From an uncultured Acidobacteriota bacterium (GTDB taxonomy: Bacteria > Acidobacteriota > Terriglobia > UBA7540), in contig CAWDSK010000006.1 in NCBI GenBank assembly GCA_963804995.1, forward strand, positions 160,001 through 224,000: DNA of 64,000 nt, written 5' to 3'. Made by a program: the position numbers and the translations under genes. Below, piece after piece: positions 1 to 64,000 of this stretch; within the stretch, counting starts at the first letter, position 1; each line of letters starts with the position of its first letter. The notes under the pieces are model-generated. The model saw nothing but the letters and a program-made list of their open reading frames with translations, had not been told where the DNA came from and did not search any database.

Positions 1-34
1 GGGTGGGTTCGAATTCGTCCCGTTCCGGCGGTCA

Positions 35-1189
35 CTAGGTGCGAACGTCGCGGTGACGTTCCGCGACGATAGTCACCTGCATGTCGCGCGCGTGGCGAAC
101 GATGCGGTGGATTAGATTTCTCCCCAGGAAACCCTCCCAGGGCGAATACTGCGGGCGCACCATGAAGATCTGTGTGATGTCGTGAAGGCGAGCAAATCCG
201 AGGAGTGTAGTGGCGATGTCCACGCCTTGAAGCACTCGGGTTTCAATGTGAAGGTTTCGCGCGAAAGTGAGGTGCCGCTCCACGGCCTCTCGTTTCGGCA
301 CCGGCAAGCTACTGAAATCCATTTCGGAGTGAATGAACACCGCGAAGCACTCCGCCTGGAGATAATCGGCCACTCTGCGGCCGCGACGGATAAGCATGGC
401 GGTAGACGCGTCCTCCGTCACGTATACGAGGAGGCGATCGTTAAAAGGCCCAGGAGAACTGATTTCCGTGTCAGACGTCTCAGTCGGAGCCGCGGGGGTT
501 TCAAGGGTGGGATCGGGAAGCGCCACTTGGCGGATCTCGACCTCGTGGGCGGTTTGGCGCAAGGCGATTTCACGTAAAGCCACCAGGGTGGATTCCTTGA
601 AGAAGTTCTGCATCGCCCGCTGGGCTTTTTCCGGAGGATAGACGACGCCGCGCTCCAGCCGGTTGAGGAGCGCCCGCGGCGTGAGGTCGACCATGACCAC
701 TTCCTCCGCCTGCTTCATGACCCAATCCGGAATCGTCTCGCGAACTCGCACCCCGGTCATATTCCAGACCTGATCATTCAAGCTCTCGAGGTGCTGGATG
801 TTCATGGTGGTCATCACATCGATTCCAGCCTCCAGCAGTTCCAGGACGTTTTCCCAGCGCTTTACGTGACTGCAACCTGGCACGTTGGTGTGCGGCAGTT
901 CGTCCACGACACACACCTGGGGGTGCCGAGCGAGAATCGCCTGCGTGTTCATCTCCTCGAAGACAGACCCGCGATATTCTATTTTGCAACGTGGAATCAA
1001 CTCCAGCCCTTGAGCTTGCGCAATCGTATCGGTGCGCCCGTGGGGCTCGAGGTATCCGATCACTACGTCGACGCCCTTCTTCACCAGCTCATGAGCGTCG
1101 GTGAGCATCTGGTAGGTCTTTCCGACACCTGCGGCGTATCCCAGGTAAACCTTGAGCCGGCCGTGTTGTGGAGCACTCGTATCCATCAT
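35..1189 (-). CDS. kdpD: KdpD N-terminal sensor domain + USP domain; no transmembrane or histidine kinase domain (split KdpD, copy 1)
   Basis: GRLKVYLGYAAGVGKTYQML Walker A, VDELPHTN, TTMNIQHLESLND motifs; C-terminal USP; start trimmed to ATG 1189. Confidence 0.9.
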   Translation of the reverse strand: MMDTSAPQHGRLKVYLGYAAGVGKTYQMLTDAHELVKKGVDVVIGYLEPHGRTDTIAQAQGLELIPRCKIEYRGSVFEEMNTQAILARHPQVCVVDELPHTNVPGCSHVKRWENVLELLEAGIDVMTTMNIQHLESLNDQVWNMTGVRVRETIPDWVMKQAEEVVMVDLTPRALLNRLERGVVYPPEKAQRAMQNFFKESTLVALREIALRQTAHEVEIRQVALPDPTLETPAAPTETSDTEISSPGPFNDRLLVYVTEDASTAMLIRRGRRVADYLQAECFAVFIHSEMDFSSLPVPKREAVERHLTFARNLHIETRVLQGVDIATTLLGFARLHDITQIFMVRPQYSPWEGFLGRNLIHRIVRHARDMQVTIVAERHRDVRT

Positions 1190-1195
1190 GTGTTC

Positions 1196-1306
1196 GCGTA
1201 GGGAACAGGAGGTAGGGAACAGGGAATAGGGAACAGCGCCCATTCCCAACTCCAAATCCCAACGTCCGAATCCCTAAATCCCCACTCCTTACTTCCCAAT
1301 TCCCAG
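1196..1306. repeat. Heptamer short tandem repeats (AGGGAAC/TAGGGAA and complementary TTCCCAA-type units)
   Basis: tagggaacaggaggtagggaacagggaatagggaacag followed by cccaactccaaatcccaac...ttcccaattccc between the two kdpD genes. Confidence 0.6.
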
Positions 1307-1308
1307 CT

Positions 1309-2412
1309 TCAATGCGGAAACACCCGCACGTCGATCCCTTCCGCAGCGCGAATCAGCCGATCCAGGGGGCCACCCAGGAAGCGATCCCACCAATGTTCCC
1401 GGCTGGGGTGACCCAAGAATATCTGCGTAATCCTGTGGGTGCGGGCAAAATCCATCAGAGTTTCAACGGGGTCATCTCCGTCCAGGGCAGCGGTTTCCGC
1501 TCCCAGGAGCCGCGCACTTGCCAGGCGCTCTTCGAGGAGGGCTTCATCCTTCTCGCTTAACCGGTCATGGCGAACATAGACGGTGAAAAGTTCCCCGTGA
1601 AACCGGTCGACGTTGCGCCTTCCGCTGGCGATCATGGCTTGGGCATTGGAGGCGGGAGTGAGGCACACCAGGATGCGTTCCTGCGTCCCCCAAAGTTGCT
1701 CAATACCATGAGCAAGCAAATAACCCTCAAGCTGCTTATCCACCACCTCCGCGGCCAGAAGCAGGGCGATCTCGCGCAGCTCGGAGAGCCGCCGCGGGGC
1801 GTCCGCTGCAGACGGATCAGCCGTGGTCGGTTGCCCGGCGCGTTCCAGCAGAAGTTCGGGCGGGACATCGACGATAACGATCTCGTCGGCGGCATAGAGA
1901 AACCGCTCCGGGACCGTCTCCTTGACGCGTTTGCCGGTGATTCTCTCGACGTCTTCGCCGCGCTCTTCAATATGCTGGAGGTTGAGGGCGGTAATAACGA
2001 TGATTCCAGCCGCCAGCAGTTCTTCCACGTCCTGCCAACGCTTGGGGTTCTTGCTGCCAGGAGGATTGTCGTAAGCGACGCCGTCCACAAGACAAACCTG
2101 GGGGCGTCGGCGGAGGATGGCCTCCACATCCATCGCCTCTCCATCCCCGATTTTCTTGAGGGGAATGACTTCCAACGTCTCAACCAGTCGCTCGAGGTCG
2201 GGGGTCAAGTGCGGCTGGATGGCGCCAATCACTACATCTTGGCCTCGCGCGCGGCGCCGCCGGCCTTCATCCAGCATCCGAAATGATTTACCCACTCCTG
2301 AGGCATACCCCAGGAAGACCTTTAAGCGCTCATGCTGAAGTTGTTCGCCCTGCGCGTCCAATTGTTTGAGGAGTAGCTCAGGATCAGGTCGACGGTCGTA
2401 ATCGTTCTGCAT
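1309..2412 (-). CDS. kdpD: KdpD N-terminal sensor domain + USP domain, kinase-less (split KdpD, copy 2)
   Basis: RRPDPELLL, RLKVFLGYASGVGKSFRML, NPKRWQDVEELL, ERILVCLT USP entry. Confidence 0.9.
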   Translation of the reverse strand: MQNDYDRRPDPELLLKQLDAQGEQLQHERLKVFLGYASGVGKSFRMLDEGRRRRARGQDVVIGAIQPHLTPDLERLVETLEVIPLKKIGDGEAMDVEAILRRRPQVCLVDGVAYDNPPGSKNPKRWQDVEELLAAGIIVITALNLQHIEERGEDVERITGKRVKETVPERFLYAADEIVIVDVPPELLLERAGQPTTADPSAADAPRRLSELREIALLLAAEVVDKQLEGYLLAHGIEQLWGTQERILVCLTPASNAQAMIASGRRNVDRFHGELFTVYVRHDRLSEKDEALLEERLASARLLGAETAALDGDDPVETLMDFARTHRITQIFLGHPSREHWWDRFLGGPLDRLIRAAEGIDVRVFPH

Positions 2413-2625
2413 AGGCGCGAATGCCTCTCAGAAGAAGTGTACTATTGAGGCCAATTGCTAACAAGGTCTGTGCGAGTTTACTTGCGGGTCAGTGTCTCCA
2501 GTTTTCGGACAGGCGTATTGCATTCCTCCTCTTGCGCAGCAGGTAACAAACGCGGACTGGAAAGCTTAGCACGGCAGAATCGCATGTGAAAAGTCATAGG
2601 AAAATAACGCATGAAGGTGGGGAAG

Positions 2626-2676
2626 TAAGTGGGACCTCGCTCGCTATGCCCCGCGGAGAGCAACATGTGGGACAAG
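2626..2676 (-). repeat. 51-nt dispersed motif GTCCCAC-hairpin-GTCCCAC, copy 1 (copy 2 at 52901-52951)
   Basis: taagtgggacctcgctcgcta...gtgggacaag, same length and flanks at both sites. Confidence 0.75.
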
Positions 2677-2717
2677 TTCCACCATGACAAAAAGTCGCGG
2701 GCCTGCAAGAATAGCGA

Positions 2718-2781
2718 CGGGAGATCGCAGACCCCAAAAGACGGGGGTCTGCGCCAGCCCCGATGATGGGGTGTGGCTACC
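2718..2781 (+). repeat. REP-A element (CGCAGACCCC-loop-GGGGTCTGCG) ending in GTGGCTACC
   Basis: Hairpin 2726-2753; near-identical to copies flanking the RAYT gene. Confidence 0.85.
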
Positions 2782-3202
2782 TGTTGCCCTTTTGCCTTCT
2801 GCGCATTTCCGCAAACTGTTTTTCTTCCAACTGGCCGGCGGGACATTGTGGGTCGTGGATAAACTTGCCCATGATGCTTCCTTCTTCCAGGCAGACGGTG
2901 CATTCCATGCGGTAGCTCTCCCCGCCGTCGTCTGCGGGCAGCATGCGGTAAGGGTTTTCCAGCCTGAACTGGCGCATCTTTCTAATCTCACGCCAAGTAC
3001 CGAGGCGGCTCCAGGCTTTGACTTTACGATTACGATACGCTCCGCCCGTCCATATTCGGTGCAACCAGAATAATGGCGCGAGAGGGATCGCGACCAGGAA
3101 CGTAGGTATGAAAGCCAGCCGCCCCCAGCTTTGGCCTTTGCTGCGAGCCCTATCGGCAATCGCCGTGAGGGCTAACCAAGTTCGCTTTTTGGCGTCCATC
3201 AT
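2777..3202 (-). CDS. Hypothetical 141-aa protein, one hydrophobic segment and a CxxC...H...C motif; REP-bounded cassette gene
   Basis: GAGGT SD upstream; TAG stop lies inside GGTAGCCAC of a REP end. Confidence 0.6.
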   Translation of the reverse strand: MMDAKKRTWLALTAIADRARSKGQSWGRLAFIPTFLVAIPLAPLFWLHRIWTGGAYRNRKVKAWSRLGTWREIRKMRQFRLENPYRMLPADDGGESYRMECTVCLEEGSIMGKFIHDPQCPAGQLEEKQFAEMRRRQKGNR

Positions 3203-3234
3203 GAATCCGGATACCTCACCACGGAGCGGATGTC

Positions 3235-3386
3235 GGTAGCCACGGTCAGCGCTGTTCTGACGGTGGGTTCTTTCGTAGAAACCGGAGGCCTAACCGTCAG
3301 GAAGAGTTGAACCCGGCACCTGTCGGCCGCTGGGGTATCGGGCATGAGAAAAGCCCACGGTCAGAACGGCACTGACCGTGGCTACC
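3235..3386. repeat. REP-B doublet (REPIN-like): two inverted GTAG-type REPs
   Basis: GGTAGCCACGGTCAGCGCTGTTCTGACGGTGGG (3235-3267) and CCCACGGTCAGAACGGCACTGACCGTGGCTACC (3354-3386). Confidence 0.85.
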
Positions 3387-3681
3387 CCCCCGTCTCTTCT
3401 TGCTCAATCGTGACGCTGCGACCGTCCGGAAAGTGAATCCAGACACACAGAATATGAAGAACGGGTATGCGCGCATGCACGCCATTGCGGAAAAAGTATT
3501 CGGTGCATCCGGTCACCACTTTGACTGCTCCCCCGTCAAACCAATGGTCGAATTCGCCTGGGAGATCTCCGGGCAGTGGTCGGTTACGCAAATTGCGCGC
3601 GCCATGAATCATTTCGAGCACCTCGGCAACTTCATGCTCATCGACGCGCCGCCGGAATAGCTCCGTGGGGTCCTGAGTCAT
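3382..3681 (-). CDS. Hypothetical 99-aa protein; REP-bounded cassette gene
   Basis: GGAGGAG SD upstream; TAG stop inside GGTAGCCAC of REP-B. Confidence 0.65.
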   Translation of the reverse strand: MTQDPTELFRRRVDEHEVAEVLEMIHGARNLRNRPLPGDLPGEFDHWFDGGAVKVVTGCTEYFFRNGVHARIPVLHILCVWIHFPDGRSVTIEQEETGG

Positions 3682-3737
3682 AGATCATTCTCCTCCATTA
3701 CCCTTGCTTTCATAGGAGGTAGCCACGCTGGCTGGCG

Positions 3738-5650
3738 GTTGCGGTAGGGATACCGGTTACCCGGTACCCCCCGCACGGATCCGTACGTGCGCTGGTTAGC
3801 GCATACGGCTCTTATCTCGGATGTGTGGCGGCGAACCGTTGGGATGGCCAAGGATGCACAACGTGCGGAGCAGGCAACCAGCAGGCCGCAAGCTTCCCCA
3901 GTCGGTCCCAGTTGAGGCGGTGGCGTTGACTGCGTTGACGCAGTTGTGTTCGCCACAGTCGGGTCAACCGTTCCCGAAAGATTCGCAGGCGGTCGAGGTT
4001 TCCCGGTACCGCGTGATAGTTGAAGTAGCCTTGCACGACCGACCGGAGCCATTTACCCGTATCCGCGATGGGATCGTGCCGACGCTGCCGGAGTTGTTGC
4101 TTGAGTTCCTGCAACTTCCCCCGCAGGCGCTTGCTGATCGTCTTCCGCTTCACGGTAAATTGCCCCCTCCGGTTCTTCCCGCTGATATGCGTGAAGCCCA
4201 GAAAGTCGAACGTCTCCGGCTTACCTTCTCCTCTCCGTTTCCGGTAAAGTTCGGCAAACGGCCCGAACTCGATCCGGCGCGTTTTGTCAGGATGCAGTTC
4301 CAATCCAAACTTCCCCACCCGCTCCCGGAAATCCTCCAGAAAGCGGTCGGCTTCCGTCTGCGATTGGAATCCAAGGACCGTATCGTCGGCATACCGCACC
4401 ACGACCACGTCTCCCCGGGCGTGCTTCTTGCGCCACGCCTGCACCCACAGGTCAAAGACGTAGTGCAGATAGATATTCGCCAGCAGGGGCGAGACCACCG
4501 CCCCTTGTGGCGTACCCATCTCCGTCTCCGACCATTCGCCTTCCTCCCTCACCCCGGCTTTCAGCCATTTCTGGATGAGCCGGAGAATCCGGGGGTCGGC
4601 GACGCGATGCTGCACGAACTTGAGCATCCATTCGTGGGATATCGAATCGAAAAATCCACGAATGTCCGCGTCAAGAACGTAGTTCACGTGCTTCACCGTG
4701 AGCGCGTACGAGAGCGCGTCCAGCGCTTGATGCTGGCTGCATCCCGGTCGAAAGCCATACGAGAAGCCCAGAAAGTCTTCCTCGTAAATCGCATTGAGGA
4801 TGGTGACCACGGCCTGTTGGACGATCTTGTCCTCCAGTGCCGCAACCCCCAACGGACGTTGCCGCCCGTCGCCTTTCGGGATATACGCCCTTCGCGAGGG
4901 CTTCGCTCGGAATGCTCCGCGGTGGACCCGGCTGTGCAGATCGACGAGTCGACCTTCCAGCCCGCTTTCATACTCCTGCCACGTCATGCCGTCTACTCCC
5001 GGTGCAGCTTTTCGCTTCAAGGCGTAAAAGCTTTCCCGCAGCAGATCGACCGTTAAGTGGTGGAGCAAGGCCGTGAACTTCATCTCCCTGTGTTCCTTCG
5101 CGGCTTTCCGCACACCCGCGAGTCCCTGGGACACGCGTGCCCCGCTCTGTGTCGGGTGCGTGTTAGGCCAACGGGTGTTCTCCTTGATCAGCGGCCTTCC
5201 CTCCTCATTCTCCGCCAACGGCTTCCCGTCTTTGTTCAAATGATTCATCGGTACTGTTCCGCTGTCCGACTCCTCGAAAGCGTGCAGGCGGGCTGTACGG
5301 CCATCGCCTTTTCCCGCCGTCCGGCCACGATCTACGGCGGCCGGCGCCTCCGAGGTCTCCCGGTTCTCGTGCAGAAAGTGTCTAGGCGTGTCTGGGGTCT
5401 ACGACTACGCAGGACTGTGCCGGAACTCGCGTTGGCGTCCCGGCCTCATGTTGCCTTCCGTTTAGTCTGAAAACGTCGGCGTCCTGATTGGACATTTTCG
5501 AAGCTCAATACCCAGCCCACCTATTCCCCTGTTTACGCTTCACCGTGCGCCTCACGACGCCCAGCGCAAAACTCGGGGCCGAGTGGATCGCTGCTCCTTC
5601 CTCGTGAGAAATTTTCATTCTCTGCTTTCTGCCGGTTTATCCCGGCGCAC
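3738..5650 (-). mobile_element. Group II intron (1913 nt) inserted in a REP-A arm
   Basis: 5' GTGCG at 5650; 34-nt domain V GAGCCGTATGCG...CGTACGGATC at 3811-3778; domain VI ending CTACCGCAAC at 3738; joined exons rebuild an intact REP. Confidence 0.93.
3812..5248 (-). CDS. ltrA: Group II intron reverse transcriptase/maturase without endonuclease domain (probably bacterial class E)
   Basis: AAPGVDG, IPKGDGRQRPLG, GTPQGAVVSPLLANIYL, YADD, FDFLGF, X domain; stop abuts domain V. Confidence 0.95.
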   Translation of the reverse strand: MNHLNKDGKPLAENEEGRPLIKENTRWPNTHPTQSGARVSQGLAGVRKAAKEHREMKFTALLHHLTVDLLRESFYALKRKAAPGVDGMTWQEYESGLEGRLVDLHSRVHRGAFRAKPSRRAYIPKGDGRQRPLGVAALEDKIVQQAVVTILNAIYEEDFLGFSYGFRPGCSQHQALDALSYALTVKHVNYVLDADIRGFFDSISHEWMLKFVQHRVADPRILRLIQKWLKAGVREEGEWSETEMGTPQGAVVSPLLANIYLHYVFDLWVQAWRKKHARGDVVVVRYADDTVLGFQSQTEADRFLEDFRERVGKFGLELHPDKTRRIEFGPFAELYRKRRGEGKPETFDFLGFTHISGKNRRGQFTVKRKTISKRLRGKLQELKQQLRQRRHDPIADTGKWLRSVVQGYFNYHAVPGNLDRLRIFRERLTRLWRTQLRQRSQRHRLNWDRLGKLAACWLPAPHVVHPWPSQRFAATHPR

Positions 5651-5695
5651 CAGACCCCCGCCTTTTGGGGTCTGCGTTCTCCCGCAGGGATTCTC
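5651..5695 (-). repeat. REP-A left of RAYT (5' exon of intron; remainder at 3718-3737)
   Basis: Reverse complement gagaatccctgcgggagaacgcagaccccaaaaggcgggggtctg matches 6025-6069. Confidence 0.85.
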
Positions 5696-5734
5696 CTCGG
5701 TCTCGGGATTACCTTAGAGTATACTCCCCGCGCC

Positions 5735-6010
5735 ATGCCTCTCTACAAGCGTACCTGGTGCCGAAAGATGCTCACGCGTCTGCAGTTGCCTCCCAGCGTC
5801 CATGATGAATCACACTATCGGCTCTGGCAGCGCCGGTTCTACCCTTTCAGTGTTTTTACTGAAAAGAAACGCCAGGAAAAATTGAAGTACATGCACAACA
5901 ATCCCGTGAAGCGCGGGCTGGTCAGTTCCCCGGAAAATTGGCCGTGGTCGAGCTGGAGATTTTACTTCTTGCAGGATACGTCGATCCTCAGGATGGACAG
6001 GTTGGGTTGA
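5735..6010 (+). pseudogene. REP-associated tyrosine transposase (RAYT, IS200-like Y1), internally deleted; HUH region absent
   Basis: LWQRRFY...EKLKYMHNNPVKRGLV..PENWPWSS C-terminal RAYT signature, only 91 aa, no H-hydrophobic-H motif; flanked by inverted REPs. Confidence 0.85.
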
Positions 6011-6024
6011 GCCCTGAGTTCTAT

Positions 6025-6078
6025 GAAATCCCTTGCGGGAGATCGCAGACCCCAAAGGGCAGGGGTCTGCGCCAGCCA
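6025..6078 (+). repeat. REP-A right of RAYT
   Basis: gaaatcccttgcgggagatcgcagaccccaaagggcaggggtctgcgccagcca. Confidence 0.85.
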
Positions 6079-6083
6079 CTCGC

Positions 6084-7505
6084 TTAAAGCAATACCGCGG
6101 CTGCAAAGGTCCGGCCGGCGTTCATCAAAAAGTGCTCGACGATGGGGCCCACGGCGAAGGCGGGCAGGAAGGTCAGCGCGGCCACAATGATGATGGTGCC
6201 GACCAGGAGCAGTGAAAACTGTAGATCGTGGGTCGGCATCGTCCCACTGGTTACGGGCGTCTTGGGCTTGAGGGCCAGGCTGCCGGCGATGGCCAGCACC
6301 GGGATGATGATCAAGAACCGCCCGGCCAGCATCGCCAATCCCAGCGTGAGGTTGTACCAGGGAGTATTGGCATTGAGCCCGGCAAAGGAACTTCCGTTGT
6401 TCCCCGTGGCGCTCGCATAGGCATATAAGATTTCGCTGAATCCGTGGGGACCGCGGTTGGCAAGGTTGGCGGTGGGCGCTCCGGGTGGGTTCAGGTAGGA
6501 GGCAGGGCGAAATCCCATCAGGGTGCTCGCAGCCGCCATGAGCAGGATACAGGCGGAGCAGGCGATCATGGCCAGCATCACCATCTTCATCTCCCGCGCC
6601 ATGATTTTCTTTCCCAGGTATTCAGGGGTTCGGCCCACCATCAGCCCACCCACAAATACGGCCACCAGGGTGATGAGCAGCATTCCGTACAAACCCGACC
6701 CCGGCCCGCCGAAGATCACCTCACCACACTTCATGTTGAACATCTGAACCAGCCCGCTGAGCGGCGTGTAGCTGTCGTGCATGCTGTTGACCGCTCCCGA
6801 ACTCGTGGCGGTACTCACCACGGAAAAGAGGGCTGAACCCGCAATCCCAAAGCGCACTTCCTTGCCTTCAAAATTGCCGCCGGGATTCGTGGCGCTCGCG
6901 GATGGGTCCACACCCTGCTGCCCCAGGAGCGGATTGCCACGTTGCTCCATCGAGTAGGCAATTATGCTTCCGGCCGCCAGCAGGCTGAACATTACGAAAA
7001 ACAGCGCCCAGCCCTGACGGCGGTCGCGCACCATTCGGCCGAACGTGTGAGTCAGCCCGGCGGGAATCGCCAGGATCAGGAGCATCTCCAAAAAGTTCGT
7101 AAAGGGAGTGGGATTCTCAAAGGGGTGGGCGGAACTGGCATTGAAGAACCCCCCTCCATCGGAACTGAGGAGCTTGATCGACTCCTGGGAAGCGACCGGG
7201 CCCCCCGGAATCATCTGCGCACCGCCCTCCAGCGTTTCGAAAGTCTGCCAGCGTTGCAGAATGTAGAAGAGGAGGAAATTCCAGAGGCCAAAGGCCAGGC
7301 ACGCGGCGGCATACTGGGTCCAGCGCTGCTCTCTTTCTCTTATGCCCGCCAGCTTGTATATAAGATTTTCGAGGGGCAATAATAAGGGCGAGAGCCAAGT
7401 GCGCCGGCCTTCAAAAACCCGCGCCATGTAAGCGCCCAGGGGCTTGGTGATGACCAGTAGCAACAGGAAGAAGAAGAGCAACTGTGCCAGGCCAATCTGA
7501 TTCAT
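6084..7505 (-). CDS. kdpA: Second KdpA paralog with in-frame loss of about 125-130 aa including the first filter loop (possible pseudogene)
   Basis: Collinear with 13547-15361 but jumps from LQRWQ to TLEGG; TNTNWQ missing; [30 protein letters not shown] present; GAGGTG SD. Confidence 0.85.
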   Translation of the reverse strand: MNQIGLAQLLFFFLLLLVITKPLGAYMARVFEGRRTWLSPLLLPLENLIYKLAGIREREQRWTQYAAACLAFGLWNFLLFYILQRWQTFETLEGGAQMIPGGPVASQESIKLLSSDGGGFFNASSAHPFENPTPFTNFLEMLLILAIPAGLTHTFGRMVRDRRQGWALFFVMFSLLAAGSIIAYSMEQRGNPLLGQQGVDPSASATNPGGNFEGKEVRFGIAGSALFSVVSTATSSGAVNSMHDSYTPLSGLVQMFNMKCGEVIFGGPGSGLYGMLLITLVAVFVGGLMVGRTPEYLGKKIMAREMKMVMLAMIACSACILLMAAASTLMGFRPASYLNPPGAPTANLANRGPHGFSEILYAYASATGNNGSSFAGLNANTPWYNLTLGLAMLAGRFLIIIPVLAIAGSLALKPKTPVTSGTMPTHDLQFSLLLVGTIIIVAALTFLPAFAVGPIVEHFLMNAGRTFAAAVLL

Positions 7506-7603
7506 GGCGGGTTGTCTCACCTCAAGGCTTGCTAAAGAGAACGAAAAATTGGGCCTGCCGCTAGCACAAATTCTTCGTGACAGGTTTGGAAGGGCAGGGC
7601 TAA

Positions 7604-8073
7604 ACAGGTTGCGGAAAAAGCCGTTGGAGCTGCCATTATCAACACCACCCCTTCATCTCCTGCTCAGCACCAACCCTTTATCTTGTCAGCACCACCCCGG
7701 CGCTCGGCGCGCCACCCCTCCTGATTTAGGAGGGGTGGCGCCGGAGGTGACGGGGTGGTTATTCGAATCCGCCGGGCGGCGTGAGGCAACCATCAGCACC
7801 ACCCCGGCGCTCGGCGCGCCACCCCTCCTCATCTGAGGAGGGGAGTGTTTTTCAGAACTCCCCTCCTGATTTAGGAGGGGTGGCGCCGGAGGTGACGGGG
7901 TGGTTATTCGATCCGCCGGGCGGCGTGAGGCAACCATCAGCACCACCCCGGCGCTCGGCGCGCCACCCCTCCTCATCTGAGGAGGGGAGTTCTGGAACAA
8001 CTTCCCTCCTGATTTCCGTGGCGCCTTGGGTGACGGGGTGGTTATTCGCATTGCGGTGTTTTCAGCAGCCTGT
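7604..8073. mobile_element. MITE-like unit: 15-bp terminal inverted repeats enclosing a ~145-bp-period REP array
   Basis: ACAGGTTGCGGAAAA (7604) versus reverse complement ACAGGCTGCTGAAAA (8073), 13/15; internal CCCCTCCT-N-AGGAGGGG palindromes. Confidence 0.65.
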
Positions 8074-8083
8074 AGAGTCCCGC

Positions 8084-10168
8084 TTAGAATTTAACCAGGA
8101 TATCGATATCGACGATGTTCTCCGTCCTGCGAAGATCCGGATACCAGACGCCGACTGCGCCGCATCCCCCGATGGTTGGGGACGGCGTGCCGTCGTTGCA
8201 GGCGTATTGGCTGGGGAAACCGTTATTGGTACCCGAAGGAGGTGTAATCCCTCCTGAACCTGACCAATACGGTACATTCGCGTGGCGATGATCAAACTCC
8301 CACCGGAACGTGATGTACTGCTTGGGCATCCAGTCAAAAGTGATGGAACCGTCCCAGGCTTTGAACGGGTCCCCGGGATTCTCCGTAAAGTAAGGTGAAT
8401 TGAGGGCTGCGGAAGCGGCTGATTCTCCATTGATGGGCGGGAGCAACACCAGATAGCGTCCCGGATTGTTGATCTGGCCGCCCCCGAGCGTCAGCGCATA
8501 CAAGTCCTTTTTGAACCAGAACCGGTTGTAGAGCATATAGCCGACGAAACTCTGCTTGGGACCGTTCACTGTATTGCCATGGCAACTCACACCACCGCCA
8601 AATTCGCAACCCAGATCACCGGTGAAGGTGAACGCCATCTTGTCCAGGGTTTTGAGCGGCTTGTCGTAGTATTTGACCTCCACGCTGTCGTCAGTGTGGA
8701 TGCGGCCGCGGTTTGGTATATACAGATCATCGTGGCCCAGGGTGTAATTGTTGGAAATGATGTTCATCCAAGGTTTGGGAGTCCATTTAATCTGCCCTCC
8801 CAGGCCGGGCCGGTGGTTGGCTGAGCCGTACGCCTGCCACCCATTGGTGAACCATGGCTCAATTTTCAGGTGCGCCGTGGGGAAAATCTGGATGCGCACG
8901 CCATTGAAGAACCACGGTGTGTTGGAGGAAACGTACGAAGGTTGGTAGGCCCAATTGTCGAAGTTGTAGTAGCTGAAGAGGCCGACATAGGACATGAAAA
9001 TTCCGGCATCAACGTTAATCCCGTGCAGAACATCGAAATGGTATCCCCCGTAAGCCTCCGAAACGTAGCGGTAAGCATTGGCGAGATCCCATTGACCGTT
9101 GGCGGGGCTCGGGTCATTGCGCGGGGTGGTTACGGAATACATGCCAAACTGGGTCATCAAGCGGGCGCGAACGTTGTCATAGTGAAAGTCGCCGCCCACG
9201 CCGAGCTGCTCCACCTGGACTTCATTGGAGCGGAAGATTTCACTCGACCCGCCCATCGAGTGGTCTTTGGGATGGTTGAAATCGGAGGTATAGGTAATGT
9301 CAGCTCGGATCTCGGGCGTAAAGAATTTCGAGTCCCAGTAAATATCTTTGGTGCGGGGGTTGCCGTTCAGCCAGCTCCAGTCGGCGTCTGAAAAGGGTTC
9401 CACCTTTTTGGGTTTCTCGGGGGTCGTCTCCTGCGAGGGCATAACCGCAGCCCCGACCGCAGGGGAAGCGGTGGGCGGAGTGGCGGCCAGTGGCGTCACG
9501 GCGATGGGCGTGAGTAAAGGCGCCTTGGGCTTTTCTGGCGGCTTCGAGCCTGCAGTTCCTTCCAGCGAAGCTACAAGTATGGGCGCGGCTGGGGAAGCAG
9601 GCGGGTTGACGCCTTTCTCCGGTGCAGCGACAGGGGAGGGCTGGGTCGAGATTGATGCCTGGGTGGCCGGCTTAGCTTCCTTGGCTTCCAAAACCGCCAG
9701 GCGTTGCTCCAATTGGTTGAGCCGATCGAGCAATTGCCTTTCCCGCGCGGTCAGGGGTTCATTGCCCGGGTTGTCGGTTAGCGGATTTGCAGGTGTGTCA
9801 GCGGTGCGAGCCGAAACAGTCGATCCCTTGGGACCCGTCGGAACCCGGAGAGCGAGGTCAATCAGAACGCTCTGCTGTGCCGCCAGTTCGACGGTGGTCA
9901 CAGGGGAGCTTCCGAATCCCTCTTTACTTGCCGTCAATTGGTAATGCCCCGGTTTGAGATTCGCAACCAGGAAAGCTCCACGGTCATTGCTGACGAGGCT
10001 ACGCTCGTTGTTCTCGTCCAGACTGCGCACCACGACTTGCACTCCCGGCAACGGCAATCCGGCGTCGCCGCGTGTAACCCCCTGGAGCCCGCCGAGCCTC
10101 GATTGGCCGAATGCCAGAGATGATGAAAGTGCTACCATCAATGCGCAAAGGCTGCTGATTCTCACCAT
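8084..10168 (-). CDS. Outer-membrane beta-barrel (putative porin, BBP2/DUF1597-like) with N-terminal carboxypeptidase-regulatory-like domain and Pro/Ala linker
   Basis: Signal peptide after GGAGGT SD; GHYQLTASKEGF; DAGIFMSYVG, NGWQ; terminal Phe (ILVKF). Confidence 0.75.
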   Translation of the reverse strand: MVRISSLCALMVALSSSLAFGQSRLGGLQGVTRGDAGLPLPGVQVVVRSLDENNERSLVSNDRGAFLVANLKPGHYQLTASKEGFGSSPVTTVELAAQQSVLIDLALRVPTGPKGSTVSARTADTPANPLTDNPGNEPLTARERQLLDRLNQLEQRLAVLEAKEAKPATQASISTQPSPVAAPEKGVNPPASPAAPILVASLEGTAGSKPPEKPKAPLLTPIAVTPLAATPPTASPAVGAAVMPSQETTPEKPKKVEPFSDADWSWLNGNPRTKDIYWDSKFFTPEIRADITYTSDFNHPKDHSMGGSSEIFRSNEVQVEQLGVGGDFHYDNVRARLMTQFGMYSVTTPRNDPSPANGQWDLANAYRYVSEAYGGYHFDVLHGINVDAGIFMSYVGLFSYYNFDNWAYQPSYVSSNTPWFFNGVRIQIFPTAHLKIEPWFTNGWQAYGSANHRPGLGGQIKWTPKPWMNIISNNYTLGHDDLYIPNRGRIHTDDSVEVKYYDKPLKTLDKMAFTFTGDLGCEFGGGVSCHGNTVNGPKQSFVGYMLYNRFWFKKDLYALTLGGGQINNPGRYLVLLPPINGESAASAALNSPYFTENPGDPFKAWDGSITFDWMPKQYITFRWEFDHRHANVPYWSGSGGITPPSGTNNGFPSQYACNDGTPSPTIGGCGAVGVWYPDLRRTENIVDIDILVKF

Positions 10169-10265
10169 GGAAATAACCTCCCTGTGTAAATCCGCAAGCT
10201 TCTGGTGATCCCCCAAGCCCTTCTTAGTCAGGATACAAAACTCCACATCAAGAACGTCTAAATGG

Positions 10266-10551
10266 GCTGGTGTCTCAGTTTGAATCTCCATCTTAGAGTT
10301 TTTCCCGAACGAACTCGACCAGGACGTACCCGATGAGCGCGGCCATCACAGCAATTACAAAATTCTCCGTGGTAAAAATATCTCCGATAGCCCAAATCAA
10401 GCCCATTTTCTGCCCCATACCTGAGCGGCCAAATTCCCCCATCAAAAGATTGGAGTAAAACAGGAATATAATGAAACCTGCCTCGATTATCGCACGCCAA
10501 GCCTTTTTCATCGTTGTCCAGCCCGGACAAAATTCAAACTGAGACACTACC
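10266..10551. mobile_element. 286-bp non-autonomous insertion cassette with one passenger gene; 8-bp TSD CTAAATGG
   Basis: TIRs GCTGGTGTCTCAGTTTGAA / TTCAAACTGAGACACTACC; CTAAATGG at 10258-10265 and 10552-10559. Confidence 0.88.
10293..10511 (-). CDS. 72-aa two-helix membrane protein (passenger)
   Basis: MKKAWRAIIEAGFIIFLFYSNLLMGEF...FVIAVMAALIGYVLVEFVREKL fills the element. Confidence 0.7.
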   Translation of the reverse strand: MKKAWRAIIEAGFIIFLFYSNLLMGEFGRSGMGQKMGLIWAIGDIFTTENFVIAVMAALIGYVLVEFVREKL

Positions 10552-10578
10552 CTAAATGGGTAATAAGGATTCCATAAA
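10552..10578 (-). promoter_or_regulatory. KdpE-like direct-repeat operator, split by the insertion cassette
   Basis: TTTATG-N5-CTTATT-N5-TTTAG, 11-bp period, resembling E. coli TTTATA-N5-TTTACA. Confidence 0.55.
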
Positions 10579-10842
10579 TGACGGAACCCACCGGTTAGTT
10601 CGAAATCAGAAGTTCAAAAATCCAGAACCCATCTAAGTGCTGTCCTGAGAATGAGTTGTCCCGTGCAAATCGAGCTTCGTGCAAGTTGGATTTATGCCAT
10701 GCAATCTACCGGAACTGCACGGGTCACCCTTAAATTCACGATTTTCGCGAATTCGCGGGTTTTTCAACTTACGGATTCGCGGTTGGTCCTGAAGGGCACA
10801 CGAAGAACCCTCGGCCAGATACGTCGTGATGGTGACTCGGAA

Positions 10843-11424
10843 TCAGGGAAGTGGAAAACGCTTGTCCAGCTCCATATTCAGGGCCAGGACATTGACCCGC
10901 GGCTCGCCCATAAAGCCCAGGGTCCGACCCTGCGTGTTCTGCGCAATGAATTGCTGCACCTGTTCGAGGCTTACGCCGCGCGCTTGGGCGACTCGGGGCG
11001 CCTGCGCCAGAGCCGAGGCGGGGCTCAGGTCCGGATCCAACCCGCTGCCCGAGGTGGTGAGCAGGTCGGCAGGAATGGGACCGTCGTAGCCCGGGTTTTC
11101 CTTGCGGAACTTGTCGACGTCAGCTTTGACTCGATCCATCAGCTTCTGGTTCGTAGGACCGAAGTTGGTGGCATTCGAGGCGCTGGCATCGTAACCATCG
11201 TTGCCGGCGGCGGAGGGCCGAGGATGAAAGTATTGAGGCTTCGAGAAATTCTGGCCAATCAAAGCGGAGCCTACGATTCTTCCCTCCACATTGATGAGGC
11301 TGCCGTTGGCGCGGCGAGGAAACAACATCTGGCAAAGGCCCGTAACGATTCCGGGATAGATGAGGCCGGTCAGGACGGTCATCACGAAGGTCATCCGAAG
11401 AGCCGGAAGAAGCTGGTAACGCAT
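10843..11424 (-). CDS. kdpC: K+-transporting ATPase subunit C
   Basis: [43 protein letters not shown]. Confidence 0.98.
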
Positions 11425-11433
11425 CGTATCTCC

Positions 11434-13542
11434 TTAGGCCAGGTGCAACAGGCCGAGCAGCCGGTCAATCAGCCAAATGCCCGGAAAAGGCGCGATGATG
11501 CCGCCGACACCGTAGATCAACAAGTTCTTGCGTAACATTTGGGCGGCACCTTGGGGCCGATACTTAACACCCCGCAGGGCCAACGGGACCAGCGCAATGA
11601 TAATCAGCGCGTTGAAGATAACCGCCGCCAGGACCGCACTTTGCGGCGTATGCAAATGCATAATATTCAACGCATTGAGTGCCGGATAAGTTGCCATGAA
11701 CATGGCCGGAATGATGGCGAAGTATTTCGCCACATCGTTGGCGATGGAAAACGTGGTCAGGGCGCCGCGCGTGATCAGGAGCTGCTTGCCGATGGCCACA
11801 ATTTCGATCAGCTTGGTGGGATTGCTGTCCAGATCCACCATGTTCCCGGCTTCCTTGGCGGCCATGGTGCCCGTGTTCATGGCCACGCCGACATCGGCCT
11901 GCGCGAGGGCAGGCGCATCATTGGTGCCGTCGCCGGTCATGGCCACCAGGCGGCCTTGCGCCTGCTCTTTCTTGATGTACTCCATCTTGTCTTTGGGTGT
12001 GGCCTGGGCGAGGAAATCATCCACTCCCGCTTCATTCGCAATCGCCGCGGCGGTCAGCGGATTGTCTCCGGTGATCATGACAGAGCGGATTCCCATGGTC
12101 CGCAATTGACCAAGACGGTCACGCATGCCGCCTTTGACGATATCCTTGAGGTGCACGATCCCCAGCAATTGCCCCCCGTCCGCCACCGCCAGGGGTGTGC
12201 CTCCCATGCGGGAGATGCGATCCGAAATCTCGCTGAAGTCCGGCGGAACCTTGCCGCCTTTTTCGATCACGAACTGCACGATGGCGTCGGTGGCTCCCTT
12301 GCGCAGATGGCGGCCATTCATATCAACGCCGCTCATGCGGGTGTACGCGGAGAACGGAATGAAGTGCGCCTCGTGTTCGGCTACCTCACGCCCGCGGAGG
12401 TTGTAGGCTTGCTTGGCGAGCACCACGATCGACCGGCCCTCGGGAGTTTCATCGGCCAGGCTGGCGAGTTGGGCGGCGTCCGCCAACTCGGCTCCGGTCA
12501 CGCCCTGGGCGGGCAGGAACTCAACGGCCTGCCGATTGCCCAGCGTGATAGTGCCGGTCTTATCGAGGAGCAGCGTGTTGACATCACCCGAGGCCTCTAC
12601 CGCCTTGCCGCTCATGGCCAGCACGTTGTGCTGCATGACGCGATCCATGCCCGCGATGCCGATGGCGGAAAGCAAGCCCCCAATCGTGGTGGGGATCAGG
12701 CACACCAGCAGCGAAACCAGCACGGCGACACTGGGTATCTCTCCACTGCCTGCGGAGGACACGGCGTAGGCGGAAAAGGGTTGCAAGGTTACGACGGCCA
12801 GCAGGAAGATCAGTGTCAGGCCGGCAATCAGAATATTGAGGGCGATCTCGTTGGGAGTCTTCTGGCGTTCCGCGCCTTCGACCAACGCAATCATGCGATC
12901 CAAGAACGTTTCGCCCGGGTTGGAGGTGATCCGAACTCTGATTTGGTCAGAAAGGATCCTTGTCCCGCCTGTGACCGCACTGCGATCCCCACCCGATTCG
13001 CGAATTACCGGAGCACTTTCACCGGTGATGACGGACTCATCCACCGTTCCTATTCCTTCGATGACCTCGCCATCGCCGGGAATGATGTCGCCCGCTGTGC
13101 AGATCACGATGTCTCCGGCCCGAAGCTGGGAAGCTGGAACCATCTCCGTTTCCTGACCTCGCGTGATGCGCCGCGCCAGCGAATCCGTTTTGGTCTTGCG
13201 CAGAGTGTCGGCCTGCGCCTTGCCACGCGCCTCGGCCATGGCCTCCGCAAAATTGGCGAAAAGCACCGTGAACCATAACCACAAGGCAATCTGCAAAGAG
13301 AAACCCACCCCCGGAGCACGGAGGAGGAGGTCGCGAACCAGGAACACCGAGGTCAGCGCGGCTCCCACCTCCACCACAAACATGACGGGATTTTTGGCGA
13401 GGGTGGCAGGACTCAACTTCCGGAACGAATCTTGCACCGCACGCTTCACGATGGGTGGATCGAAGAGCGGACGGGCCCGCCCCAGTTTCTTGGGGAGGAG
13501 CGTCGCCTCTTCCGTGGGGGGAAGCGCTACAAGTGTGGCCAT
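11434..13542 (-). CDS. kdpB: K+-transporting P-type ATPase subunit B
   Basis: [25 protein letters not shown]. Confidence 0.99.
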
Positions 13543-13546
13543 CAGA

Positions 13547-15361
13547 TCAACTCCAAATTGGGAAAGACAACATTGAGAAAAGCTTTCCTTGCATCATCAG
13601 GAAATGCTCGACGATCGGGCCCAGGGACAAAGCCGGGAAGTAAGTCAAAGCGCCGACGATGATCACGGTGCCAATCAGCAAGCCGACAAACAGCGCGCCG
13701 TGCGTCGGCAACGTGCCGCTGGTCGTGGGAATTTTCTTCTTGGCTGCCAGGCTGCCGGCTACCGCCAGCATCGGAATAATGAACAGGAAGCGGCCGATCA
13801 GCGTGGCCAATCCGAGGCTGAAGTTGTACCAGGGAGTGTTTCCATTGAGCCCGGCGAAAGCGCTTCCGTTATTTCCGTTGGTGCTGGTATAGGCGTAGAG
13901 GATCTCGCTGAATCCATGCGGGCCATTGTTGTTGAGGTTGGCCGTGGCAGCCCCCGGCGGGTTCAGATAGCCATTCTGCTTGAATTTGGCGACGGAACTA
14001 ATCCCGGTAAAAACCAGGATGTTTGCGGCCATCAGGATCAGCGCCAGCATGGCCATCTTCACTTCTTTTTGTTCGATCTTTTTGCCAATGTATTCCGGAG
14101 TGCGGCCCACCATCAGTCCGGCAATGAATACGGCCAGGATGGCAAAGAGCAACATGCCCTTGATGCCCGCGCCCACACCTCCAAAAACCACTTCCCCAAG
14201 CTGGATGTTGAAAAGGGGCACCAGGCCGCCGAGCGGGGTGAAGCTGTCGTGCATGCCGTTCACCGCGCCGCAACTTGCGTCTGTGGTGATCACGGCAAAG
14301 AGCGCGGTGGAGGCGATGCCGAAGCGAACCTCCTTGCCTTCCATGTTCCCGCCTGGCTGCACATTACTGGCCTTGGTCGCGAGGCCAAACTTCGCCAGGT
14401 TCGGATTGCCTGCCTGTTCTGCCGGGTAACAAACCAAGACCCCCGCCAGGAACAGGACACTCATGGCCGCAAACAACGCCCAGCCCTGACGCCTGTCTTC
14501 GACCATCCTGCCGAAGGTGTAAGTGAGGCCGGCGGGGATGGCGAAGATCATGAACATCTGGAGGAAGTTGGTGAGGGGCGTGGGGTTTTCAAAGGGATGG
14601 GAGGAATTGGTATTGAAAAAACCTCCGCCGTTTGTCCCCACCATCTTGATGGCCTCTTGGGAAGCGACCGGGCCCTGCGCGATGGTCTGCGTGGCGCCTT
14701 CCAAAGTATTCGCCGTGGTGAAGGGTTTAAAATTCTGAATCACGCCCTGCGAGCAAAGGAAGAGCGCACCGAGTAGGGAGAGGGGTAGAAAAATGTAAAG
14801 CGTCGCCCGCACCAGATCCACCCAGAAGTTGCCGATGCTATTGCTCTGCTTGCGCGCAAAGCCCCGAATCAGGGCGACGGAAACGGCCACGCCCGCGGCG
14901 GCGGAGACAAAGTTCTGAACTGTGAGGACGGTCATCTGCACGAAATAGCTGAACGTCGTCTCACCGCCATAGTTTTGCCAGTTGGTGTTGGTCACGAAAC
15001 TGGCGGCCGTATTGAAGGCAAGATCCGCGGTCACTTGAGTTGCCCCGGCAGGTGCTTGCCCCGTCCCGAAATGCATGAGATTCAGGGGTAGGAATCCCTG
15101 GAGCCTCTGGATCACGTACGCGAAGATAAAACTCATCAGGCTGAAGGCTATCAGCGACGCGGCATACTGGCTCCAGCGCTGGTCGGAAGTCTCGCGGATG
15201 CGGCATAGGCGGTAAGTCAGCTTCTCCAGAGGGCGCAGTACGGGGTGAAGAAAGGTGCGCTCACCCGCGAAGAGCCGGGTCATAAAGACGCCCAAAGGCT
15301 TCGTCACCAGCAGGATCAACAGAAAGTAAACAGCGATATTCAAAACGCCGATCGAGGTCAT
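13547..15361 (-). CDS. kdpA: K+-transporting ATPase subunit A (intact)
   Basis: All four filter motifs TNTNWQ, GTNGGG, ASCGAV, GNNGSA. Confidence 0.99.
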
Positions 15362-15370
15362 GGTCTCCTC

Positions 15371-15454
15371 TTAAAACCGCTCGGGCCGCAGCAAGGCATA
15401 TACGAGATAACCAAACAGGAGTAGTGCCGCAACGCCGGCAATTATGTAATCCAT
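15371..15454 (-). CDS. kdpF: K+-transporting ATPase subunit F (27 aa; not in ORF track)
   Basis: MDYIIAGVAALLLFGYLVYALLRPERF*, canonical YLxYALxxPERF, GGAG SD, directly upstream of kdpA. Confidence 0.95.
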   Translation of the reverse strand: MDYIIAGVAALLLFGYLVYALLRPERF

Positions 15455-15497
15455 CGAGCCGTCTCCCTCTAGCGACTGGGTATAATCCTCAACCCGG

Positions 15498-15565
15498 TCT
15501 CGAAACTCGAAAATCGAAATTCGAGGTGGAACTCACGATCTTCGATTTTCGAATATCGATTTTCG
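15498..15565. repeat. Inverted heptamer arrays (TCGAAAM / TTTTCGA) forming a hairpin
   Basis: ctcgaaactcgaaaatcgaaattcga...ttcgattttcgaatatcgattttcg. Confidence 0.6.
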
Positions 15566-15575
15566 CCCTTCTTCT

Positions 15576-15659
15576 TTAGAGCCGGTCACAGGCGCGGGTA
15601 AAGATCCAGCATCCGGCGAAGAACGCAATGCCAATCAGGATGTATGCCAAGTCCAACAT
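15576..15659 (-). CDS. 27-aa single-helix kdp-associated micropeptide (not in ORF track)
   Basis: MLDLAYILIGIAFFAGCWIFTRACDRL*; GAGGTGA SD overlapping the upstream stop. Confidence 0.8.
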   Translation of the reverse strand: MLDLAYILIGIAFFAGCWIFTRACDRL

Positions 15660-15666
15660 GGCAGTA

Positions 15667-16149
15667 TCACCTCAATTCCGCAAAAATCACTTGATGCCCA
15701 TCCCTTTCGAGCGTTCCCGCCAGCCTCTGCTCAGGGGTAGGCCACCAACGCTTCCGGCCCCCCATGATCACGAGGGATCCAGACTTTAGGATAAGCCGCA
15801 GTGTCCGCTGTTTGTCGCGACACAGATAGATGTTCGCGGCAATCTCCATCGGTACCCGGCTTGCCAAAGTGCGGATTTGCCCTTCCAGGAATTCTATCGA
15901 TACTGCCGGCTTGCTCAGGGGAAGAGTATAAGGCACTTCATAGGGCATGAGTAAGCGTAACCGCGCCTCCAGACGCTTGGCCAGTCGCTCGGCCATTTCG
16001 AGGGCTGCCAGTGTACCGGTGGCATCTGTAAAGACCACGGAGACTTCCAACCTTTGGTTGTCGTCACTTTCCGGCTGATCAGGTTCGTAATATCTCAGCC
16101 TGGAAAGCGGATGAACGACCACACACTCAAAACCTGAAGTGATTCTCAT
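15667..16149 (-). CDS. Stand-alone USP-like protein, first gene of the kdp operon
   Basis: VSVVFTDATGTLAALEMAERLA...LVIMGGRK fold pattern; start placed downstream of the operator. Confidence 0.65.
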   Translation of the reverse strand: MRITSGFECVVVHPLSRLRYYEPDQPESDDNQRLEVSVVFTDATGTLAALEMAERLAKRLEARLRLLMPYEVPYTLPLSKPAVSIEFLEGQIRTLASRVPMEIAANIYLCRDKQRTLRLILKSGSLVIMGGRKRWWPTPEQRLAGTLERDGHQVIFAELR

Positions 16150-16182
16150 CGAGGTCCCAGAACACAATGGTGCTCGGAGACC

Positions 16183-16221
16183 CATAAGGAAGGCATAAAG
16201 AGTTGGTCAGGATTTCATTAG
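16183..16221 (-). promoter_or_regulatory. KdpE-like operator array upstream of the kdp operon
   Basis: CTAATG, CTGACC, TTTATG, CTTATG half-sites at exact 11-bp period. Confidence 0.6.
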
Positions 16222-16495
16222 CCAGCGCTGGGCTGACCTCCGCCGGTGTGCAGCTCTTCCTGCGCCAGTTGAACGATTTGTCGTGACGAAAAACCCGGCA
16301 CGAGGCAGGCGTCGAGCGCCGCTACGATTCACGCATTTCCGTTTCGGAAAACGCCCCGGAACCGGCACGCCTCATCCCGATTGACGATGTGCAGTTGCCG
16401 CTGAGGTATCGGGCGTGAGAGAATCCTGCAGTCACGGCTGCACTGACGGTAATGGTTACCCGCTGTCTGAAATTCCATTACGTCGATTGTTGTTT

Positions 16496-18348
16496 ATGCA
16501 CAACCACACTCACGATCATGGCACGGGGCTTAGTCAGGAGGCGCTCGCGACCCTTCAGCGGGGGCTCACCGAACTCTTGCGGATGACGGAAGGCATGGTG
16601 TTCCGGCCTGTTGCCTCTGAGCGCTATCCGCTACCTTTGGCCCTGGCGGTTTACGGAGAGGTCCCTGACCCCGAGCGTGTTCGAAGCGAAGTGCGTGCAG
16701 GCATCGAGTCCGAGCCCCTCCGCGTGCTTGAGGCAAGCCTGGCGCTGCTGGAGCTTTACGCCTGCAACCAGCCTGGCGTATGCGCAGCGGTGCCCGACGA
16801 CGACGCGTTCCTTACGGAGGTCTTCGCGAGCAAGCGCAGGAATGGCTGGATCGTTCTGCTCGGCGATGCGAACCAGGTTGAAACACAGACTGCGGTAAAC
16901 GCCCGCTGGCAGTTTAAATTCCTCGAAGCGGGGGAGACGGTGTACCAGCCTTTACGTCTTGCTGAATGTGTTGGCGCGTTACGCCTTCGTATACGGACGG
17001 ATACCGCCCGGCGACACCCATCTGCTCGGACACTTCATCGAAGACATTACCTCGGGATTGGTCGTGGGGCGCGGAAAACTGAATGACCTGGAGTTGACCC
17101 TATCTCTGGCCGCCATGCGGATCGGTGTTCCGGCCATCACGCCTCAAGGCTATCCCTTCCAGCTCGGACGCCACGTCCGTGCCGGCACTTTGCCTGAAAT
17201 CGTCGATGCCGTGGCGAGTTTCCCCAGCGTCCGGCGCCTACTGGATCATGCCGACATCCCGCCTTTACCCGACTACTTGAACCCCGGGGAAGCCCAGCCG
17301 CGCTTCCAGCTCGGCAAAACGTGGGGAGACACGCCCGAGAGCTTTTATCTTCTGCGCAAAGGGCGGGTGGAAGTCCCCGGCGTCAGCGTGATGGGAACAC
17401 CTTCTGGAGCGATGGGGATTCTGCTGACGGTTGACGCCGAGCCCCTGGACGCTTTCGACCGCCGGTATATCGAGTCTCGCGCGGCGCGCGTCTTTTCAAA
17501 GAATGCGCGGGGTTTCGGCGAGACATTCCTCCGGGAGGCTGGTGTTGGGACTGGCGCGCGACTTCGATCTGCCCCCGGAGCGGATTGGCGAGTCCTTGAT
17601 CGCGGCAGTCCGCAATGAGTTTCCGCGAATCGTCAAATTGCGTGCGGAAGTCATCTTCGACCGCGAGCGCCTGAACGACCTGGAGGTCGAAGTCTCGGCC
17701 GAAAGGACCGAGCGGAAGCGGGAAATCGCTGCGGCAACCGAGGAGAGCGTTCCCGAGTTCGTCACCTGCGTAGGTTGCTCGGCTTTTGCGCCCGACCATG
17801 TGTGCATTCTCACGCCCGAGCGGCCCCCGCAGTGCGGCCGCGCCTACGAGTTCATCAAAACCGGGGCACTCTATGGGTACGATGACATGACCAACATCCA
17901 TCACCGTGAGTTGCATTTCGGCGTTAATTCTTTTGGCACCTGCTCGAAGGGCGAGTTGCTGGATCCCACCGCCGGGGAGTGGTCAGGCGTCAACCAGGCG
18001 GCAGCGCGTCTGACGGGAGGAAGGATCACGCGCGTCCAACTGCATTCCCTCGACGAAGCGCCACACACCGGCTGCGGTTGCTTTCAGTTGATCCTGTTCA
18101 AGACGGACCTGCCCAAGCCTGGAATCGGTATCATGGAGCGTGGCTACAAGGGACTTGCACCGGACGGCCGCACTTGGCGCGACCTGCATTATGCCTTGGG
18201 CGGGAAGCAGACCCCTGGCCTCGCCGGCGCGGCGTGGGGATACCTCCAATCGCCGAAGTTTCTGGCTGCCCACGGTGGGAGGGAAAGCGTTGTGTGGGCC
18301 AGTCCTAAGGTTGCAGCCTTGATGCCACCTGCGGACGGACGAGTGTAA
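16496..18348 (+). CDS. acsB: Divergent acetyl-CoA synthase (AcsB/CdhC family), read through two apparent frameshifts (~16940, ~17500)
   Basis: FVTCVGCSAFAPDHVCILTPERPPQCG, PHTGCGCFQ, GGKQTPG, SPKFLAAHGG; N-terminal and middle ORFs resemble bacterial AcsB domains 1-2. Confidence 0.85.
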
Positions 18349-18386
18349 ACGGGTGGCACAGCGCGGCGGAGCCACAACCAACGGAT

Positions 18387-19701
18387 TTAAGCAAGTGTAG
18401 CGCGGCCCCCCGTCGTTGTGATCTGCCGGGTAGGATTGACATAAACCCAAGCCAGGACCCCCACCAACACGATCAAGCTCCCAGCATAAAGTCCCCAGGA
18501 CCAACCGACGAACGAGGCAATATAAGGTGTAAGAATAGGAGAAATAAGACCGCCGATGTTCGCTCCCATGTTAAGAATGCCGCAAGCGGCGCCCAGATGT
18601 TCACCCCCCACATGGATGGTCGTGGCCCAAAACGGCGCTTCCGAACACGCTACGGACCCGAAGGCCATCGTCATGAGGACGAAGGCGGCGAGGGTTCCGG
18701 TGGCGTTTGTGCCCAAATAGAGCAGGAAGGCGCTCAGGCTCATACTAACAATAGGGACATAGCGCCGGCCGACCTTGGCTCCGTAGAGCTTGGAGAGGAA
18801 GTCAGAAATCCACCCGCCGAGTGGCGTCATGAGCGTAAACGCCAGGAATAGAATGGTGGTGTAAATCGCGGTCTGGCTCGACCCTATGTGGCGAATCTGG
18901 CCGAAGTAGTAGTAGATCCAATAGAAGAATATGTATTCGAAGTAGCCCATAGTGCCATAGGCCAGGGTAAGCAGCATCAGATTTCGGTCAGTCAACAACC
19001 TGCGCCACGGGGTAGAGGCTGCGTGTTTGGCTTGAATCGGGGCACTATCCTCGAGCGAGGAGGTGTCCCTGCTCACCAATCGCGGGGTGTTCCTCCGGAT
19101 GATCACGCACATACCAGTACCACAGAACCGCAAGAGCCGCCGTGGTAACTCCGGCCAGGCAGAAGGACATCCGCCAGCCCCGATGCATAACCAACCAGGA
19201 AAACAAGAGTGGAGAACACGCACTCCCTAGTCCCGTGCCTGCCACAATCAGTCCTTGAACGATGGCGTGCCTCCGCAATGGAAACCAGTTGGATGTCATC
19301 TTGGCGCAAGACGGGTACAGCGGAGCCGTCATCACGCCCAACCCGAGGCGGATGACGAGAAACGAAGGGACAATGCCGAGATAGGAGCCCAGGCCCGGCC
19401 GCCCGCCCAGAGCCGTCATGCCCGTGAAAAAAGCCGCTCCCAGCCCTATCACGGTGAGGACCGAGCGGGGGCCAAGACGGTCTGCCAGCCGGCCCCCTGG
19501 AACCATGAGCAGAAAATAGCTGAAGACGAACGCGGAATAAATCGTTCCCATCGCGGTTTCCGATATAGCGAACTCTTTCATGATGTGTGGGCCGGCAATG
19601 GACATGATCGTCCGATCGAAATAGCTCATCACGCTGAAAGCCACCATTAAGATCACGATCTTCGTTTGGACGCGTTCCGCACTGCGGGTTGAGAAAGGCA
19701 T
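18387..19701 (-). CDS. MFS transporter (anion:cation symporter-like), one apparent frameshift near 19078
   Basis: SYFDRTIMSIA, GRLADRLGPR motif A; second half LNMGANIGG in adjacent frame. Confidence 0.85.
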
Positions 19702-20197
19702 TCAAGCGCTCCCCTATGCCGGCTATCATTCAATCGAATCCATTCATTGCGTACTGACGGGGTCGAATTAACTGGTCAGCACCTGACGAAGACGAATGGT
19801 GACTTGGAACTGCCTACAATGCACCACTTTCAAAATCGAAATCGCCAGGAATTATGCGTGGAAAACCTCAGCCTCTGCAGATCGCGGCCTGGATTGTATC
19901 TTCCTGCGCGTACCAGATTAATCCAGTGTTCTCTTTCGGGAAACCCCACCGGCAAGATTTTCTTTCCCACGTGCCGTTGGGATCTGTCCACCTCTCAAGA
20001 GCAGGCCATTGGCTTTCTGGCACCAAAGAGAAACCACTGTATCTTTCGGGATGGCGATTATAGGATTCGTACGATGATTCCCCTCCTAGATAGGGAGGTG
20101 GCCAGGGGGCGGTTGATCGGCGCGATTTGTCACTCACCCACCCAACCCCCTAGCTTACCTGAGGCGAAGAGTTATTCTCACAGCAGGAGGAAGTTAG

Positions 20198-21856
20198 ATG
20201 GCGCGGAGACGAGATTTGCTAAAGGCTCTTTCAGCGGGTGCAATGAATGCGGTGCTACCCGGTTTCCGCCCGGTGCCGCGAGCCGCCAAACCGGCGCCAG
20301 GTCAGCCGAATATTCTTTTCATCATTTCTGACCAGCACCGTGCGGGGCTTTCCAGGCGTTCAGAGTATCCCCTGGACACGAGCCCGACGCTCGATGCGTT
20401 AGCCGAACATGGAGTGAGTTTTGACAAGGCATACACCACGTGTCCAGTCTGTGCGCCAAGCCGCATTAGCCTGCTGACCGGGCGCTGGCCCGAGGCTCAC
20501 CGGCAGCGTCAGAACACTGCGCACCTCGAAGCTTTCTACGAGAAGGATCTTTTTGATGTGGTGAAGGCAGCGGGTTACAAGACGGGCCTCGCCGGCAAGA
20601 ATCACACCTACATAACGCCCGCTAAGCTGGATTTCTGGCGGGAGTATGGCCACCAGGGAGGCTGGGAGTCACCCACCGCGCCGCGCGAGGTGGTGCAATT
20701 TGACGCATGGATGCGACGCCTGAACTCCGGCGTGTCTTATGTGCCGACACCCTTCCCCGTAAGTACTCAATCACCCTACCGCATCGTTTCCGATGCCATC
20801 GAATTCATGGATAGATTTGGCAACCAGCCTTTTGCTCTGGAGGTCAGCTTTCCCGAACCTCACAATCCCGAGCAAGTGCCCAGGCCCTATTGGGATATGT
20901 ACCCTCCGGAAAGTGTGCCGGACCGTTGCGCCAGCCCCGAGGTATTGAAATACAGGGGGTATAAGGAGCAATGGTTGTATGGAATGGAAAATGACACCCA
21001 TCCCATCTACGAAAAAAATTGGCGGCGTTATAAGTCGAATTATTTGGGAATGCTCCGGTTGCTGGATGACCAGTTAAAACGCCTCGTCGATTACATGAAG
21101 CAGCAAAATCTGCTGGAGAAGACCATCATCGTGTACCTTGCCGATCACGGTGACTACTTGATGGACTATGGTCTGGGCCGCAAGGGAGCTGGATTGCCGG
21201 AGTGTCTGACCAGGATTCCCATGGTGTGGTCAGGATGGGGGATCGAAGGGGGCCATCCCCACCATTCGGCCTGTGTGTCCAATGCCGATGTGATGCCGAC
21301 ACTGTGTGAAGCCATCGGTGCGGAGATTCCCCAGGGTGTGCAGGGACGCAGTCTCTGGCCGCTTCTTCAAGGTAAAGGATATCCCGAGGAGGAGTTCCGC
21401 AGCATTTACGCGGGGGTGGGATTTGGCGGGTTATACTACGATGAGTCTTACGCGATGCCTTATCGACTTGCACAATACCCCCCCAAGGGAGAGAGCGGCG
21501 AGGGGCGGCCCACCCCGCTCTGGAATATCGATGAATTGAACCCCGTCACCCAAAGCGGCACCCAGAAGATGGTCCGCATGGGTGATTGGAAGCTGATTTA
21601 TGACATGATGGGCTATGGCCAGCTTTACAATCTGGCATCCGATCCGTGTGAGTTGAAGAATCTGTTCTCAGACCCCTCCGTAGCAGGAGAACAAATGCGG
21701 ATGGTAGAAGAACTGTTGATGTGGACAATCCGAAGCCAGGACACCTTGCCCACGGACGAGCCCCTAAAAGGCTGGCAGAGCACCCGCTGGTCAAAGCAGC
21801 ACAACTGGTACGCGCCTTATCGCCATGGGAAGGCCCCAGGGCCCTTTATTCCGTAA
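20198..21856 (+). CDS. Tat-exported Cys-type sulfatase
   Basis: RRRDLLK; PNILFIISDQ; CAPSRISLLTG; GKNH; ADHG. Confidence 0.93.
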   Translation: MARRRDLLKALSAGAMNAVLPGFRPVPRAAKPAPGQPNILFIISDQHRAGLSRRSEYPLDTSPTLDALAEHGVSFDKAYTTCPVCAPSRISLLTGRWPEAHRQRQNTAHLEAFYEKDLFDVVKAAGYKTGLAGKNHTYITPAKLDFWREYGHQGGWESPTAPREVVQFDAWMRRLNSGVSYVPTPFPVSTQSPYRIVSDAIEFMDRFGNQPFALEVSFPEPHNPEQVPRPYWDMYPPESVPDRCASPEVLKYRGYKEQWLYGMENDTHPIYEKNWRRYKSNYLGMLRLLDDQLKRLVDYMKQQNLLEKTIIVYLADHGDYLMDYGLGRKGAGLPECLTRIPMVWSGWGIEGGHPHHSACVSNADVMPTLCEAIGAEIPQGVQGRSLWPLLQGKGYPEEEFRSIYAGVGFGGLYYDESYAMPYRLAQYPPKGESGEGRPTPLWNIDELNPVTQSGTQKMVRMGDWKLIYDMMGYGQLYNLASDPCELKNLFSDPSVAGEQMRMVEELLMWTIRSQDTLPTDEPLKGWQSTRWSKQHNWYAPYRHGKAPGPFIP

Positions 21857-22105
21857 GCTGGACTCCGGTAGAAAGCCATCCGTCCCATTCTCATGGTTAG
21901 CGTCCGGCGAGCCCATCTCTTCCCCACGTAGCCCACTGCCTGAAACTCCACTTGCTTCCTGCGCCCAGGCCGGGCAAAAGGAGGTGCACAGTGTGATAAA
22001 ATGAAATCCTTCCTGAATAGAACCAGGGCATGAACTCAATTCAGATCCTTACGGGCAAGATGCCGAAATACTTTTCGCTTAGATTCCAAGGGATACGCCT
22101 AAGCA

Positions 22106-23616
22106 ATGTCTACAACGAATACGCGAGTGACAAAGCAACATGATCGGCAAAAACGCCAGCGGTCCGCGGTCACGCGAAGAGCTTTTCTCCGCGCGGCTTC
22201 CCTGTCGCCAGCGTTTTTCGCACTTGCATCCCGGCGGGCGAGCGCGGTGAACACTGAAACTCCCAAACCCACCGACATCCGCATTGATGAAGTCGCCATC
22301 GACTACCAGGATTTTCCCTACCGTACGCCCTACAAATTCGGCGGCAGGGAGATTGACCGGGTGACCGTCCTGAACGTCTGGTGTTCCGTGCACACCCTAA
22401 GCGGCCGCGAAGCGCGCGGCTTCGGGTCGATGCCGCTGGTCAGCGCCTGGGCATTCCCGTCTAAGAAAATGTCCTCCGACTCAACCCTGGGGGCCATGAA
22501 AGTCCTGGCTGAGAGCATTCGAGGCATCACTGAAGACTTCGACGACCTTGCTCATCCCATCGACATCAACGTGGCGCTCGAACCCGAATACGTGCGAGCC
22601 GCGCAGGAGGTATCCGAAGACCTGCACCTCGCGGAACCGATTCCCAAGCTCTGTACTTTGGTAACTGCGAGCGCATTCGACGCCGCTTTGCATGACGCTT
22701 TCGGAAAAGCCAACGGGGTTAGCAGCTATCACGCTTATGGCCGCGATTTCATGACCTACGACCTCGGGCACTACCTTGGCCCCGACTTCAACGGTGAATA
22801 CCCTGACCAGTATTTGTTGCGGGACCCCACGCCCCGCTTGGCGATATACCACTCCGTGGGCGAGTCAGACCCCATCGCAGAGTCGGACGTCAAGGAGCGC
22901 ATTCACGACGGCATGCCCATGAGCCTGCATGGGTGGATTGACTACAATGGCCTGACGCACATCAAGATCAAATTAGCGGGTAATAATCTGGAATGGGATC
23001 TCAGCGGATGCTGAGCATCGACCGGACCACCCGCGAGGTAGAGACGGCGCGCGGCGTGAAGGATTGGGTTTACTCGCTCGACTTCAATGAGCAGTGCAGC
23101 AACGTCGCATACCTGTTGGATTTTTTACACCGCCTGAAGGAGAAGTCGCCTATCGCTTACGATAAAATCCAGTTCCTCGAACAGCCGACCAAACGCGACC
23201 TCGCAAACGATCGGGGAAATGTGATGTTCGAGGTTGCGAAGCTTTGGCCGGTCGTAATCGATGAATCACTGACAGGGCTGGATATGCTGATGCTGGCGCG
23301 TCAAATGGGCTACTCGGGAGCGGCGCTAAAGACCTGCAAGGGGCATACAGAGTCCATACTTCTTGCCGCGGTTTGTCAAAAATACAAGATGTTCATGTGC
23401 GTCATGGATTTCACTTGCCCCGGCGCTTCCCTGGTGCACTCCGCAGGACTGGCAGCCCACCTGCCCACGATTACCGCCCTTGAATCCAACGCTCGGCACT
23501 TCGTGCCCGCCGGCAATCGTGGCTGGGAGAGCAAATTCCCGGGAATCTTCGTCATCAAAGACGGCACGATGAGCACAGGGGACCTGACCAAACCCGGCTT
23601 GGGTGTTGTTGAGTAA
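22106..23616 (+). CDS. Tat-exported enolase-superfamily (mandelate racemase-like) enzyme, apparent frameshift near 23002
   Basis: TRRAFLR; KIK; LDFNE, EQP, DES metal ligands; ALK. Confidence 0.82.
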
Positions 23617-23621
23617 CCTAG

Positions 23622-23820
23622 TGTGGTGTCCCGTGTTAGAGTTGACAAGGGGTAGAACCCCCTCACCCGTCTGGCCTCGGCTGATGAGAACGCCTCGGCC
23701 AGCCACCCTCTCCCCCAAAGGGGCGAGGGCAAGAAAATTAACTCTCCCCTCGCCCCTTTGGGGGAGAGGGGCTGGGGGGTGAGGGGGACAGCCTTGTCAA
23801 ATATTAACCGGGACACCACA
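23622..23820. mobile_element. MITE-like unit with ~29-bp TIRs enclosing a REP doublet
   Basis: TGTGGTGTCCCGTGTTAGAGTTGACAAGG / CCTTGTCAAATATTAACCGGGACACCACA; flanks CTAG and CGAG. Confidence 0.75.
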
Positions 23821-23836
23821 CGAGGAGGAGAATCCC

Positions 23837-24865
23837 ATTTCCACAATCCTCACTACCACCGTCGGGTCGTACCCCATACCGGATTGGCTGACCGCCGCAC
23901 CCAGCCGGCAGTCTCGTCTTGATGCCACGCGCGTGGTCTTCGACATCCAGCGGCAGGCGGGCATCGACCTCCCCACGGATGGCGAACTCTATCGGTTCGA
24001 TATCAACCATCCCGACACCAACGGCATGATCGAATACTTTCTGCGGCCTATGAGCGGCATCAGCACCGAGCTTGGGCGCGCCGATTGGGACGCCTATTAC
24101 CGGTTGCGGGGGGTGGGTTTTCGCAACATCCCCGCAGGCATTGTCACCGGTGCGATTAGTGGAGGCAAACTTAACCTACTGGCCGATTGTTCGACCACTG
24201 CCGAGGTCGCGGGCGGTCCGTTCAAATTTACCGTGACCAGCCCCTACATGCTTTCCCGGCTGCTCTTGGACAATCACTATCATGATTTCGATGCCTTGAC
24301 CATGGCCGTCGCCAAAGCTCTGAGCGAACAAGTTGCGGGCCTTCCTTGTGCCTGCCTGCAAGTTGATGAAGCCATCCTGGTCGAGAATCCAGAGGACGTT
24401 GCCCTGGCGGCGAAAGCGATCAACCTTCTGCTCGACAGTGTCACCTGCCAGCGGGCAGTGCACCTCTGCTTCGGCAACTATGGCGGCCAGACCATTCGCA
24501 AGGGACATTGGGCCTCGCTGATAGAATTCTTCAACGCCCTGCACGCCGACCACCTGGTCTTGGAAATTGCTCACCGCCCGAGCGAAGACCTCGAGGCACT
24601 GAAGGACGTTGCGCCGCGAATCAAGCTTGGCATCGGGGTCGTGGATGTGAAGATTAATCGCGTCGAAACAGCCGATGAGATTGCCCAGCGGATTGAGGCG
24701 GCGGAAAAGATCCTGGGCCCCGGGCGGGTAGGCTGGGTCCATCCCGATTGCGGTTTCTGGATGCTGAAGCGTTCAGTGGCCGATCGCAAAATCGCCGCGC
24801 TGGTTAAAGGGCGCGACCGCTATCTGGGCAAGGGCTCACACACCGCCGCGGGTAAGTCAAATTAG
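23837..24865 (+). CDS. Cobalamin-independent methionine synthase II family protein (single domain)
   Basis: TTTVGSYP, TDGE, QVDE, HLCFGN, LE, PDCG Zn ligands; apparent ATT start after GAGGAGGAG. Confidence 0.88.
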   Translation: MSTILTTTVGSYPIPDWLTAAPSRQSRLDATRVVFDIQRQAGIDLPTDGELYRFDINHPDTNGMIEYFLRPMSGISTELGRADWDAYYRLRGVGFRNIPAGIVTGAISGGKLNLLADCSTTAEVAGGPFKFTVTSPYMLSRLLLDNHYHDFDALTMAVAKALSEQVAGLPCACLQVDEAILVENPEDVALAAKAINLLLDSVTCQRAVHLCFGNYGGQTIRKGHWASLIEFFNALHADHLVLEIAHRPSEDLEALKDVAPRIKLGIGVVDVKINRVETADEIAQRIEAAEKILGPGRVGWVHPDCGFWMLKRSVADRKIAALVKGRDRYLGKGSHTAAGKSN

Positions 24866-24939
24866 TAGTGCCGGGCCAGCTACTCACCCCAGCACTGTTC
24901 ACATAACGGGTATGTCTCTTTTCAATTTGTCCCCGTCCG

Positions 24940-25176
24940 ACCCCCTCACCCGCCTGCGGGCCGAAGCTGAGGTTGTTTACTGTTCCCGGGTGCCCCTTCG
25001 GTGGGCGCAGGCCCGTCCCGCCCCGGCTGATGAGAACGCCGGCTGCGGTCCACCCTCTCCCCCAAGGGGGTGAGGGTTATGAATTCGATTCAACATCCCC
25101 CTCTCATCTTGGTAATTTCAAACTAACTCTCCCCTCGGTCGCCGCGGCGACAGAGGGGCTGGGGGTTAGGGGGTTC
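24940..25176. repeat. REP-D doublet (CCCCTCACCCG...CTGATGA...CACCCTCTCCC) with nested ~63-bp palindromic insert
   Basis: Same core at 23658, 53785, 54026, 56597; CCTGCGGGCCGAAG...GCAGG insert shared with the 56597 copy. Confidence 0.8.
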
Positions 25177-25252
25177 CGAATCAGGTACGGTCTCGTGACA
25201 AAGCCTATTTGAAAATCGTTGCCCTCGCGAAACAACCCTCACGACATGCTGG

Positions 25253-27631
25253 CTAGTACACCAGGTGTTGCACACCAGGATGCAGCACTGTACTCTTTCC
25301 TTTCCAGAGAAACGCGCCGGTGAGTCCTGCCGGCAGTGTCACATCCGCCTTCAAATGATCGCCGTCCCTTTGGTAAGCAACCGTGATGTCACCACGCGGG
25401 TGAGGCATGGTCGCATTCAATTGCTTAAGTGACCCAAGGTGCGGTTGGATGGTAACCCTGCTGAACCCCGGCGCGGCCGATTCAATTCCCGCCACGGTCG
25501 CCAGCAGATCGAAGTTGGGATGCGCGCTCCAGGCGTGGCAATCCGATCTCCCCGGTTCCGGCATTTCGGCCCAGGTGGTCAAGCCCAATGCCAGCATTTT
25601 CCGCCAGGGCTCCAGTTGCGCCAGATATTCATCCGCAAGGTCGGCCTTTTTCATGGCCCGGAAGAGGTAAAAGCGGAAGTAGTAGGTGGCCGGCGTAAGG
25701 CTGGAGTCGGCCAAAATGCTTTTTATGACTCGCTGCTGGTCGGCCGCGGGGATCGAATCCGCCAGCACGCCCAGAATATTCGCTTGCTGGCTGAAGGTTT
25801 TGTGCTCCGGCGTATCTGCAAGCAATTTACGCGCGGGGTCCCAGCACAGTTTATATACCGCAGTCACGATTTTGGTAGCGAGCGCCCTGTCCCGCGCCGC
25901 CAATTCTTTGCTGCCATAAGCGTCTTCCAGGTCGGCTGCAGCGCGCAGGCCGATGGCAAATTGCAGGCTCAGCATGGAAGATTGACCATCCTTATCCATG
26001 GGCGGACGCCCGTCGTCAAACTGATTCGGCCAGTCCACAAAGTTCCACCACTTGAGCCGCCCCAACATTCCCGAGGGCGCCATGCGGCGCTCAAACCAGC
26101 CCAGCACGTCGCGCATGCCGGGAACATAGTTGCGCAGAAAATCCACGTCGCCGCGGTACCACCAGAAATCGTGCATCATGCCGATCCAGAAGAGCGAGAA
26201 CTGCGGGATATATTGCGGGGTGGAAGTGGGGTAACGGCTTTGGGTCAGACCTTCTGGCGTGCGGGATTCGTCGAGCGATTCGATGGCGTTCTTCACCAAG
26301 CGGTCGTCGCCGGTCATGTAAAGAGAGATCAGACTCTGAATGCGGGTATCGCCAACGTATTGGAGTTGTTCCCAGTAGGGGCAATCCACATAAGTCTCAT
26401 GCGCGCACAACCGGGCGGTCCGCCAACCCACTTGCCAGATTTTCGCGAGTTCCGGGTCGTCGCTGTCAAAACGGGCGCGCTGTTCGAAGGGATAAGCCGT
26501 AAAGCGGGACCTCAGATCCTCAATCGTGAGTGGTTGGGATCCGGTCTCCGCTTCAATTTGCAAATAGCGGAAGGTCCGCCACCAAAGCGGCCGGAAGAGG
26601 CGATGCTGGCCGCCGTCAGGTTGAAAACGATCCAGGAGGCCCCGCATCTCCTTGCCCTCGATTTCGTTGCGGTTGCCCTTCTCATGCCCCTTCCAAAGCC
26701 CCTCGGCGTAGGTCAGGGTGAGGCTTGAGCCTTGCCCGCCACTGCTCACGAGCTCGGGATAGCCCGTCGTCAAATAGCTTTGATCGAAGAGCAGTGTGAC
26801 GTGGGAATTTGCCGGTACGGTAAAAGGTGCGCAGCCCTGCAAGAATTCCGGAGATACCTCCGCGCCATTCGCTCGAACCACTCGCGCCAGCCTTTCCAGC
26901 TTGTCCTCCATTAGAGGAATGGTGCGCGGGGTCAGCATCCACGAGGAGTTGTAATAGATCCGGATCGAGCGTGTGTCGCCATGCGCGATGGGCAGTGCCG
27001 CAACCCAGCCTGAATCGTCAAACCCCGGAGTCTCCCATCCCCACGGATACTGAGAGGCGTCAACCTGCTCGCCCGGACCAACAGCGAGAAATCCTCCAAT
27101 CTTTTCCTCGCTCATCGGGATCATCGTGACCGCCCGGCTCCTGTACACTTTCCAGGAATCGTCGGTGTTCACGATCTCTTCCGTGGCCGAGTCGCCTTGA
27201 ACGATCAGGCCCGTTTCGCTCGAGACCTGCGCCAAGGGAGCCATTGCGGCAAAGTTCCACACCACCGCCGCAAGTAAGTTTCGCCCGGCGACAAGATGAG
27301 GGGCAATATCGAGCGTCTCATAGCGCCAGTAGTTCAGGTCACCGCGCGCGGGGCCTTCGACCACCCGCTGGCCGTTCACGAACAACTCATACCGATTGTC
27401 GCCGCTCACATGAATAACAAAGTGCTGAGGAACGGAGTCAAGCGTGAACGCCTTGCGGAAATGAAAAACCCCGAACTCACGCCGCGGCCCTTCTGGATGC
27501 CTGATCCACGAAGCGTTCCAGGTGTGGTGAACCAGATCCAAGCCCGCCGTTTGCGAAGTAGATACGGAACAGGGTACCAGGCCGAATGCGAACGTTAAGG
27601 CGATGTAAAGAATCTTGGTTTGAAAACGCAT
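25253..27631 (-). CDS. Alpha-L-rhamnosidase (GH78)
   Basis: SGDNRYEL, DCPYWEQLQYVGD, GLTTWAE, SDCHAWS; signal peptide. Confidence 0.92.
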   Translation of the reverse strand: MRFQTKILYIALTFAFGLVPCSVSTSQTAGLDLVHHTWNASWIRHPEGPRREFGVFHFRKAFTLDSVPQHFVIHVSGDNRYELFVNGQRVVEGPARGDLNYWRYETLDIAPHLVAGRNLLAAVVWNFAAMAPLAQVSSETGLIVQGDSATEEIVNTDDSWKVYRSRAVTMIPMSEEKIGGFLAVGPGEQVDASQYPWGWETPGFDDSGWVAALPIAHGDTRSIRIYYNSSWMLTPRTIPLMEDKLERLARVVRANGAEVSPEFLQGCAPFTVPANSHVTLLFDQSYLTTGYPELVSSGGQGSSLTLTYAEGLWKGHEKGNRNEIEGKEMRGLLDRFQPDGGQHRLFRPLWWRTFRYLQIEAETGSQPLTIEDLRSRFTAYPFEQRARFDSDDPELAKIWQVGWRTARLCAHETYVDCPYWEQLQYVGDTRIQSLISLYMTGDDRLVKNAIESLDESRTPEGLTQSRYPTSTPQYIPQFSLFWIGMMHDFWWYRGDVDFLRNYVPGMRDVLGWFERRMAPSGMLGRLKWWNFVDWPNQFDDGRPPMDKDGQSSMLSLQFAIGLRAAADLEDAYGSKELAARDRALATKIVTAVYKLCWDPARKLLADTPEHKTFSQQANILGVLADSIPAADQQRVIKSILADSSLTPATYYFRFYLFRAMKKADLADEYLAQLEPWRKMLALGLTTWAEMPEPGRSDCHAWSAHPNFDLLATVAGIESAAPGFSRVTIQPHLGSLKQLNATMPHPRGDITVAYQRDGDHLKADVTLPAGLTGAFLWKGKSTVLHPGVQHLVY

Positions 27632-27880
27632 GAATAAATGTGCCCCCTTCAAGTAGCAGTTAACTCCGTGCGGGCCGCAGTATACCGCTCAAACCATGCT
27701 TTGTCCTATGGTGCGTGAGAAAAATTGGAGATGGCTGATTCCACTCTTCCTCACATTCCTGTAACCACAGATCACCGCGCGCATCTAAGGTAAGTGTGAT
27801 GAAGCGAGGAGCGGGGAGAAGTGTACACTGGTGAGGGGGTGGTGATCCCCCTACAGGATCCAAACTCTAAGGAGGTTCGG

Positions 27881-28204
27881 ATGAGGAAACTTGCGTGTCT
27901 AGGTGCGGGCATACTGCTGGCCGTTAGCCTGAGTCTCGCGGCGCCGGGGACGACCAAGACTTTTGTGGGCAGCATTGGAGATTCCATGTGCGGGGCCAAG
28001 CACATGATGCCCGGGAGTGCCAAGGATTGTACTCTCGAGTGCATCAAGGGTGGCGCGAAGTATATTCTGATTGACCCCGCAGGCAAGGTCTACCAACTCA
28101 GCGATCAAAAGAAACCGGAGCAGTTTGCAGGCGGTGAAGTGAAAGTCACCGGGACGCTGAAGGGCGACACCATTACGGTCAGCTCGATCGAAGCCAAGAA
28201 GTGA
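27881..28204 (+). CDS. Small secreted protein with Cys/His/Met motif (DUF5818-like)
   Basis: AAGGAGGT SD; signal peptide; DSMCGAKHMM...CTLEC. Confidence 0.8.
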   Translation: MRKLACLGAGILLAVSLSLAAPGTTKTFVGSIGDSMCGAKHMMPGSAKDCTLECIKGGAKYILIDPAGKVYQLSDQKKPEQFAGGEVKVTGTLKGDTITVSSIEAKK

Positions 28205-28371
28205 CGCGCGGGATTTTCCCTGCCCTTAGTCGCTGTTGCGCGATAGGGGGTCTGGGTCAGCGTAAGGGAGCGGCCGCGGGGCACTTCTCCCAAAAGGACC
28301 AGCGGGGCGAAGAAAAATCGACTATAATCTTTTCGATAAAGTTCAACCCGGAAGGATTTGAAAAAGAACAT

Positions 28372-28515
28372 ATGGAAACGGGTCACAGCACGCCCACGGG
28401 GCAGGAGTGGAAAGTCCGCCGCGTGGGAACAGTTACGTTTGCAATCTCTAAACCCAAGAGAAGTCGCCGGAAACTGCGTCAGATGCGCTTGAAGAATCGC
28501 CGACGCGCGCGTTAA
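28372..28515 (+). CDS. Possible 47-aa highly basic protein
   Basis: METGHSTPTGQEWKVRRVGTVTFAISKPKRSRRKLRQMRLKNRRRAR; TATAAT at 28323. Confidence 0.35.
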   Translation: METGHSTPTGQEWKVRRVGTVTFAISKPKRSRRKLRQMRLKNRRRAR

Positions 28516-28704
28516 GTAGCGATAGCCAACGGGCCTGGCAGGCAACTCATTCAGATTACTGAATGTGGGTAGAACGGAAGGCGATGTACCTTTCGGGGCG
28601 GTGGAGTATTTTGCCCTGAGCTCATTCGAAAAAGCTTTCGTGGCTCGGCACCATAGGGTTCGCTCCATCGTGGTCGCGATCGCTCCATCACTGCTGGCAA
28701 ATCG

Positions 28705-29680
28705 ATGATCCACATCCTCCGCCAATACGGTTACTCCTTTATTTTTCTGGCGGTCTTTGCAGAAAACCTGGGGGTGCCGGTACCCAGTTACCCGGTGATT
28801 CTTGTGGGCGCGGCGCTGGCTGCGAATCTGCACTTGCGCTTGCCAGGGATTTTCCTCGTCTGTGTGCTGGGGGCGCTCGCAGGGGACGGCATCTGGTACA
28901 TACTGGGCCGATCTCGCGGGCGGCCCATTCTGCGCAAACTCTGTTCGCTCTCCCTCTCGCCGGATTCCTGCGTCAGCCGCACCGAACGCCTCTTCGAACG
29001 CTATGGACTGAAATCCCTGCTGGTGGCCAAGTTCGTTCCAGGACTGAACACCGTTGCCCCGCCCCTGGCGGGAATGTTGAAGATTCCACCCGCGCGATTC
29101 GTCGCCGCGGACCTTGTGGGCATCGCCCTGTGGGCCGGCTCCGCCGTTGGCTTGGGCCGGGCGTTCCATACCGAAGTCGAGTGGGTGATCGAGTGGCTTG
29201 CCGCCTTTGGCCGGACAGGCGTGCTGGTTCTCGCGGTGATGCTGGCGGGCTGGTTGCTGCTCAAGTGGGTGGAGCGTTGGCGATTCTACCGCCTGCTGGA
29301 GCGCTCGCGCATTTCGGCGCCGGAACTCAAGGAGCGGCTCGACCGCGGCGAATCCGTCGTCATTGTCGATTTGCGCTCTGACATCAGTTACCATGTGGAT
29401 GGCAAGAAAGTAGCCGGCGCGCTCTGGATCCCACCGGGGGATTTCGATCACCGCTACAACGAAATCCCGCTCGGCCGCCCGGTGGTGATGTACTGCACTT
29501 GACCCAACGAAGCCACCAGCGCCAGGATGGCGCGGTTACTCAACGAGAAAGGTTATCAGGACGTTCTGGCCGCTCTTGGGAGGATTTGACGCGTGGCAAG
29601 AGCTGGGCTATCCCACAGAACCTGTCGTCGTTCAAGTTCCGGCTTTGACCTCCATCGCGCCAGTCAGTTCATCCGCCTGA
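28705..29680 (+). CDS. DedA/VTT-rhodanese fusion, probable selenoprotein (TGA 29500-29502 as Sec; extra base near 29565)
   Basis: ENLGVPVPS, AKFVPG; YCT-TGA-PNEATSAR; downstream WPLLGGFDAW in shifted frame. Confidence 0.82.
29515..29536 (+). promoter_or_regulatory. Putative bacterial SECIS hairpin
   Basis: ACC-A-GCGCCA-GGA-TGGCGC-GGT starting 13 nt after UGA, G in apical loop. Confidence 0.6.
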
Positions 29681-29773
29681 ACGCCGGTCATACAACTCTT
29701 ACCTGGCAGAAAGCCTCTATAAGTACAGAGGCTTACTCGGGCAGGAAACGCCATTAAGATCAGGAACTCCACA

Positions 29774-31165
29774 ATGAAATCAACGCCAAACCTAACCAAG
29801 AAAATCGTGTTGGGAATCTCTCTCCTGGTCGTGACAGGCTTGCTCAGCCTGGCTACGGCGCTGGCAGATCGTCCTCTGTCAAAGGACGACCTGACTTTGC
29901 TCCTGCTCGGCGGTTCGCAGAGCAACAACATCATTCAGATGGTCCAGCAACGCGGCATTGATTTCCAGATGAACCCGGAGCTGGCTAAGAAGTTCCACGA
30001 CTTGGGCGCCAGCGACGATTTGATTGAGGCCTTGCAGAAAGCGGGAAACAAAGCGCCGGCCGCCGCTCCCAGCGCGCCCCCACCCGCCGCAGAGAGCAAG
30101 CCTAACGCTCCGGCTGCCCCGGCCGCGCCGGCCACTGAGACGGCACCGACCAAACCGAATTCGCCCACGGCCCCCCCAGCCGCCCCTGCTGAACCCGTAG
30201 CAGCACCCGAACGCAAGCCCAATACGCCGGTAGCGAGCGCCCCCGACGAGCCCTCCTCGGAGCCTACGTTGCATGTTCGGAAGTCGGCCACTGAGAGCCG
30301 GGCGGAGGCTCCGCCATCGGCTCCCAAGGCAAGCGCGCCACCTTCGGCTCCGCAGGCCACTGCTGAGGCGAAGCCCCCGGCCGCGGCTCCGGCTAGTCCG
30401 CCCGTGGCCAATGCTCCGGGCCTGAAGGATCCCAGCGCGGAAGAGATTCAGCACATCATCCAGGAGTTCGCCGCCAAGGAAAAAGTCTTTCGCACGGCCC
30501 GCAACAATTACACCTACCATCAAATCAACAAGGTCCAGGAACTGGGTCCGGACAACGAAGTGGTGGGCACCTTTGAGCAGGAATGGGACATCCTCTATGA
30601 CGATGCGGGGAAACGCATCGAGCGTGTCACTTACGCTCCCCAGGATACGCTGAAAGGGCTGATTGTAACCCAGGAGGATATTGAGAACTTTCGTAATATT
30701 CAGCCTTTTGTGCTGAGCACGGAGGAGTTGCCGGAGTACGAGGTCAAGTACCTGGGCCACGTCAAGGTGGATCAAATCACCGCCTACGTCTTCAACATCC
30801 GTCCCAAGCAAATCGAGAAGAACCGGCTCTATTTCCAGGGAGTCGTATGGGTGGACGACCGCGACCTGCAGATCGTCAAGTCGGAAGGCAAGACCGTCCC
30901 TGAATTGAAAGGCAAGAAGGGACAAAACCTGTTCCCGCGGTTCACCACCTGGCGCGAGCAAATCGATGGCAAATTCTGGTTTCCCACTTACACCCTGGCC
31001 GACGACACTCTCTACTTCCCCAACGGCCCGCCTATTCACATGAAGGAAGTGGTTCGCTACGCCGACTACAAGCAATTCAAGTCCGGCGTAAGAATCCTGG
31101 GCGTGGAGGCGATCGACAAGCCGAAAGAAACCACCACTCCGCCACCCGCGCCGCCGAATAAATAA
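29774..31165 (+). CDS. Secreted protein with long Pro/Ala linker and conserved beta-rich C-terminal domain
   Basis: Signal peptide; FQGVVWVDDRDLQIVK, IDGKFWFPTYT. Confidence 0.75.
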   Translation: MKSTPNLTKKIVLGISLLVVTGLLSLATALADRPLSKDDLTLLLLGGSQSNNIIQMVQQRGIDFQMNPELAKKFHDLGASDDLIEALQKAGNKAPAAAPSAPPPAAESKPNAPAAPAAPATETAPTKPNSPTAPPAAPAEPVAAPERKPNTPVASAPDEPSSEPTLHVRKSATESRAEAPPSAPKASAPPSAPQATAEAKPPAAAPASPPVANAPGLKDPSAEEIQHIIQEFAAKEKVFRTARNNYTYHQINKVQELGPDNEVVGTFEQEWDILYDDAGKRIERVTYAPQDTLKGLIVTQEDIENFRNIQPFVLSTEELPEYEVKYLGHVKVDQITAYVFNIRPKQIEKNRLYFQGVVWVDDRDLQIVKSEGKTVPELKGKKGQNLFPRFTTWREQIDGKFWFPTYTLADDTLYFPNGPPIHMKEVVRYADYKQFKSGVRILGVEAIDKPKETTTPPPAPPNK

Positions 31166-31339
31166 GCGCCGGCTTGCTACGGCTGAGGTAACGCCGCACT
31201 GCCGAGCCGCAAGTGGAAGGCAAGAGCAGAGACCCTTTGCCTCTTGATCTCCCTTTGCAGCCTTGCCGCACTGTGCTATCGGCGTCGCGATCATTCCCGC
31301 TTCCCCCGCCCCGCTCGCTTCCTGCTACAATTCGTAGTC

Positions 31340-32101
31340 ATGAAACCGCTCAAAATGGATTGGCGCGTGGTGCTGGTGCGCCCGCGAAACCCCTTGAATA
31401 TCGGTGCTGCGGCACGAGCGCTCGCGAACTTTGGTCTGCGCGACTTGGCAGTTGTCGACCCTTTCCCTCCCACTTGGGAAGAGGCGCGCTCGGCCGCGGT
31501 GGGGGCGGAGGAGGTGGTCAGGTCAGCCCGCGTTGTACCCACTCTTCTGGAGGCCATTGGAGACGTTACGCTGGTGCTGGGTACGACCACTGGCTCGCGA
31601 CGCCACCTTGACCGCGACCTCTTGCCGCTCCCGGACCTTGCCGCCTGGCTGCGGAGCCGCAAGCATTCTGGGCGTGCCGCGCTCCTCCTCGGCTCGGAGA
31701 AGACCGGTCTATCGAACGAGCACCTGAGTCTGTGCCACGCCTTGGTGCGGATTCCCACGACCGCGGACTGCCCTTCCATGAACCTGGGCCAAGCTGTGGC
31801 CGTCTGCGCGTACGAGCTGGCGCGGTCGGGTGGGTTGGCGGTGCGGCCACCAGGCGTCACAGTCCGGGGCTCGCAGCCCGCCGAGGTGCAGGCGCTCGAC
31901 CGCGTCTTGGAGCGAGCCGCGGGTGTCCTTGACGTGGCGGGATACCTCACGCCTAGGAGCCGCGCGGCCACGCTGATCAAGCTCCGCCAATTGCTGCTCG
32001 ACCTCCAACTCTCCAGCCGCGACGCGCGCGTTCTGGGTGGCGTGCTGGCGCAAGTGGAGTGGAAGCTCGGGATATCCGCAATTCTGAATTCTGAATTCTG
32101 A
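31340..32101 (+). CDS. trmJ: SPOUT RNA methyltransferase, TrmJ/TrmH family
   Basis: PRNPLNIGAAARALANFG, GSEKTGLSNE, SMNLGQAV. Confidence 0.85.
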   Translation: MKPLKMDWRVVLVRPRNPLNIGAAARALANFGLRDLAVVDPFPPTWEEARSAAVGAEEVVRSARVVPTLLEAIGDVTLVLGTTTGSRRHLDRDLLPLPDLAAWLRSRKHSGRAALLLGSEKTGLSNEHLSLCHALVRIPTTADCPSMNLGQAVAVCAYELARSGGLAVRPPGVTVRGSQPAEVQALDRVLERAAGVLDVAGYLTPRSRAATLIKLRQLLLDLQLSSRDARVLGGVLAQVEWKLGISAILNSEF

Positions 32102-32271
32102 ATTAGCAGTTATTGGGGATAGCGGCCCTCGCGTAAATCCTCCCAAAGGATCCCTCCTAATCCAGAATTCGAATTTCAGCAACCGATTTATTTCCAACCA
32201 CTTAGCTCCGGCAACTCCCGTGTGTTGACGCCTGGGAGAATGCTCAGGCGCTAACCCTGCACGGTCTAGTC

Positions 32272-32301
32272 TTGACATCCGGCCCCGTTGCCTCAGATAC
32301 T
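32272..32301 (+). promoter_or_regulatory. Sigma70-type promoter
   Basis: TTGACA-N18-GATACT upstream of 32376. Confidence 0.5.
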
Positions 32302-32375
32302 AGCGCGACTTGGGGGAAAGCGCGGTGATTCTCAGAGGACTTCAATTCACGACCACATAAAATCCGGGGGCATGA

Positions 32376-34100
32376 ATGGATGAGCAGCGGGCGGTGAGCC
32401 ACCTAAGTTACAGCCATGGGGTTGGAAGCTCACCGCTTATGGGCATGTGCGTGGGAGAATTGCTGGACCGCACGGCCTCCCTCTATCCCGACTGCCCGGC
32501 GCTCATTGTCCGCCATCAAAACCGCCGCTACACGTACCGCGAATTCCTGCGCGAGGTCGAGCGCGCTGCGAGGGGACTTCTGCGTTTGGGCGTCGCGAAG
32601 GGCGACCGCGTCGGGCTGTGGGCGACGAATTATGCGGAATGGGTCATCACCCAGTTCGCGGTTGCCAAGCTGGGCGCGCTGCTCGTGAATCTCAACCCCG
32701 CCTATGGGTCGGTCGAGTTTGAGCAGGCCCTCAAGCAATCCGCCTGCTCGACGCTGCTGATCACCCGGGGCTTCCGGAAACGTGACTACCCTGCCACGCT
32801 TTTCGAAATCTGCCCGGAGGCCGCCCATAGCGCGCCGGGGGCTCTCCGAGCCGCCGGGTTCCCTCACCTGCGGAATCTGATCTTCATAGGAGAACGCAGC
32901 CAGGCTCCCGCCAGCATGTTGCCTTGGGATGACCTGCTCCAAATGGGCGAGGGCGTACCGGCAGATGCTTTGGCGGCTCGCGCGGCCACGCTCGAGTTCG
33001 ACGACGACATCAACATTCAGTACACCTCCGGCACCACGGGGTCGCCCAAAGGCGCCGTCCTGAGCCATCACAATATTGTGAACAACGGCCTGCTGATCGG
33101 CCACGGCATGCGCTTCACCTGCGAAGACAAGCTGTGCATCCCGGTGCCCTTCTATCACTGCTTCGGGATGGTGCTCGGCAACATGGTGTGCGTGGCCCAC
33201 GGCGCCGCCATGGTGATTCCCGCTGAATACTTCGACGCGCTGGCCACCCTCGAGGCCATTGCCGAGGAGCGTTGCACGGCGGTGCACGGCGTGCCCACCA
33301 TGTTCATCGCTGAGCTCGAGCATGCGCGCTTTCCGGAATTTGATTTGAGCTCGTTGCGCACCGGTATCATGGCCGGATCCCCCTGCCCGATTGATGTCAT
33401 GCGGCGCGTGGTGCGCGAGATGCATTGCCGGGAGTTGACGATTGTCTATGGCCTGACGGAAACCTCTCCGGGCGTGACCCAGACCACTCCCGACGATCCC
33501 CTGGAGTTGCGCGTCACCACCGTGGGCCGCCCCATGCCGCACACCGAAATCAAGATCGTTGATCCCAAAACCGGCAGGATCGTGCCCCGCGGCGTGCCGG
33601 GTGAGCTGTGCGCGCGCGGCTACGCGGTGATGAAGGGCTATTACCGGAACTCTGAGGCAACCGCGAAAACCATCGACGCGGATGGCTGGCTGCGTTCCGG
33701 CGACCTGGCCACCATGGATGAGCATGATTATTGCAAGATCACCGGGCGCTCCAAGGACATGATCATCCGGGGCGGCGAGAATATTTATCCGCGAGATATT
33801 GAAGAGTTTATGTATACGTATCCTGCCATCAGCGAGGTGCAAGTCATCGGTATCCCGGACCGCAAATACGGGGAGCAGGTGATGGCCTGGGTCAAGCTCA
33901 AGCCGGGCGCCACCGCGACCCGGGAGGAGATTCAGGCCTTCTGCAAAGGGCGTATCGCCCACTTCAAAATTCCCCGCTACATCAAATTCGTTGATTCCTT
34001 CCCCATCACCATCAACGGCAAAACCCAGAAATTCAAAATGCGCGAAATCTCCATTCGCGAAATGGGACTCGAAGAAGCCGCCCAAATCGCCACGGCGTGA
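32376..34100 (+). CDS. AMP-binding acyl-CoA synthetase (ACSF2-like)
   Basis: YTSGTTGSPKG, YGLTET, SGDLA, GRSKDMIIRGGENIYP. Confidence 0.95.
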   Translation: MDEQRAVSHLSYSHGVGSSPLMGMCVGELLDRTASLYPDCPALIVRHQNRRYTYREFLREVERAARGLLRLGVAKGDRVGLWATNYAEWVITQFAVAKLGALLVNLNPAYGSVEFEQALKQSACSTLLITRGFRKRDYPATLFEICPEAAHSAPGALRAAGFPHLRNLIFIGERSQAPASMLPWDDLLQMGEGVPADALAARAATLEFDDDINIQYTSGTTGSPKGAVLSHHNIVNNGLLIGHGMRFTCEDKLCIPVPFYHCFGMVLGNMVCVAHGAAMVIPAEYFDALATLEAIAEERCTAVHGVPTMFIAELEHARFPEFDLSSLRTGIMAGSPCPIDVMRRVVREMHCRELTIVYGLTETSPGVTQTTPDDPLELRVTTVGRPMPHTEIKIVDPKTGRIVPRGVPGELCARGYAVMKGYYRNSEATAKTIDADGWLRSGDLATMDEHDYCKITGRSKDMIIRGGENIYPRDIEEFMYTYPAISEVQVIGIPDRKYGEQVMAWVKLKPGATATREEIQAFCKGRIAHFKIPRYIKFVDSFPITINGKTQKFKMREISIREMGLEEAAQIATA

Positions 34101-34216
34101 CGGCGGGATCCCCGCTTGCCCGGCAATGACTGGAGGTACATATCGCGCGCGCAAATTAACCTCATCTTCGCCGTCCCCTCAGTCGATTATGTTAAGATGG
34201 GGGTCCGGGTTTCACT

Positions 34217-35767
34217 ATGCATTTGACACATTTACGTTCACGGGTCGTTTCGCTCGTATTCATTAGTGTGGTTGCAGGATCATCCTTGCGTGCCGCCCGC
34301 GCGGCCGCAGGCCCTCAATCTCCCGACGTGCCAGGCAGCCGGAGCGTGGGCTCTTCGCGCCCTGCCCAGAACCCTGGCCCGCATGCCCCGCAGGCGAAGT
34401 TCGCGGGAGCGGTCAACGCCAACCCGCGGTCGGACAAGACGACGCAGCCCGCCACAGTGCCTCAACCCCTGGCGCCCTTTGTCCCGCCCCCAGGCACCAA
34501 GACGCTTCCCTATGTGGTGAAGCGCGGCGAGAGTGTGACCTCCATCGCCTCGCACTATCTTCCTGAGAGCGTCTACATGCGGCGCGGCGAACTGGAGAAT
34601 GCCATCCGGCAGGCGAACGGGCTGAGCGCCGGCTCGCCGAAACCCGGCACTGAAATTCAAATTCCGGGCATTCCCTTGCAGCCGATCCTCGACAAGCCGG
34701 TGCTTGTGCCCAAGGATTTCCAGGCACGCGGCGTCTACCTGACGGCCTGGACGGCGGGCAGCTCTTCGGGTCTCGAATTGATTAAGCACTGGAAAGAGGC
34801 GGGGGGCACGGCGGTGGTCTTTGACGTCAAGGACTATGACGGCGAACTCCACATGCCTTTTGAACACCCCTACGCTACTCATGGCAACATCTCGATTCGC
34901 AGTCTGCCCAAGCTCATCCATTACATTCACTCGTTCCAGTTGCACGCCATCGCCCGCATCGCCATGTTCCGCGACGCTGACCTGGCCCAGAACCATCCCG
35001 AGCTTGCCATCCACTCCCGCTCGACCGGCAAGCCCTGGCTTGAAGACGGCAAGCTGGCCTGGGTGGATCCTTCCAACCCTGCCGTGCAGCAATACGATCT
35101 GGATTTGGCCCGTATGGCGGCCGGCGCCGGGGCGGACGAAATCCAGTTCGACTATGTGCGATTTCCGGCGGAGGGTGACCAAGCGGACGCGCTCTTTGCC
35201 TATCAAAAGGAACACCCGGACTGGCCGCGCACTAAAATCATTACCGACTTCGTCGCCCACGCTTACAACACCCTGCATCCCATGGGCGTGCTGTTCTCGA
35301 TCGACGTTTTCGGCGTCATGGCTTGGGGACGCCCGGTTGACCTGCGCCTCACGGGCCAGGACATCCCTGAACTCGCGCGCCACTGCGACGTGCTCTCGCC
35401 TATGATTTATCCCTCGCACTTCTTCGGCTTTGACGGGTATACCGTACCCGGTGATGCACCCGAACATTTCATCTCTGAATCCATGGCGCGCTTTGAAGAA
35501 GCCACCAAGGGCAGCGGAGTTGTGCTGCGTCCCTGGCTTCAGGCCTTTGCATGGCATACCAAAAGTTACTCCCCTGACTACATCCTGATCCAGGTTCGCG
35601 TGGCCAAGGAGCAAGGTGGCGTGGGATTCCTCTTCTGGAATGCGCGCAACGACTACTCGAAGCCCTTTGCCGCCATGCCGGAAATAGGCCTGAACGCCAG
35701 CCGCAAACCCACAGCAGACACGGGGAATCCCAAACCGCACGAAGAAACAGTGGAACCCCCGCGCTGA
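34217..35767 (+). CDS. LysM domain + putative glycoside hydrolase (DUF4015-like)
   Basis: YVVKRGESVTSIA; RGVYLT, DEIQFDYVRFP, PMIYPSHF, RPWLQAF. Confidence 0.85.
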   Translation: MHLTHLRSRVVSLVFISVVAGSSLRAARAAAGPQSPDVPGSRSVGSSRPAQNPGPHAPQAKFAGAVNANPRSDKTTQPATVPQPLAPFVPPPGTKTLPYVVKRGESVTSIASHYLPESVYMRRGELENAIRQANGLSAGSPKPGTEIQIPGIPLQPILDKPVLVPKDFQARGVYLTAWTAGSSSGLELIKHWKEAGGTAVVFDVKDYDGELHMPFEHPYATHGNISIRSLPKLIHYIHSFQLHAIARIAMFRDADLAQNHPELAIHSRSTGKPWLEDGKLAWVDPSNPAVQQYDLDLARMAAGAGADEIQFDYVRFPAEGDQADALFAYQKEHPDWPRTKIITDFVAHAYNTLHPMGVLFSIDVFGVMAWGRPVDLRLTGQDIPELARHCDVLSPMIYPSHFFGFDGYTVPGDAPEHFISESMARFEEATKGSGVVLRPWLQAFAWHTKSYSPDYILIQVRVAKEQGGVGFLFWNARNDYSKPFAAMPEIGLNASRKPTADTGNPKPHEETVEPPR

Positions 35768-35849
35768 CCAGCGCGTCCTGTGCAGCTTCAACCCGGGCAC
35801 GTTAGCCCCCCGAGTTGCGCCCTCCAGCCCACGGACAATCGGTTCATTT

Positions 35850-36101
35850 GTGAATGGCGATTGGTGATTGGCGATTTTCGAAGTCAGCGTTTGATTCATC
35901 TTCCTACCTGATACCGCCGATTACCAATAAAGGGGAGTGCGTCATGGGCGGGGGGCTGGGAATCGGGAGATCGGTTGATCTGGCGATCGGGTGATCGGCT
36001 GATTTGCGAATGGTGATTGGCGATCTTCGAAGTCAGCATTTGATTCATCTTCTTCCCTGGCACTGCCGATAACCGATGCGGGGAAGTGTCATGGGCGGGG
36101 G
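35850..36101. repeat. Degenerate tandem duplication, period ~149 bp
   Basis: GGTGATTGGCGAT.TTCGAAGTCAGC.TTTGATTCATCTTC...GTCATGGGCGGGGG at 35863 and 36012. Confidence 0.7.
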
Positions 36102-36440
36102 ATATTCGGGCAGAGCGGTTAGCGGGTCGCCGCGGGACTTCGGGCCCGTCGCGATCTTCTGTTGCCGTGGTGACAGCCGGCAACTGAGACAGGGGGCTGC
36201 GGCGGGTGGGTTGGGGTGGCGGGCCTCACCACCTTTGACTGCGCGTCCAACGCCTTTCCTACCTTCCGGCTTCGTCCCAATCATCGCGTCACGCGTTTCT
36301 TTCAGCCCGCTACTCGAGGGGGTTCTTTCGTCTCCCCATTTGAACGCAGCGCCGCGAGCTTGGTGGCTCATTGCTGGCTGGAAGGCGACGCTTGGTTCGA
36401 ATGGTGACGGCTTGGTCCATTTTTCTTCCCATTTTCTTCA

Positions 36441-36695
36441 CTAACTACCTTTCTTTTCATAAACATCGTGGAAAAACAACCATAACTTACTTGTTTTCAT
36501 CAACATCGCTAGACTTGCCAAATTGTCGCTTTTGTTTTCCTTTGTTTTCATACACATCGTCAGACTATCCTGATCGAAATTATTTTCGCTATTTTTCCTA
36601 CCCGCAGTAAATGCAACTCATTTTATTTCAACTAGATAGGTTTTTGCTAAAAAACCCTCTTCACGCCTAACCCCCTTTATTTTCATGAACATCTT
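36441..36695. repeat. Cluster of AT-rich direct motifs TAAC-N-TTNTTTTCATNAACAT
   Basis: Cores at 36451, 36491, 36542, 36677 and degenerate 36621. Confidence 0.7.
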
Positions 36696-37227
36696 CACAA
36701 ACAGCGGGCGCGGGGTGCCGAAAAACGGAAGAACTTCAGCCGCGTCTTGGCACGGCGCTGCGCTCCCCCCAGAGTTGCTCCGTGACCTCTGGGTGAAAGC
36801 TCGTCGGGACGCAGAGGACACAGAGAAACATTTGCCAAGAAAACCAGCCTTCACGGCAGGGCATAGCAGATTCCCGATCTTGGGGTCTGCGGTTCTTCGA
36901 GTGCTGTCTGGACACATCATAGCGCTACGCTTCCTTACCTCTATTGTGCTCTTAATCTAGTGGGTTATGTCAATAGGATAAACAGACGTTTGGGCTACCG
37001 GTAGCCCAAAAATGCAAGGCGAGCGACCGATTGTCCGAATATGGTCCGAGAAGGAGCGTATGCGCAACCCATCATGTCTTGTAATGGCGGGGCTTACCCT
37101 GCAGGGCCCCGCCCGGGCGGAGGACAGGCACGAGGCCTGCCCCTACGTCATCTTCAGCTCTTGCAACTGGGTTGTGGACGATATGATTCCGTCAGGGAGA
37201 ATCCATTCGCGGGGGAGAGGAGTAAAC

Positions 37228-37998
37228 CTAACTTGCTTCTTTCTTCGGGGTCCAGTAAACCTCTTCGCGGATAAAGTCTTTCTGAAACCCCTGGCGGCGC
37301 AGGATGCCTTTGGAGTTTTCGATCATCTGCGGGTGGCCGCAGAGATAGACAGTGGTGTTGTGGGGTGCGAGTCCGAGTTGGTCCGTGTACTTGCGCAGGA
37401 CATCCTCGATCCTGCCGACTTCCCCCTTCCATTCCGGGTCCTCCCACGGCCGGCTGATGATAGGGATATAAGTCAGCCAGGGAAAGTCGTGCGCGAGGAC
37501 TTCCAACTCCTCCCGGTAGGCAAATTCCCAGGATCGGCTGGCGGCATGGAGCATGACCAGCCGGGCCTCGAGCGGGTGTCCCTGACGTGCCTCTTGCGCC
37601 AGGGTACGCACCATGCTGATGTAAGGAGCGACTCCGGTGACGGTGCAGATCAGGAAATGCTGCTTGCGCGTGCCCTTACCGTTGAGGGTAAACGTCCCCT
37701 TGGCTTGATGCCGCATCAGGAGCACGTCGCCCACTTGCCGGTGGTAAAGCGGGGGAGTCAGCCGGCCTTTCGACATGAGCTCAAAAAAGAACTCCACTTC
37801 GGCCTCGTGGGGACTGGAGCAGATGGAGTACGACCGCTCGACTACTCTGCCCTCCTCCTCAATCCCCAGGGTGGCGTACTGGCCGGGTTTGAAGTGGAAC
37901 GGGTGCTCCGGGCGCACCCGGATAGACCATAAATCTTCCGTATGATCTTTTCGAAAGATTATTTTTGCCTTCTGGAATTTCTCTAGCGAGACGGTCAT
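37228..37998 (-). CDS. fpr: Ferredoxin/flavodoxin-NADP+ reductase
   Basis: FKPGQY, RSYSI, GRLTP, TGVAP, YLCGHPQM, EVYW. Confidence 0.92.
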   Translation of the reverse strand: MTVSLEKFQKAKIIFRKDHTEDLWSIRVRPEHPFHFKPGQYATLGIEEEGRVVERSYSICSSPHEAEVEFFFELMSKGRLTPPLYHRQVGDVLLMRHQAKGTFTLNGKGTRKQHFLICTVTGVAPYISMVRTLAQEARQGHPLEARLVMLHAASRSWEFAYREELEVLAHDFPWLTYIPIISRPWEDPEWKGEVGRIEDVLRKYTDQLGLAPHNTTVYLCGHPQMIENSKGILRRQGFQKDFIREEVYWTPKKEAS

Positions 37999-38180
37999 GG
38001 AATCTTGCCTTGCTCCCTTGGATCGATTGCAGGATACGACGCAGACTATCCCCCGGCGGTCTAGACATCAGACCGCGCATGCATTGCTAACCGCATCGGG
38101 ATGGATGGCCCACCCCTCCAGAATCTCAGAACTCGGGGCGTGGGTCAACTGTTGCGAGAACTGGAGGTGGGTTAGGTTGG

Positions 38181-38230
38181 TGTAGCGGCGCTCTCTGAGC
38201 GCCGACCGGCGGTCAGAGACCGCCGCTACA
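38181..38230. repeat. Compact GTAG...CTAC REP doublet
   Basis: TGTAGCGGCGCTCTCTGAGCGCCGACCGGCGGTCAGAGACCGCCGCTACA. Confidence 0.75.
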
Positions 38231-38313
38231 AAAATGCCAAACTAACCCACTCCCAGGAGAACGGGCGGCGGAGCCTTCACAGCAAAACCGTGGGCCGGTG
38301 AGGCTCCCCGGCA

Positions 38314-38790
38314 TCAATGGGTCATCGCGCCGGAGGAAATCATGCGGAATTGCGAGACCGCCAACATTCCGATCCAGATCAAGCTGACCACGATGGCAAC
38401 GGTAAAGGTTTTGCCTGTAAACTTCTCCGTCACCTGTTTCCGCCAAGCGCGCGCCGATGCGACAATCAGCAGCAGGCCCGCGAGGATGGCGAAGCCGTGC
38501 AGCGGCGTGTCGTACTGCGCCGAGGGCTTGCCTGCAAAAAAGGTGAGCATGACTCCCAGGTCATGGAAAAACCCGCCGGTCAGCATGCTGAAAATAATCC
38601 AGAGAATGGGCGCGATCATGCCCAACATGTACGGAAACTTGTCCTCGCCGAAGAAGACCATAACGGCGATGACAACAAAGATGGTGGAAGTCAGGAGCTG
38701 ATAAGCGAAGAACTCGGGCATAGTAAAGGCACTGGCAACGACGAGAACCAAAGTCAGGAAGGCTGCAAGAAACACCCATCGGTCAGGCAT
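38314..38790 (-). CDS. Hypothetical multi-pass membrane protein
   Basis: About five hydrophobic segments; TAAGGAG SD. Confidence 0.8.
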   Translation of the reverse strand: MPDRWVFLAAFLTLVLVVASAFTMPEFFAYQLLTSTIFVVIAVMVFFGEDKFPYMLGMIAPILWIIFSMLTGGFFHDLGVMLTFFAGKPSAQYDTPLHGFAILAGLLLIVASARAWRKQVTEKFTGKTFTVAIVVSLIWIGMLAVSQFRMISSGAMTH

Positions 38791-38997
38791 ATTCGCACTC
38801 CTTAGTAAGCGCTCAAGTCAAACATTCCTTCCGCCTCCACACCGGGTCCGCGGAAAAAAACGTACGGCAACCGCGCACTCCGGAGCGAGAGCAGTAAGGA
38901 GCTTCCTCAGATTAAGGGTCCGGCATTGAGTCTGACTACCGTCAGCCGGCGGAAGTATACCACACGCGGTCAACGTGGGAGGGTCAAAGGAAACGGC

Positions 38998-39107
38998 GGT
39001 AGTGTCTCAGTTTGATGTAGAGGCGGCGGCATTCATCCCGATCTGATCGGGACGCCGCCATATGGCGAGGTAAACTCGCCGCTACATGATCAAACTGAGA
39101 CACCACC
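38998..39107. mobile_element. 110-bp MITE, same TIR family as 10266-10551, carrying a GTAG REP; 8-bp TSD GAAACGGC
   Basis: GAAACGGC|GGTAGTGTCTCAGTTTGA...TCAAACTGAGACACCACC|GAAACGGC. Confidence 0.88.
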
Positions 39108-39217
39108 GAAACGGCAGGTTAGCGGGACATTTGGCGTGGAAGGCAGCGGCATAGAGGCTAAGGCCACAGCACACACTTCCTTTTCGGAATTCACAACTTG
39201 GGGTAAACTCAAGACGC

Positions 39218-39294
39218 GCGCCTGTAGCTCAGATGGATAGAGCGGCAGACTTCGAATCTGTAGGTCGGGAGTTCGAGCCTCCCCAGGCGCGCCA
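39218..39294 (+). tRNA. tRNA-Arg(UCG)
   Basis: Cloverleaf with GCGCCTG/CAGGCGC acceptor stem, loop CT-TCG-AA (anticodon 39252-39254), TTCGA, encoded CCA. Confidence 0.97.
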
Positions 39295-39399
39295 GCTAAC
39301 CCTTGGCTTCAGTTATAGTTAGAGCCTGGCATCCCACCCCACCCCCAGCGCTCGGTTCATCGCACTGACCACCGTCCGTGACCAATTCCTGCCATTTGT

Positions 39400-41553
39400 T
39401 CACACTCCGCTCTTCAAATCTCGCACCGCGGCGCGCACCTTGGGAATCAGTGCGCCGTAATCCTGGGGGGAAGCCTTCTCGAGGAACTGCTGGTAATAGC
39501 GCAGCGCCAAGTCCTTGTTGCCGGCCTTGTCAAAGAGCACGCCGAGGTTCATGAGCGGCTCGACCTCTTCCGGGTCAACCTCGATAGCCTTTTCGAAATC
39601 CCGCCGAGCCGCATCAGCGTCACCGCGCTGAATAGCCACAAGTCCCAAACCATTGTACGCCGCGGAGTAGCGGTCGTCCTGGACGGTGATGCTTTTGAAG
39701 GTTCTTTCCGCATCCTCAACCCGCCCGAGTTGCAGGAGCGCGGTGCCGAGGTTGCGCAGGTTGTCGAGGTCAGTGGGATTAATCCGGCTCGCCCCTTCCA
39801 TGGCCTCGGCGCCCTTGGGGAGATCGCCCATCCGCAGGTAGGCTTTGCCCAATCGCGAAAGGAGATCGTCCGTGGCGACTCCAATGTCGATGGCGCCGCG
39901 GTAAGTTGCGATGGCACGCGGCCAGTCGCGCATCCGCTCGTACGCCCGCCCCAGATAGAGGCGTGCCAGGGGATTGGCCGGGTCGGCAGGGATGGCTGCC
40001 TCCATCACGCGCGCTGCCTGGGCATACGCCTGCGCCTTCATGGCGCGATCATACTGCTGCATGGCGAGCAGGATGGAAACGCGGTCCTTGGGATCCGCAG
40101 CGTTGCCATTGAGGACAATCTCTCGCGGCGTGCCGGCGCTGACGTAGCCCAGCGACTCGAGCTCTTGCCGGGTCTCTTTGTTGAGAGGAACGTAAGTGAC
40201 TTTCTGATCTTGCGAGGGGGGGCCGATAACTTCCCATATCTTCCTCTGTAAGTGGTCAGCCTCAACGGGGTGGTGGGCGATGACGTTTTCCTTTTCACCC
40301 GGATCACGCTCCAAATCGTAAAGTTCGGGGTGAGGAGCGAGGACAAACTTCCACTTGTCAGTGCGCATGCCCCGCAGCTCAGACCAGTTCATGTAGGTGC
40401 GCGGATACAGAGTCTCGATGTAAGCGTAATTCGAACCCTTGCCCACGGCGGGTTGGCCATGCTCGATAAGCGGCCAGAGGGTCACTCCCTGGGCCGCCGG
40501 GTTGGGAGCGAGTCGCAGAAACTCCGCCGTCGTGGGGAGCAAGTCGATAGAACGGACTTGCGGCTCAATTACCAGGCCAGCCGGGACCCCGGGGCCGGCA
40601 ACGATCAAGGGCACGTGCAGGGTGTCATCGTAAATGAAGATGCCATGGGTCGCCTCGCCATGATCATTCAGGCCCTCGCCATGATCTCCAATAACGATCA
40701 CCAACGTCCGCTCGCGCAAATTCTGCTGGGCCAGGAAATCGAATAGGCGGCCGACCTGCCCGTCGGTGTAGGCAATCTCGCCCGAGTAGGGATCGTTCGC
40801 GTACTGGTGCTTGTAAGGCTCAGGTGGGTCGTAGGGCTCATGCGCGTCGTAGTAGTGAACCCAGAGGAAAAAATTCTCGTGACCGTGCTGTTTCAGCCAG
40901 TCGAGCGCGTGGTCGGTGGTGACTTGCGCGCGGCGCTCAGGGAAGACCCCCGGCAACTGGCCTTCCGCGCCTCGCGTGGGCATCTGGTCGTCATAAACGT
41001 CGAATCCCTGCTGAAGCCCAAAGTGGCGCCCCACGGCCTTCGAGCCCACAAACGCTGCAGTAAGGAAGCCTGCCTGTTTCGCCATGGTGGCCAGCGTCAC
41101 GTGGCGCGGATCGAGCACGAAACCGCCCATGTCGCGCAGGCCGTGAACTTCCGGGTAGGTCCCCGTAAACATACAGGCGTGGGAAGGAAGCGTGAGCGGG
41201 ATCTGCGCGGTGGCATGTGCGAAGCGTGCGCCGCGCGCCGCCAGCGCGTCCAGGTTGGGAGTCTTTGCGCTTCTGAAACCGTTCTTAAGAGGCGATGCCC
41301 TCATCGCCGCCCCGGGAGCAGAGGGCGTGGCTGCAGACGCTGAGGCGTAACAACTCAAGTGGTCGGCCCGTGTGGTGTCAAGCGTGATAAAGAGCACGCT
41401 CGCGTCCCGGGGCCTTACCTGAACCGTCTCCTGCCTGGTCGTTCGCCCGCAGCCACAGAAGGCCAAACTCAGAATCAGCAGCGCCGCGACCCCAAGAATC
41501 CGAGGAGCCGTGCGGAAAGCTGTCGACTTTCGAGTCGTCTTACACATCGCCAT
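39400..41553 (-). CDS. Sulfatase-like hydrolase + TPR repeats, probable lipoprotein
   Basis: ITLDTTRADH, TLPSHACMFTG, GDHGE; C-terminal TPRs; LAFCGC. Confidence 0.88.
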   Translation of the reverse strand: MAMCKTTRKSTAFRTAPRILGVAALLILSLAFCGCGRTTRQETVQVRPRDASVLFITLDTTRADHLSCYASASAATPSAPGAAMRASPLKNGFRSAKTPNLDALAARGARFAHATAQIPLTLPSHACMFTGTYPEVHGLRDMGGFVLDPRHVTLATMAKQAGFLTAAFVGSKAVGRHFGLQQGFDVYDDQMPTRGAEGQLPGVFPERRAQVTTDHALDWLKQHGHENFFLWVHYYDAHEPYDPPEPYKHQYANDPYSGEIAYTDGQVGRLFDFLAQQNLRERTLVIVIGDHGEGLNDHGEATHGIFIYDDTLHVPLIVAGPGVPAGLVIEPQVRSIDLLPTTAEFLRLAPNPAAQGVTLWPLIEHGQPAVGKGSNYAYIETLYPRTYMNWSELRGMRTDKWKFVLAPHPELYDLERDPGEKENVIAHHPVEADHLQRKIWEVIGPPSQDQKVTYVPLNKETRQELESLGYVSAGTPREIVLNGNAADPKDRVSILLAMQQYDRAMKAQAYAQAARVMEAAIPADPANPLARLYLGRAYERMRDWPRAIATYRGAIDIGVATDDLLSRLGKAYLRMGDLPKGAEAMEGASRINPTDLDNLRNLGTALLQLGRVEDAERTFKSITVQDDRYSAAYNGLGLVAIQRGDADAARRDFEKAIEVDPEEVEPLMNLGVLFDKAGNKDLALRYYQQFLEKASPQDYGALIPKVRAAVRDLKSGV

Positions 41554-41573
41554 GACTCTACCTCATCCCGCGG

Positions 41574-41605
41574 AAAAAAGCGCGGCCCGCCGCAGGGCGG
41601 GCCGC
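41574..41605 (-). terminator. Intrinsic terminator after the TonB-dependent receptor
   Basis: 10-bp stem GCGGCCCGCC/GGCGGGCCGC followed by T6 on the minus strand. Confidence 0.8.
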
Positions 41606-41640
41606 AACCACCAAGAAGGAGCGTTCCTATAGCCCCTTCG

Positions 41641-44600
41641 TCAGAATTCGAAGCGGGCCGAAACCATGATATTACGCGGGCCATGAGCTACGTCAAGGAT
41701 GCTGCCGAACGTGCTATCTGACAGATCATTATCTGGGTCAGCCAGCCCGGTCCGGTTGAACACGTTGAAGAAATCGGCTCGAATCAGGAATTTATAACGT
41801 TCCGTTAGCCTTATATCCTTTAGGAGTCCGAAGTCTTCGTTCTGATAGCCGGGTCCGCGCACATTCAAGTATCGTGGCGAGGTGCCTGGCCGCAGAGCAT
41901 ACGTACCGCTATCGGAGAGCGGCGGATCGGAGAAGGCCGCAAGGTTTAGGTACGGGGTGCCGTTATCAGGATCCAGAGGCCCCTTGAAAGGAACCCGAGG
42001 ATTGACCCCGGAGAGGAGATCAAGCCGTGTCGGTCCCCCGCCGATATCACTGCTGAGAGCAGAGTCATAGACCTGGATAGGATTGCCGGAGCGATATTGC
42101 TGGATGGCGGTGACTTTCCATCCCCCTACCAGGTGATTCCACTTTCCGGCACTGCCCAGCCACCTCTTGCCATTGCCAAAGGGAAGATCGTAAATCCAGG
42201 TGAGTTTCAGGTAATGACGGTAATCAAATGAGGCAATGGATTTCTCCAGCCTGGGGTTGTTATAGTCCTGGCCCATGTAATTGTAACCGCTATAGCCATA
42301 CAGTGCGGCGTCGGTATTGCTGAGCGTCTTCGAGTAAGTATATGAGGCGATGAAGTTCAGCCCGTGCCCCGCCCGCTTGCGCACCGTGGTCTGGAGAGCG
42401 TGATAGCTGGAGTCGCCGAAATTGGGGAAGTTGTTGATGATGCCCGAGAATTGCGGGTAGCGAAGGATGGCTTGGCTGACACTGTTTCCCCCGTCGAAAC
42501 TGGGGAAGGGCTTTTGGGTAATGCCAAAGGCGGCGAGTTGTGCGGAGGCCACCGGATCCGCCATGGCATCGTCCCACCCCATGTCGACGGTGTCACCGAG
42601 CGCCATCAACTTGACGGGCGCCTGGTTATAGTGCTGACCAAGGTCCTTGGCCATCAGGTGAGTCCCTTTGGTCCCCACGTAGTCCGCTTCCAGGAGGATG
42701 TCCCCGGGAAGCATGTACTGCAATCCGAAGTTCCAATTCTGCACGTAGGGTTGTGCGATGGAGTGGGTCCACATACCGACGCCCAAATAGTTTTGACCGT
42801 CGGGTGTTTGGTTAGGCAAGGTTCCGAGGAAGGCCGGGACACCCACCTGGACGCCTTGGAGACTTGCCCCGCCTTGCAGGCCACTCAGGTATATCGCGGG
42901 GACATCAATATTGTTCCCGAACTGCCGCCGATAAAGCGATCTGCTCGCGAAAGCAATGCTGCTATTGAATCCGGCGTCCGCTCCCGGGAAGCCGTTCATG
43001 ATCGGAGGTGAGTAGGAGATTCCATAGCCCCCGCGAATCACGATTTTCTGTACGGGGTTATAGGCAAACCCCAAGCGCGGCCCGAATTCGCCATAATAAG
43101 TGTTCCCGAAGGAATTGGTCTTGGTACAGGTTGGGCAATTCCCCAGGAAGGCCATGGCCCCCAGCGTGTTGTCAGCACCGGGGTTCGCGAGGTTTGGATC
43201 GAAGCTGGACATTCGGTTGTAGACTTCCGTGGTGGGCGTGGGGATATCCCAGCGCAGCCCATAATTGAGCGTTAATTTCGGGGTGAGTCGCCAATCGTCC
43301 TGCGCGTAGACTGTCCACAGGAACTGGCGCCAGCCCGGGGTTGTAGTATCGACGGCCCGGCTGCCGCCATCGACCGCGCCCATAATGAAACTGGCGAAGG
43401 GCATTCCCGTCTTCCGATCAAATGTGCCGGGGAGTCCGGTCTCCCGTTCACTAAAGTTGAAGGTCCCCGATACATTTCCCATGTAATTGTCGTTCATCCG
43501 GTAGCGAATGACCTCCCCGCCGAACTTGAAGCTGTGCTTGCCCCGGACGTGGCTCAGGGTGTCGGAAAGGATGAAACTCTCTTCCGCGCGCCATTCCGGG
43601 GAACCGTAACGTCCCCATGCCTTCAGCAGGTTGCCCTTATTGGTGGGGAAGCCGATTCCTATCAAACCGCCTATGTCGAGCAGTCCAGTGATACCCAGCT
43701 TGCTGGGGACGAAAGCTGATACATCGCCCGGCGGCTCGCCATTCATGTTGCCAAAACGGTTATATCCGAAGCCGATGTGGTTGAGGGTGCTTCCGCTGAT
43801 GGACCAGTCCTCCGACAGCCGGAAGATTCTTGCCGGAATCTCTTGAATCTTCGTCTGGTCCAGGGGAATCCCGGGCAGAGGAAGATAATATCCTGTTGCG
43901 CCCAGCATACGATCCCGGTAGCTGTAGGTGAAGAAGGCGGAGAGCTTGTTCTTGTCGTTGATCACCTGATCGATCTTGGTGCTGATCTTGGTGGAGTACA
44001 GGGTTGGAGCGCCACTGAGCCCCTCGATGTTATTTATGAGATTGTTGTTGATAGGAGTGGGAAAGTGCGGCAGGAGTATCGAGGATGCGGTACTCCATTT
44101 GTCTTTGGGGATAATGTTCGCGTCCCCCGTGGGCAAGCCGGTTACCGGATCGAAGCCAAAGGCGTCGCGCACCAGGACCCCGCCTACATAACGGGTTGTC
44201 GTGGGGTCATAAATCTCATTTTTGTAGACCGGCCGACCCAACGCGTCCGTGCCGATCTGGCTGCCAAGGACTGCACTGAAATCCCCGTTGTCGCGCATGG
44301 CCACGGTGGGTGCTGTCTTATAACTTTTGGGGGTCCCGGCCCGGCGCCGATCACCCTCATAGGCAAAAAAGAAAAAGCTCCTGTTCTTCTTGATGGGCCC
44401 GCCAATCGCGCCGCCGAAGTTGTTCTCGCGGGTCGGCGCCTTCATCTTCCACGGACTGCCTTCCGGAAGTTTGTTGATGTCGTAGCCCGCGGCATTGAAA
44501 ACGGGATTGGTATTGTACTCGTAAAGTGTCCCATGATATTCGTTAGTGCCTGACTTCATCCCAAAATTCGCCACGCCGCCGCCCGTATTGCCGAATTCCG

Positions 44601-45270
44601 CCGAATAGCTTGACATCTCCACGCGGAATTCGCTGGCCGCATCGGCAGAAGGCGTAATTTCCGAAATGCTGCCCTGCAAATCGTAACGGGCCACCGGCAG
44701 TCCGTCGATCAGGATGTCCGTGGTGAAGTATTGACCGCCGTTGATGGTCCCGGCCCACTCATCACCCGAGGTGCCGGGAAGACTCGCGTAAATGAAACCC
44801 ATCAGTTGGCGCGCGCCGTCGCTGATGGCAAGAGGAAGCGTCGAAAACTCCACGGGAGTTACGCTGTTACCGACCTCCGCGGTGGAGACCGAAAGCAAGG
44901 GCGCTTCCGTAGTCACAGTGACTGATTGAGTTGAGCTGCCAACCTGCAGCGTCATATCAAGAGTCACCACTTGTCCTACCGTAACCACGATGTTCGTCGC
45001 CAGGGAGGCCTTAAAGCCCTCCTTGCGCGCTTCCACTTGGTACTTTCCCGGTGGAACGGGGACGCGGTAGTAACCTGCGCTGGACCCCTTGGCCGCCCAT
45101 TTGAGTCCCGTATCGGCATTGGTAATAGCGATTTCCGATTCCGGTATTACCGCACCGGAGGTATCAAAAATCGACCCAGTCAGTGTCCCCGACTGGACCT
45201 GGGCGCAAATCCATTTAGGCATGAGCAAGAGTCCCAAACAAAGGGCTATGATGCGGAAAGACTTATGCAT
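41641..45270 (-). CDS. TonB-dependent receptor, Oar-like, with carboxypeptidase-regulatory-like N-terminus
   Basis: KSGTNEYHG, YAQDDWRLTPKLTLNYGLRWD, GPRLGFAY, terminal ARFEF. Confidence 0.95.
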   Translation of the reverse strand: MHKSFRIIALCLGLLLMPKWICAQVQSGTLTGSIFDTSGAVIPESEIAITNADTGLKWAAKGSSAGYYRVPVPPGKYQVEARKEGFKASLATNIVVTVGQVVTLDMTLQVGSSTQSVTVTTEAPLLSVSTAEVGNSVTPVEFSTLPLAISDGARQLMGFIYASLPGTSGDEWAGTINGGQYFTTDILIDGLPVARYDLQGSISEITPSADAASEFRVEMSSYSAEFGNTGGGVANFGMKSGTNEYHGTLYEYNTNPVFNAAGYDINKLPEGSPWKMKAPTRENNFGGAIGGPIKKNRSFFFFAYEGDRRRAGTPKSYKTAPTVAMRDNGDFSAVLGSQIGTDALGRPVYKNEIYDPTTTRYVGGVLVRDAFGFDPVTGLPTGDANIIPKDKWSTASSILLPHFPTPINNNLINNIEGLSGAPTLYSTKISTKIDQVINDKNKLSAFFTYSYRDRMLGATGYYLPLPGIPLDQTKIQEIPARIFRLSEDWSISGSTLNHIGFGYNRFGNMNGEPPGDVSAFVPSKLGITGLLDIGGLIGIGFPTNKGNLLKAWGRYGSPEWRAEESFILSDTLSHVRGKHSFKFGGEVIRYRMNDNYMGNVSGTFNFSERETGLPGTFDRKTGMPFASFIMGAVDGGSRAVDTTTPGWRQFLWTVYAQDDWRLTPKLTLNYGLRWDIPTPTTEVYNRMSSFDPNLANPGADNTLGAMAFLGNCPTCTKTNSFGNTYYGEFGPRLGFAYNPVQKIVIRGGYGISYSPPIMNGFPGADAGFNSSIAFASRSLYRRQFGNNIDVPAIYLSGLQGGASLQGVQVGVPAFLGTLPNQTPDGQNYLGVGMWTHSIAQPYVQNWNFGLQYMLPGDILLEADYVGTKGTHLMAKDLGQHYNQAPVKLMALGDTVDMGWDDAMADPVASAQLAAFGITQKPFPSFDGGNSVSQAILRYPQFSGIINNFPNFGDSSYHALQTTVRKRAGHGLNFIASYTYSKTLSNTDAALYGYSGYNYMGQDYNNPRLEKSIASFDYRHYLKLTWIYDLPFGNGKRWLGSAGKWNHLVGGWKVTAIQQYRSGNPIQVYDSALSSDIGGGPTRLDLLSGVNPRVPFKGPLDPDNGTPYLNLAAFSDPPLSDSGTYALRPGTSPRYLNVRGPGYQNEDFGLLKDIRLTERYKFLIRADFFNVFNRTGLADPDNDLSDSTFGSILDVAHGPRNIMVSARFEF

Positions 45271-45776
45271 AGAACTACCTCCTTAGTTCCGTGCTTTCCC
45301 AATCGACGCCTGGAGAGAGTATCGGACACCTCGCGCTGGTGCCCAGAAGAGGAAGCCACTTGAGCCTACTGCCCGCCAACTTTCGAATGCATGCTCGGGC
45401 ATCCCATATTGAAACAAATCGGACTTTCGAATTCTTTCGCAAACCCGCGCACATAATAGGACGCCTTATGTGGCAAGACTGCAAGGCTATTACTGTTACT
45501 TCGGCAGTTAGATGCCCGCCATGGCAGCCATTCATAGCTTTAAACAATTGTTAATAAATAAGTTGTTGTGAAAAAACGCCGGGCTGGATTGGGTGGATTT
45601 TTTCATTCTCGATCTCCACCTATCACGACAAAAAGTTCGTTCATGTAACTACTCTAAAATCAAGTGGCTGGGCTGCACAACGGGGTGGCTCCGACATTCT
45701 TGCGCATGACCAACGGCAGGTCATTAACGTTACAATTTACGGTTATTTGCCAAGCTCAACTTACGCGGGATCACCG

Positions 45777-45805
45777 TTGACTGTTAGCACGGGCGTAGAT
45801 ATAAT
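45777..45805 (+). promoter_or_regulatory. Sigma70-type promoter
   Basis: TTGACT-N17-TATAAT. Confidence 0.7.
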
Positions 45806-45858
45806 CCACGCGCCTATACCTGATTGTGCGGGCTACCCCCTGCTCGCGAGTTCTACCT

Positions 45859-47190
45859 ATGGCATCACGCAACCCTCCCGAATCCGATTCCTTGACACTT
45901 TATGAAAAGCACAATGAATTGAAGCGAGTTCTGGAGAGCAAGTATTTCGCAAAGGCCCCGAAAAAAAGGCGCTTCCTCGAATTTACAAGCGGACAGGTTT
46001 TTCTCGGCGAGGACAACAAGCTGAATGAATACCTGATTGGCGTCGAGGTCTATGAAAGGGGGCAGGATTTTGACCCCCAACAAGACCCGATCGTGCGCGT
46101 GCAAGCGCACGAAATTCGCCGCGCCCTCAAGAATTATTACGAGGAAGAAGGTAAGAACAGTCTGGTCAGGGTGGAACTCCACCCGGGGGATTACGCCCCT
46201 GTCTTTAGGAGAGTCAATCTTGGTCCTGAGGAGTCGGCGCCTCCCCCCCTTCAAGGGGAATCCCCTGTCGCAAACATCAAACGACAGCCTTCCCCATGGC
46301 AGAATACCGTCGTTGTGTTCCTGGGCTTGGCATGTGCCGCCTTGGGATTTCTGTTCATCCACGAGCGCTATCTCTCGCGCCGACCTGCGGAGTTACAGGC
46401 TCTTGCGGCCACCCTGCCGGAGAGCGAGGAATGGTTCTGGAAACCGTTTCTCGTAAACGGAAGCCAGCCTCTGGTTATCGTACCCACCTCTCCCGTGCTC
46501 CGCCTTGGTACGGACGGAGACAGTCCACAAACTCTACGGGAGGGCAATGTTATCCCCAAAAGCAAGATGCCGGAATTTCTCGATACGATCCAATTCCGTG
46601 ATCTGAAGAACTTTACGTTCGTTCCTACAACCACTGACTACACGGGTATTGGGGAAACGCTCGGACTGCTTGCTCTCTCCGAACTCTTTCAAGGCCAGGG
46701 GATGGTGATCCGGGTGAAAACCGGCAGGCTTACAGACTACGCAGAAATTCAGAGTGGCAACACCATCATTCTGGGTGGTGGGAATCCCTGGACGAATCGG
46801 GTGTTCATCAGTTCCCCGGGATTTTCGGTTAGTGGGGGGGCATTCAAAGACAATGCTCCGCGACCCGCGGAGCCCTCCGTGTATGCTCCCAAGTTTGACT
46901 CGGTCACCAACCGCCTGACCCAGGATTATGCTCTGATATTGATGGGGCCCAACCCTACAAAGCAGGAGCGCTTGCTTCTCCTCTATGGGCTGTACACCCA
47001 AGGAACGCAGGCCGCCGCCGAGTACGTGACGAATGTGGAACGACTGGCGGAACTCCGCAAAGCCCTACTTGCAGCCTCACCCGATAAGCAGACCACTCCG
47101 CAATTCTTCGCAGCTCTCCTATCCGTCCCTGTAGAGAATTACGTTCCAGGGGGCGCTTCCTTAGTGACCGTGAGGATCGTCCCAGAGTAA
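45859..47190 (+). CDS. Membrane-anchored putative transcriptional regulator
   Basis: LNEYLIGVEVYER..FDP..DPIVRVQA..IR..L..YY N-terminal domain, one TM helix, periplasmic domain; divergent from the receptor. Confidence 0.75.
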   Translation: MASRNPPESDSLTLYEKHNELKRVLESKYFAKAPKKRRFLEFTSGQVFLGEDNKLNEYLIGVEVYERGQDFDPQQDPIVRVQAHEIRRALKNYYEEEGKNSLVRVELHPGDYAPVFRRVNLGPEESAPPPLQGESPVANIKRQPSPWQNTVVVFLGLACAALGFLFIHERYLSRRPAELQALAATLPESEEWFWKPFLVNGSQPLVIVPTSPVLRLGTDGDSPQTLREGNVIPKSKMPEFLDTIQFRDLKNFTFVPTTTDYTGIGETLGLLALSELFQGQGMVIRVKTGRLTDYAEIQSGNTIILGGGNPWTNRVFISSPGFSVSGGAFKDNAPRPAEPSVYAPKFDSVTNRLTQDYALILMGPNPTKQERLLLLYGLYTQGTQAAAEYVTNVERLAELRKALLAASPDKQTTPQFFAALLSVPVENYVPGGASLVTVRIVPE

Positions 47191-47247
47191 TGGGATCGTG
47201 CGCGCGAGGGTCAAACTCCGCGAAACCAGGCATGCCCCCACCACCGT

Positions 47248-48906
47248 TCACCGCTTCGAAATCAAATCCCCAAAGGCCGGCAGCAACTGGTATTTGTCCT
47301 CCCAGGTGGTGTACATGATGCCGATGGCGCCGCGCGTCTTGCCGAGGGACTCGATCCAGCCCTTGGGATTCTCCAGGTCATCGGCATCATAGTAGGCAGC
47401 GCCCAGAGTCTGGTAACCGAGTTTGGAAAAGAAGTCGAGACTCGGGGTGCGCTTCTCGTAATACCAGCAGGCGATAACCAGGTCTTTCGGAAGGTAATTC
47501 CACGTGCCGTGAAAGCTCCCGTTGATCAAATAGTATTTGTCGCGGGCGTTGTGATTGGGGTCGAACATGTCGGACCAGACGTAGATCTCCGCCTGGGGGT
47601 TGGCCGCGCGGATCATCTGGTGCTGCCGGGTCACACAATCACCAAGGATCTGGGCCATGGAGAGATGCCGGCGCTGGCAGACCTCGCAGAAACCGCCGAC
47701 GCGCACTTCGTCCATGCTGAGGAAGTACTTCTTGGGCGCCAAATACTTTTCGATCAGCGGAATCTGGCGCTGCCACAATTCGTAAACCGCGGGCTCCGAC
47801 ATGTCGATGGGTGTCTGATCGCGATAGATGGTGGTTCCGTGGAAATAGTCAACCCGCAACCCGTCGCCCGCGTGGATTCGGCTGCCGGGCGGGATGGAAA
47901 TCGCCGGCCCTTCGTGGTCCCAACTGAAATTGAGCTGCGGGTCGGAAATGGGGGCGAAGTCCCTGCCCTCCTCGTAAACCATGCCGGTCTTTTCATTGCT
48001 AACCTTCACGGGGGTTCCGGGGCGGCGCAGAACATTCGTGAGGCCCACTTCCTCGATGGCCACGTCATCGATCCAGACCTTGCCTTTCTTCCCGTCCGAA
48101 ACGCCGACGCGAAACTCCACGCGGTCCGCGTACCAACTGTTGAAGCCCCAAGTCAATTCATGCCAATCGCTGGTCTCCGGCAAGGGCGGCTCCATATAGG
48201 AAAGGTGCCGCTGGTCAGGGGCAACGGCAAGTAGATGGATTGCCATGCGGGGTTCTGCGCCTTCGGTCTTCACCCAGGCTCGCAAGCGATAGCAGCGATA
48301 AGGATGCACCGGCAGCGACTGCGCGAGATAGACCTCGCCTTCCGGACCACTGAAATCCTCGAAGCGCGCGGAGGCTTTTCCAGAGTGAAAAACTGTTGTA
48401 TCGATCGTGGCCCGAGCTCCATGCGCGGTGAACCCCGTCGGCAGGTTTTCCGAGTGTTCTTCAAAGCCGCCATTCTTCAGCTTCACGGAGGGGTCCGCCT
48501 GGAATTTCGCCTCGTCCTCTCCCGCCACGAACAGCGCCCCGCGGACAGGTTGACCCGCGGCCAGATTCTTGTCATGCGCCATCACCCCGCCCCCGTAGCC
48601 CACGCCGAACGTCGCGGGGATGATCTCCACACCGAGGTGGTCGGCGGTCCGCTTCAGGCGCGCAATGCGCTCCAGTCGCTCCGCAGGCATCAAGTCCATC
48701 GAGTCGAAGCCGGCCGCAAGCAACATGCCGTTCATGCCATGCTCGCTTGCCGTGCGCGCAATGCCCTCCACGCGCCCGAGCTCTTGATCACTGTCCAGAC
48801 CCGTTGACACATAAACCCAGCGGTCGCGAAACACCTGGGATTGACCCAGCATCACTGCCGTCAATGCAGCAGTGCAACCCAAAAAAAGAATAAGAGTCCG
48901 TTTCAT
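47248..48906 (-). CDS. Secreted putative glycoside hydrolase (GH20-like barrel) with CBM-like insert
   Basis: LKNGGFE, VWIDDV; FLSMDEVR, VWSDM; AGGAGGAG SD. Confidence 0.65.
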   Translation of the reverse strand: MKRTLILFLGCTAALTAVMLGQSQVFRDRWVYVSTGLDSDQELGRVEGIARTASEHGMNGMLLAAGFDSMDLMPAERLERIARLKRTADHLGVEIIPATFGVGYGGGVMAHDKNLAAGQPVRGALFVAGEDEAKFQADPSVKLKNGGFEEHSENLPTGFTAHGARATIDTTVFHSGKASARFEDFSGPEGEVYLAQSLPVHPYRCYRLRAWVKTEGAEPRMAIHLLAVAPDQRHLSYMEPPLPETSDWHELTWGFNSWYADRVEFRVGVSDGKKGKVWIDDVAIEEVGLTNVLRRPGTPVKVSNEKTGMVYEEGRDFAPISDPQLNFSWDHEGPAISIPPGSRIHAGDGLRVDYFHGTTIYRDQTPIDMSEPAVYELWQRQIPLIEKYLAPKKYFLSMDEVRVGGFCEVCQRRHLSMAQILGDCVTRQHQMIRAANPQAEIYVWSDMFDPNHNARDKYYLINGSFHGTWNYLPKDLVIACWYYEKRTPSLDFFSKLGYQTLGAAYYDADDLENPKGWIESLGKTRGAIGIMYTTWEDKYQLLPAFGDLISKR

Positions 48907-48926
48907 ACTAATTCTCCTCCCTACCT

Positions 48927-50330
48927 TCACTTGACCTCGATCGGCGCAAGGTCATACCAACCGTCGGATTCGAGGCCCTCGATGGCAAGCTTGATGGCCG
49001 GCTGTCCGGTGCGCGGGTCCAGCATCGCTACGCGCAGGCGGTAGGTGCCCGGCGGCAAGTTTTTGGGAATATAAACCGTGCCGTCGAATACCGCATCGCC
49101 GGGAAGCCATTTGCGGATGTCCACCGGGAGCCTGATTTGCGCGCTGCGGCTCGCGGATCGCAGTTCCATGGCCAGCTCGTACGGCCGGTAAACCGGCGCC
49201 ACTCCCGCATTCAGCCACCACATGTGGATCAATTGCATCGTTCCGGCCAGAACGACTTTTGGATACTCCAGCCGGCGCAGGATGAATCGGTAGCCCATTT
49301 GCTTCTGAAATTCCTCGAAGGCTTTCTTCCACCCCGCCGGAATCGCGGACGATTTGATGTTTACCGACGACACGTGCCAGCGCAGCCCCTGGGCGAGGAT
49401 GTAATCCAGGTTATAGCCCTCCTCCTTCCAACTCCCCGGCACCCCACAGGCCTCGAGCGACACCGGACTGCGCTGCCAGACGTCCTGTATTCCTGCGCGC
49501 ACAATTTGCTGCGGGTAAATGTCCAGCATCTCCGCCTGGAAAAAAGGATCGTCGGAGGCCGTGCGCATATCACCCCAACAGTCCAGCCGCCAGCCCGCGC
49601 CGTGCTCGGTTCCATAGGCCAAGGCTTTCTCTTCGTCGAAATTCATCAGCAGGGGGGTGCGCTGGAATGCTTCGAGCCAAATATCCACCAGCTTTTTCTG
49701 CACGTCGAACGCCGGCATATAGGGGCTCCAACCCTCGCCCCAGTACCCTACCGATGAGATATCCACGCTATCCAGGTCCGGATGCCCGTCGTAACGTTCC
49801 CCTGCCGCTGCCACCAGCGCTCCCCAATACTTCAAATACAACGGGTCAGCAAAGTCCGGCTGCCAGATATTTCCGTCCTTGTCCGTCGCCTGATTCGCAC
49901 GCCGCGATCCCGACTTCTGATACCACTCCGGCAGCGGGTGCTTCTGGTCGTAAGGCATCAGCCGGATTGCGAGCGTTTGATGATGCGCGTGCGCTTGACG
50001 CAAGGCCTCGTCCAGAATCTCCCAGCGGACTCTTCCCTGCTCCGGCTCCAGCGTCTCCCAGAACCAGCGGCAATAGGAAATCGAGGACGCGGGGAAATCC
50101 ACCGCTCCTGCAGCCGGCGCCAGCTTTCCTACGGGGCCCTCTTCCGACCAGCCGAGGCCGGAGTTGATCGCATCCCCGTTGAAGCGCTGGAAAGTCTGAA
50201 TCCCCATGCCCGGATTTACCAAAACCTCGTCAAGCTCTTTAGGACGGAGGACCGTGGTTTCCGTCTGCGCGCCAACATTGACCGCAACTATCAGGGAGAA
50301 AAAGGTAAGCGTAAGCAGTCTCGATGACAT
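48927..50330 (-). CDS. Secreted DUF4832-domain / beta-galactosidase-like protein
   Basis: LVNPGMG, WETLEPEQG, GYWGE, MGYRF, NAGVAP. Confidence 0.75.
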   Translation of the reverse strand: MSSRLLTLTFFSLIVAVNVGAQTETTVLRPKELDEVLVNPGMGIQTFQRFNGDAINSGLGWSEEGPVGKLAPAAGAVDFPASSISYCRWFWETLEPEQGRVRWEILDEALRQAHAHHQTLAIRLMPYDQKHPLPEWYQKSGSRRANQATDKDGNIWQPDFADPLYLKYWGALVAAAGERYDGHPDLDSVDISSVGYWGEGWSPYMPAFDVQKKLVDIWLEAFQRTPLLMNFDEEKALAYGTEHGAGWRLDCWGDMRTASDDPFFQAEMLDIYPQQIVRAGIQDVWQRSPVSLEACGVPGSWKEEGYNLDYILAQGLRWHVSSVNIKSSAIPAGWKKAFEEFQKQMGYRFILRRLEYPKVVLAGTMQLIHMWWLNAGVAPVYRPYELAMELRSASRSAQIRLPVDIRKWLPGDAVFDGTVYIPKNLPPGTYRLRVAMLDPRTGQPAIKLAIEGLESDGWYDLAPIEVK

Positions 50331-50605
50331 GGTGGTTTGACGCTTTCTCAAAAGGTATCCTGCGGCGAATCTGCTGGGCACGAGCGGTCTCGGCCCCAGA
50401 AACTTTGACCGTCGGCCCCTACATTTCCTTAAACCACAAACCGAAAGGCACACTTCGCAGGTCCTTGTATCACAACAAGAGAACGAAAGTTGCAAAAGTT
50501 TCGTATCCCTGCGATACCTTGCAGTAGAATCCGCTTTGCGATTTACGGCCGATTGAGTTCCGCGAATGGTCGCTGAGGAAGGATGAATCTCGCCGGAGGG
50601 CCCAG

Positions 50606-52825
50606 ATGAATCGAATGTTTCGCTGCGCAATGATGATGGGGGTTATCGCTTGCTCATCCCAGGTCATGCATGCCCAAGCGCCGCTCGGCCAAGCTGACCT
50701 CCGAGTGACTAAAGATTCTTCAGAAGTCCGGCAAATGCTACCGACCTATTTGAACAAGCTGGCCGAAGACGCTACCGCGAAGAGGTTGGCGCGCTTCAAC
50801 AAGATTCAGACGGAGACCGATTTCCACAACTGGCAGGAGGCAAACCGCCGCAGATTTCTCGAATTGATCGGAGGCTTGCCCGCGGAACGAACGCCCGTCC
50901 AGGCGCGCGTGACCGGGGAGATTCAGCGCGAAGGGTATGTTATCCGCAAGGTCATTTTCGAGAGCCTGCCCGAATACTATGTGACCGCGAACCTCTATGT
51001 ACCTACCGTGGGTAAAGGACCGTTCCCGGCCGTGCTCGCGCCGTGTGGCCATTCCGCGAATGGAAAAGCCTATGACGTGTACCAGCAGCTCTTCATCGGG
51101 CTCGTGAAGCGCGGATACGTCGTCCTCAGTTACGATCCCATGGGGCAAGGCGAAAGATATCAATACTGGAACTTCCTGCAACAGGAGACCTTGTTAAAGG
51201 GCACTGACAATCAGCACGCCATGGCAGGACTGCAGGAAATCCTTCTGGGGCAAAGCCTGGCGCGCACTTTCATCTGGGATGGAATGCGCGGCCTCGATTA
51301 TCTCACGAGCCTTCCGGAAGTGGATGCCTCGCGCCTTGGGGTAACGGGCAGCTCCGGTGGCGGCACGCTCACAACATACATCTCGATGCTCGATCCGCGA
51401 GTCAAGGCAGCCTCCATCGTCACCTTCATCACCTCCCTGCCCAGGAAAATTGCGGCCCGCAACCTGGATCCAGAAGCCGATCCGGAACAGGATATTCCTG
51501 GTCTATTGGCCGCCGGCCTTGACCACACCGAATTCGTGGGCATGATTGCTCCCCGGCCTGTGTTGATCGGGTCAGCCGCTCGCGACTTCTTCCCCATCGA
51601 GGGAACTCGCCAGACCTTTGCCGAGGTCCAGTCTCTGTATAAGAAAATCGGCGCGCCCGAAAGAATCAAGATGGTGGAGTTTGACCACCCTCACATGTAT
51701 AGCCAACCGCTGCGGGAGGCTACTTATGCGTGGTTCGACAAGTGGCTGAAAGGCGCCGAGCCCGATGCCCACGAGCCTGAGATCACGACGGAGAAGGATG
51801 CGACCCTGGAATGCACGGCCACCGGGCAAGTGATTACTTCTCTCGGCGGAAAGACGGTTTACGACTTCAACCGAACGCAGGCGGAGCAAGAATTGCGTCT
51901 GCTGGATTCGCGGCGGCGCGCTTCTGACTTCCACACATCTCTCGCCGGGAAAATCCGCAGTCGCCTGGGGCTGCCTGCCGACGCGACGGCGCCTGAGGTG
52001 AAGACTCTCGCCACAACAGAAGTGGGAGACTTGGTAATTGAAAAGTTGCTGCTCGAGACCGAACCCGGCATCTCCGTTCCGACTCGAGTGATTCACCGGA
52101 AGGGATTGCAGGGGCGAGCGCACGCGGTGGTCTATCTGCGCGATCGCCTGGGAGAAGATGACCGCCCCGCGTTGTTCGCCTCGTTGGCCGAGCAGGGTCA
52201 AGTTGTGGCAGTCGCGGACGTGCGCGGATTCGGCGAGACCTGGGCGCCATCCGACGTGCGCGCCCTAGGCGCAGACTACTTCCATCCCCGCGATCGGCAG
52301 GATGCGGACTTTGCTTACGCGGCGTTCTTTCTGGGGCGCCCGCTTCTCGGGATGCGCGCCGGCGACGCACTGGGCGTGGTTCGCTATCTGCGTACGCGCT
52401 CGGATGTTGACCCTCGGCGCGTGGCGATGGTGGGAAGAGGGTGGGCAGGAGTGACGGCACTTTTCGCCGCTGCTCTTGACGCGGAGATTCGGGCGACGGC
52501 CGTGGAAGCAATCCCTGTGTCGTACGGCGCGCTGGCCACGGCGGAGATCTACGAGCAGCCCGCCTACTTTCTGTTGCCCGGTGTGCTCCAAGACTTCGAT
52601 CTCACTGATGTGTTCGCGGCTCTTGCTCCCCGGCCGCTTCTGGTGCTGAACGCGCAGGACCCATTGACTCGCAAGATGCCTCAGCAGGAAGCGCTCGTAG
52701 CCTTGGCGCGAGTTCGTGATGCGTATGTCGGGGCGAAAGCTTCTGAAGCACTCGCAGTTAAAGTTGAGCCGCTGGATTCAGACGTGCCGAAGGCGTTGGA
52801 GGAATGGCTCCGCACGCACGAATGA
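50606..52825 (+). CDS. Secreted tandem alpha/beta hydrolase (acetylxylan esterase-like)
   Basis: PCGH, YDPMGQGER, GSSGGG nucleophile elbow; degenerate second domain. Confidence 0.85.
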   Translation: MNRMFRCAMMMGVIACSSQVMHAQAPLGQADLRVTKDSSEVRQMLPTYLNKLAEDATAKRLARFNKIQTETDFHNWQEANRRRFLELIGGLPAERTPVQARVTGEIQREGYVIRKVIFESLPEYYVTANLYVPTVGKGPFPAVLAPCGHSANGKAYDVYQQLFIGLVKRGYVVLSYDPMGQGERYQYWNFLQQETLLKGTDNQHAMAGLQEILLGQSLARTFIWDGMRGLDYLTSLPEVDASRLGVTGSSGGGTLTTYISMLDPRVKAASIVTFITSLPRKIAARNLDPEADPEQDIPGLLAAGLDHTEFVGMIAPRPVLIGSAARDFFPIEGTRQTFAEVQSLYKKIGAPERIKMVEFDHPHMYSQPLREATYAWFDKWLKGAEPDAHEPEITTEKDATLECTATGQVITSLGGKTVYDFNRTQAEQELRLLDSRRRASDFHTSLAGKIRSRLGLPADATAPEVKTLATTEVGDLVIEKLLLETEPGISVPTRVIHRKGLQGRAHAVVYLRDRLGEDDRPALFASLAEQGQVVAVADVRGFGETWAPSDVRALGADYFHPRDRQDADFAYAAFFLGRPLLGMRAGDALGVVRYLRTRSDVDPRRVAMVGRGWAGVTALFAAALDAEIRATAVEAIPVSYGALATAEIYEQPAYFLLPGVLQDFDLTDVFAALAPRPLLVLNAQDPLTRKMPQQEALVALARVRDAYVGAKASEALAVKVEPLDSDVPKALEEWLRTHE

Positions 52826-52900
52826 CCTTCCGCCGGACTGCCCGTTGCCGTTTTGCAGGCCGAGGTTTTGTGGCATCAAAAAATCATGGGGAGGGCAAAA

Positions 52901-52951
52901 TAAGTGGGACCTCGCTCGCTACGCCTCGCTAAGGCGTACAAGTGGGACAAG
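52901..52951 (-). repeat. 51-nt dispersed motif, copy 2
   Basis: taagtgggacctcgctcgctacgcctcgctaaggcgtacaagtgggacaag. Confidence 0.75.
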
Positions 52952-53192
52952 CTTACGACCTCAAATTGCAACGCATCTGGGACGGACCCAGGCATGGGAT
53001 TGGCTTCGAGGGTCGAATGCGGGCGGAGCGGGGGGCAGAAATATACCATGTCACTGACCGCGAGAGGGATCAAGCAGGCGGGCATGTTCCTAGGTGTGAA
53101 GGAGGCTTCCCAGAGACACAACCACCCTCTGTTCCGGTACGGGAACAGTGCTGGTCAGTAAGGTCTAAGTCTCGGAAACAGTGAGGGCGCTC

Positions 53193-53528
53193 TTACTTCG
53201 AGAGCTTCTCAGCCATCGAAATCAACAACCGGCGGTTCGTGCTCAACATGCTCTCAAAGCATTTGACCAACCGCTTAACCGGTTTTCCCATGCTTATCTG
53301 CTCGGGAATCTTGGGTGCGGCCGGCTTGCCCTCGCCTTGGTAAAGCAATTGGTAGGTTTCTATTTCCAACGCTTTGGCAAACTTTTCCATGGTGGCAAGT
53401 GAGGGTGCAGTATATCCGCCTTCAACACGAGAGATGTACGAACGCAACAGACCCGATCGCCGTTCGATATCGCCTTGCGAGAGACCTTTAGCTTCACGTA
53501 ATTGTCGTAACCGTTTTCCTACGTCCAT
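53193..53528 (-). CDS. XRE-family HTH transcriptional regulator
   Basis: VGKRLRQLREAKGLSQGDI...YISRVE..YTAPSL. Confidence 0.93.
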   Translation of the reverse strand: MDVGKRLRQLREAKGLSQGDIERRSGLLRSYISRVEGGYTAPSLATMEKFAKALEIETYQLLYQGEGKPAAPKIPEQISMGKPVKRLVKCFESMLSTNRRLLISMAEKLSK

Positions 53529-53534
53529 AGCGGG

Positions 53535-53563
53535 ATTAGAACAGAAAGAGAACCCCATGTCAA
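53535..53563 (-). promoter_or_regulatory. Sigma70 promoter, probably giving a leaderless mRNA
   Basis: TTGACA-N17-TCTAAT-N6-ATG, no SD. Confidence 0.6.
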
Positions 53564-53733
53564 GAGTGTAACTTTATCTTAACAGCATACTAAACTCAAT
53601 AAGATGTCTCTTGCGCTTTGCGATAAAGTTAGTCCACGAGTTCCGATTCTCATATGTTGAAATGGTGGGACGCATACGCCTTCCTTGGATTTCTCACCCC
53701 GCTGGGAGACCCTCCGGAGCAGACTGAAGGGAG

Positions 53734-54252
53734 GGGCTATGGATTTTTGAATTTTAGCTCGTAGAATTCTCAAACGCCCACGTGACCCCTCACCCGTCCC
53801 GCCCCGGCTGATGAAAACGCCGGTTGCGGTCCACCCTCTCCCCTCGGAGAGGGCTATGATTTCAATTTCTGTCCTGTGTGGTTGAACAAGCAAGTAGCGC
53901 GGCGCATCTGCGACCCCTCGGAGAGGGCTATGCATCACAAATTCCAGCCCTTTCTCAGGGGCAGACAGAAGGGCGGGGCTATGGATATTTGAATTTTAGC
54001 TCGTAGAATTCTCAAACGCCGACGTGACCCCTCACCCGTCCCGCCCCGGCTGATGAAAACGCCGGCGGCGGTCCACCCTCTCCCCTCGGAGAGGGCGGTT
54101 ATTCAAGGTGGTGTGCTCCATCAGCATACGCAGAGAATGGGTCTCTAATTCGGCCAGTGGACGCTTCGGTATAACCTTCCCCTGGCCTGAACCGGATAAT
54201 AGCCTTCTCCCAGGGGAGAAGGTGGCTGACGGAGGAGGACGGATGAGGGGTT
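53734..54252. repeat. REP-D cluster including a ~120-bp duplication (period ~241 bp) and an inverted degenerate copy
   Basis: GGGCTATGGAT.TTTGAATTTTAGCTCGTAGAATTCTCAAACGCC...CCCCTCGGAGAGGGC occurs twice. Confidence 0.8.
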
Positions 54253-54361
54253 ACTTCCACGCGCGGCGCGTCGGAACAATTTATAAATTCAAGAACCATA
54301 AGCTGAGGGCTATAACATCGACCCTGACAATCATATGTGCCGCGATTTGCGACGCACTACA

Positions 54362-55423
54362 CTAGGCGCGAGACTTATCGGGAGGGGCGGCAGGCGCCGT
54401 TCGCGGCTTGGCGGCGCGGGCGGCCTCAACCGCCAGCCACTCCACCAGACAGAGGCTCAGCGTCGACCCGGTAACCTCCATCATGGCAGGAATCAGGATG
54501 CCGAGGTCAGACCGCTCCGCCAGTTCCCGATCATTGCCATCGGTAATGGAAAGAACCCGCGCCCCGTCCACCCGAGCCTGGGCGGCCGAGCGATGGGCGA
54601 GCTTCTTGAGTTTTGAGCGCGAGCCGGAAAGAAATAACACGGCGTCGTCACGCCGGGCCGGCCCCGCCGCACCGCTCAAGAATTCCGAGGCTTCCACTCC
54701 TTCGGCAGCAAGGCCGGCAAGGGCCTCAAGGCGGCGGGAGGCGCGCCAGGCGGGAAAATGGTAAAAGCCTCCCCCCACAATGCGAACGCGCGGCGGCCGG
54801 ATCAACTCCGCCGCTAGGGAACGAATGACGGCCGAGAGTTGCGTGAAGGTCCAATCGATCTGGGCGGGAAGCTCCGAAAATTCCCTGGCGAGCGGATCCC
54901 AGGAGGGCTCATGGCGCTTCAGCAGGCGTGCGGCGGCGAGCGCCCAGAAGTTGAGCGCGGCGTGCAGGCAAACGCTGACGGAAGGAACGTCGCCCTCTCC
55001 TTGGACGGGGACGAGAACAACGTGGTCTGCCATTTTCGCGAGAGGGCTTTCAGCCGTGTTCGTCAATACCAGCAACGTGGCGCCGCGTTTGTGCGCGACC
55101 TGGGCAAGCTCCTGGGCTTCCGGCGCTTCATCCGCGGCGGAAATCATCAGCAGCACCGACCGTGTCACCAGAAGGGGAAGTCCGTAGGTTTGGAAGACCT
55201 CCGCCGGACGCACTACCACCGGCCGGCCCAGAAACATTTCCAGCGCGTAACTGGCCGCCAACCCGAGTCCCGTGCAACTTCCCACCCCGCAAACGTAAAC
55301 CGGCCCATCGCCCCATCGAACCTGACGCACGATTGTTTCATATTCGGCGCGGGCCTTCTCAAGAGTCGCCTGGAGCGCGCCCGGGATGTTCTGAATCTGT
55401 GGTTGGATTCCCATAAGCGTCAC
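54362..55423 (-). CDS. Double SIS-domain protein (GlmS C-terminal-like)
   Basis: VCGVGSC, LTNTAESPLAKMAD, VGGGFYH. Confidence 0.82.
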   Translation of the reverse strand: MTLMGIQPQIQNIPGALQATLEKARAEYETIVRQVRWGDGPVYVCGVGSCTGLGLAASYALEMFLGRPVVVRPAEVFQTYGLPLLVTRSVLLMISAADEAPEAQELAQVAHKRGATLLVLTNTAESPLAKMADHVVLVPVQGEGDVPSVSVCLHAALNFWALAAARLLKRHEPSWDPLAREFSELPAQIDWTFTQLSAVIRSLAAELIRPPRVRIVGGGFYHFPAWRASRRLEALAGLAAEGVEASEFLSGAAGPARRDDAVLFLSGSRSKLKKLAHRSAAQARVDGARVLSITDGNDRELAERSDLGILIPAMMEVTGSTLSLCLVEWLAVEAARAAKPRTAPAAPPDKSRA

Positions 55424-55429
55424 GCTCCG

Positions 55430-56362
55430 CTAAACCCTGCCCTCCGAGGTCGGAATCGGTGCATCGTTCATCACTGGCACGGCCGTGGGAAAGTTATTCT
55501 GCACAAACCGGTGCGCCGAGAGATGCGCCCCGAAAAGTAGGATCAGAGAACCCATATACGCCCAGAAAAGCAAAGTCACGGACAAGGCGAAGGGCCCGTA
55601 AACCTCACGAAAACGGAACAAGGGCAGAGTCTGAATGTATAGGAGCTTGCCCAGTTCCGTCAGGATTCCTGTGACAATCGCGGCCGGGAAGACACGGAGG
55701 AAGGGGACCTTTCCGTTCGGCAGGAAATAGTAGATCCCCAGAAAGATCGAAACCATGATGGGTAGAGAGGCCACTTCCAGGACCACCCGCGAGATTGCCG
55801 CGACGATCTCACGAGCGGGAATCCAAGCCAGCGAAGAGGTAATGAACCATTGCAGGAGGGTGATCCCCAGAACGGATCCGAGGGCGAGGACGCCGGTTAG
55901 AAGGGCAAGAGTAAAGGACACGGCCTGGTTCTTCAGGAAACTACGATTCGTTTTGAATCCCCAGATCCGGTTCAGCGCGACCTCGAGAGGCAGGAAGACA
56001 CCTGAGCTCGTAAAAACCAGCATGAACAACGACATGATTTGCAGCCGCGGGCGCCCTTGGACTGCGATAACCAGATTGCGAATCACTGAATCCGCCCCGG
56101 TGGGAAGGTGGATGCGCAACAATTGGAGGACCATCTGGTAGGCGCCTTCCCAGTGCAGCCCCCGGCGGCAAATGGTCAGCAGGATGAGACTGAAGGGGAA
56201 AAAAGCCAGGTAGGCGTTGGCGGCAATGGAAAACGCGTAAGCGTGCACCTCCGTCGCAAAAATGTAACGCAGGCTGGGAAAAAGCAGATCCCCCGCCCGG
56301 CCGCCCAGAAGGCCGGAGCGTCGCAGTTTTTCCACTTCCGATTCAAGCGTTTCTCGCCACAC
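55430..56362 (-). CDS. YihY/BrkB family inner-membrane protein
   Basis: LAFFPF, ALNRIW, YYFLPN, YGPF...LILLFGA. Confidence 0.9.
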   Translation of the reverse strand: MWRETLESEVEKLRRSGLLGGRAGDLLFPSLRYIFATEVHAYAFSIAANAYLAFFPFSLILLTICRRGLHWEGAYQMVLQLLRIHLPTGADSVIRNLVIAVQGRPRLQIMSLFMLVFTSSGVFLPLEVALNRIWGFKTNRSFLKNQAVSFTLALLTGVLALGSVLGITLLQWFITSSLAWIPAREIVAAISRVVLEVASLPIMVSIFLGIYYFLPNGKVPFLRVFPAAIVTGILTELGKLLYIQTLPLFRFREVYGPFALSVTLLFWAYMGSLILLFGAHLSAHRFVQNNFPTAVPVMNDAPIPTSEGRV

Positions 56363-56711
56363 GCGCAGGAGTTCTCCCAGACGATCAGGCTTTGGTCCTC
56401 TCAGGGGTCGTGAGACCGCGAGGGCAAGAACCCCGGCGTCAGGTGGGGGCCAGCCTGTTGCGTATCCAGAAAGGAGGCGCAGTATAATTCATCAGCCAGC
56501 AACTTGCCAGAAGTGAATCCTGATATCAAAAATACACCCCCTATGCCAGTGTCCTGAGTCAGAAGTTCGCTGACAAAGTCTCAATGGGTTGGGCGACCCC
56601 CTCACCCGCCTGCGGGCCGAAGCCGAGGTCGTTCACAGTTCCCAAGTGCCCCTTCCGTGGGCGTAGGCCCGTCCCGCCCCGGCTGATGAAAACACCGGCG
56701 GCGGGGCCGGG

Positions 56712-56894
56712 GGCATAAGCGTTAATCTAAGGAAGACTTGTTTCCGAGGACGACGTTGCGGAACTTCGAATCGGCCCCGCGGGTTGGTCGGTAAACACCA
56801 GGCGACCAGGCAGGATCTATCGCGAGTCCGCAGTCGGGGTAACTTCCGAGTGGCCGACGATCCAGGAGTTCATCGCTTAGGTAAACGCTACGCC
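56712..56894. mobile_element. Possible MITE/IS remnant with imperfect ~19-bp inverted ends, no TSD
   Basis: GGCATAAGCGTTAATCTAAG versus reverse complement GGCGTAGCGTTTACCTAAG. Confidence 0.5.
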
Positions 56895-56990
56895 GTCACA
56901 GGTGATCTAGAGTGACCGAGCGGCTGTATAATCGATTGCGTCCAAGAGGCCAAACGGAACTCCTTCTCGACACAACCAAGGACGCGCGGC

Positions 56991-58214
56991 ATGGCAGATG
57001 ATCACACGAAGGCGACGGCAATGGCGGCGGAAGGGGAATACCGTGATGAATCTGCGCATCAGGTTTCACTATGCTCGCTCTTCTTGGCGTTCCAGCGCCT
57101 GGGCCTTACGGCCTTCGGCGGGCCGGCAATGGTGGCGCACATCCGCGACTTGGCTGTCGGGAAAAAGCACTGGCTGTCGCAAGAGTGTTTTGAGGACGGT
57201 ACGGCCTTGTGTCAGTCGATTCCCGGTGCCACAGCCATGCAGACGGCGGCTTATGTCGGTCTTCGCACCCGAGGGATTGCCGGAGCGCTGGCGGCATTCC
57301 TGGGATTTGGCCTGCCAGCGTTCGTGCTGATGGTGGTCCTGTCGAGCGTCTACGGTGTCAGTCGCGACCTCCACACGGTGGCGGCCGCCTTTCGGGGGTT
57401 GCAGGTGGTCGTGGTGGCGCTGATGGCCAACGCGGTCGTGGCATTCGGCCGCAGTTCGATAAAGAATTGGCGCGACTTGCTCCTGGCGGGTGCAGCCGCC
57501 ACTTTCCTCATGTTGCACGGCAGTCCCATCCTCGCGATTGTCGGGTCCGCGGCGGTGAGTGCTGTCCTCTATGTTGGCGCAAGCCTGCCCATCAAACCGG
57601 TCCACAATGTCGGCGAACCCGGCGGCCGAAGGGTGGTACGGCTGGTTCTGTTGGCAGTCCTTGTAGGTGGAACTGCTCTCGCAATGCTCTTTGTGGCGAA
57701 TCGTCTACTTTTTAACCTCGCGCTGGTCATGCTCAAAGTGGACCTTTCTGCCTTCGGTGGCGGCTTCGCGTCGGTCCCGGTGATGCTCCAACAGGTCGTG
57801 GACGTTCGGAAGTGGATTGACAGCAAGACATTCATGGATGGCATCGCTCTGGGGCAAGTCACGCCAGGGCCCATCGTCATTACTGCCACTTTCGTTGGGT
57901 ATCAGGTGGCCGGGTTGCTGGGCGCCCTCGTGGCCACCGTCGCGATTTTCTCGCCATCTTTCCTGATGGTGCTGATTACGGTTCCCTACTTTGACCACCT
58001 GCAACGCTCGTTGGTCTTCCGGCGGGTGCTACGTGGCATCCTGGCGTCGTTCGTCGGGTTGCTGCTGGCTGTGACGGCCCACTTCGCCATTGCGCCTTCA
58101 TGGACCACCCGGTCGGTGCTCCTGGCGCTTGCGGCATTCGTGGCGCTGCGGTTCAAAATCGATGTGTTGTGGGTTGTGCTGGTTGGGGCGGGTATAGGCA
58201 TTTTCTTTCTGTGA
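56991..58214 (+). CDS. chrA: Chromate efflux transporter (long-chain CHR)
   Basis: AFGGP, QSIPG, FGGG, GQVTPGP, TATFVGY. Confidence 0.93.
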   Translation: MADDHTKATAMAAEGEYRDESAHQVSLCSLFLAFQRLGLTAFGGPAMVAHIRDLAVGKKHWLSQECFEDGTALCQSIPGATAMQTAAYVGLRTRGIAGALAAFLGFGLPAFVLMVVLSSVYGVSRDLHTVAAAFRGLQVVVVALMANAVVAFGRSSIKNWRDLLLAGAAATFLMLHGSPILAIVGSAAVSAVLYVGASLPIKPVHNVGEPGGRRVVRLVLLAVLVGGTALAMLFVANRLLFNLALVMLKVDLSAFGGGFASVPVMLQQVVDVRKWIDSKTFMDGIALGQVTPGPIVITATFVGYQVAGLLGALVATVAIFSPSFLMVLITVPYFDHLQRSLVFRRVLRGILASFVGLLLAVTAHFAIAPSWTTRSVLLALAAFVALRFKIDVLWVVLVGAGIGIFFL

Positions 58215-58260
58215 CGCAATCGACCCTTCGGCCATCTGGCCCTCCAGCAGGGTGGAAGCT

Positions 58261-58878
58261 ATGAAACTCTACGCGTTAGTGTTCATGTTTGCAGCGGTCG
58301 CCTTGGGACAAGTACCCCACCAGCATCATCCGCCCTCGTCGGGTGAGTATGCCAAGGTGCTGGAAGACCCCTCCCGAGACGCGTGGCAGAAACCGCACGA
58401 GGTCGTGATGGCTCTGGGTCTCAAACCGACGGATGTCGTCGCCGATATAGGCGCCGGCACAGGCTATTTCGCGCGCCGCTTCGCCAACCACGCCGCCAAG
58501 GTCTACGCGGTCGATATCGACAAGGAATTGCTGGCCATCACCCAAAAAGATGCCCCATCGAACCTCACCGTAGTATTGGCCGCGCCTGACGACCCGCGAC
58601 TGCCGGAACAATCTGTCGATCTGATCTTTTTTTGCGATGTGCTGCACCATATCGAAAACCGGGCCGCGTACTATCCCAAGCTCATAAAAGCCTTGAAGCC
58701 GGGTGGTCGCGTTGTGGTGATCGATTTCTACAAAAAGGACCTGCCCATCGGGCCGCCGCCCTCCATGAAACTCTCAGACCAAGAAGTCATCGCGGAGCTA
58801 AGCAACGCGGGGTTTACCCTCACCAAGCGGCTCAACATTCTGCCCTACCAGTATTACCTGTTCTTCGAGAGGCGCTGA
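58261..58878 (+). CDS. Class I SAM-dependent methyltransferase with signal peptide
   Basis: RDAWQKP, VADIGAGTGYF, LKPGG, LPYQY. Confidence 0.92.
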   Translation: MKLYALVFMFAAVALGQVPHQHHPPSSGEYAKVLEDPSRDAWQKPHEVVMALGLKPTDVVADIGAGTGYFARRFANHAAKVYAVDIDKELLAITQKDAPSNLTVVLAAPDDPRLPEQSVDLIFFCDVLHHIENRAAYYPKLIKALKPGGRVVVIDFYKKDLPIGPPPSMKLSDQEVIAELSNAGFTLTKRLNILPYQYYLFFERR

Positions 58879-59048
58879 AAGCGGCGATTGATGCGGTGAC
58901 GGACCTCAGCGGCCAAGGCGGCAAACATACGAGCGTAGAGAGTGATTTCTTCAATGGCGCAGACATAGCGCTCCCTGTTATGTCTGCGGGTCACCTCTAT
59001 CTCTGTTATCGCAGAAATCAACGATGCGTCCGGTACCTGCGGCTGATC

Positions 59049-59636
59049 CTAGTAGTCAGCCCTGAGCAGCTTACTGGCAGGGTCGTAGGAAGCTCCGTTG
59101 TGGCCGAGGAGGCGGAGAAGGTAGACCAGAAAGGTTGCATCGGCGTCCCCCCCCTCCACGCGGTAGGCGCCGGGGAACCTGATTTGGCTGCGCCCAAGGT
59201 ATTCCCGGATCTCGGCAGCTGTTCGGAGTTGCCCGTCGACAACCGTGAGCTCCCAGTCGAAGACATCAGGGGACGGTTCCGGCGCTCGTGCTCTGAGGTG
59301 GAGTACGGGGTAGTCCCGGTCAGAACGGACAGCCGCGGTTTCCGCCACTCCTGAGGAAGCATACGTGCTCGGCACCATCGGTGTTACCACTGTGGTCAGG
59401 TAGGCGTCCTCATCGGCCCACCCCCGGAGTCCCCCGTCCAGAATGGCTACGTTCTCGTGCCCGGCGCGAACAATCTCCCACCAAAGGTGGGCCGCAGCCG
59501 GTGTGACGGTGTCGTCGTATATCACGATAGACATGCCGGGGTGGACAGCAAGGTAGCGAAGAGTCTCACGTTTTTCGAGACTCTGCGGCTTTTCGTTTGG
59601 TGGGTTCGAATTCGAATCAGCACTAACTACCCCCAA
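59049..59636 (-). pseudogene. Rhodanese/sulfurtransferase-like fragment, 5' end probably lost
   Basis: IVIYDD, GHENVAILDGGLRGW; no convincing start or catalytic Cys. Confidence 0.55.
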
Positions 59637-59708
59637 GAAACCGGATTAGTACGGGACATGTCAAAGCCATAAGTTATTATGACAGTGAATGTTTATCATG
59701 TTGAGAAC

Positions 59709-59742
59709 CGCAGAGTCTGAAAGGCACAGACTCTGCGCTACC
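59709..59742 (+). repeat. REP-A-related hairpin ending CTACC (relatives at 36866-36891 and 58958-58988)
   Basis: CGCAGAGTCTG-AAAGGCA-CAGACTCTGCG-CTACC. Confidence 0.7.
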
Positions 59743-59765
59743 CGCTTTGTCGCCTTGTGTTTTCC

Positions 59766-59932
59766 GATGCGGGGGAAGGGTTATTCCGAGAGCCTGCGGG
59801 GACCATGGGGCACCTGGAAACAATGCGGCTGGACGTTCCAGGCACTGACCGTAACGTCTTCACCCCCACCCAGTGCGGAGCTCCTGCTTTGTGAGGGGGC
59901 ATGAGGCAGAAGGCAACTCCTCCTTCCCTATC
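59766..59932 (-). ncRNA. Candidate structured RNA, possibly an orphan IS110-type non-coding end
   Basis: Nested helices GGGAAGG/CCTTCCC, GCCT/AGGC, CATG/CATG enclosing GCACTG/CAGTGC and CCTGGAA/TTCCAGG. Confidence 0.4.
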
Positions 59933-59971
59933 TTTTTTCGCCACCTCACGCGACAAGTAAATCCTAGCGGA

Positions 59972-61000
59972 TCACGCCTGCTTAATCAGTGCCCGCATAT
60001 ATTCCGCCGCGAGTTCGGCATTGTGTTCGGCACGTTCGATGCCGGGAACTTGTCCGTTCACGACGGGCGGCTCCGAGCACATCTCATAGTTCATGTAACC
60101 CTTGTAACCGATTTCCTTCATCGCGGCGACGAACTCCGGGAAGAGAGGCTCGCTGGCCTTGATTTTTCCATCCCTGTCGCGTTCGAACACACCTCCAAAG
60201 TGGCAAATCGTTTGCAACGAGCCGACTTCTCTTGCGGATTGGCGGATATATTCGGGAGTCTTATCGTGCACACCCCAGGGATCAAACGACACCTTGAGGG
60301 CGGGCGAATTCACTTCCCTGACCATGCGCAGAACGTCTTGGGTGTCCTTGTAGACCGGCGCATGGTTTTGCAGCGCCAGCGTGACCCCGGCATCAGAGGC
60401 GAAGCGCGATACCTCCCTGAGGCCCTCGCGGCACCACGCCCAGGTCTCTTCTTCTTCGATATCTTGATGCGCGTAATGCCAGATTCTCTTCGCGGTTTCG
60501 TATTCAGCGACCTGCGGATGTCTGACCACGCCCGGCCAGGCGAAGAACACGCGCACTTTCGCGGCGCCCAAATCCGAGGCTACTTGAATCAGGTGCCGCA
60601 CGTAGCACACCTGGCTTTCGCGATGCTCAGGGATGGGGCTTGAGAAATCGTTGTTGGCAGCGACGCCGACGATTTCGATGCCTTCTCCGTCCGCGATCCG
60701 GCGCAACTCGCGGCAGCGCCTCGTGGGCATATCGAGCGGGTTGGCGTGGGGCCGCTTACCGTCAAATTCGACCCCGTCATAACCGTACTTTTTTGCGCGA
60801 TTGATAACGTCTTCCATCGGCAGCCCTTGGCCGCGATACCAGATCCCCAAATAAGTGATGCTATAAAGGCCGACTTTCATTCCGGAGTTTCTTTTCTCTT
60901 CCCGAGGCTTCGGAGACCCGAATGCGCCAGGCTGGAACACGGCAGCCGACGCCGCGAGCGCCCCCACGAATTCCCGACGGTTGATGGCGGGTTTCTTCAT
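59972..61000 (-). CDS. Tat-exported sugar phosphate isomerase/epimerase (xylose isomerase-like TIM barrel)
   Basis: INRREFVG; GYDGVEF, LALQNH, IGYKGYMNYE. Confidence 0.88.
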   Translation of the reverse strand: MKKPAINRREFVGALAASAAVFQPGAFGSPKPREEKRNSGMKVGLYSITYLGIWYRGQGLPMEDVINRAKKYGYDGVEFDGKRPHANPLDMPTRRCRELRRIADGEGIEIVGVAANNDFSSPIPEHRESQVCYVRHLIQVASDLGAAKVRVFFAWPGVVRHPQVAEYETAKRIWHYAHQDIEEEETWAWCREGLREVSRFASDAGVTLALQNHAPVYKDTQDVLRMVREVNSPALKVSFDPWGVHDKTPEYIRQSAREVGSLQTICHFGGVFERDRDGKIKASEPLFPEFVAAMKEIGYKGYMNYEMCSEPPVVNGQVPGIERAEHNAELAAEYMRALIKQA

Positions 61001-61103
61001 GCTATCCCCCTGATCCTTCGTTTCTCATGCGAATCGTATGCCTCCACCGTTGAGGTGTCAACCTCCGACGATGGGCGCTTGGTTCGCGATCTTCATTTAA
61101 AAG

Positions 61104-61260
61104 AGTCCGAGGTCCGAAGTACGAAGTCGGAAACGCAGGGATGAGCGGTAAGTGACGAGTGGCGAGTGACGGAAGAACCGGGGTACGGGACACGGGATTC
61201 GGGATACGGGAGCAAATCCAGGGCTCGGAAAGTGCAGTGACGAGTGGCGAGTGAGTGGCG
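61104..61260 (+). repeat. Mixed heptamer tandem repeats
   Basis: GTCCGAR, AGTGRCG and GGGATAC-type runs. Confidence 0.6.
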
Positions 61261-61632
61261 CAGGGCGAGCATGGCCCTGCGATTCTAGTGCGATCAGATG
61301 ACGTGAACCGCAGAGCTGGGCTCGCTCTGCGCCAGCCTGCCGCTTTCCTTCCTCCGCAATTTGCACATTTGCCGTATGAACCCAAGGCGGAAGGCGGTAG
61401 CTGCTGCTACCGCAATCCAAGGCCGCCGGCGTCTCCCCCTGTCGGATGTGGCAATTTCCGTTCCGGGTTGTTTCATTCCCTATCCTTGAAAACGCTCCGC
61501 AGTGATATAATGCGGGACTTCGATAAGCAGATCAGGTTCAGGTTTTGGAGACAACCAAACTCAGGCGTCAGGCTGATGCCAGCCGATGGCGCCCGGCATT
61601 CAGCTTTCATCCAGCGATTAGAGGAGCAGAAC

Positions 61633-62277
61633 ATGAGCGGGAAAAAAAGAAAGTTGCCGGCACTCCCTAAAGAAGGATTTTCGCGGCGAGACTTTCTGAA
61701 AGGCACCGGCATGGCGGTTTCCACCGGACTGCTGGGCGCGCCGGGGGCCGGGGCTGATACGAAGGACACCGCGGTGAGCGTCATGGGCCCCGGGGCGGTT
61801 CCGATTACCTTACAGATCAACGGCAAGCCGCACAGCCTGAAGGTTGAGCCCCGAGTGACGCTGCTCAACGCTCTGCGCAACCGGCTGGACCTGACGGGCG
61901 CAAAGAAAGTTTGCGACCGCGGTGTTTGCGGCGCCTGCACGGTCATCATGGACGGACGGCCGGTGTATGCGTGCAACGTGCTGGCCGTCGAGGCCGCAGG
62001 CCACAGCATCACGACCGTCGAAGGTCTTTCCACGGGGGACAAGCTCCACCCCGTAATGACAGCCTTCGTCAATCACGATGCCCAACAGTGCGGATTCTGC
62101 ACGCCGGGCTTTGTGGTGGCTACGAAGGCGTTCCTGGACAAGCACCCCCATCCGACCATGCACGATGTGGAGCGAGGACTGGGTGGCAATCTCTGCCGCT
62201 GCGGTACGTATGTGGGAATTCGCGAAGCTGTCCTCGAGGCAGCCCAAACAGTGAAGGGAGGACACAGCAATGGCTAA
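61633..62277 (+). CDS. 2Fe-2S subunit of an XDH-family molybdoenzyme with Tat signal (PaoA/CoxS-like)
   Basis: FSRRDFLKG; CDRGVCGAC, QCGFCTPG, NLCRCG; GAGGAG SD. Confidence 0.95.
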   Translation: MSGKKRKLPALPKEGFSRRDFLKGTGMAVSTGLLGAPGAGADTKDTAVSVMGPGAVPITLQINGKPHSLKVEPRVTLLNALRNRLDLTGAKKVCDRGVCGACTVIMDGRPVYACNVLAVEAAGHSITTVEGLSTGDKLHPVMTAFVNHDAQQCGFCTPGFVVATKAFLDKHPHPTMHDVERGLGGNLCRCGTYVGIREAVLEAAQTVKGGHSNG

Positions 62278-64000
62278 GTGTAAATATGATTGGCCCGAGG
62301 CCAACGAACGCAAACTCATCGGGCAGCGCATCAAGCGCATCGACGGGCCCGCCAAGACGAGTGGCCGCGCCAAGTACACCTACGACATCAACCCTCCCGG
62401 GCTCCTGGTTGCCAAGATCTATCGCTCCCCTTATGCCCACGCCAAGATTACCGCGGTCGACACCTCCGAGGCTGAGAAGTTGCCCGGAGTGAAAGCGGTG
62501 CGCGTGATTCAAGGCGTCGGAAAAGAGATTCAGTGGGTCGGCGATGAAATCGTGGCCATCGCGGCCGTGAGCGAGGACATCGCCGAGGACGCCGTCCGCA
62601 AGGTCAAGGTGGAATTTGAGCAACTTCCCCACTTCGTCCTGGAAGAGGACCTGGAACAGGCGACCGAACATGCCAAAGAGGCGGGCGGTGAAAAGGCGGG
62701 AGACCCGGACAAGGCCTTTAGCGATCCCGACGTGGTGATTTCTGAGGGCTATTACGGAATCGCCGCCATCACTCACTGTTGCCTGGAATCGCATGGAAAC
62801 ATCGCGCAGTGGAACGGCGAGAACCTGCTCACTTATGCTTCCACCCAAGGCGTTTCCGGTGGGCCGGGGCAGTTCGGGCAGGCGCTGCGGGAGCAAGGCA
62901 TCAACGTGCCGGACAGCAACATCGAAACCATCTGCAATTACGTGGGCGGAGGATTCGGCAGCAAGTTTTCTCCGGACCGCTGGGGTATCGAAGTAGCGAA
63001 GCTCGCGAAGACGGCCGGCGCACCCGTGAAGCTGATGCTCGACCGTGACATGGAACTGGAAGTGGCTGGGGCGCGGCCCTCTGCCTATGCCAAGGTCAAG
63101 GTGGCGGCGAAAAAAGATGGGACCATCGTGGCGTGGGATTCGCACTCCTGGGGCACGGGCGGACCGGCCGGCACCTCAATGCCACCGCTTCCCTACGTTC
63201 TGAACATTCCCAACAAAGTCACGCGTCACTCCTCCATCAGCACCAACACCGGCCCAGCCCGCGCCTGGCGAGCGCCCAATCACCCCCAGGCCGCCGTGCT
63301 GACCATGTGCGCGCTCGACGACCTGGCCGCCAAGCTCAACATGGACGCATTGGAATTCTTCTCGAAGAATGCGGACCTCGCCGGCGACCGCGGCGAAGTC
63401 TACCGGCAGGAATTGCAGAAAGCCGCGGAACTGGTCGACTGGAAGAAAAACTGGCATCCGCGCGGCGACAAGACGGCGGGCGCCATCAAGCGCGGCATGG
63501 GTATCAGCATGCACACCTGGGGCGGCCGCGGCCACAACAGTAACTGCAATGTGATTATCCACCCTGACGGTTCCGTGGAGACGGTCTTGGGAAGTCAGGA
63601 TCTGGGGACCGGCACCCGCACCGTCATCGCCATCGTGGCGGCGGAGACTTTGGGGCTTCCGGTTGAAGCCATCCAAGTCAAGATCGGCGATAGCAAATAC
63701 CCTGCGGACGGCGCTTCGGGCGGCAGCACGACAGTGGGCGGCGTTTCAGCCTCCACGCGTCGCGCCTCCGTCGATGCCCGGGATCAGCTTTTCGCCCTGG
63801 TCGCTCCCGTTCTGGGAGTGCCCGCCGATCAACTGGAGGCTGTGAATGGCCAAATCCAGGCGCGGGGCGACGCTATGAAGAAAATGACCTGGAAACAAGC
63901 CTGCGCCAAGTTGCAAGTGAAGACCATCGAGACTCTGGGCAAGAATCCCGGCCAGTGCAACCTGGGGTCGAACGGCGTGGGCGGAGTACAGATTGCCGAT
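62270..64000 (+). CDS. XDH-family molybdopterin-binding subunit (runs off window)
   Basis: RIDGPAKTSGRAKY, GGGFGSK, AWRAP, QDLGTG, SGGS; overlaps upstream stop. Confidence 0.93.
   Translation, partial: MAKCKYDWPEANERKLIGQRIKRIDGPAKTSGRAKYTYDINPPGLLVAKIYRSPYAHAKITAVDTSEAEKLPGVKAVRVIQGVGKEIQWVGDEIVAIAAVSEDIAEDAVRKVKVEFEQLPHFVLEEDLEQATEHAKEAGGEKAGDPDKAFSDPDVVISEGYYGIAAITHCCLESHGNIAQWNGENLLTYASTQGVSGGPGQFGQALREQGINVPDSNIETICNYVGGGFGSKFSPDRWGIEVAKLAKTAGAPVKLMLDRDMELEVAGARPSAYAKVKVAAKKDGTIVAWDSHSWGTGGPAGTSMPPLPYVLNIPNKVTRHSSISTNTGPARAWRAPNHPQAAVLTMCALDDLAAKLNMDALEFFSKNADLAGDRGEVYRQELQKAAELVDWKKNWHPRGDKTAGAIKRGMGISMHTWGGRGHNSNCNVIIHPDGSVETVLGSQDLGTGTRTVIAIVAAETLGLPVEAIQVKIGDSKYPADGASGGSTTVGGVSASTRRASVDARDQLFALVAPVLGVPADQLEAVNGQIQARGDAMKKMTWKQACAKLQVKTIETLGKNPGQCNLGSNGVGGVQIAD

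Follow-up and report, generated by a model that had tools for sequence, protein, structure and literature searches.

Two small genes of an uncultured Acidobacteriota bacterium, each tightly enclosed by copies of a repetitive element, raise the question of whether REP sequences and RAYT enzymes can capture and stack genes in the manner of an integron. The genes, ORF1 and ORF2, are found in the window (the whole 64,000-nt stretch of DNA that was analysed) within an 8.4-kb lineage-specific insert separating kdpC from kdpD in this genome. A sequence-only reading had interpreted them as promoterless cassettes stacked beside a RAYT gene. Taken as a whole, what it observed was partly confirmed, and what it proposed partly supported.

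Framing of two lineage-specific genes

ORF1 (2777-3202, minus strand, 141 aa) lies between GGTAGCCAC boxes at 2773-2781 (-) and 3235-3243 (+), and ORF2 (3382-3681, minus strand, 99 aa) between those at 3378-3386 (-) and 3718-3726 (+). The proposed order of box, SD leader, reading frame and box was confirmed from the sequence for both genes, as was the position of both stops, each being the TAG of a GGTAG (2777-2779 and 3382-3384). SD-like purine runs are present in the leaders of ORF1 (3203-3234, minus strand, 32 nt) and ORF2 (3682-3717, minus strand, 36 nt), the latter carrying GGAGGAG; the ORF1 leader holds no promoter-like site and is too short for a sigma-70 promoter. A promoter scan of the window region gave results at chance level, including one weak site directed at the genes (5745-5718, 9 of 12 matches; two found against 1.2 expected). 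The genes are co-oriented and promoterless with stops adjoining a repeat, as in integron arrays. Gene calls came from our own dicodon model, which missed low-GC genes and chose too short a start for ORF1. When the 7.55-Mb genome was scanned for the precise arrangement (a box, up to 90 nt, an ORF of at least 50 aa with its stop in a box), only these two places had it, which makes the local double-framed pattern unusual.

Between the genes, as had been claimed, lies a REPIN (3235-3386), an inverted pair of REP-B sequences (fold of 3235-3384, z = -4.8) that provides the ORF2 stop. It shows a GTAG tag 5' of the hairpin, an inverted doublet and a high extragenic copy number. At 95% identity, its right 57 nt correspond to the final codons of an intact REP-B RAYT gene and to the right end of that element, which makes it an internally deleted RAYT element. 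Its minus-strand arm resembles a terminator. The outer boxes are stubs: that at 2773-2781 (minus strand) spans about 10 nt and provides the ORF1 stop, while that at 3718-3729 (plus strand) comprises the first 12 nt of a REP-B variant and is truncated by an A' element. Neither has a REP-B hairpin, and the REP-B profile search missed both. REP-B occurs in 175 copies in this genome, and its pattern is also present in 26 of 28 congeners. AG stands at -5/-4 of the REP-B outer ends in 67 and 84 of 114 copies. The usual AGCGG outer end is missing from all four window boxes, whose junctions are therefore non-canonical. REP-B 3' ends fall at offset 0 to a stop in 3 of 82 cases and few 5' ends lie within 45 nt, and two adjacent genes with a stop in the box and a leader below 40 nt are rare even for REP-B.

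For the stops, the result is one that the sequence-only reading had itself named as contrary to its model. Across the genome, 21 of 1080 REPs hold a stop codon inside GTAG, compared with a mean of 2.0 at neighbouring offsets, so that the feature is generic for REPs here. Many of these REPs sit on the natural stops of core genes whose orthologues are equally long: for five core genes, orthologue length agreed within 1 aa in 18 of 19 comparisons and was 3 aa shorter in one (a further search matched nothing in 5 genomes, and 4 of the 21 stop-overlap genes fell outside the comparison). These orthologues end in TGA, TAA or TAG, mostly without a REP. Because a REP landing in frame within the last codons donates its TAG, a peak at offset 0 would arise with no special targeting, and Poisson P values for it were set aside.

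Neither gene was found in a search of 60 relatives, and both are missing from all 20 orthologous kdpC-kdpD loci fetched, 13 of which have kdpD directly after kdpC. In three relatives (L053, L059, L063) the gap holds REPs and no cargo. Of the public sequencing runs listed, two matched weakly (share 0.04) and none was an RNA run; the two gave only repeat and intron relatives and no informative joint. Together with the variable REP-B arrays described below, the absence of both genes from these relatives bears out the expectation that gene content between REPs varies.

ORF1 and ORF2 gave no Pfam or NCBIfam family matches and no usable match in an Atlas search; viral contigs held no ORF1 relative and a single 13-residue ORF2 match, which was disregarded. 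ORF1 is a member of an acidobacterial accessory family, with a hydrophobic N-terminal part and a C-terminal domain of about 75 aa whose conserved Cys/His residues form a putative zinc site. Its homologues sit in many contexts, and in none of the 27 loci parsed (of 28; L044 was left out of the framing test) were they framed by REPs or accompanied by REP-B or a RAYT. Two of the 27 (L035, L037) end in GGTAG without a REP; in two others (L025, L026) GTAG-tagged hairpins were seen by eye about 25-30 nt past the stop and were missed by the automated test. ORF2 belongs to an unnamed domain family of about 90 aa (201 clusters at 50% identity), among whose members zinc ribbon fusions are frequent. Its structure model is alpha+beta and well folded (pLDDT 94), and fold searches gave no clear match (lowest Foldseek E 0.07, highest Z 5.5). 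The family was present in one of 400 sampled genomes of the phylum, where the gene also ends in ...TGG TAG, with no REP hairpin after the stop by eye; it is absent from all 28 ORF1 homologue loci. Homologues of both genes (P0001/P0014), 88% identical to ORF1 and 82% to ORF2 with unchanged C-terminal residues, probably share one 2,833-nt contig elsewhere, judging from equal lengths.

The neighbouring RAYT remnant and its intron

What had been read as inverted REP-A caps proved to be the 10-12-nt REP-B stubs joined to hairpin ends of the RAYT's own A' family, which are tagged with GGCTGGCG rather than GTAG. A solitary A' end at 2718-2759 (minus strand) is a 93% direct repeat of the right terminus of the RAYT element (6036-6077, minus strand), whereas the left terminus is split by an intron into its first 8 nt (3730-3737, plus strand) and the remaining hairpin (5651-5695, plus strand), both termini being recognised by sequence repeat and fold. 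The remnant is therefore flanked by inverted cognate hairpins, and the intact RAYTs L008, L009 and L011 likewise carry A' ends on their flanks. REP-B stubs lie upstream of 5 of the 108 GGCTGGCG-tagged A' termini in the genome against 0.16 expected, which suggests that A' elements landed in REP-B copies.

The gene between these ends (5735-6010, plus strand) is a 91-aa remnant and not the functional HUH enzyme that had been assumed. An in-frame deletion of 276 nt (92 codons) takes out the HUH motif kept in L008, L009 and L011, while the Y-x3-NP catalytic motif is retained (YMHNNP); HUH and Y together form the catalytic core of these enzymes in the account consulted (PMC6006769). The remnant is 83% identical to an intact paralogue (G000:C6:722,9xx-722,2xx), scores 53.7 bits against NF047646 (NCBIfam cut-off 80) and gives no match to Pfam Y1_Tnp (PF01797). 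It is catalytically incomplete. As the A' family has different ends from the REP-B RAYT and shares only 29-31% identity with it, the remnant also appears non-cognate to the GGTAGCCAC boxes on either side of the genes.

Nor do the genes abut the RAYT directly, since a 1,913-nt group II intron (3738-5650, minus strand) with an RT/maturase ORF (5248-3812) intervenes. It has catalytic RNA domains and a GUGCG 5' end, matches RVT_1 and RF02005 (170 bits), and falls just below the cut-off of 40 for RF00029 (39.2 bits). About 40 near-identical copies are present in the genome, and the complete copies examined all occupy the same spot of A/A' hairpins.

REP-B arrays in related genomes

The RAYT clade that is flanked by REP-B comprises L073, L096-L098, L100 and L106. 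In this genome the intact cognate REP-B RAYT is represented by fragments only, an absence that is provisional given an assembly 92% complete; full-length, stop-free genes of at least 76% identity are present in 5 of 28 congeners, intact examples being G026:C3:150264-150767 and G007:C240:41734-42237. Arrays in which 6-10 REP-B ends alternate with small accessory blocks occur in this genome (G000, C1:653-661 kb) as well as in G013, G001 and G005. REP-B is clustered (22 of 102 inter-unit gaps below 2.5 kb, against 3.6 +/- 1.8), and the 30 genes it encloses are small, 73% being shorter than 150 aa compared with 26% genome-wide. In this genus, REP-B miniature elements cluster and also punctuate arrays rich in toxin-antitoxin genes. 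The 6.8-kb array of G005 begins exactly at a REP-B end and occupies the rimM-trmD gap, in which all 20 of the other genomes fetched carry nothing. Five segments of cargo plus REP-B, 480-1,337 bp long and 86-99% identical, turn up again at unrelated loci, in arrays whose flanks differ, and reassorted blocks were observed only in such arrays, away from the window genes; for these five blocks, and not for ORF1, the same cargo has the same miniature ends on one side and partly on both. Some common blocks stop within 5 nt of REP-B outer ends, usually at only one end, and such block ends are in part an artefact of BLAST alignments running through any REP-B copy.

PIN/ParE toxin genes are enriched 3.5-fold near REP-B compared with 1.3-2.3-fold near nine other repeat classes, and only 4 of 87 have REP-B on both sides. 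A vapBC array block lacks REP-B at its ends in all seven other genomes examined. Within the arrays, gene orientation is mixed, distances to REP-B vary and several blocks bring their own promoters. REP-bounded variable gene blocks are real, and this part of the proposed gene capture stands; its local cassette model, with a dead, apparently non-cognate enzyme and unframed ORF1 homologues, is not supported. The blocks do not prove a dedicated mechanism of integron-like capture, nor is the window locus the engine of one.

Origin of the locus and relation to known systems

We lean, with modest confidence, towards viewing the locus as a small, old piece of repeat-jointed accessory patchwork, a relic of accretion at REP-B joints rather than an active cassette machine. 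A cognate RAYT, supplied in trans or once present in an ancestor, would cut REP-B elements and join them to flanking DNA with low target specificity; low-specificity CT/CA cleavage and strand transfer are described for TnpA_REP in the sections cited (PMC3333891, PMC8266576). REP-B elements would then act as joints at which blocks of foreign genes are gained or swapped, whether through strand transfer by the RAYT or through recombination of one 150-290-nt copy with another. Only joints sparing the reading frame and ribosome site would survive, so that REP ends would come to lie on stop codons and next to leaders. Afterwards, A' elements would have hit both outer REP-B copies, leaving the stubs, before the A' RAYT lost its core and the intron homed into the A' end last, an order suggested by nesting only. 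Against this account we count the non-canonical box junctions, the lack of any empty or reordered allele seen for the window locus, and the rarity of the tight double framing, for which precise capture is no worse an explanation than selective trimming.

That the adjacent RAYT works as an integrase-like enzyme for the cassettes seems very improbable: its proximity and the weak promoter-like site directed at the genes are outweighed by the deleted HUH motif and by its distance from the REP-B RAYT in sequence and ends. Somewhat better placed, if still unlikely, is capture in trans, in which a REP-B RAYT would move single-stranded gene blocks at REP-B ends in an integron-like way and ORF1 and ORF2 would be two such cassettes. 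The equally tight framing of both genes, the arrays in four genomes, the de novo array at rimM-trmD, the common blocks ending close to REP-B, the toxin gene enrichment and the intact cognate RAYTs of five congeners all speak for it. However, few PIN/ParE genes have REP-B on both sides, the vapBC block lacks REP-B ends elsewhere, and common segments mostly have one REP-B end, some of these ends being alignment artefacts; array genes face both ways at variable distances, there is no fixed insertion site, the enzyme gene occupies no fixed end, and none of the 27 ORF1 homologue loci has REP-B or a RAYT.

A rather doubtful alternative, pure decoration, would have the two-gene island arrive by another route, with REP-B inserting independently at gene borders later and taking no part in gene movement. 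REPs of all families lie near gene ends and toxin-antitoxin genes (in the portion of PMC3733652 consulted), and the kdpC-kdpD gap draws REPs without cargo in relatives. The probable co-occurrence of both homologues on one short contig suggests a stable pair, and ORF2 relatives being often fused to zinc ribbons, like the zinc-binding look of ORF1, could point to one operon. Yet three independent insertions framing both genes this tightly would be improbable, the absence of the ORF2 family from all ORF1 homologue loci means that the pair is not a conserved operon, and both the start of the G005 array at a REP-B end and the cargo-REP-B junctions common to unrelated loci are left unexplained. Larger REP-B arrays in related bacteria leave room for a role of the repeat in gene shuffling. 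The wider claim, that in this genus REP-B RAYTs and GGTAGCCAC-tagged miniatures form an HUH-based counterpart of the integron that builds toxin-antitoxin and defence arrays at arbitrary sites, a ribosomal operon included, with the window genes as relic cassettes, we consider unlikely on present evidence.

In integrons and CALIN arrays, accessory genes are small, lack promoters and end at a repeat; such arrays are rich in toxin-antitoxin genes, and their attC core sites read RYYYAAC...GTTRRRY. The window genes resemble them in being small and promoterless with stops at the repeat, and the REP-B arrays in their toxin-antitoxin content. Unlike integrons, there is no IntI or attI at the locus, array orientation is mixed, and the repeats, miniatures derived from a transposase, are also found as single copies next to core genes. 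No PF00589 match was found in the window, the nearest of 11 matches to this family-level profile lying about 100 kb off on the contig, and inspection of 3235-3386 and 2718-2781 found no attC core sites.

The closest likeness is to REP/REPIN-RAYT systems (TnpA_REP, REPtron), whose GTAG-tagged hairpins occur in inverted pairs, in high copy and near gene 3' ends, with RAYT genes between inverted cognate ends (PMC2817692, PMC3333891, PMC8266576, bioRxiv 2021.07.10.451892), and to the BIMEs of Nunvar et al., where the RAYT 3' end and downstream REP are built into the repeat. As far as these systems are described in the passages cited, the present case differs: each genome has RAYTs of several families together with many remnants, the A' family is tagged GGCTG instead of GTAG, and REP-B punctuates multi-kb accessory arrays with cargo junctions common across species. 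In marine picocyanobacteria, full and truncated (often C-terminal) RAYT copies at TnpA_REP/procA loci alternate with small variable genes, and diversifying recombination was proposed, although the authors later saw no strong evidence of causation; there, a single cargo family and, by their account, a different RAYT subclass are involved, whereas the cargo here is unrelated (bioRxiv 2020.03.09.984088, as excerpted). Non-autonomous miniatures also border unrelated cargo, mobilised in trans, in MITE-flanked composite or mosaic transposons such as TIMEs, which are DDE-derived (PMC4133298, in part), whereas the parent here is an HUH/Y1 single-strand transposase. Replacement of the E. coli REPtron by hicAB in some strains likewise places a toxin-antitoxin pair at a RAYT/REP site, but the part of the report cited describes a single event, in which BIMEs were lost with the gene and no array formed (PMC3333891).

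The host role of REPs and RAYTs is still described as open (bioRxiv 2021.07.10.451892, in the section cited). By itself, the window locus amounts to ordinary debris left by several mobile elements of known kinds. The idea that RAYTs and REPs move cargo genes can now be tested directly: the repeat family has a name, five related genomes encode intact cognate enzymes, one array comes with a clean empty-site control, and arrays have blocks in common. If the idea holds, accessory and defence islands would have a new route of assembly; if it fails, REP miniatures would still be shown to act as recombination joints.

The framed genes and the neighbouring RAYT remnant

The source genome (7.55 Mb, 58% GC, with many hairpin repeats) carries two small minus-strand genes, ORF1 (141 aa, 3202-2777) and ORF2 (99 aa, 3681-3382), and their framing is real: the four 9-nt boxes, two ORFs with stops inside GGTAG, leaders of 32 and 36 nt and the inverted pair at 3235-3386 all exist as the sequence-only reading described them. 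The engine it proposed was wrong. Integron features had served as the comparison for cassette arrays, with the adjacent RAYT as the enzyme. Aligned with an intact paralogue, this 91-aa gene (5735-6010) shows a 276-nt in-frame deletion, with HUH lost and Y-x3-NP kept, and it scores under the RAYT family cut-off. The hairpins at its ends carry the tag GGCTGGCG and belong to family A' (108 termini in the genome), as do those of the intact paralogues at L008, L009 and L011. Because HUH and Y jointly form the catalytic core (PMC6006769), the remnant cannot be an active enzyme, and the model of a neighbouring RAYT working as cassette integrase is nearly excluded. Its left A' end is split by a group II intron (3738-5650) with about 40 copies; the 38 complete copies examined share a single target position in A and A' hairpins.

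The stop inside GGTAG likewise failed as a cassette mark. In this genome, 21 of the 1080 rule-defined GTAG REPs provide a called gene with its stop codon, compared with a baseline mean of 2.0 per position (offsets -60 to -4); these genes are mostly ordinary ones without a 5' REP. For five of them, compared in up to five congeners, orthologue length was within 1 aa in 18 of 19 comparisons and 3 aa shorter in the other; the orthologues end in TGA, TAA or TAG, mostly without a REP, and in one of them a REP from another family occupies that stop. Since length is kept mostly without a REP, REP ends come to lie on the natural stop codons of genes that stay in place. That REPs occur close to gene 3' ends was already known (PMC3733652).

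A whole-genome scan found the exact box-leader-ORF-box unit only at these two genes, and a relaxed scan of the 1080 GTAG-hairpin REPs added two weak candidates. Both products look like real proteins: ORF1 has 12 database homologues (named records all Acidobacteriota) with an invariant NPYRMLP-DDGGESYRMEC core and conserved Cys/His, and ORF2, whose fold is predicted with confidence, is one member of a 201-cluster family. A search of 60 relatives, including 28 congeners, turned up neither. Parsing succeeded for 27 of the 28 ORF1 homologue loci taken: the gene ends in TGA or TAA at 25 and in TAG at 2, its neighbourhood differs between loci, and all 27 lack REP-B (the repeat family of the boxes), a RAYT and any ORF2-family gene. 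These loci show that the ORF1 gene travels without REPs; they do not prove that it was never captured in the source genome, because they belong to other lineages. At five homologue loci (L017, L023, L029, L031, L034) the gene is wedged between two others, a putative BlaI-type repressor gene and its putative partner, and overlaps their ends. Homologues P0001 of ORF1 (88%) and P0014 of ORF2 (82%), on two contigs each (longest 2,833), end in the same residues as the window proteins, which suggests that the pair and its junctions may be old and stable.

REP-B and the kdp insert

The boxes, GGTAGCCAC, are the start of REP-B, a family distinct from A' with 175 copies in the genome by profile and its pattern in 26 of 28 congeners. 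REP-B borders a separate RAYT clade (29-31% identity to A' RAYTs), of which full-length, stop-free members (at least 76% identity) occur in 5 of 28 congeners; in the source genome fragments were found and no intact copy. Within the REPIN (3235-3386), 57 nt match at 95% the final codons and right terminus of the REP-B RAYT element, so that the REPIN is a miniature derivative. One REP-B RAYT gene (L073:5150-5870, genome G020) holds an in-frame REP-B copy inside its own 3' part; this copy and the 3' end of the gene together match the most abundant REP-B miniature subfamily, suggesting how that subfamily may have arisen. The two outer boxes are 10-12-nt stubs joined straight to A' ends; such stubs occur at 5 of 108 A' termini (0.16 expected), and 8 of 108 lie within 200 nt of REP-B (about 1 expected). 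The simplest history would run REP-B, ORF2, REP-B, ORF1, REP-B, with both outer copies later overwritten. This locus amounts to a remnant patchwork of elements already known.

It sits within the kdp cluster. In 20 orthologous loci, from 27 congeners with a match, kdpC lies directly 5' of the kdpD-like gene in 13, other inserts occur in 4 (a porin or porin piece in 2), 2 are rearranged and 1 is cut by a contig end; ORF1, ORF2 and the RAYT remnant are in none. In the source genome kdpC and the kdpD-like gene are 8.4 kb apart. The insert also holds a second kdpA-like gene (6084-7520; 63% identity to the main kdpA, about 100 profile positions missing, stop 6 nt from an A' end), and each of its blocks is repeat-separated, as a cluster of another hairpin family (7636-8050) divides this gene from a porin-like one. 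At 35-2412 lies a tandem gene pair, kept across the genus, with KdpD sensor domains (one also Usp) and no kinase-domain match. A degenerate repeat about 150 nt long (2544-2720) is scattered over the genome, with about 120 BLAST matches there and, among the matches listed, only one in congeners; it has no GTAG tag and no Rfam match.

REP-B arrays beyond the locus

REP-B units are clustered, with 22 of their 102 gaps shorter than 2.5 kb (a few internal to one element or containing the group II intron) versus 3.6 +/- 1.8 for random intergenic placement, and 73% of 30 enclosed genes encode fewer than 150 aa versus 26% genome-wide. In one array (L065, G000:C1:653,300-661,000) miniatures alternate with PIN, MazE, DUF4258, HNH and unknown genes. 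Its blocks, mostly co-oriented, comprise two PIN toxin pairs, a DUF4258 pair, HNH, and secreted and unknown genes, and several stops abut REP-B ends. DNA search with this array found similar ones in congeners G013, G001 and G005. That of G005 (L069:5150-11530), the best case for testing cargo capture, occupies 6,771 nt between rimM and trmD in a ribosomal operon; its start coincides exactly with a REP-B end, and it has eight REP-B ends and nine called genes, toxin-antitoxin and defence-like, two of them PIN. In all 20 other genomes taken of 28 with trmD, the same gap contains no gene and does not exceed 351 nt; in most congeners (L126-L145) it holds short inverted arrays of varied 7-nt units.

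Five cargo-plus-REP-B segments (480-1,337 bp, 86-99% identity) are shared between arrays whose flanks are unrelated, and every one of them has one or both ends no more than 5 nt from the outer end of a REP-B. Such ends are partly automatic, because BLAST extends through any REP-B copy; the informative part is the common cargo-REP-B junction. The remaining ends fall within a miniature, at the end of a gene or at arbitrary points. Within 700 nt of REP-B, PIN and ParE genes are over-represented 3.5-fold (14 of 87), compared with 1.3-2.3-fold for other repeats; just 4 of the 87 have REP-B on both sides. The vapBC block recurs, from -35-like box to stop, in seven other genomes with no REP-B at its ends. 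At 31 congener loci, none of 30 gene 3' ends adjoining REP-B has its stop on GTAG, and gene orientation is mixed. Pure decoration by REP-B and a dedicated RAYT cassette system are both unlikely readings, to about the same degree.

A possible route for block joining

In two studies (PMC3333891, PMC8266576), TnpA_REP binds GTAG-tagged single-stranded hairpins, cleaves on either side of them at weakly specific CT (or CA) sites and carries out strand transfer; REP-B ends are mostly AGCGG-GTAG, which is CT on the other strand. We lean, by a modest degree, towards REP-B miniatures, moved in trans, seeding sites where foreign blocks would join, through TnpA_REP-like strand transfer or recombination between REP-B copies, with selection keeping the joints that spare reading frame and ribosome site.

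REP/REPIN-RAYT systems and, reportedly, MITE-flanked mosaics (PMC4133298) are among the closest known to these arrays. So are the TnpA_REP-procA association, for which the authors report no strong evidence of causation (bioRxiv 2020.03.09.984088), and hicAB in place of the E. coli REPtron (PMC3333891); related literature includes PMC5581495, PMC2817692, bioRxiv 2021.07.10.451892 and bioRxiv 2024.07.17.603846. The literature searched, in which subscription papers are thinly covered, yielded no description of REP-bounded toxin-antitoxin arrays. The REP-B arrays represent a novel form of REP/RAYT organisation that lends itself well to testing.

Follow-up and report, generated by a model that had tools for sequence, protein, structure and literature searches.

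A class E-like group II intron inserted in RAYT-associated REP palindromes of an Acidobacteriota genome

Between positions 3738 and 5650 of the 64,000-nt stretch of DNA that we analysed (the window), a group II intron on the minus strand interrupts a short palindrome that recurs throughout the genome. The locus raises the question of whether such a dispersed repeat is the homing site of the intron and, if so, what is recognised there. The original prediction, made from the letters of the window, proposed that the intron is targeted to a multicopy REP element by a 6-nt guide and exploits REPs as an abundant safe harbour. Its main parts and neighbours are the following.

The intron, its guides and the palindrome it splits

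3738-5650, minus strand: group II intron with a IIB-like (class E-like) ribozyme and its IEP in domain IV; 38 full-length genome copies, 99.7-100% identity
3812-5248, minus strand: intron-encoded RT/maturase, 478 aa, YADD at 286, with RVT_1 and TIGR04416 matches
5464-5469, minus strand: EBS1 CAGACU, pairing with exon positions -6 to -1 (covariation)
5491-5494, minus strand: EBS2 UGUC, pairing weakly with exon positions -9 to -12 in the REP loop (covariation)
5402, minus strand: EBS3 G, pairing with the exon +1 C (covariation)
3778-3811, minus strand: domain V, 34 nt, AGC triad (fold)
3738-3777, minus strand: domain VI, with a bulged A close to the 3' end (fold)
5651-5676, minus strand: 5' exon, the body of the split REP hairpin with IBS1 at its end
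3730-3737, minus strand: 3' exon, comprising the two final bases of the stem and the complement of the foot (CTGG at 3732-3735, plus strand)
5735-6010, plus strand: remnant of a RAYT (REP-associated tyrosine transposase), with about 276 nt deleted in frame relative to the intact paralogue at C6:722336-722818
6044-6078, plus strand: second, empty, inverted REP closing the REP-RAYT-REP unit, in the disfavoured orientation
2726-2760, plus strand: empty REP of the same family as the intron target, in the disfavoured orientation

The 1,913-nt intron has exact boundaries, GUGCG...AAC, and carries the hallmarks of group II: a GUGYG start, an AY end, domains I, V and VI with a bulged A, and a YADD RT/maturase. 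Rfam family RF02005 matches 5615-5395 on the minus strand (170 bits), and the RT/maturase scores 342.7 bits against the TIGR04416 cut-off of 300, whereas a profile search of its 478 aa detected no endonuclease (HNH) domain. The domain V of 34 nt with an AGC triad that had been predicted is found at 3811-3778. The claim that removing 3738-5650 regenerates a complete REP also holds: with the boundaries exact, excision makes the hairpin whole again, giving a 10-bp DNA stem and an 8-nt loop with a folding energy of -12.2 kcal/mol.

CAGACU (5469-5464), proposed as EBS1, sits in the 7-nt loop of the hairpin named for it. Folded alone, that hairpin has no significant stability (z -0.78), an unexceptional result, and the assignment is settled by covariation instead. 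From 149 related loci, 115 with a readable EBS region and exon were reduced to 64 intron types, across which the EBS1 loop and exon positions -6 to -1 form Watson-Crick pairs at 345/384 positions, against a shuffle mean of 132 and maximum of 165. The stretch after CGAAAA, taken as EBS2, pairs best from -9 or -10, and both registers exceed all 2000 shuffles; in the window intron this pairing is short and includes two G-U pairs, and its position -10 is C in 37 of the 38 occupied sites. The EBS3 column (window position 5402) pairs with +1 in 51/53 types, and in 11/13 of those in which +1 is not C. As the related types are kin, the shuffle values overstate significance; the guides nevertheless differ widely. 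The check suggested at the outset, covariation across homologous introns with their exons tabulated, supports EBS1, EBS2 and EBS3 alike.

The target hairpins are GTAG-type, RAYT-associated REPs, an identity given by the foot in the reverse complement of the 3' exon and by the flanking of intact RAYT genes. The foot, which is GTAG (24/39) or of CTGG type, lies 5' of the short palindrome on the strand opposite the intron, and the insertion point is in the 3' arm of the stem, two base pairs above its base, in the strand that does not carry the foot. There are 137 GGTCTG-type footed hairpins in the genome, and 2 of 62 favoured-strand REPs fall within long ORFs (a mask of frames of at least 300 codons only). 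This REP family flanks intact RAYTs at C6:722336 and C5:58407 as well as the RAYT remnant in the window, whose in-frame deletion takes out the stretch with the HUH motif. The foot tetranucleotide GTAG is essential for the E. coli RAYT and, by analogy, the REP would be bound and cut by its own RAYT (both after the consulted part of PMC8266576).

Several features of the surroundings may be recorded here. For three RAYT matches out of the ten best (C6:722217, C5:56440 and the window), the directly flanking REP, near the gene end or start, contains an intron copy. In the window, the intron and the RAYT remnant have two KdpD sensor-domain genes on one side and a kdpA-like gene, part of a potassium-uptake cluster, on the other (35-2412 and 6084-13542), with the end of the kdpA-like frame at 6084, just past the second REP. 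A second GTAG palindrome family, with at least 116 genome copies, forms an inverted pair at 3236-3385 and 3719, and a tRNA gene lies at 39218-39291 (plus strand).

Occupied sites and the replication strand

The genome contains 40 copies of the intron, of which 38 are full-length and two are cut by contig ends. All 38 readable 5' junctions hit one identical position in the RAYT-associated REP hairpin, which confirms the REP as the target of the intron. The 5' exons end in RGTCYG in 38/38 readable cases and the 3' exons start with CGCYA in 39/39. Among the 5,173 RGTCYG/C sites in the genome (the slash marks the insertion point), the 38 in use all form seven or more of the ten stem pairs, and the 4,234 with six or fewer are all empty. 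Occupancy tracks the EBS1 match: it is 31/137 for GGTCTG, 1/18 for AGTCTG, 4/111 for GGTCCG, 0/112 for GGACCG and 0/62 for ACTCTG.

All but one of the 40 copies lie outside long ORFs, and the exception touches the edge of the long-ORF mask. What the data show is this placement and the specificity of insertion; a safe harbour as the selective reason stays conjectural. Full copies differ by 3.5 nt on average and 37/38 retain an intact ORF, which suggests recent mobility. Flanks and REP loop variants differ on both sides between nearly all copies; two copies share a 70-nt upstream flank, so the copies are not all independent.

Seven polymorphisms are shared among the 38 full copies, and 20 of the 21 pairs of them show all four combinations, a shuffling that takes either exchange between copies, by recombination or gene conversion, or cross-talk in assembly polishing. 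In RNA data, 19 runs contained sequences of relatives only (at most 0.17 of words), and four runs mapped to the intron yielded pieces of relatives and no joint skipping the intron.

Insertion follows the replication fork. With dnaA at C2:123,925, intron orientation flips across dnaA on that contig, and rRNA and skews place the leading strand on minus for C3, C4 and C6 and on plus for C5 and C8. By these replichores, drawn on draft contigs from dnaA, rRNA and weak contig-level skews and leaving out C1, C7 and C9 (8/40 copies), 31 of the 32 copies that could be assigned run in the direction of the fork. Local GC3 skew was tried as a replichore marker, was noisy (28/40 concordant) and was replaced by dnaA, rRNA and contig-level skew. 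GGTCTG-type REPs are filled in 25 of 51 cases on the lagging-strand template, compared with 1 of 66 on the leading (p = 2e-10), whereas the REP types that the intron does not use show no strand bias (GGACCG, 50 vs 47). The original prediction had invoked a preference for single-stranded targets, and the bias towards the lagging-strand template fits it. It had also listed three unoccupied sites. Those at 2746 and 6064 are indeed complete empty REPs, but they are on the plus strand, an orientation almost never used on this contig, and they are empty because that strand is disfavoured. The third, at 36884, is not equivalent, being a degenerate half-site and then the flank of an unused arm.

Related introns and other REP families

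Nearly all named relatives of the intron are from Acidobacteriota. Among the 64 intron types (IEP 53-100% identical), 54 are at non-REP sites, and ten use REPs or REP-like hairpins, L060 clearly in only one of its copies. The objection named beforehand, close homologues at unrelated non-REP sites, thus applies in part, through these 54 types and one sister copy in genome G026; REP use is a trait of several sub-lineages and not family-wide. In G026, the 88% sister intron has one of its three copies at a non-hairpin site. The 92% sister in G005, with EBS1 CGGACU, has all six copies in REPs with C at -2, whereas the window genome has 34 T and 4 C at that position (Fisher p = 3e-5, each genome being one burst); at least three of the six target REPs in G005 have a further mismatch, and 26 GGTCTG-type sites there are empty. 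In G058, a 53% relative with EBS1 GCGGGC has 18 copies, all of which end another RAYT-flanking palindrome (591 copies) and 17 of which are on the lagging template. EBS1 is CAGAGC in two 61% relatives, whose target REPs belong to a family found beside intact RAYTs.

Within the host family, a scan found the intron 5' domain in 31 of 133 genomes, a tally that includes G138. In the 60 loci examined from host-family genomes (one without an EBS, the G138 locus left out), five REP types or families are occupied, by introns with the guides CAGACY, CGGACY, CAGAGU, CAUACU and UGGCUA; the analysis of RAYT linkage covered targets of guides other than CAUACU and UGGCUA. L063, which has the UGGCUA guide, enters immediately after the foot of another GTAG palindrome family, the one that forms the inverted pair at 3236-3385 and 3719 of the window.

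The types that target REPs do not group as a single clade (AU test p = 3e-6, or 3e-5 without the longest branch), and at least four changes in REP targeting lie on well-supported branches of the tree. Thinning took out 21 near-duplicate types ahead of the tree, and the clade tests also omitted 10 rows that were long or partial; the root, set by a class D protein outgroup, is on a long branch and is not trusted, so the changes may be gains or losses. Judged from guides and sites together, REP targeting recurs in several lineages, with EBS1 changed for each REP family.

The wider group shows further variety. Derivatives without an ORF, 630-655 nt long and with intact ends (L199, L201, L205, L206, L210, L225-L228, L230-L232, L234, L237, L240 and L241), include some that are multi-copy per genome and several that are in REPs, suggesting mobilisation in trans. 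The 5' end is two bases longer (GAAAGCG, GUAAGCG or GAUAGCG rather than GUGCG) in L060, L088, L199, L201, L229, L061, L062 and L033, many of them REP-targeting. A 5' remnant of a UGGCUA-guide sibling lies at C5:460087 in this genome, and that of a distant intron with EBS1 CAGAGC, at G000:C1:441116-440891, is in a second RAYT-linked REP family. Another sibling group targets a dispersed non-hairpin repeat with 41 copies here and 81-112 in four relatives; the repeat occurs in the window at 36448-36466 and 36539-36557 (minus strand), and 5' sibling-intron remnants are in the repeat at C2:652257. Finally, the large L107-L162 sister group (IEP 72-78% identical) enters, in either orientation, a single motif of about 30 bp with two imperfect inverted arms around a 6-bp spacer, which we take to resemble a tyrosine-recombinase site.

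What is recognised, and comparison with known systems

The three EBS pairings alone do not suffice to define a target. On the favoured strand, REPs matching all three are used in 23 of 47 cases, whereas non-REP sites matching all three are used in 0/38 cases outside long ORFs and 0/58 inside. The opposite arm of the same hairpins, which has the same IBS1 and IBS3 and is without the EBS2 match and the +2 to +5 bases, is used in 0/75 cases on the favoured strand. An added determinant is thus needed, either flanking bases or the hairpin. A sequence rule (A at -15 and -14, C at -10, and RGTCTG/CGCYA) selects 53 favoured-strand sites, all of them hairpins and 24 of them filled; because every rule-fitting site is a hairpin, sequence and structure read-out are inseparable in this genome. 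Three observations make us favour a protein that reads sequence rather than the hairpin: IBS1 has to be single-stranded to be read, no insertion uses the rival arm, and a G026 sister copy is at a non-hairpin site.

The same observations bear on what else might produce this distribution. If the DNA hairpin itself were required, as for class C introns at terminators and attC, and sequence pairing merely set the register, this would account for three observations: all occupied sites are hairpins, matching non-hairpin sites are empty and several separate lineages ended in hairpins. We nevertheless consider such a requirement unlikely: IBS1 lies inside the stem, which must open for pairing, the full set of EBS1, EBS2 and EBS3 is kept, the opposite arm of the same hairpin goes unused, one G026 copy is at a non-hairpin site and 54 related types use non-REP sites. 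Selection could instead have acted after broad insertion at any GGTCTG/C, with only the harmless REP insertions surviving. The extragenic position of 39 of the 40 copies would accord with this, as would the 481 favoured-strand non-REP RGTCTG/C sites within long ORFs. Sites that are equally extragenic, however, are unused, both the 75 opposite arms and all 272 non-REP sites outside long ORFs, which makes this reading very improbable.

Scarcely credible is the passive multiplication of one intron-bearing REP, by RAYT/REPIN movement or recombination, or a copy number that is partly an assembly artefact. The shuffled polymorphisms (20/21 pairs) are what such a history might leave, and a few copies do share a flank, but the flanks and REP loop variants of nearly all the others differ, and the pattern repeats in G005, G026 and G058. 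Passive spread would also give no fork bias, and the REP types that go unused are unbiased.

We think it quite probable that an endonuclease-less class E-like intron retrohomes into the RAYT-associated REP by the standard guide-directed route, the same as that described for RmInt1/RmInt2 in the parts of PMC5894124 and PMC4615759 that we drew on. At the fork, the RNP would encounter the REP in single-stranded form; EBS2 would then base-pair to the REP loop and EBS1 to the arm, to the exclusion of the REP 5' arm, whose sequence equals that of EBS1. The protein would read the flanking bases +2 to +5, and perhaps -15 and -14, after which the intron RNA would reverse-splice and nascent lagging-strand DNA would prime reverse transcription. 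One guide would thereby open more than 100 mostly extragenic sites, leading to the recent burst to 40 copies. Each insertion would put 1.9 kb between foot and hairpin, probably ending use of that REP by the RAYT, and related introns may have reached other REP families through changes in EBS1.

Bacterial group II introns are described as having three target specificities, namely homing sites, terminators and attC sites (PMC4424553, in part). We found no account of group II introns homing to REPs in the published literature, subscription papers and supplements lying outside the search; the consulted portions of PMC7306698 mention neither palindromes nor repeats, those of PMC8919778 no palindromes and those of PMC3733652 no introns, and RAYT appears among the occasional neighbours of RT genes in the consulted portion of PMC8934634. 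The chemistry is known, but the REP target class is apparently undescribed, and comparison of introns and exons supports well its use by several lineages with matching guide changes.

The system is homing by mechanism but has a repeat family for its target, so that a single intron has more than 100 sites and can reach 40 copies in a burst that needs no class C chemistry. It illustrates how guides are reprogrammed in nature to keep up with REP variants, links two mobile-DNA systems, RAYT/REP and retroelements, and provides, in its filled and empty REPs, a natural data set for the targeting rules of class E. It also raises a problem for biochemistry, namely how the ribozyme gains access to bases tied up in a DNA stem of 10 bp, and might find use in multi-site integration in Acidobacteriota. 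More broadly, we tentatively propose that REPs and other dispersed repeats may be a distinct, repeatedly evolved intron target class: Acidobacteriota class E-like introns, including ORF-less ones of about 650 nt, would retune a 6-nt guide to an expanded REP family, fill at most half of the fork-accessible copies, curb RAYT/REP by severing the foot and leave strand-asymmetric REPs behind.

Among known classes the intron appears best placed in class E, as class E-like, a placement supported by IEP identity and by an alpha-prime in a terminal loop. Over 317 aa the IEP shares 57% identity with a disrupted RT encoded on pRmeGR4b; with the intact ltrA of that plasmid the figure is 34%, and the disrupted RT falls among the relatives of the intron in a tree with this one named reference and class F not included. 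The disrupted class E intron S.me.I4 of Sinorhizobium meliloti GR4 has been placed on pRmeGR4b (PMC5894124, in part), and it was by location on the plasmid that we equated the RT with S.me.I4. Class E criteria include an alpha-prime at the tip of the Id3 stem-loop, and a 5-nt domain V loop is given for IIE/IIF (PMC3753933, in part). Here the terminal-loop sequence CGCCA (CGCUA or CGAUA in relatives) faces the Ib loop, as judged by eye and unscored, and the domain V loop has 4 nt closed by U-A in the fold of the window intron and 5 nt in the G058 relative. With the class E introns S.me.I4 and Cl.be.I2 our intron shares an IEP related to the RT equated with S.me.I4, a IIB-like fold, a terminal-loop alpha-prime, EBS2 and the lack of an endonuclease; the REP-hairpin homing site and the 40 copies are its own, and its lagging-strand bias of 31/32 much exceeds the moderate 2- to 5-fold one reported for class E (PMC8919778, in part).

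Class C membership was considered and rejected, given a full 6-nt EBS1, covarying EBS2 and EBS3, a site inside the 3' arm and a 34-nt AGC domain V; the prediction that the intron is not class C therefore stands, on EBS2, insertion within the stem and domain V. The domain V of class C introns is short, with a CGC triad. These introns are without EBS2 and part of EBS1 (PMC3753933, in part). Like ours, they are multi-site, extragenic, hairpin-associated (at terminators and attC) and inserted on the lagging template, but class C inserts downstream of an intact stem-loop and this intron inside the stem.

Closer in behaviour are the endonuclease-less class D introns RmInt1 and RmInt2, which share EBS1-3 pairing, distal exons read by the protein to about +5 and a lagging-template bias (PMC4615759 and PMC5894124, both in part). 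They too target multi-copy mobile DNA, homing into ISRm2011-2 and into the inverted repeats of ISRm17, and the two-base linker before IBS2 is as in RmInt2 (parts of the same work). The protein here is of another class, however, and the target is no IS but a 30-nt non-coding palindrome with more than 100 copies and with IBS1 in the stem.

REPs are already known as targets of insertion sequences. In Pseudomonas putida, group II introns were 2 of 9 near REPs and absent from the REP-breaking elements, at least in the consulted part of PMC1525189. The REP-targeting insertion sequences ISPa11, ISPpu9, ISPpu10, ISRm19, ISRm22 and ISPsy8 resemble our intron in that all copies within a genome break REPs at a fixed point (PMC1525189, in part), but they are moved by DNA transposases, whereas the element described here is an RNA-guided retroelement.
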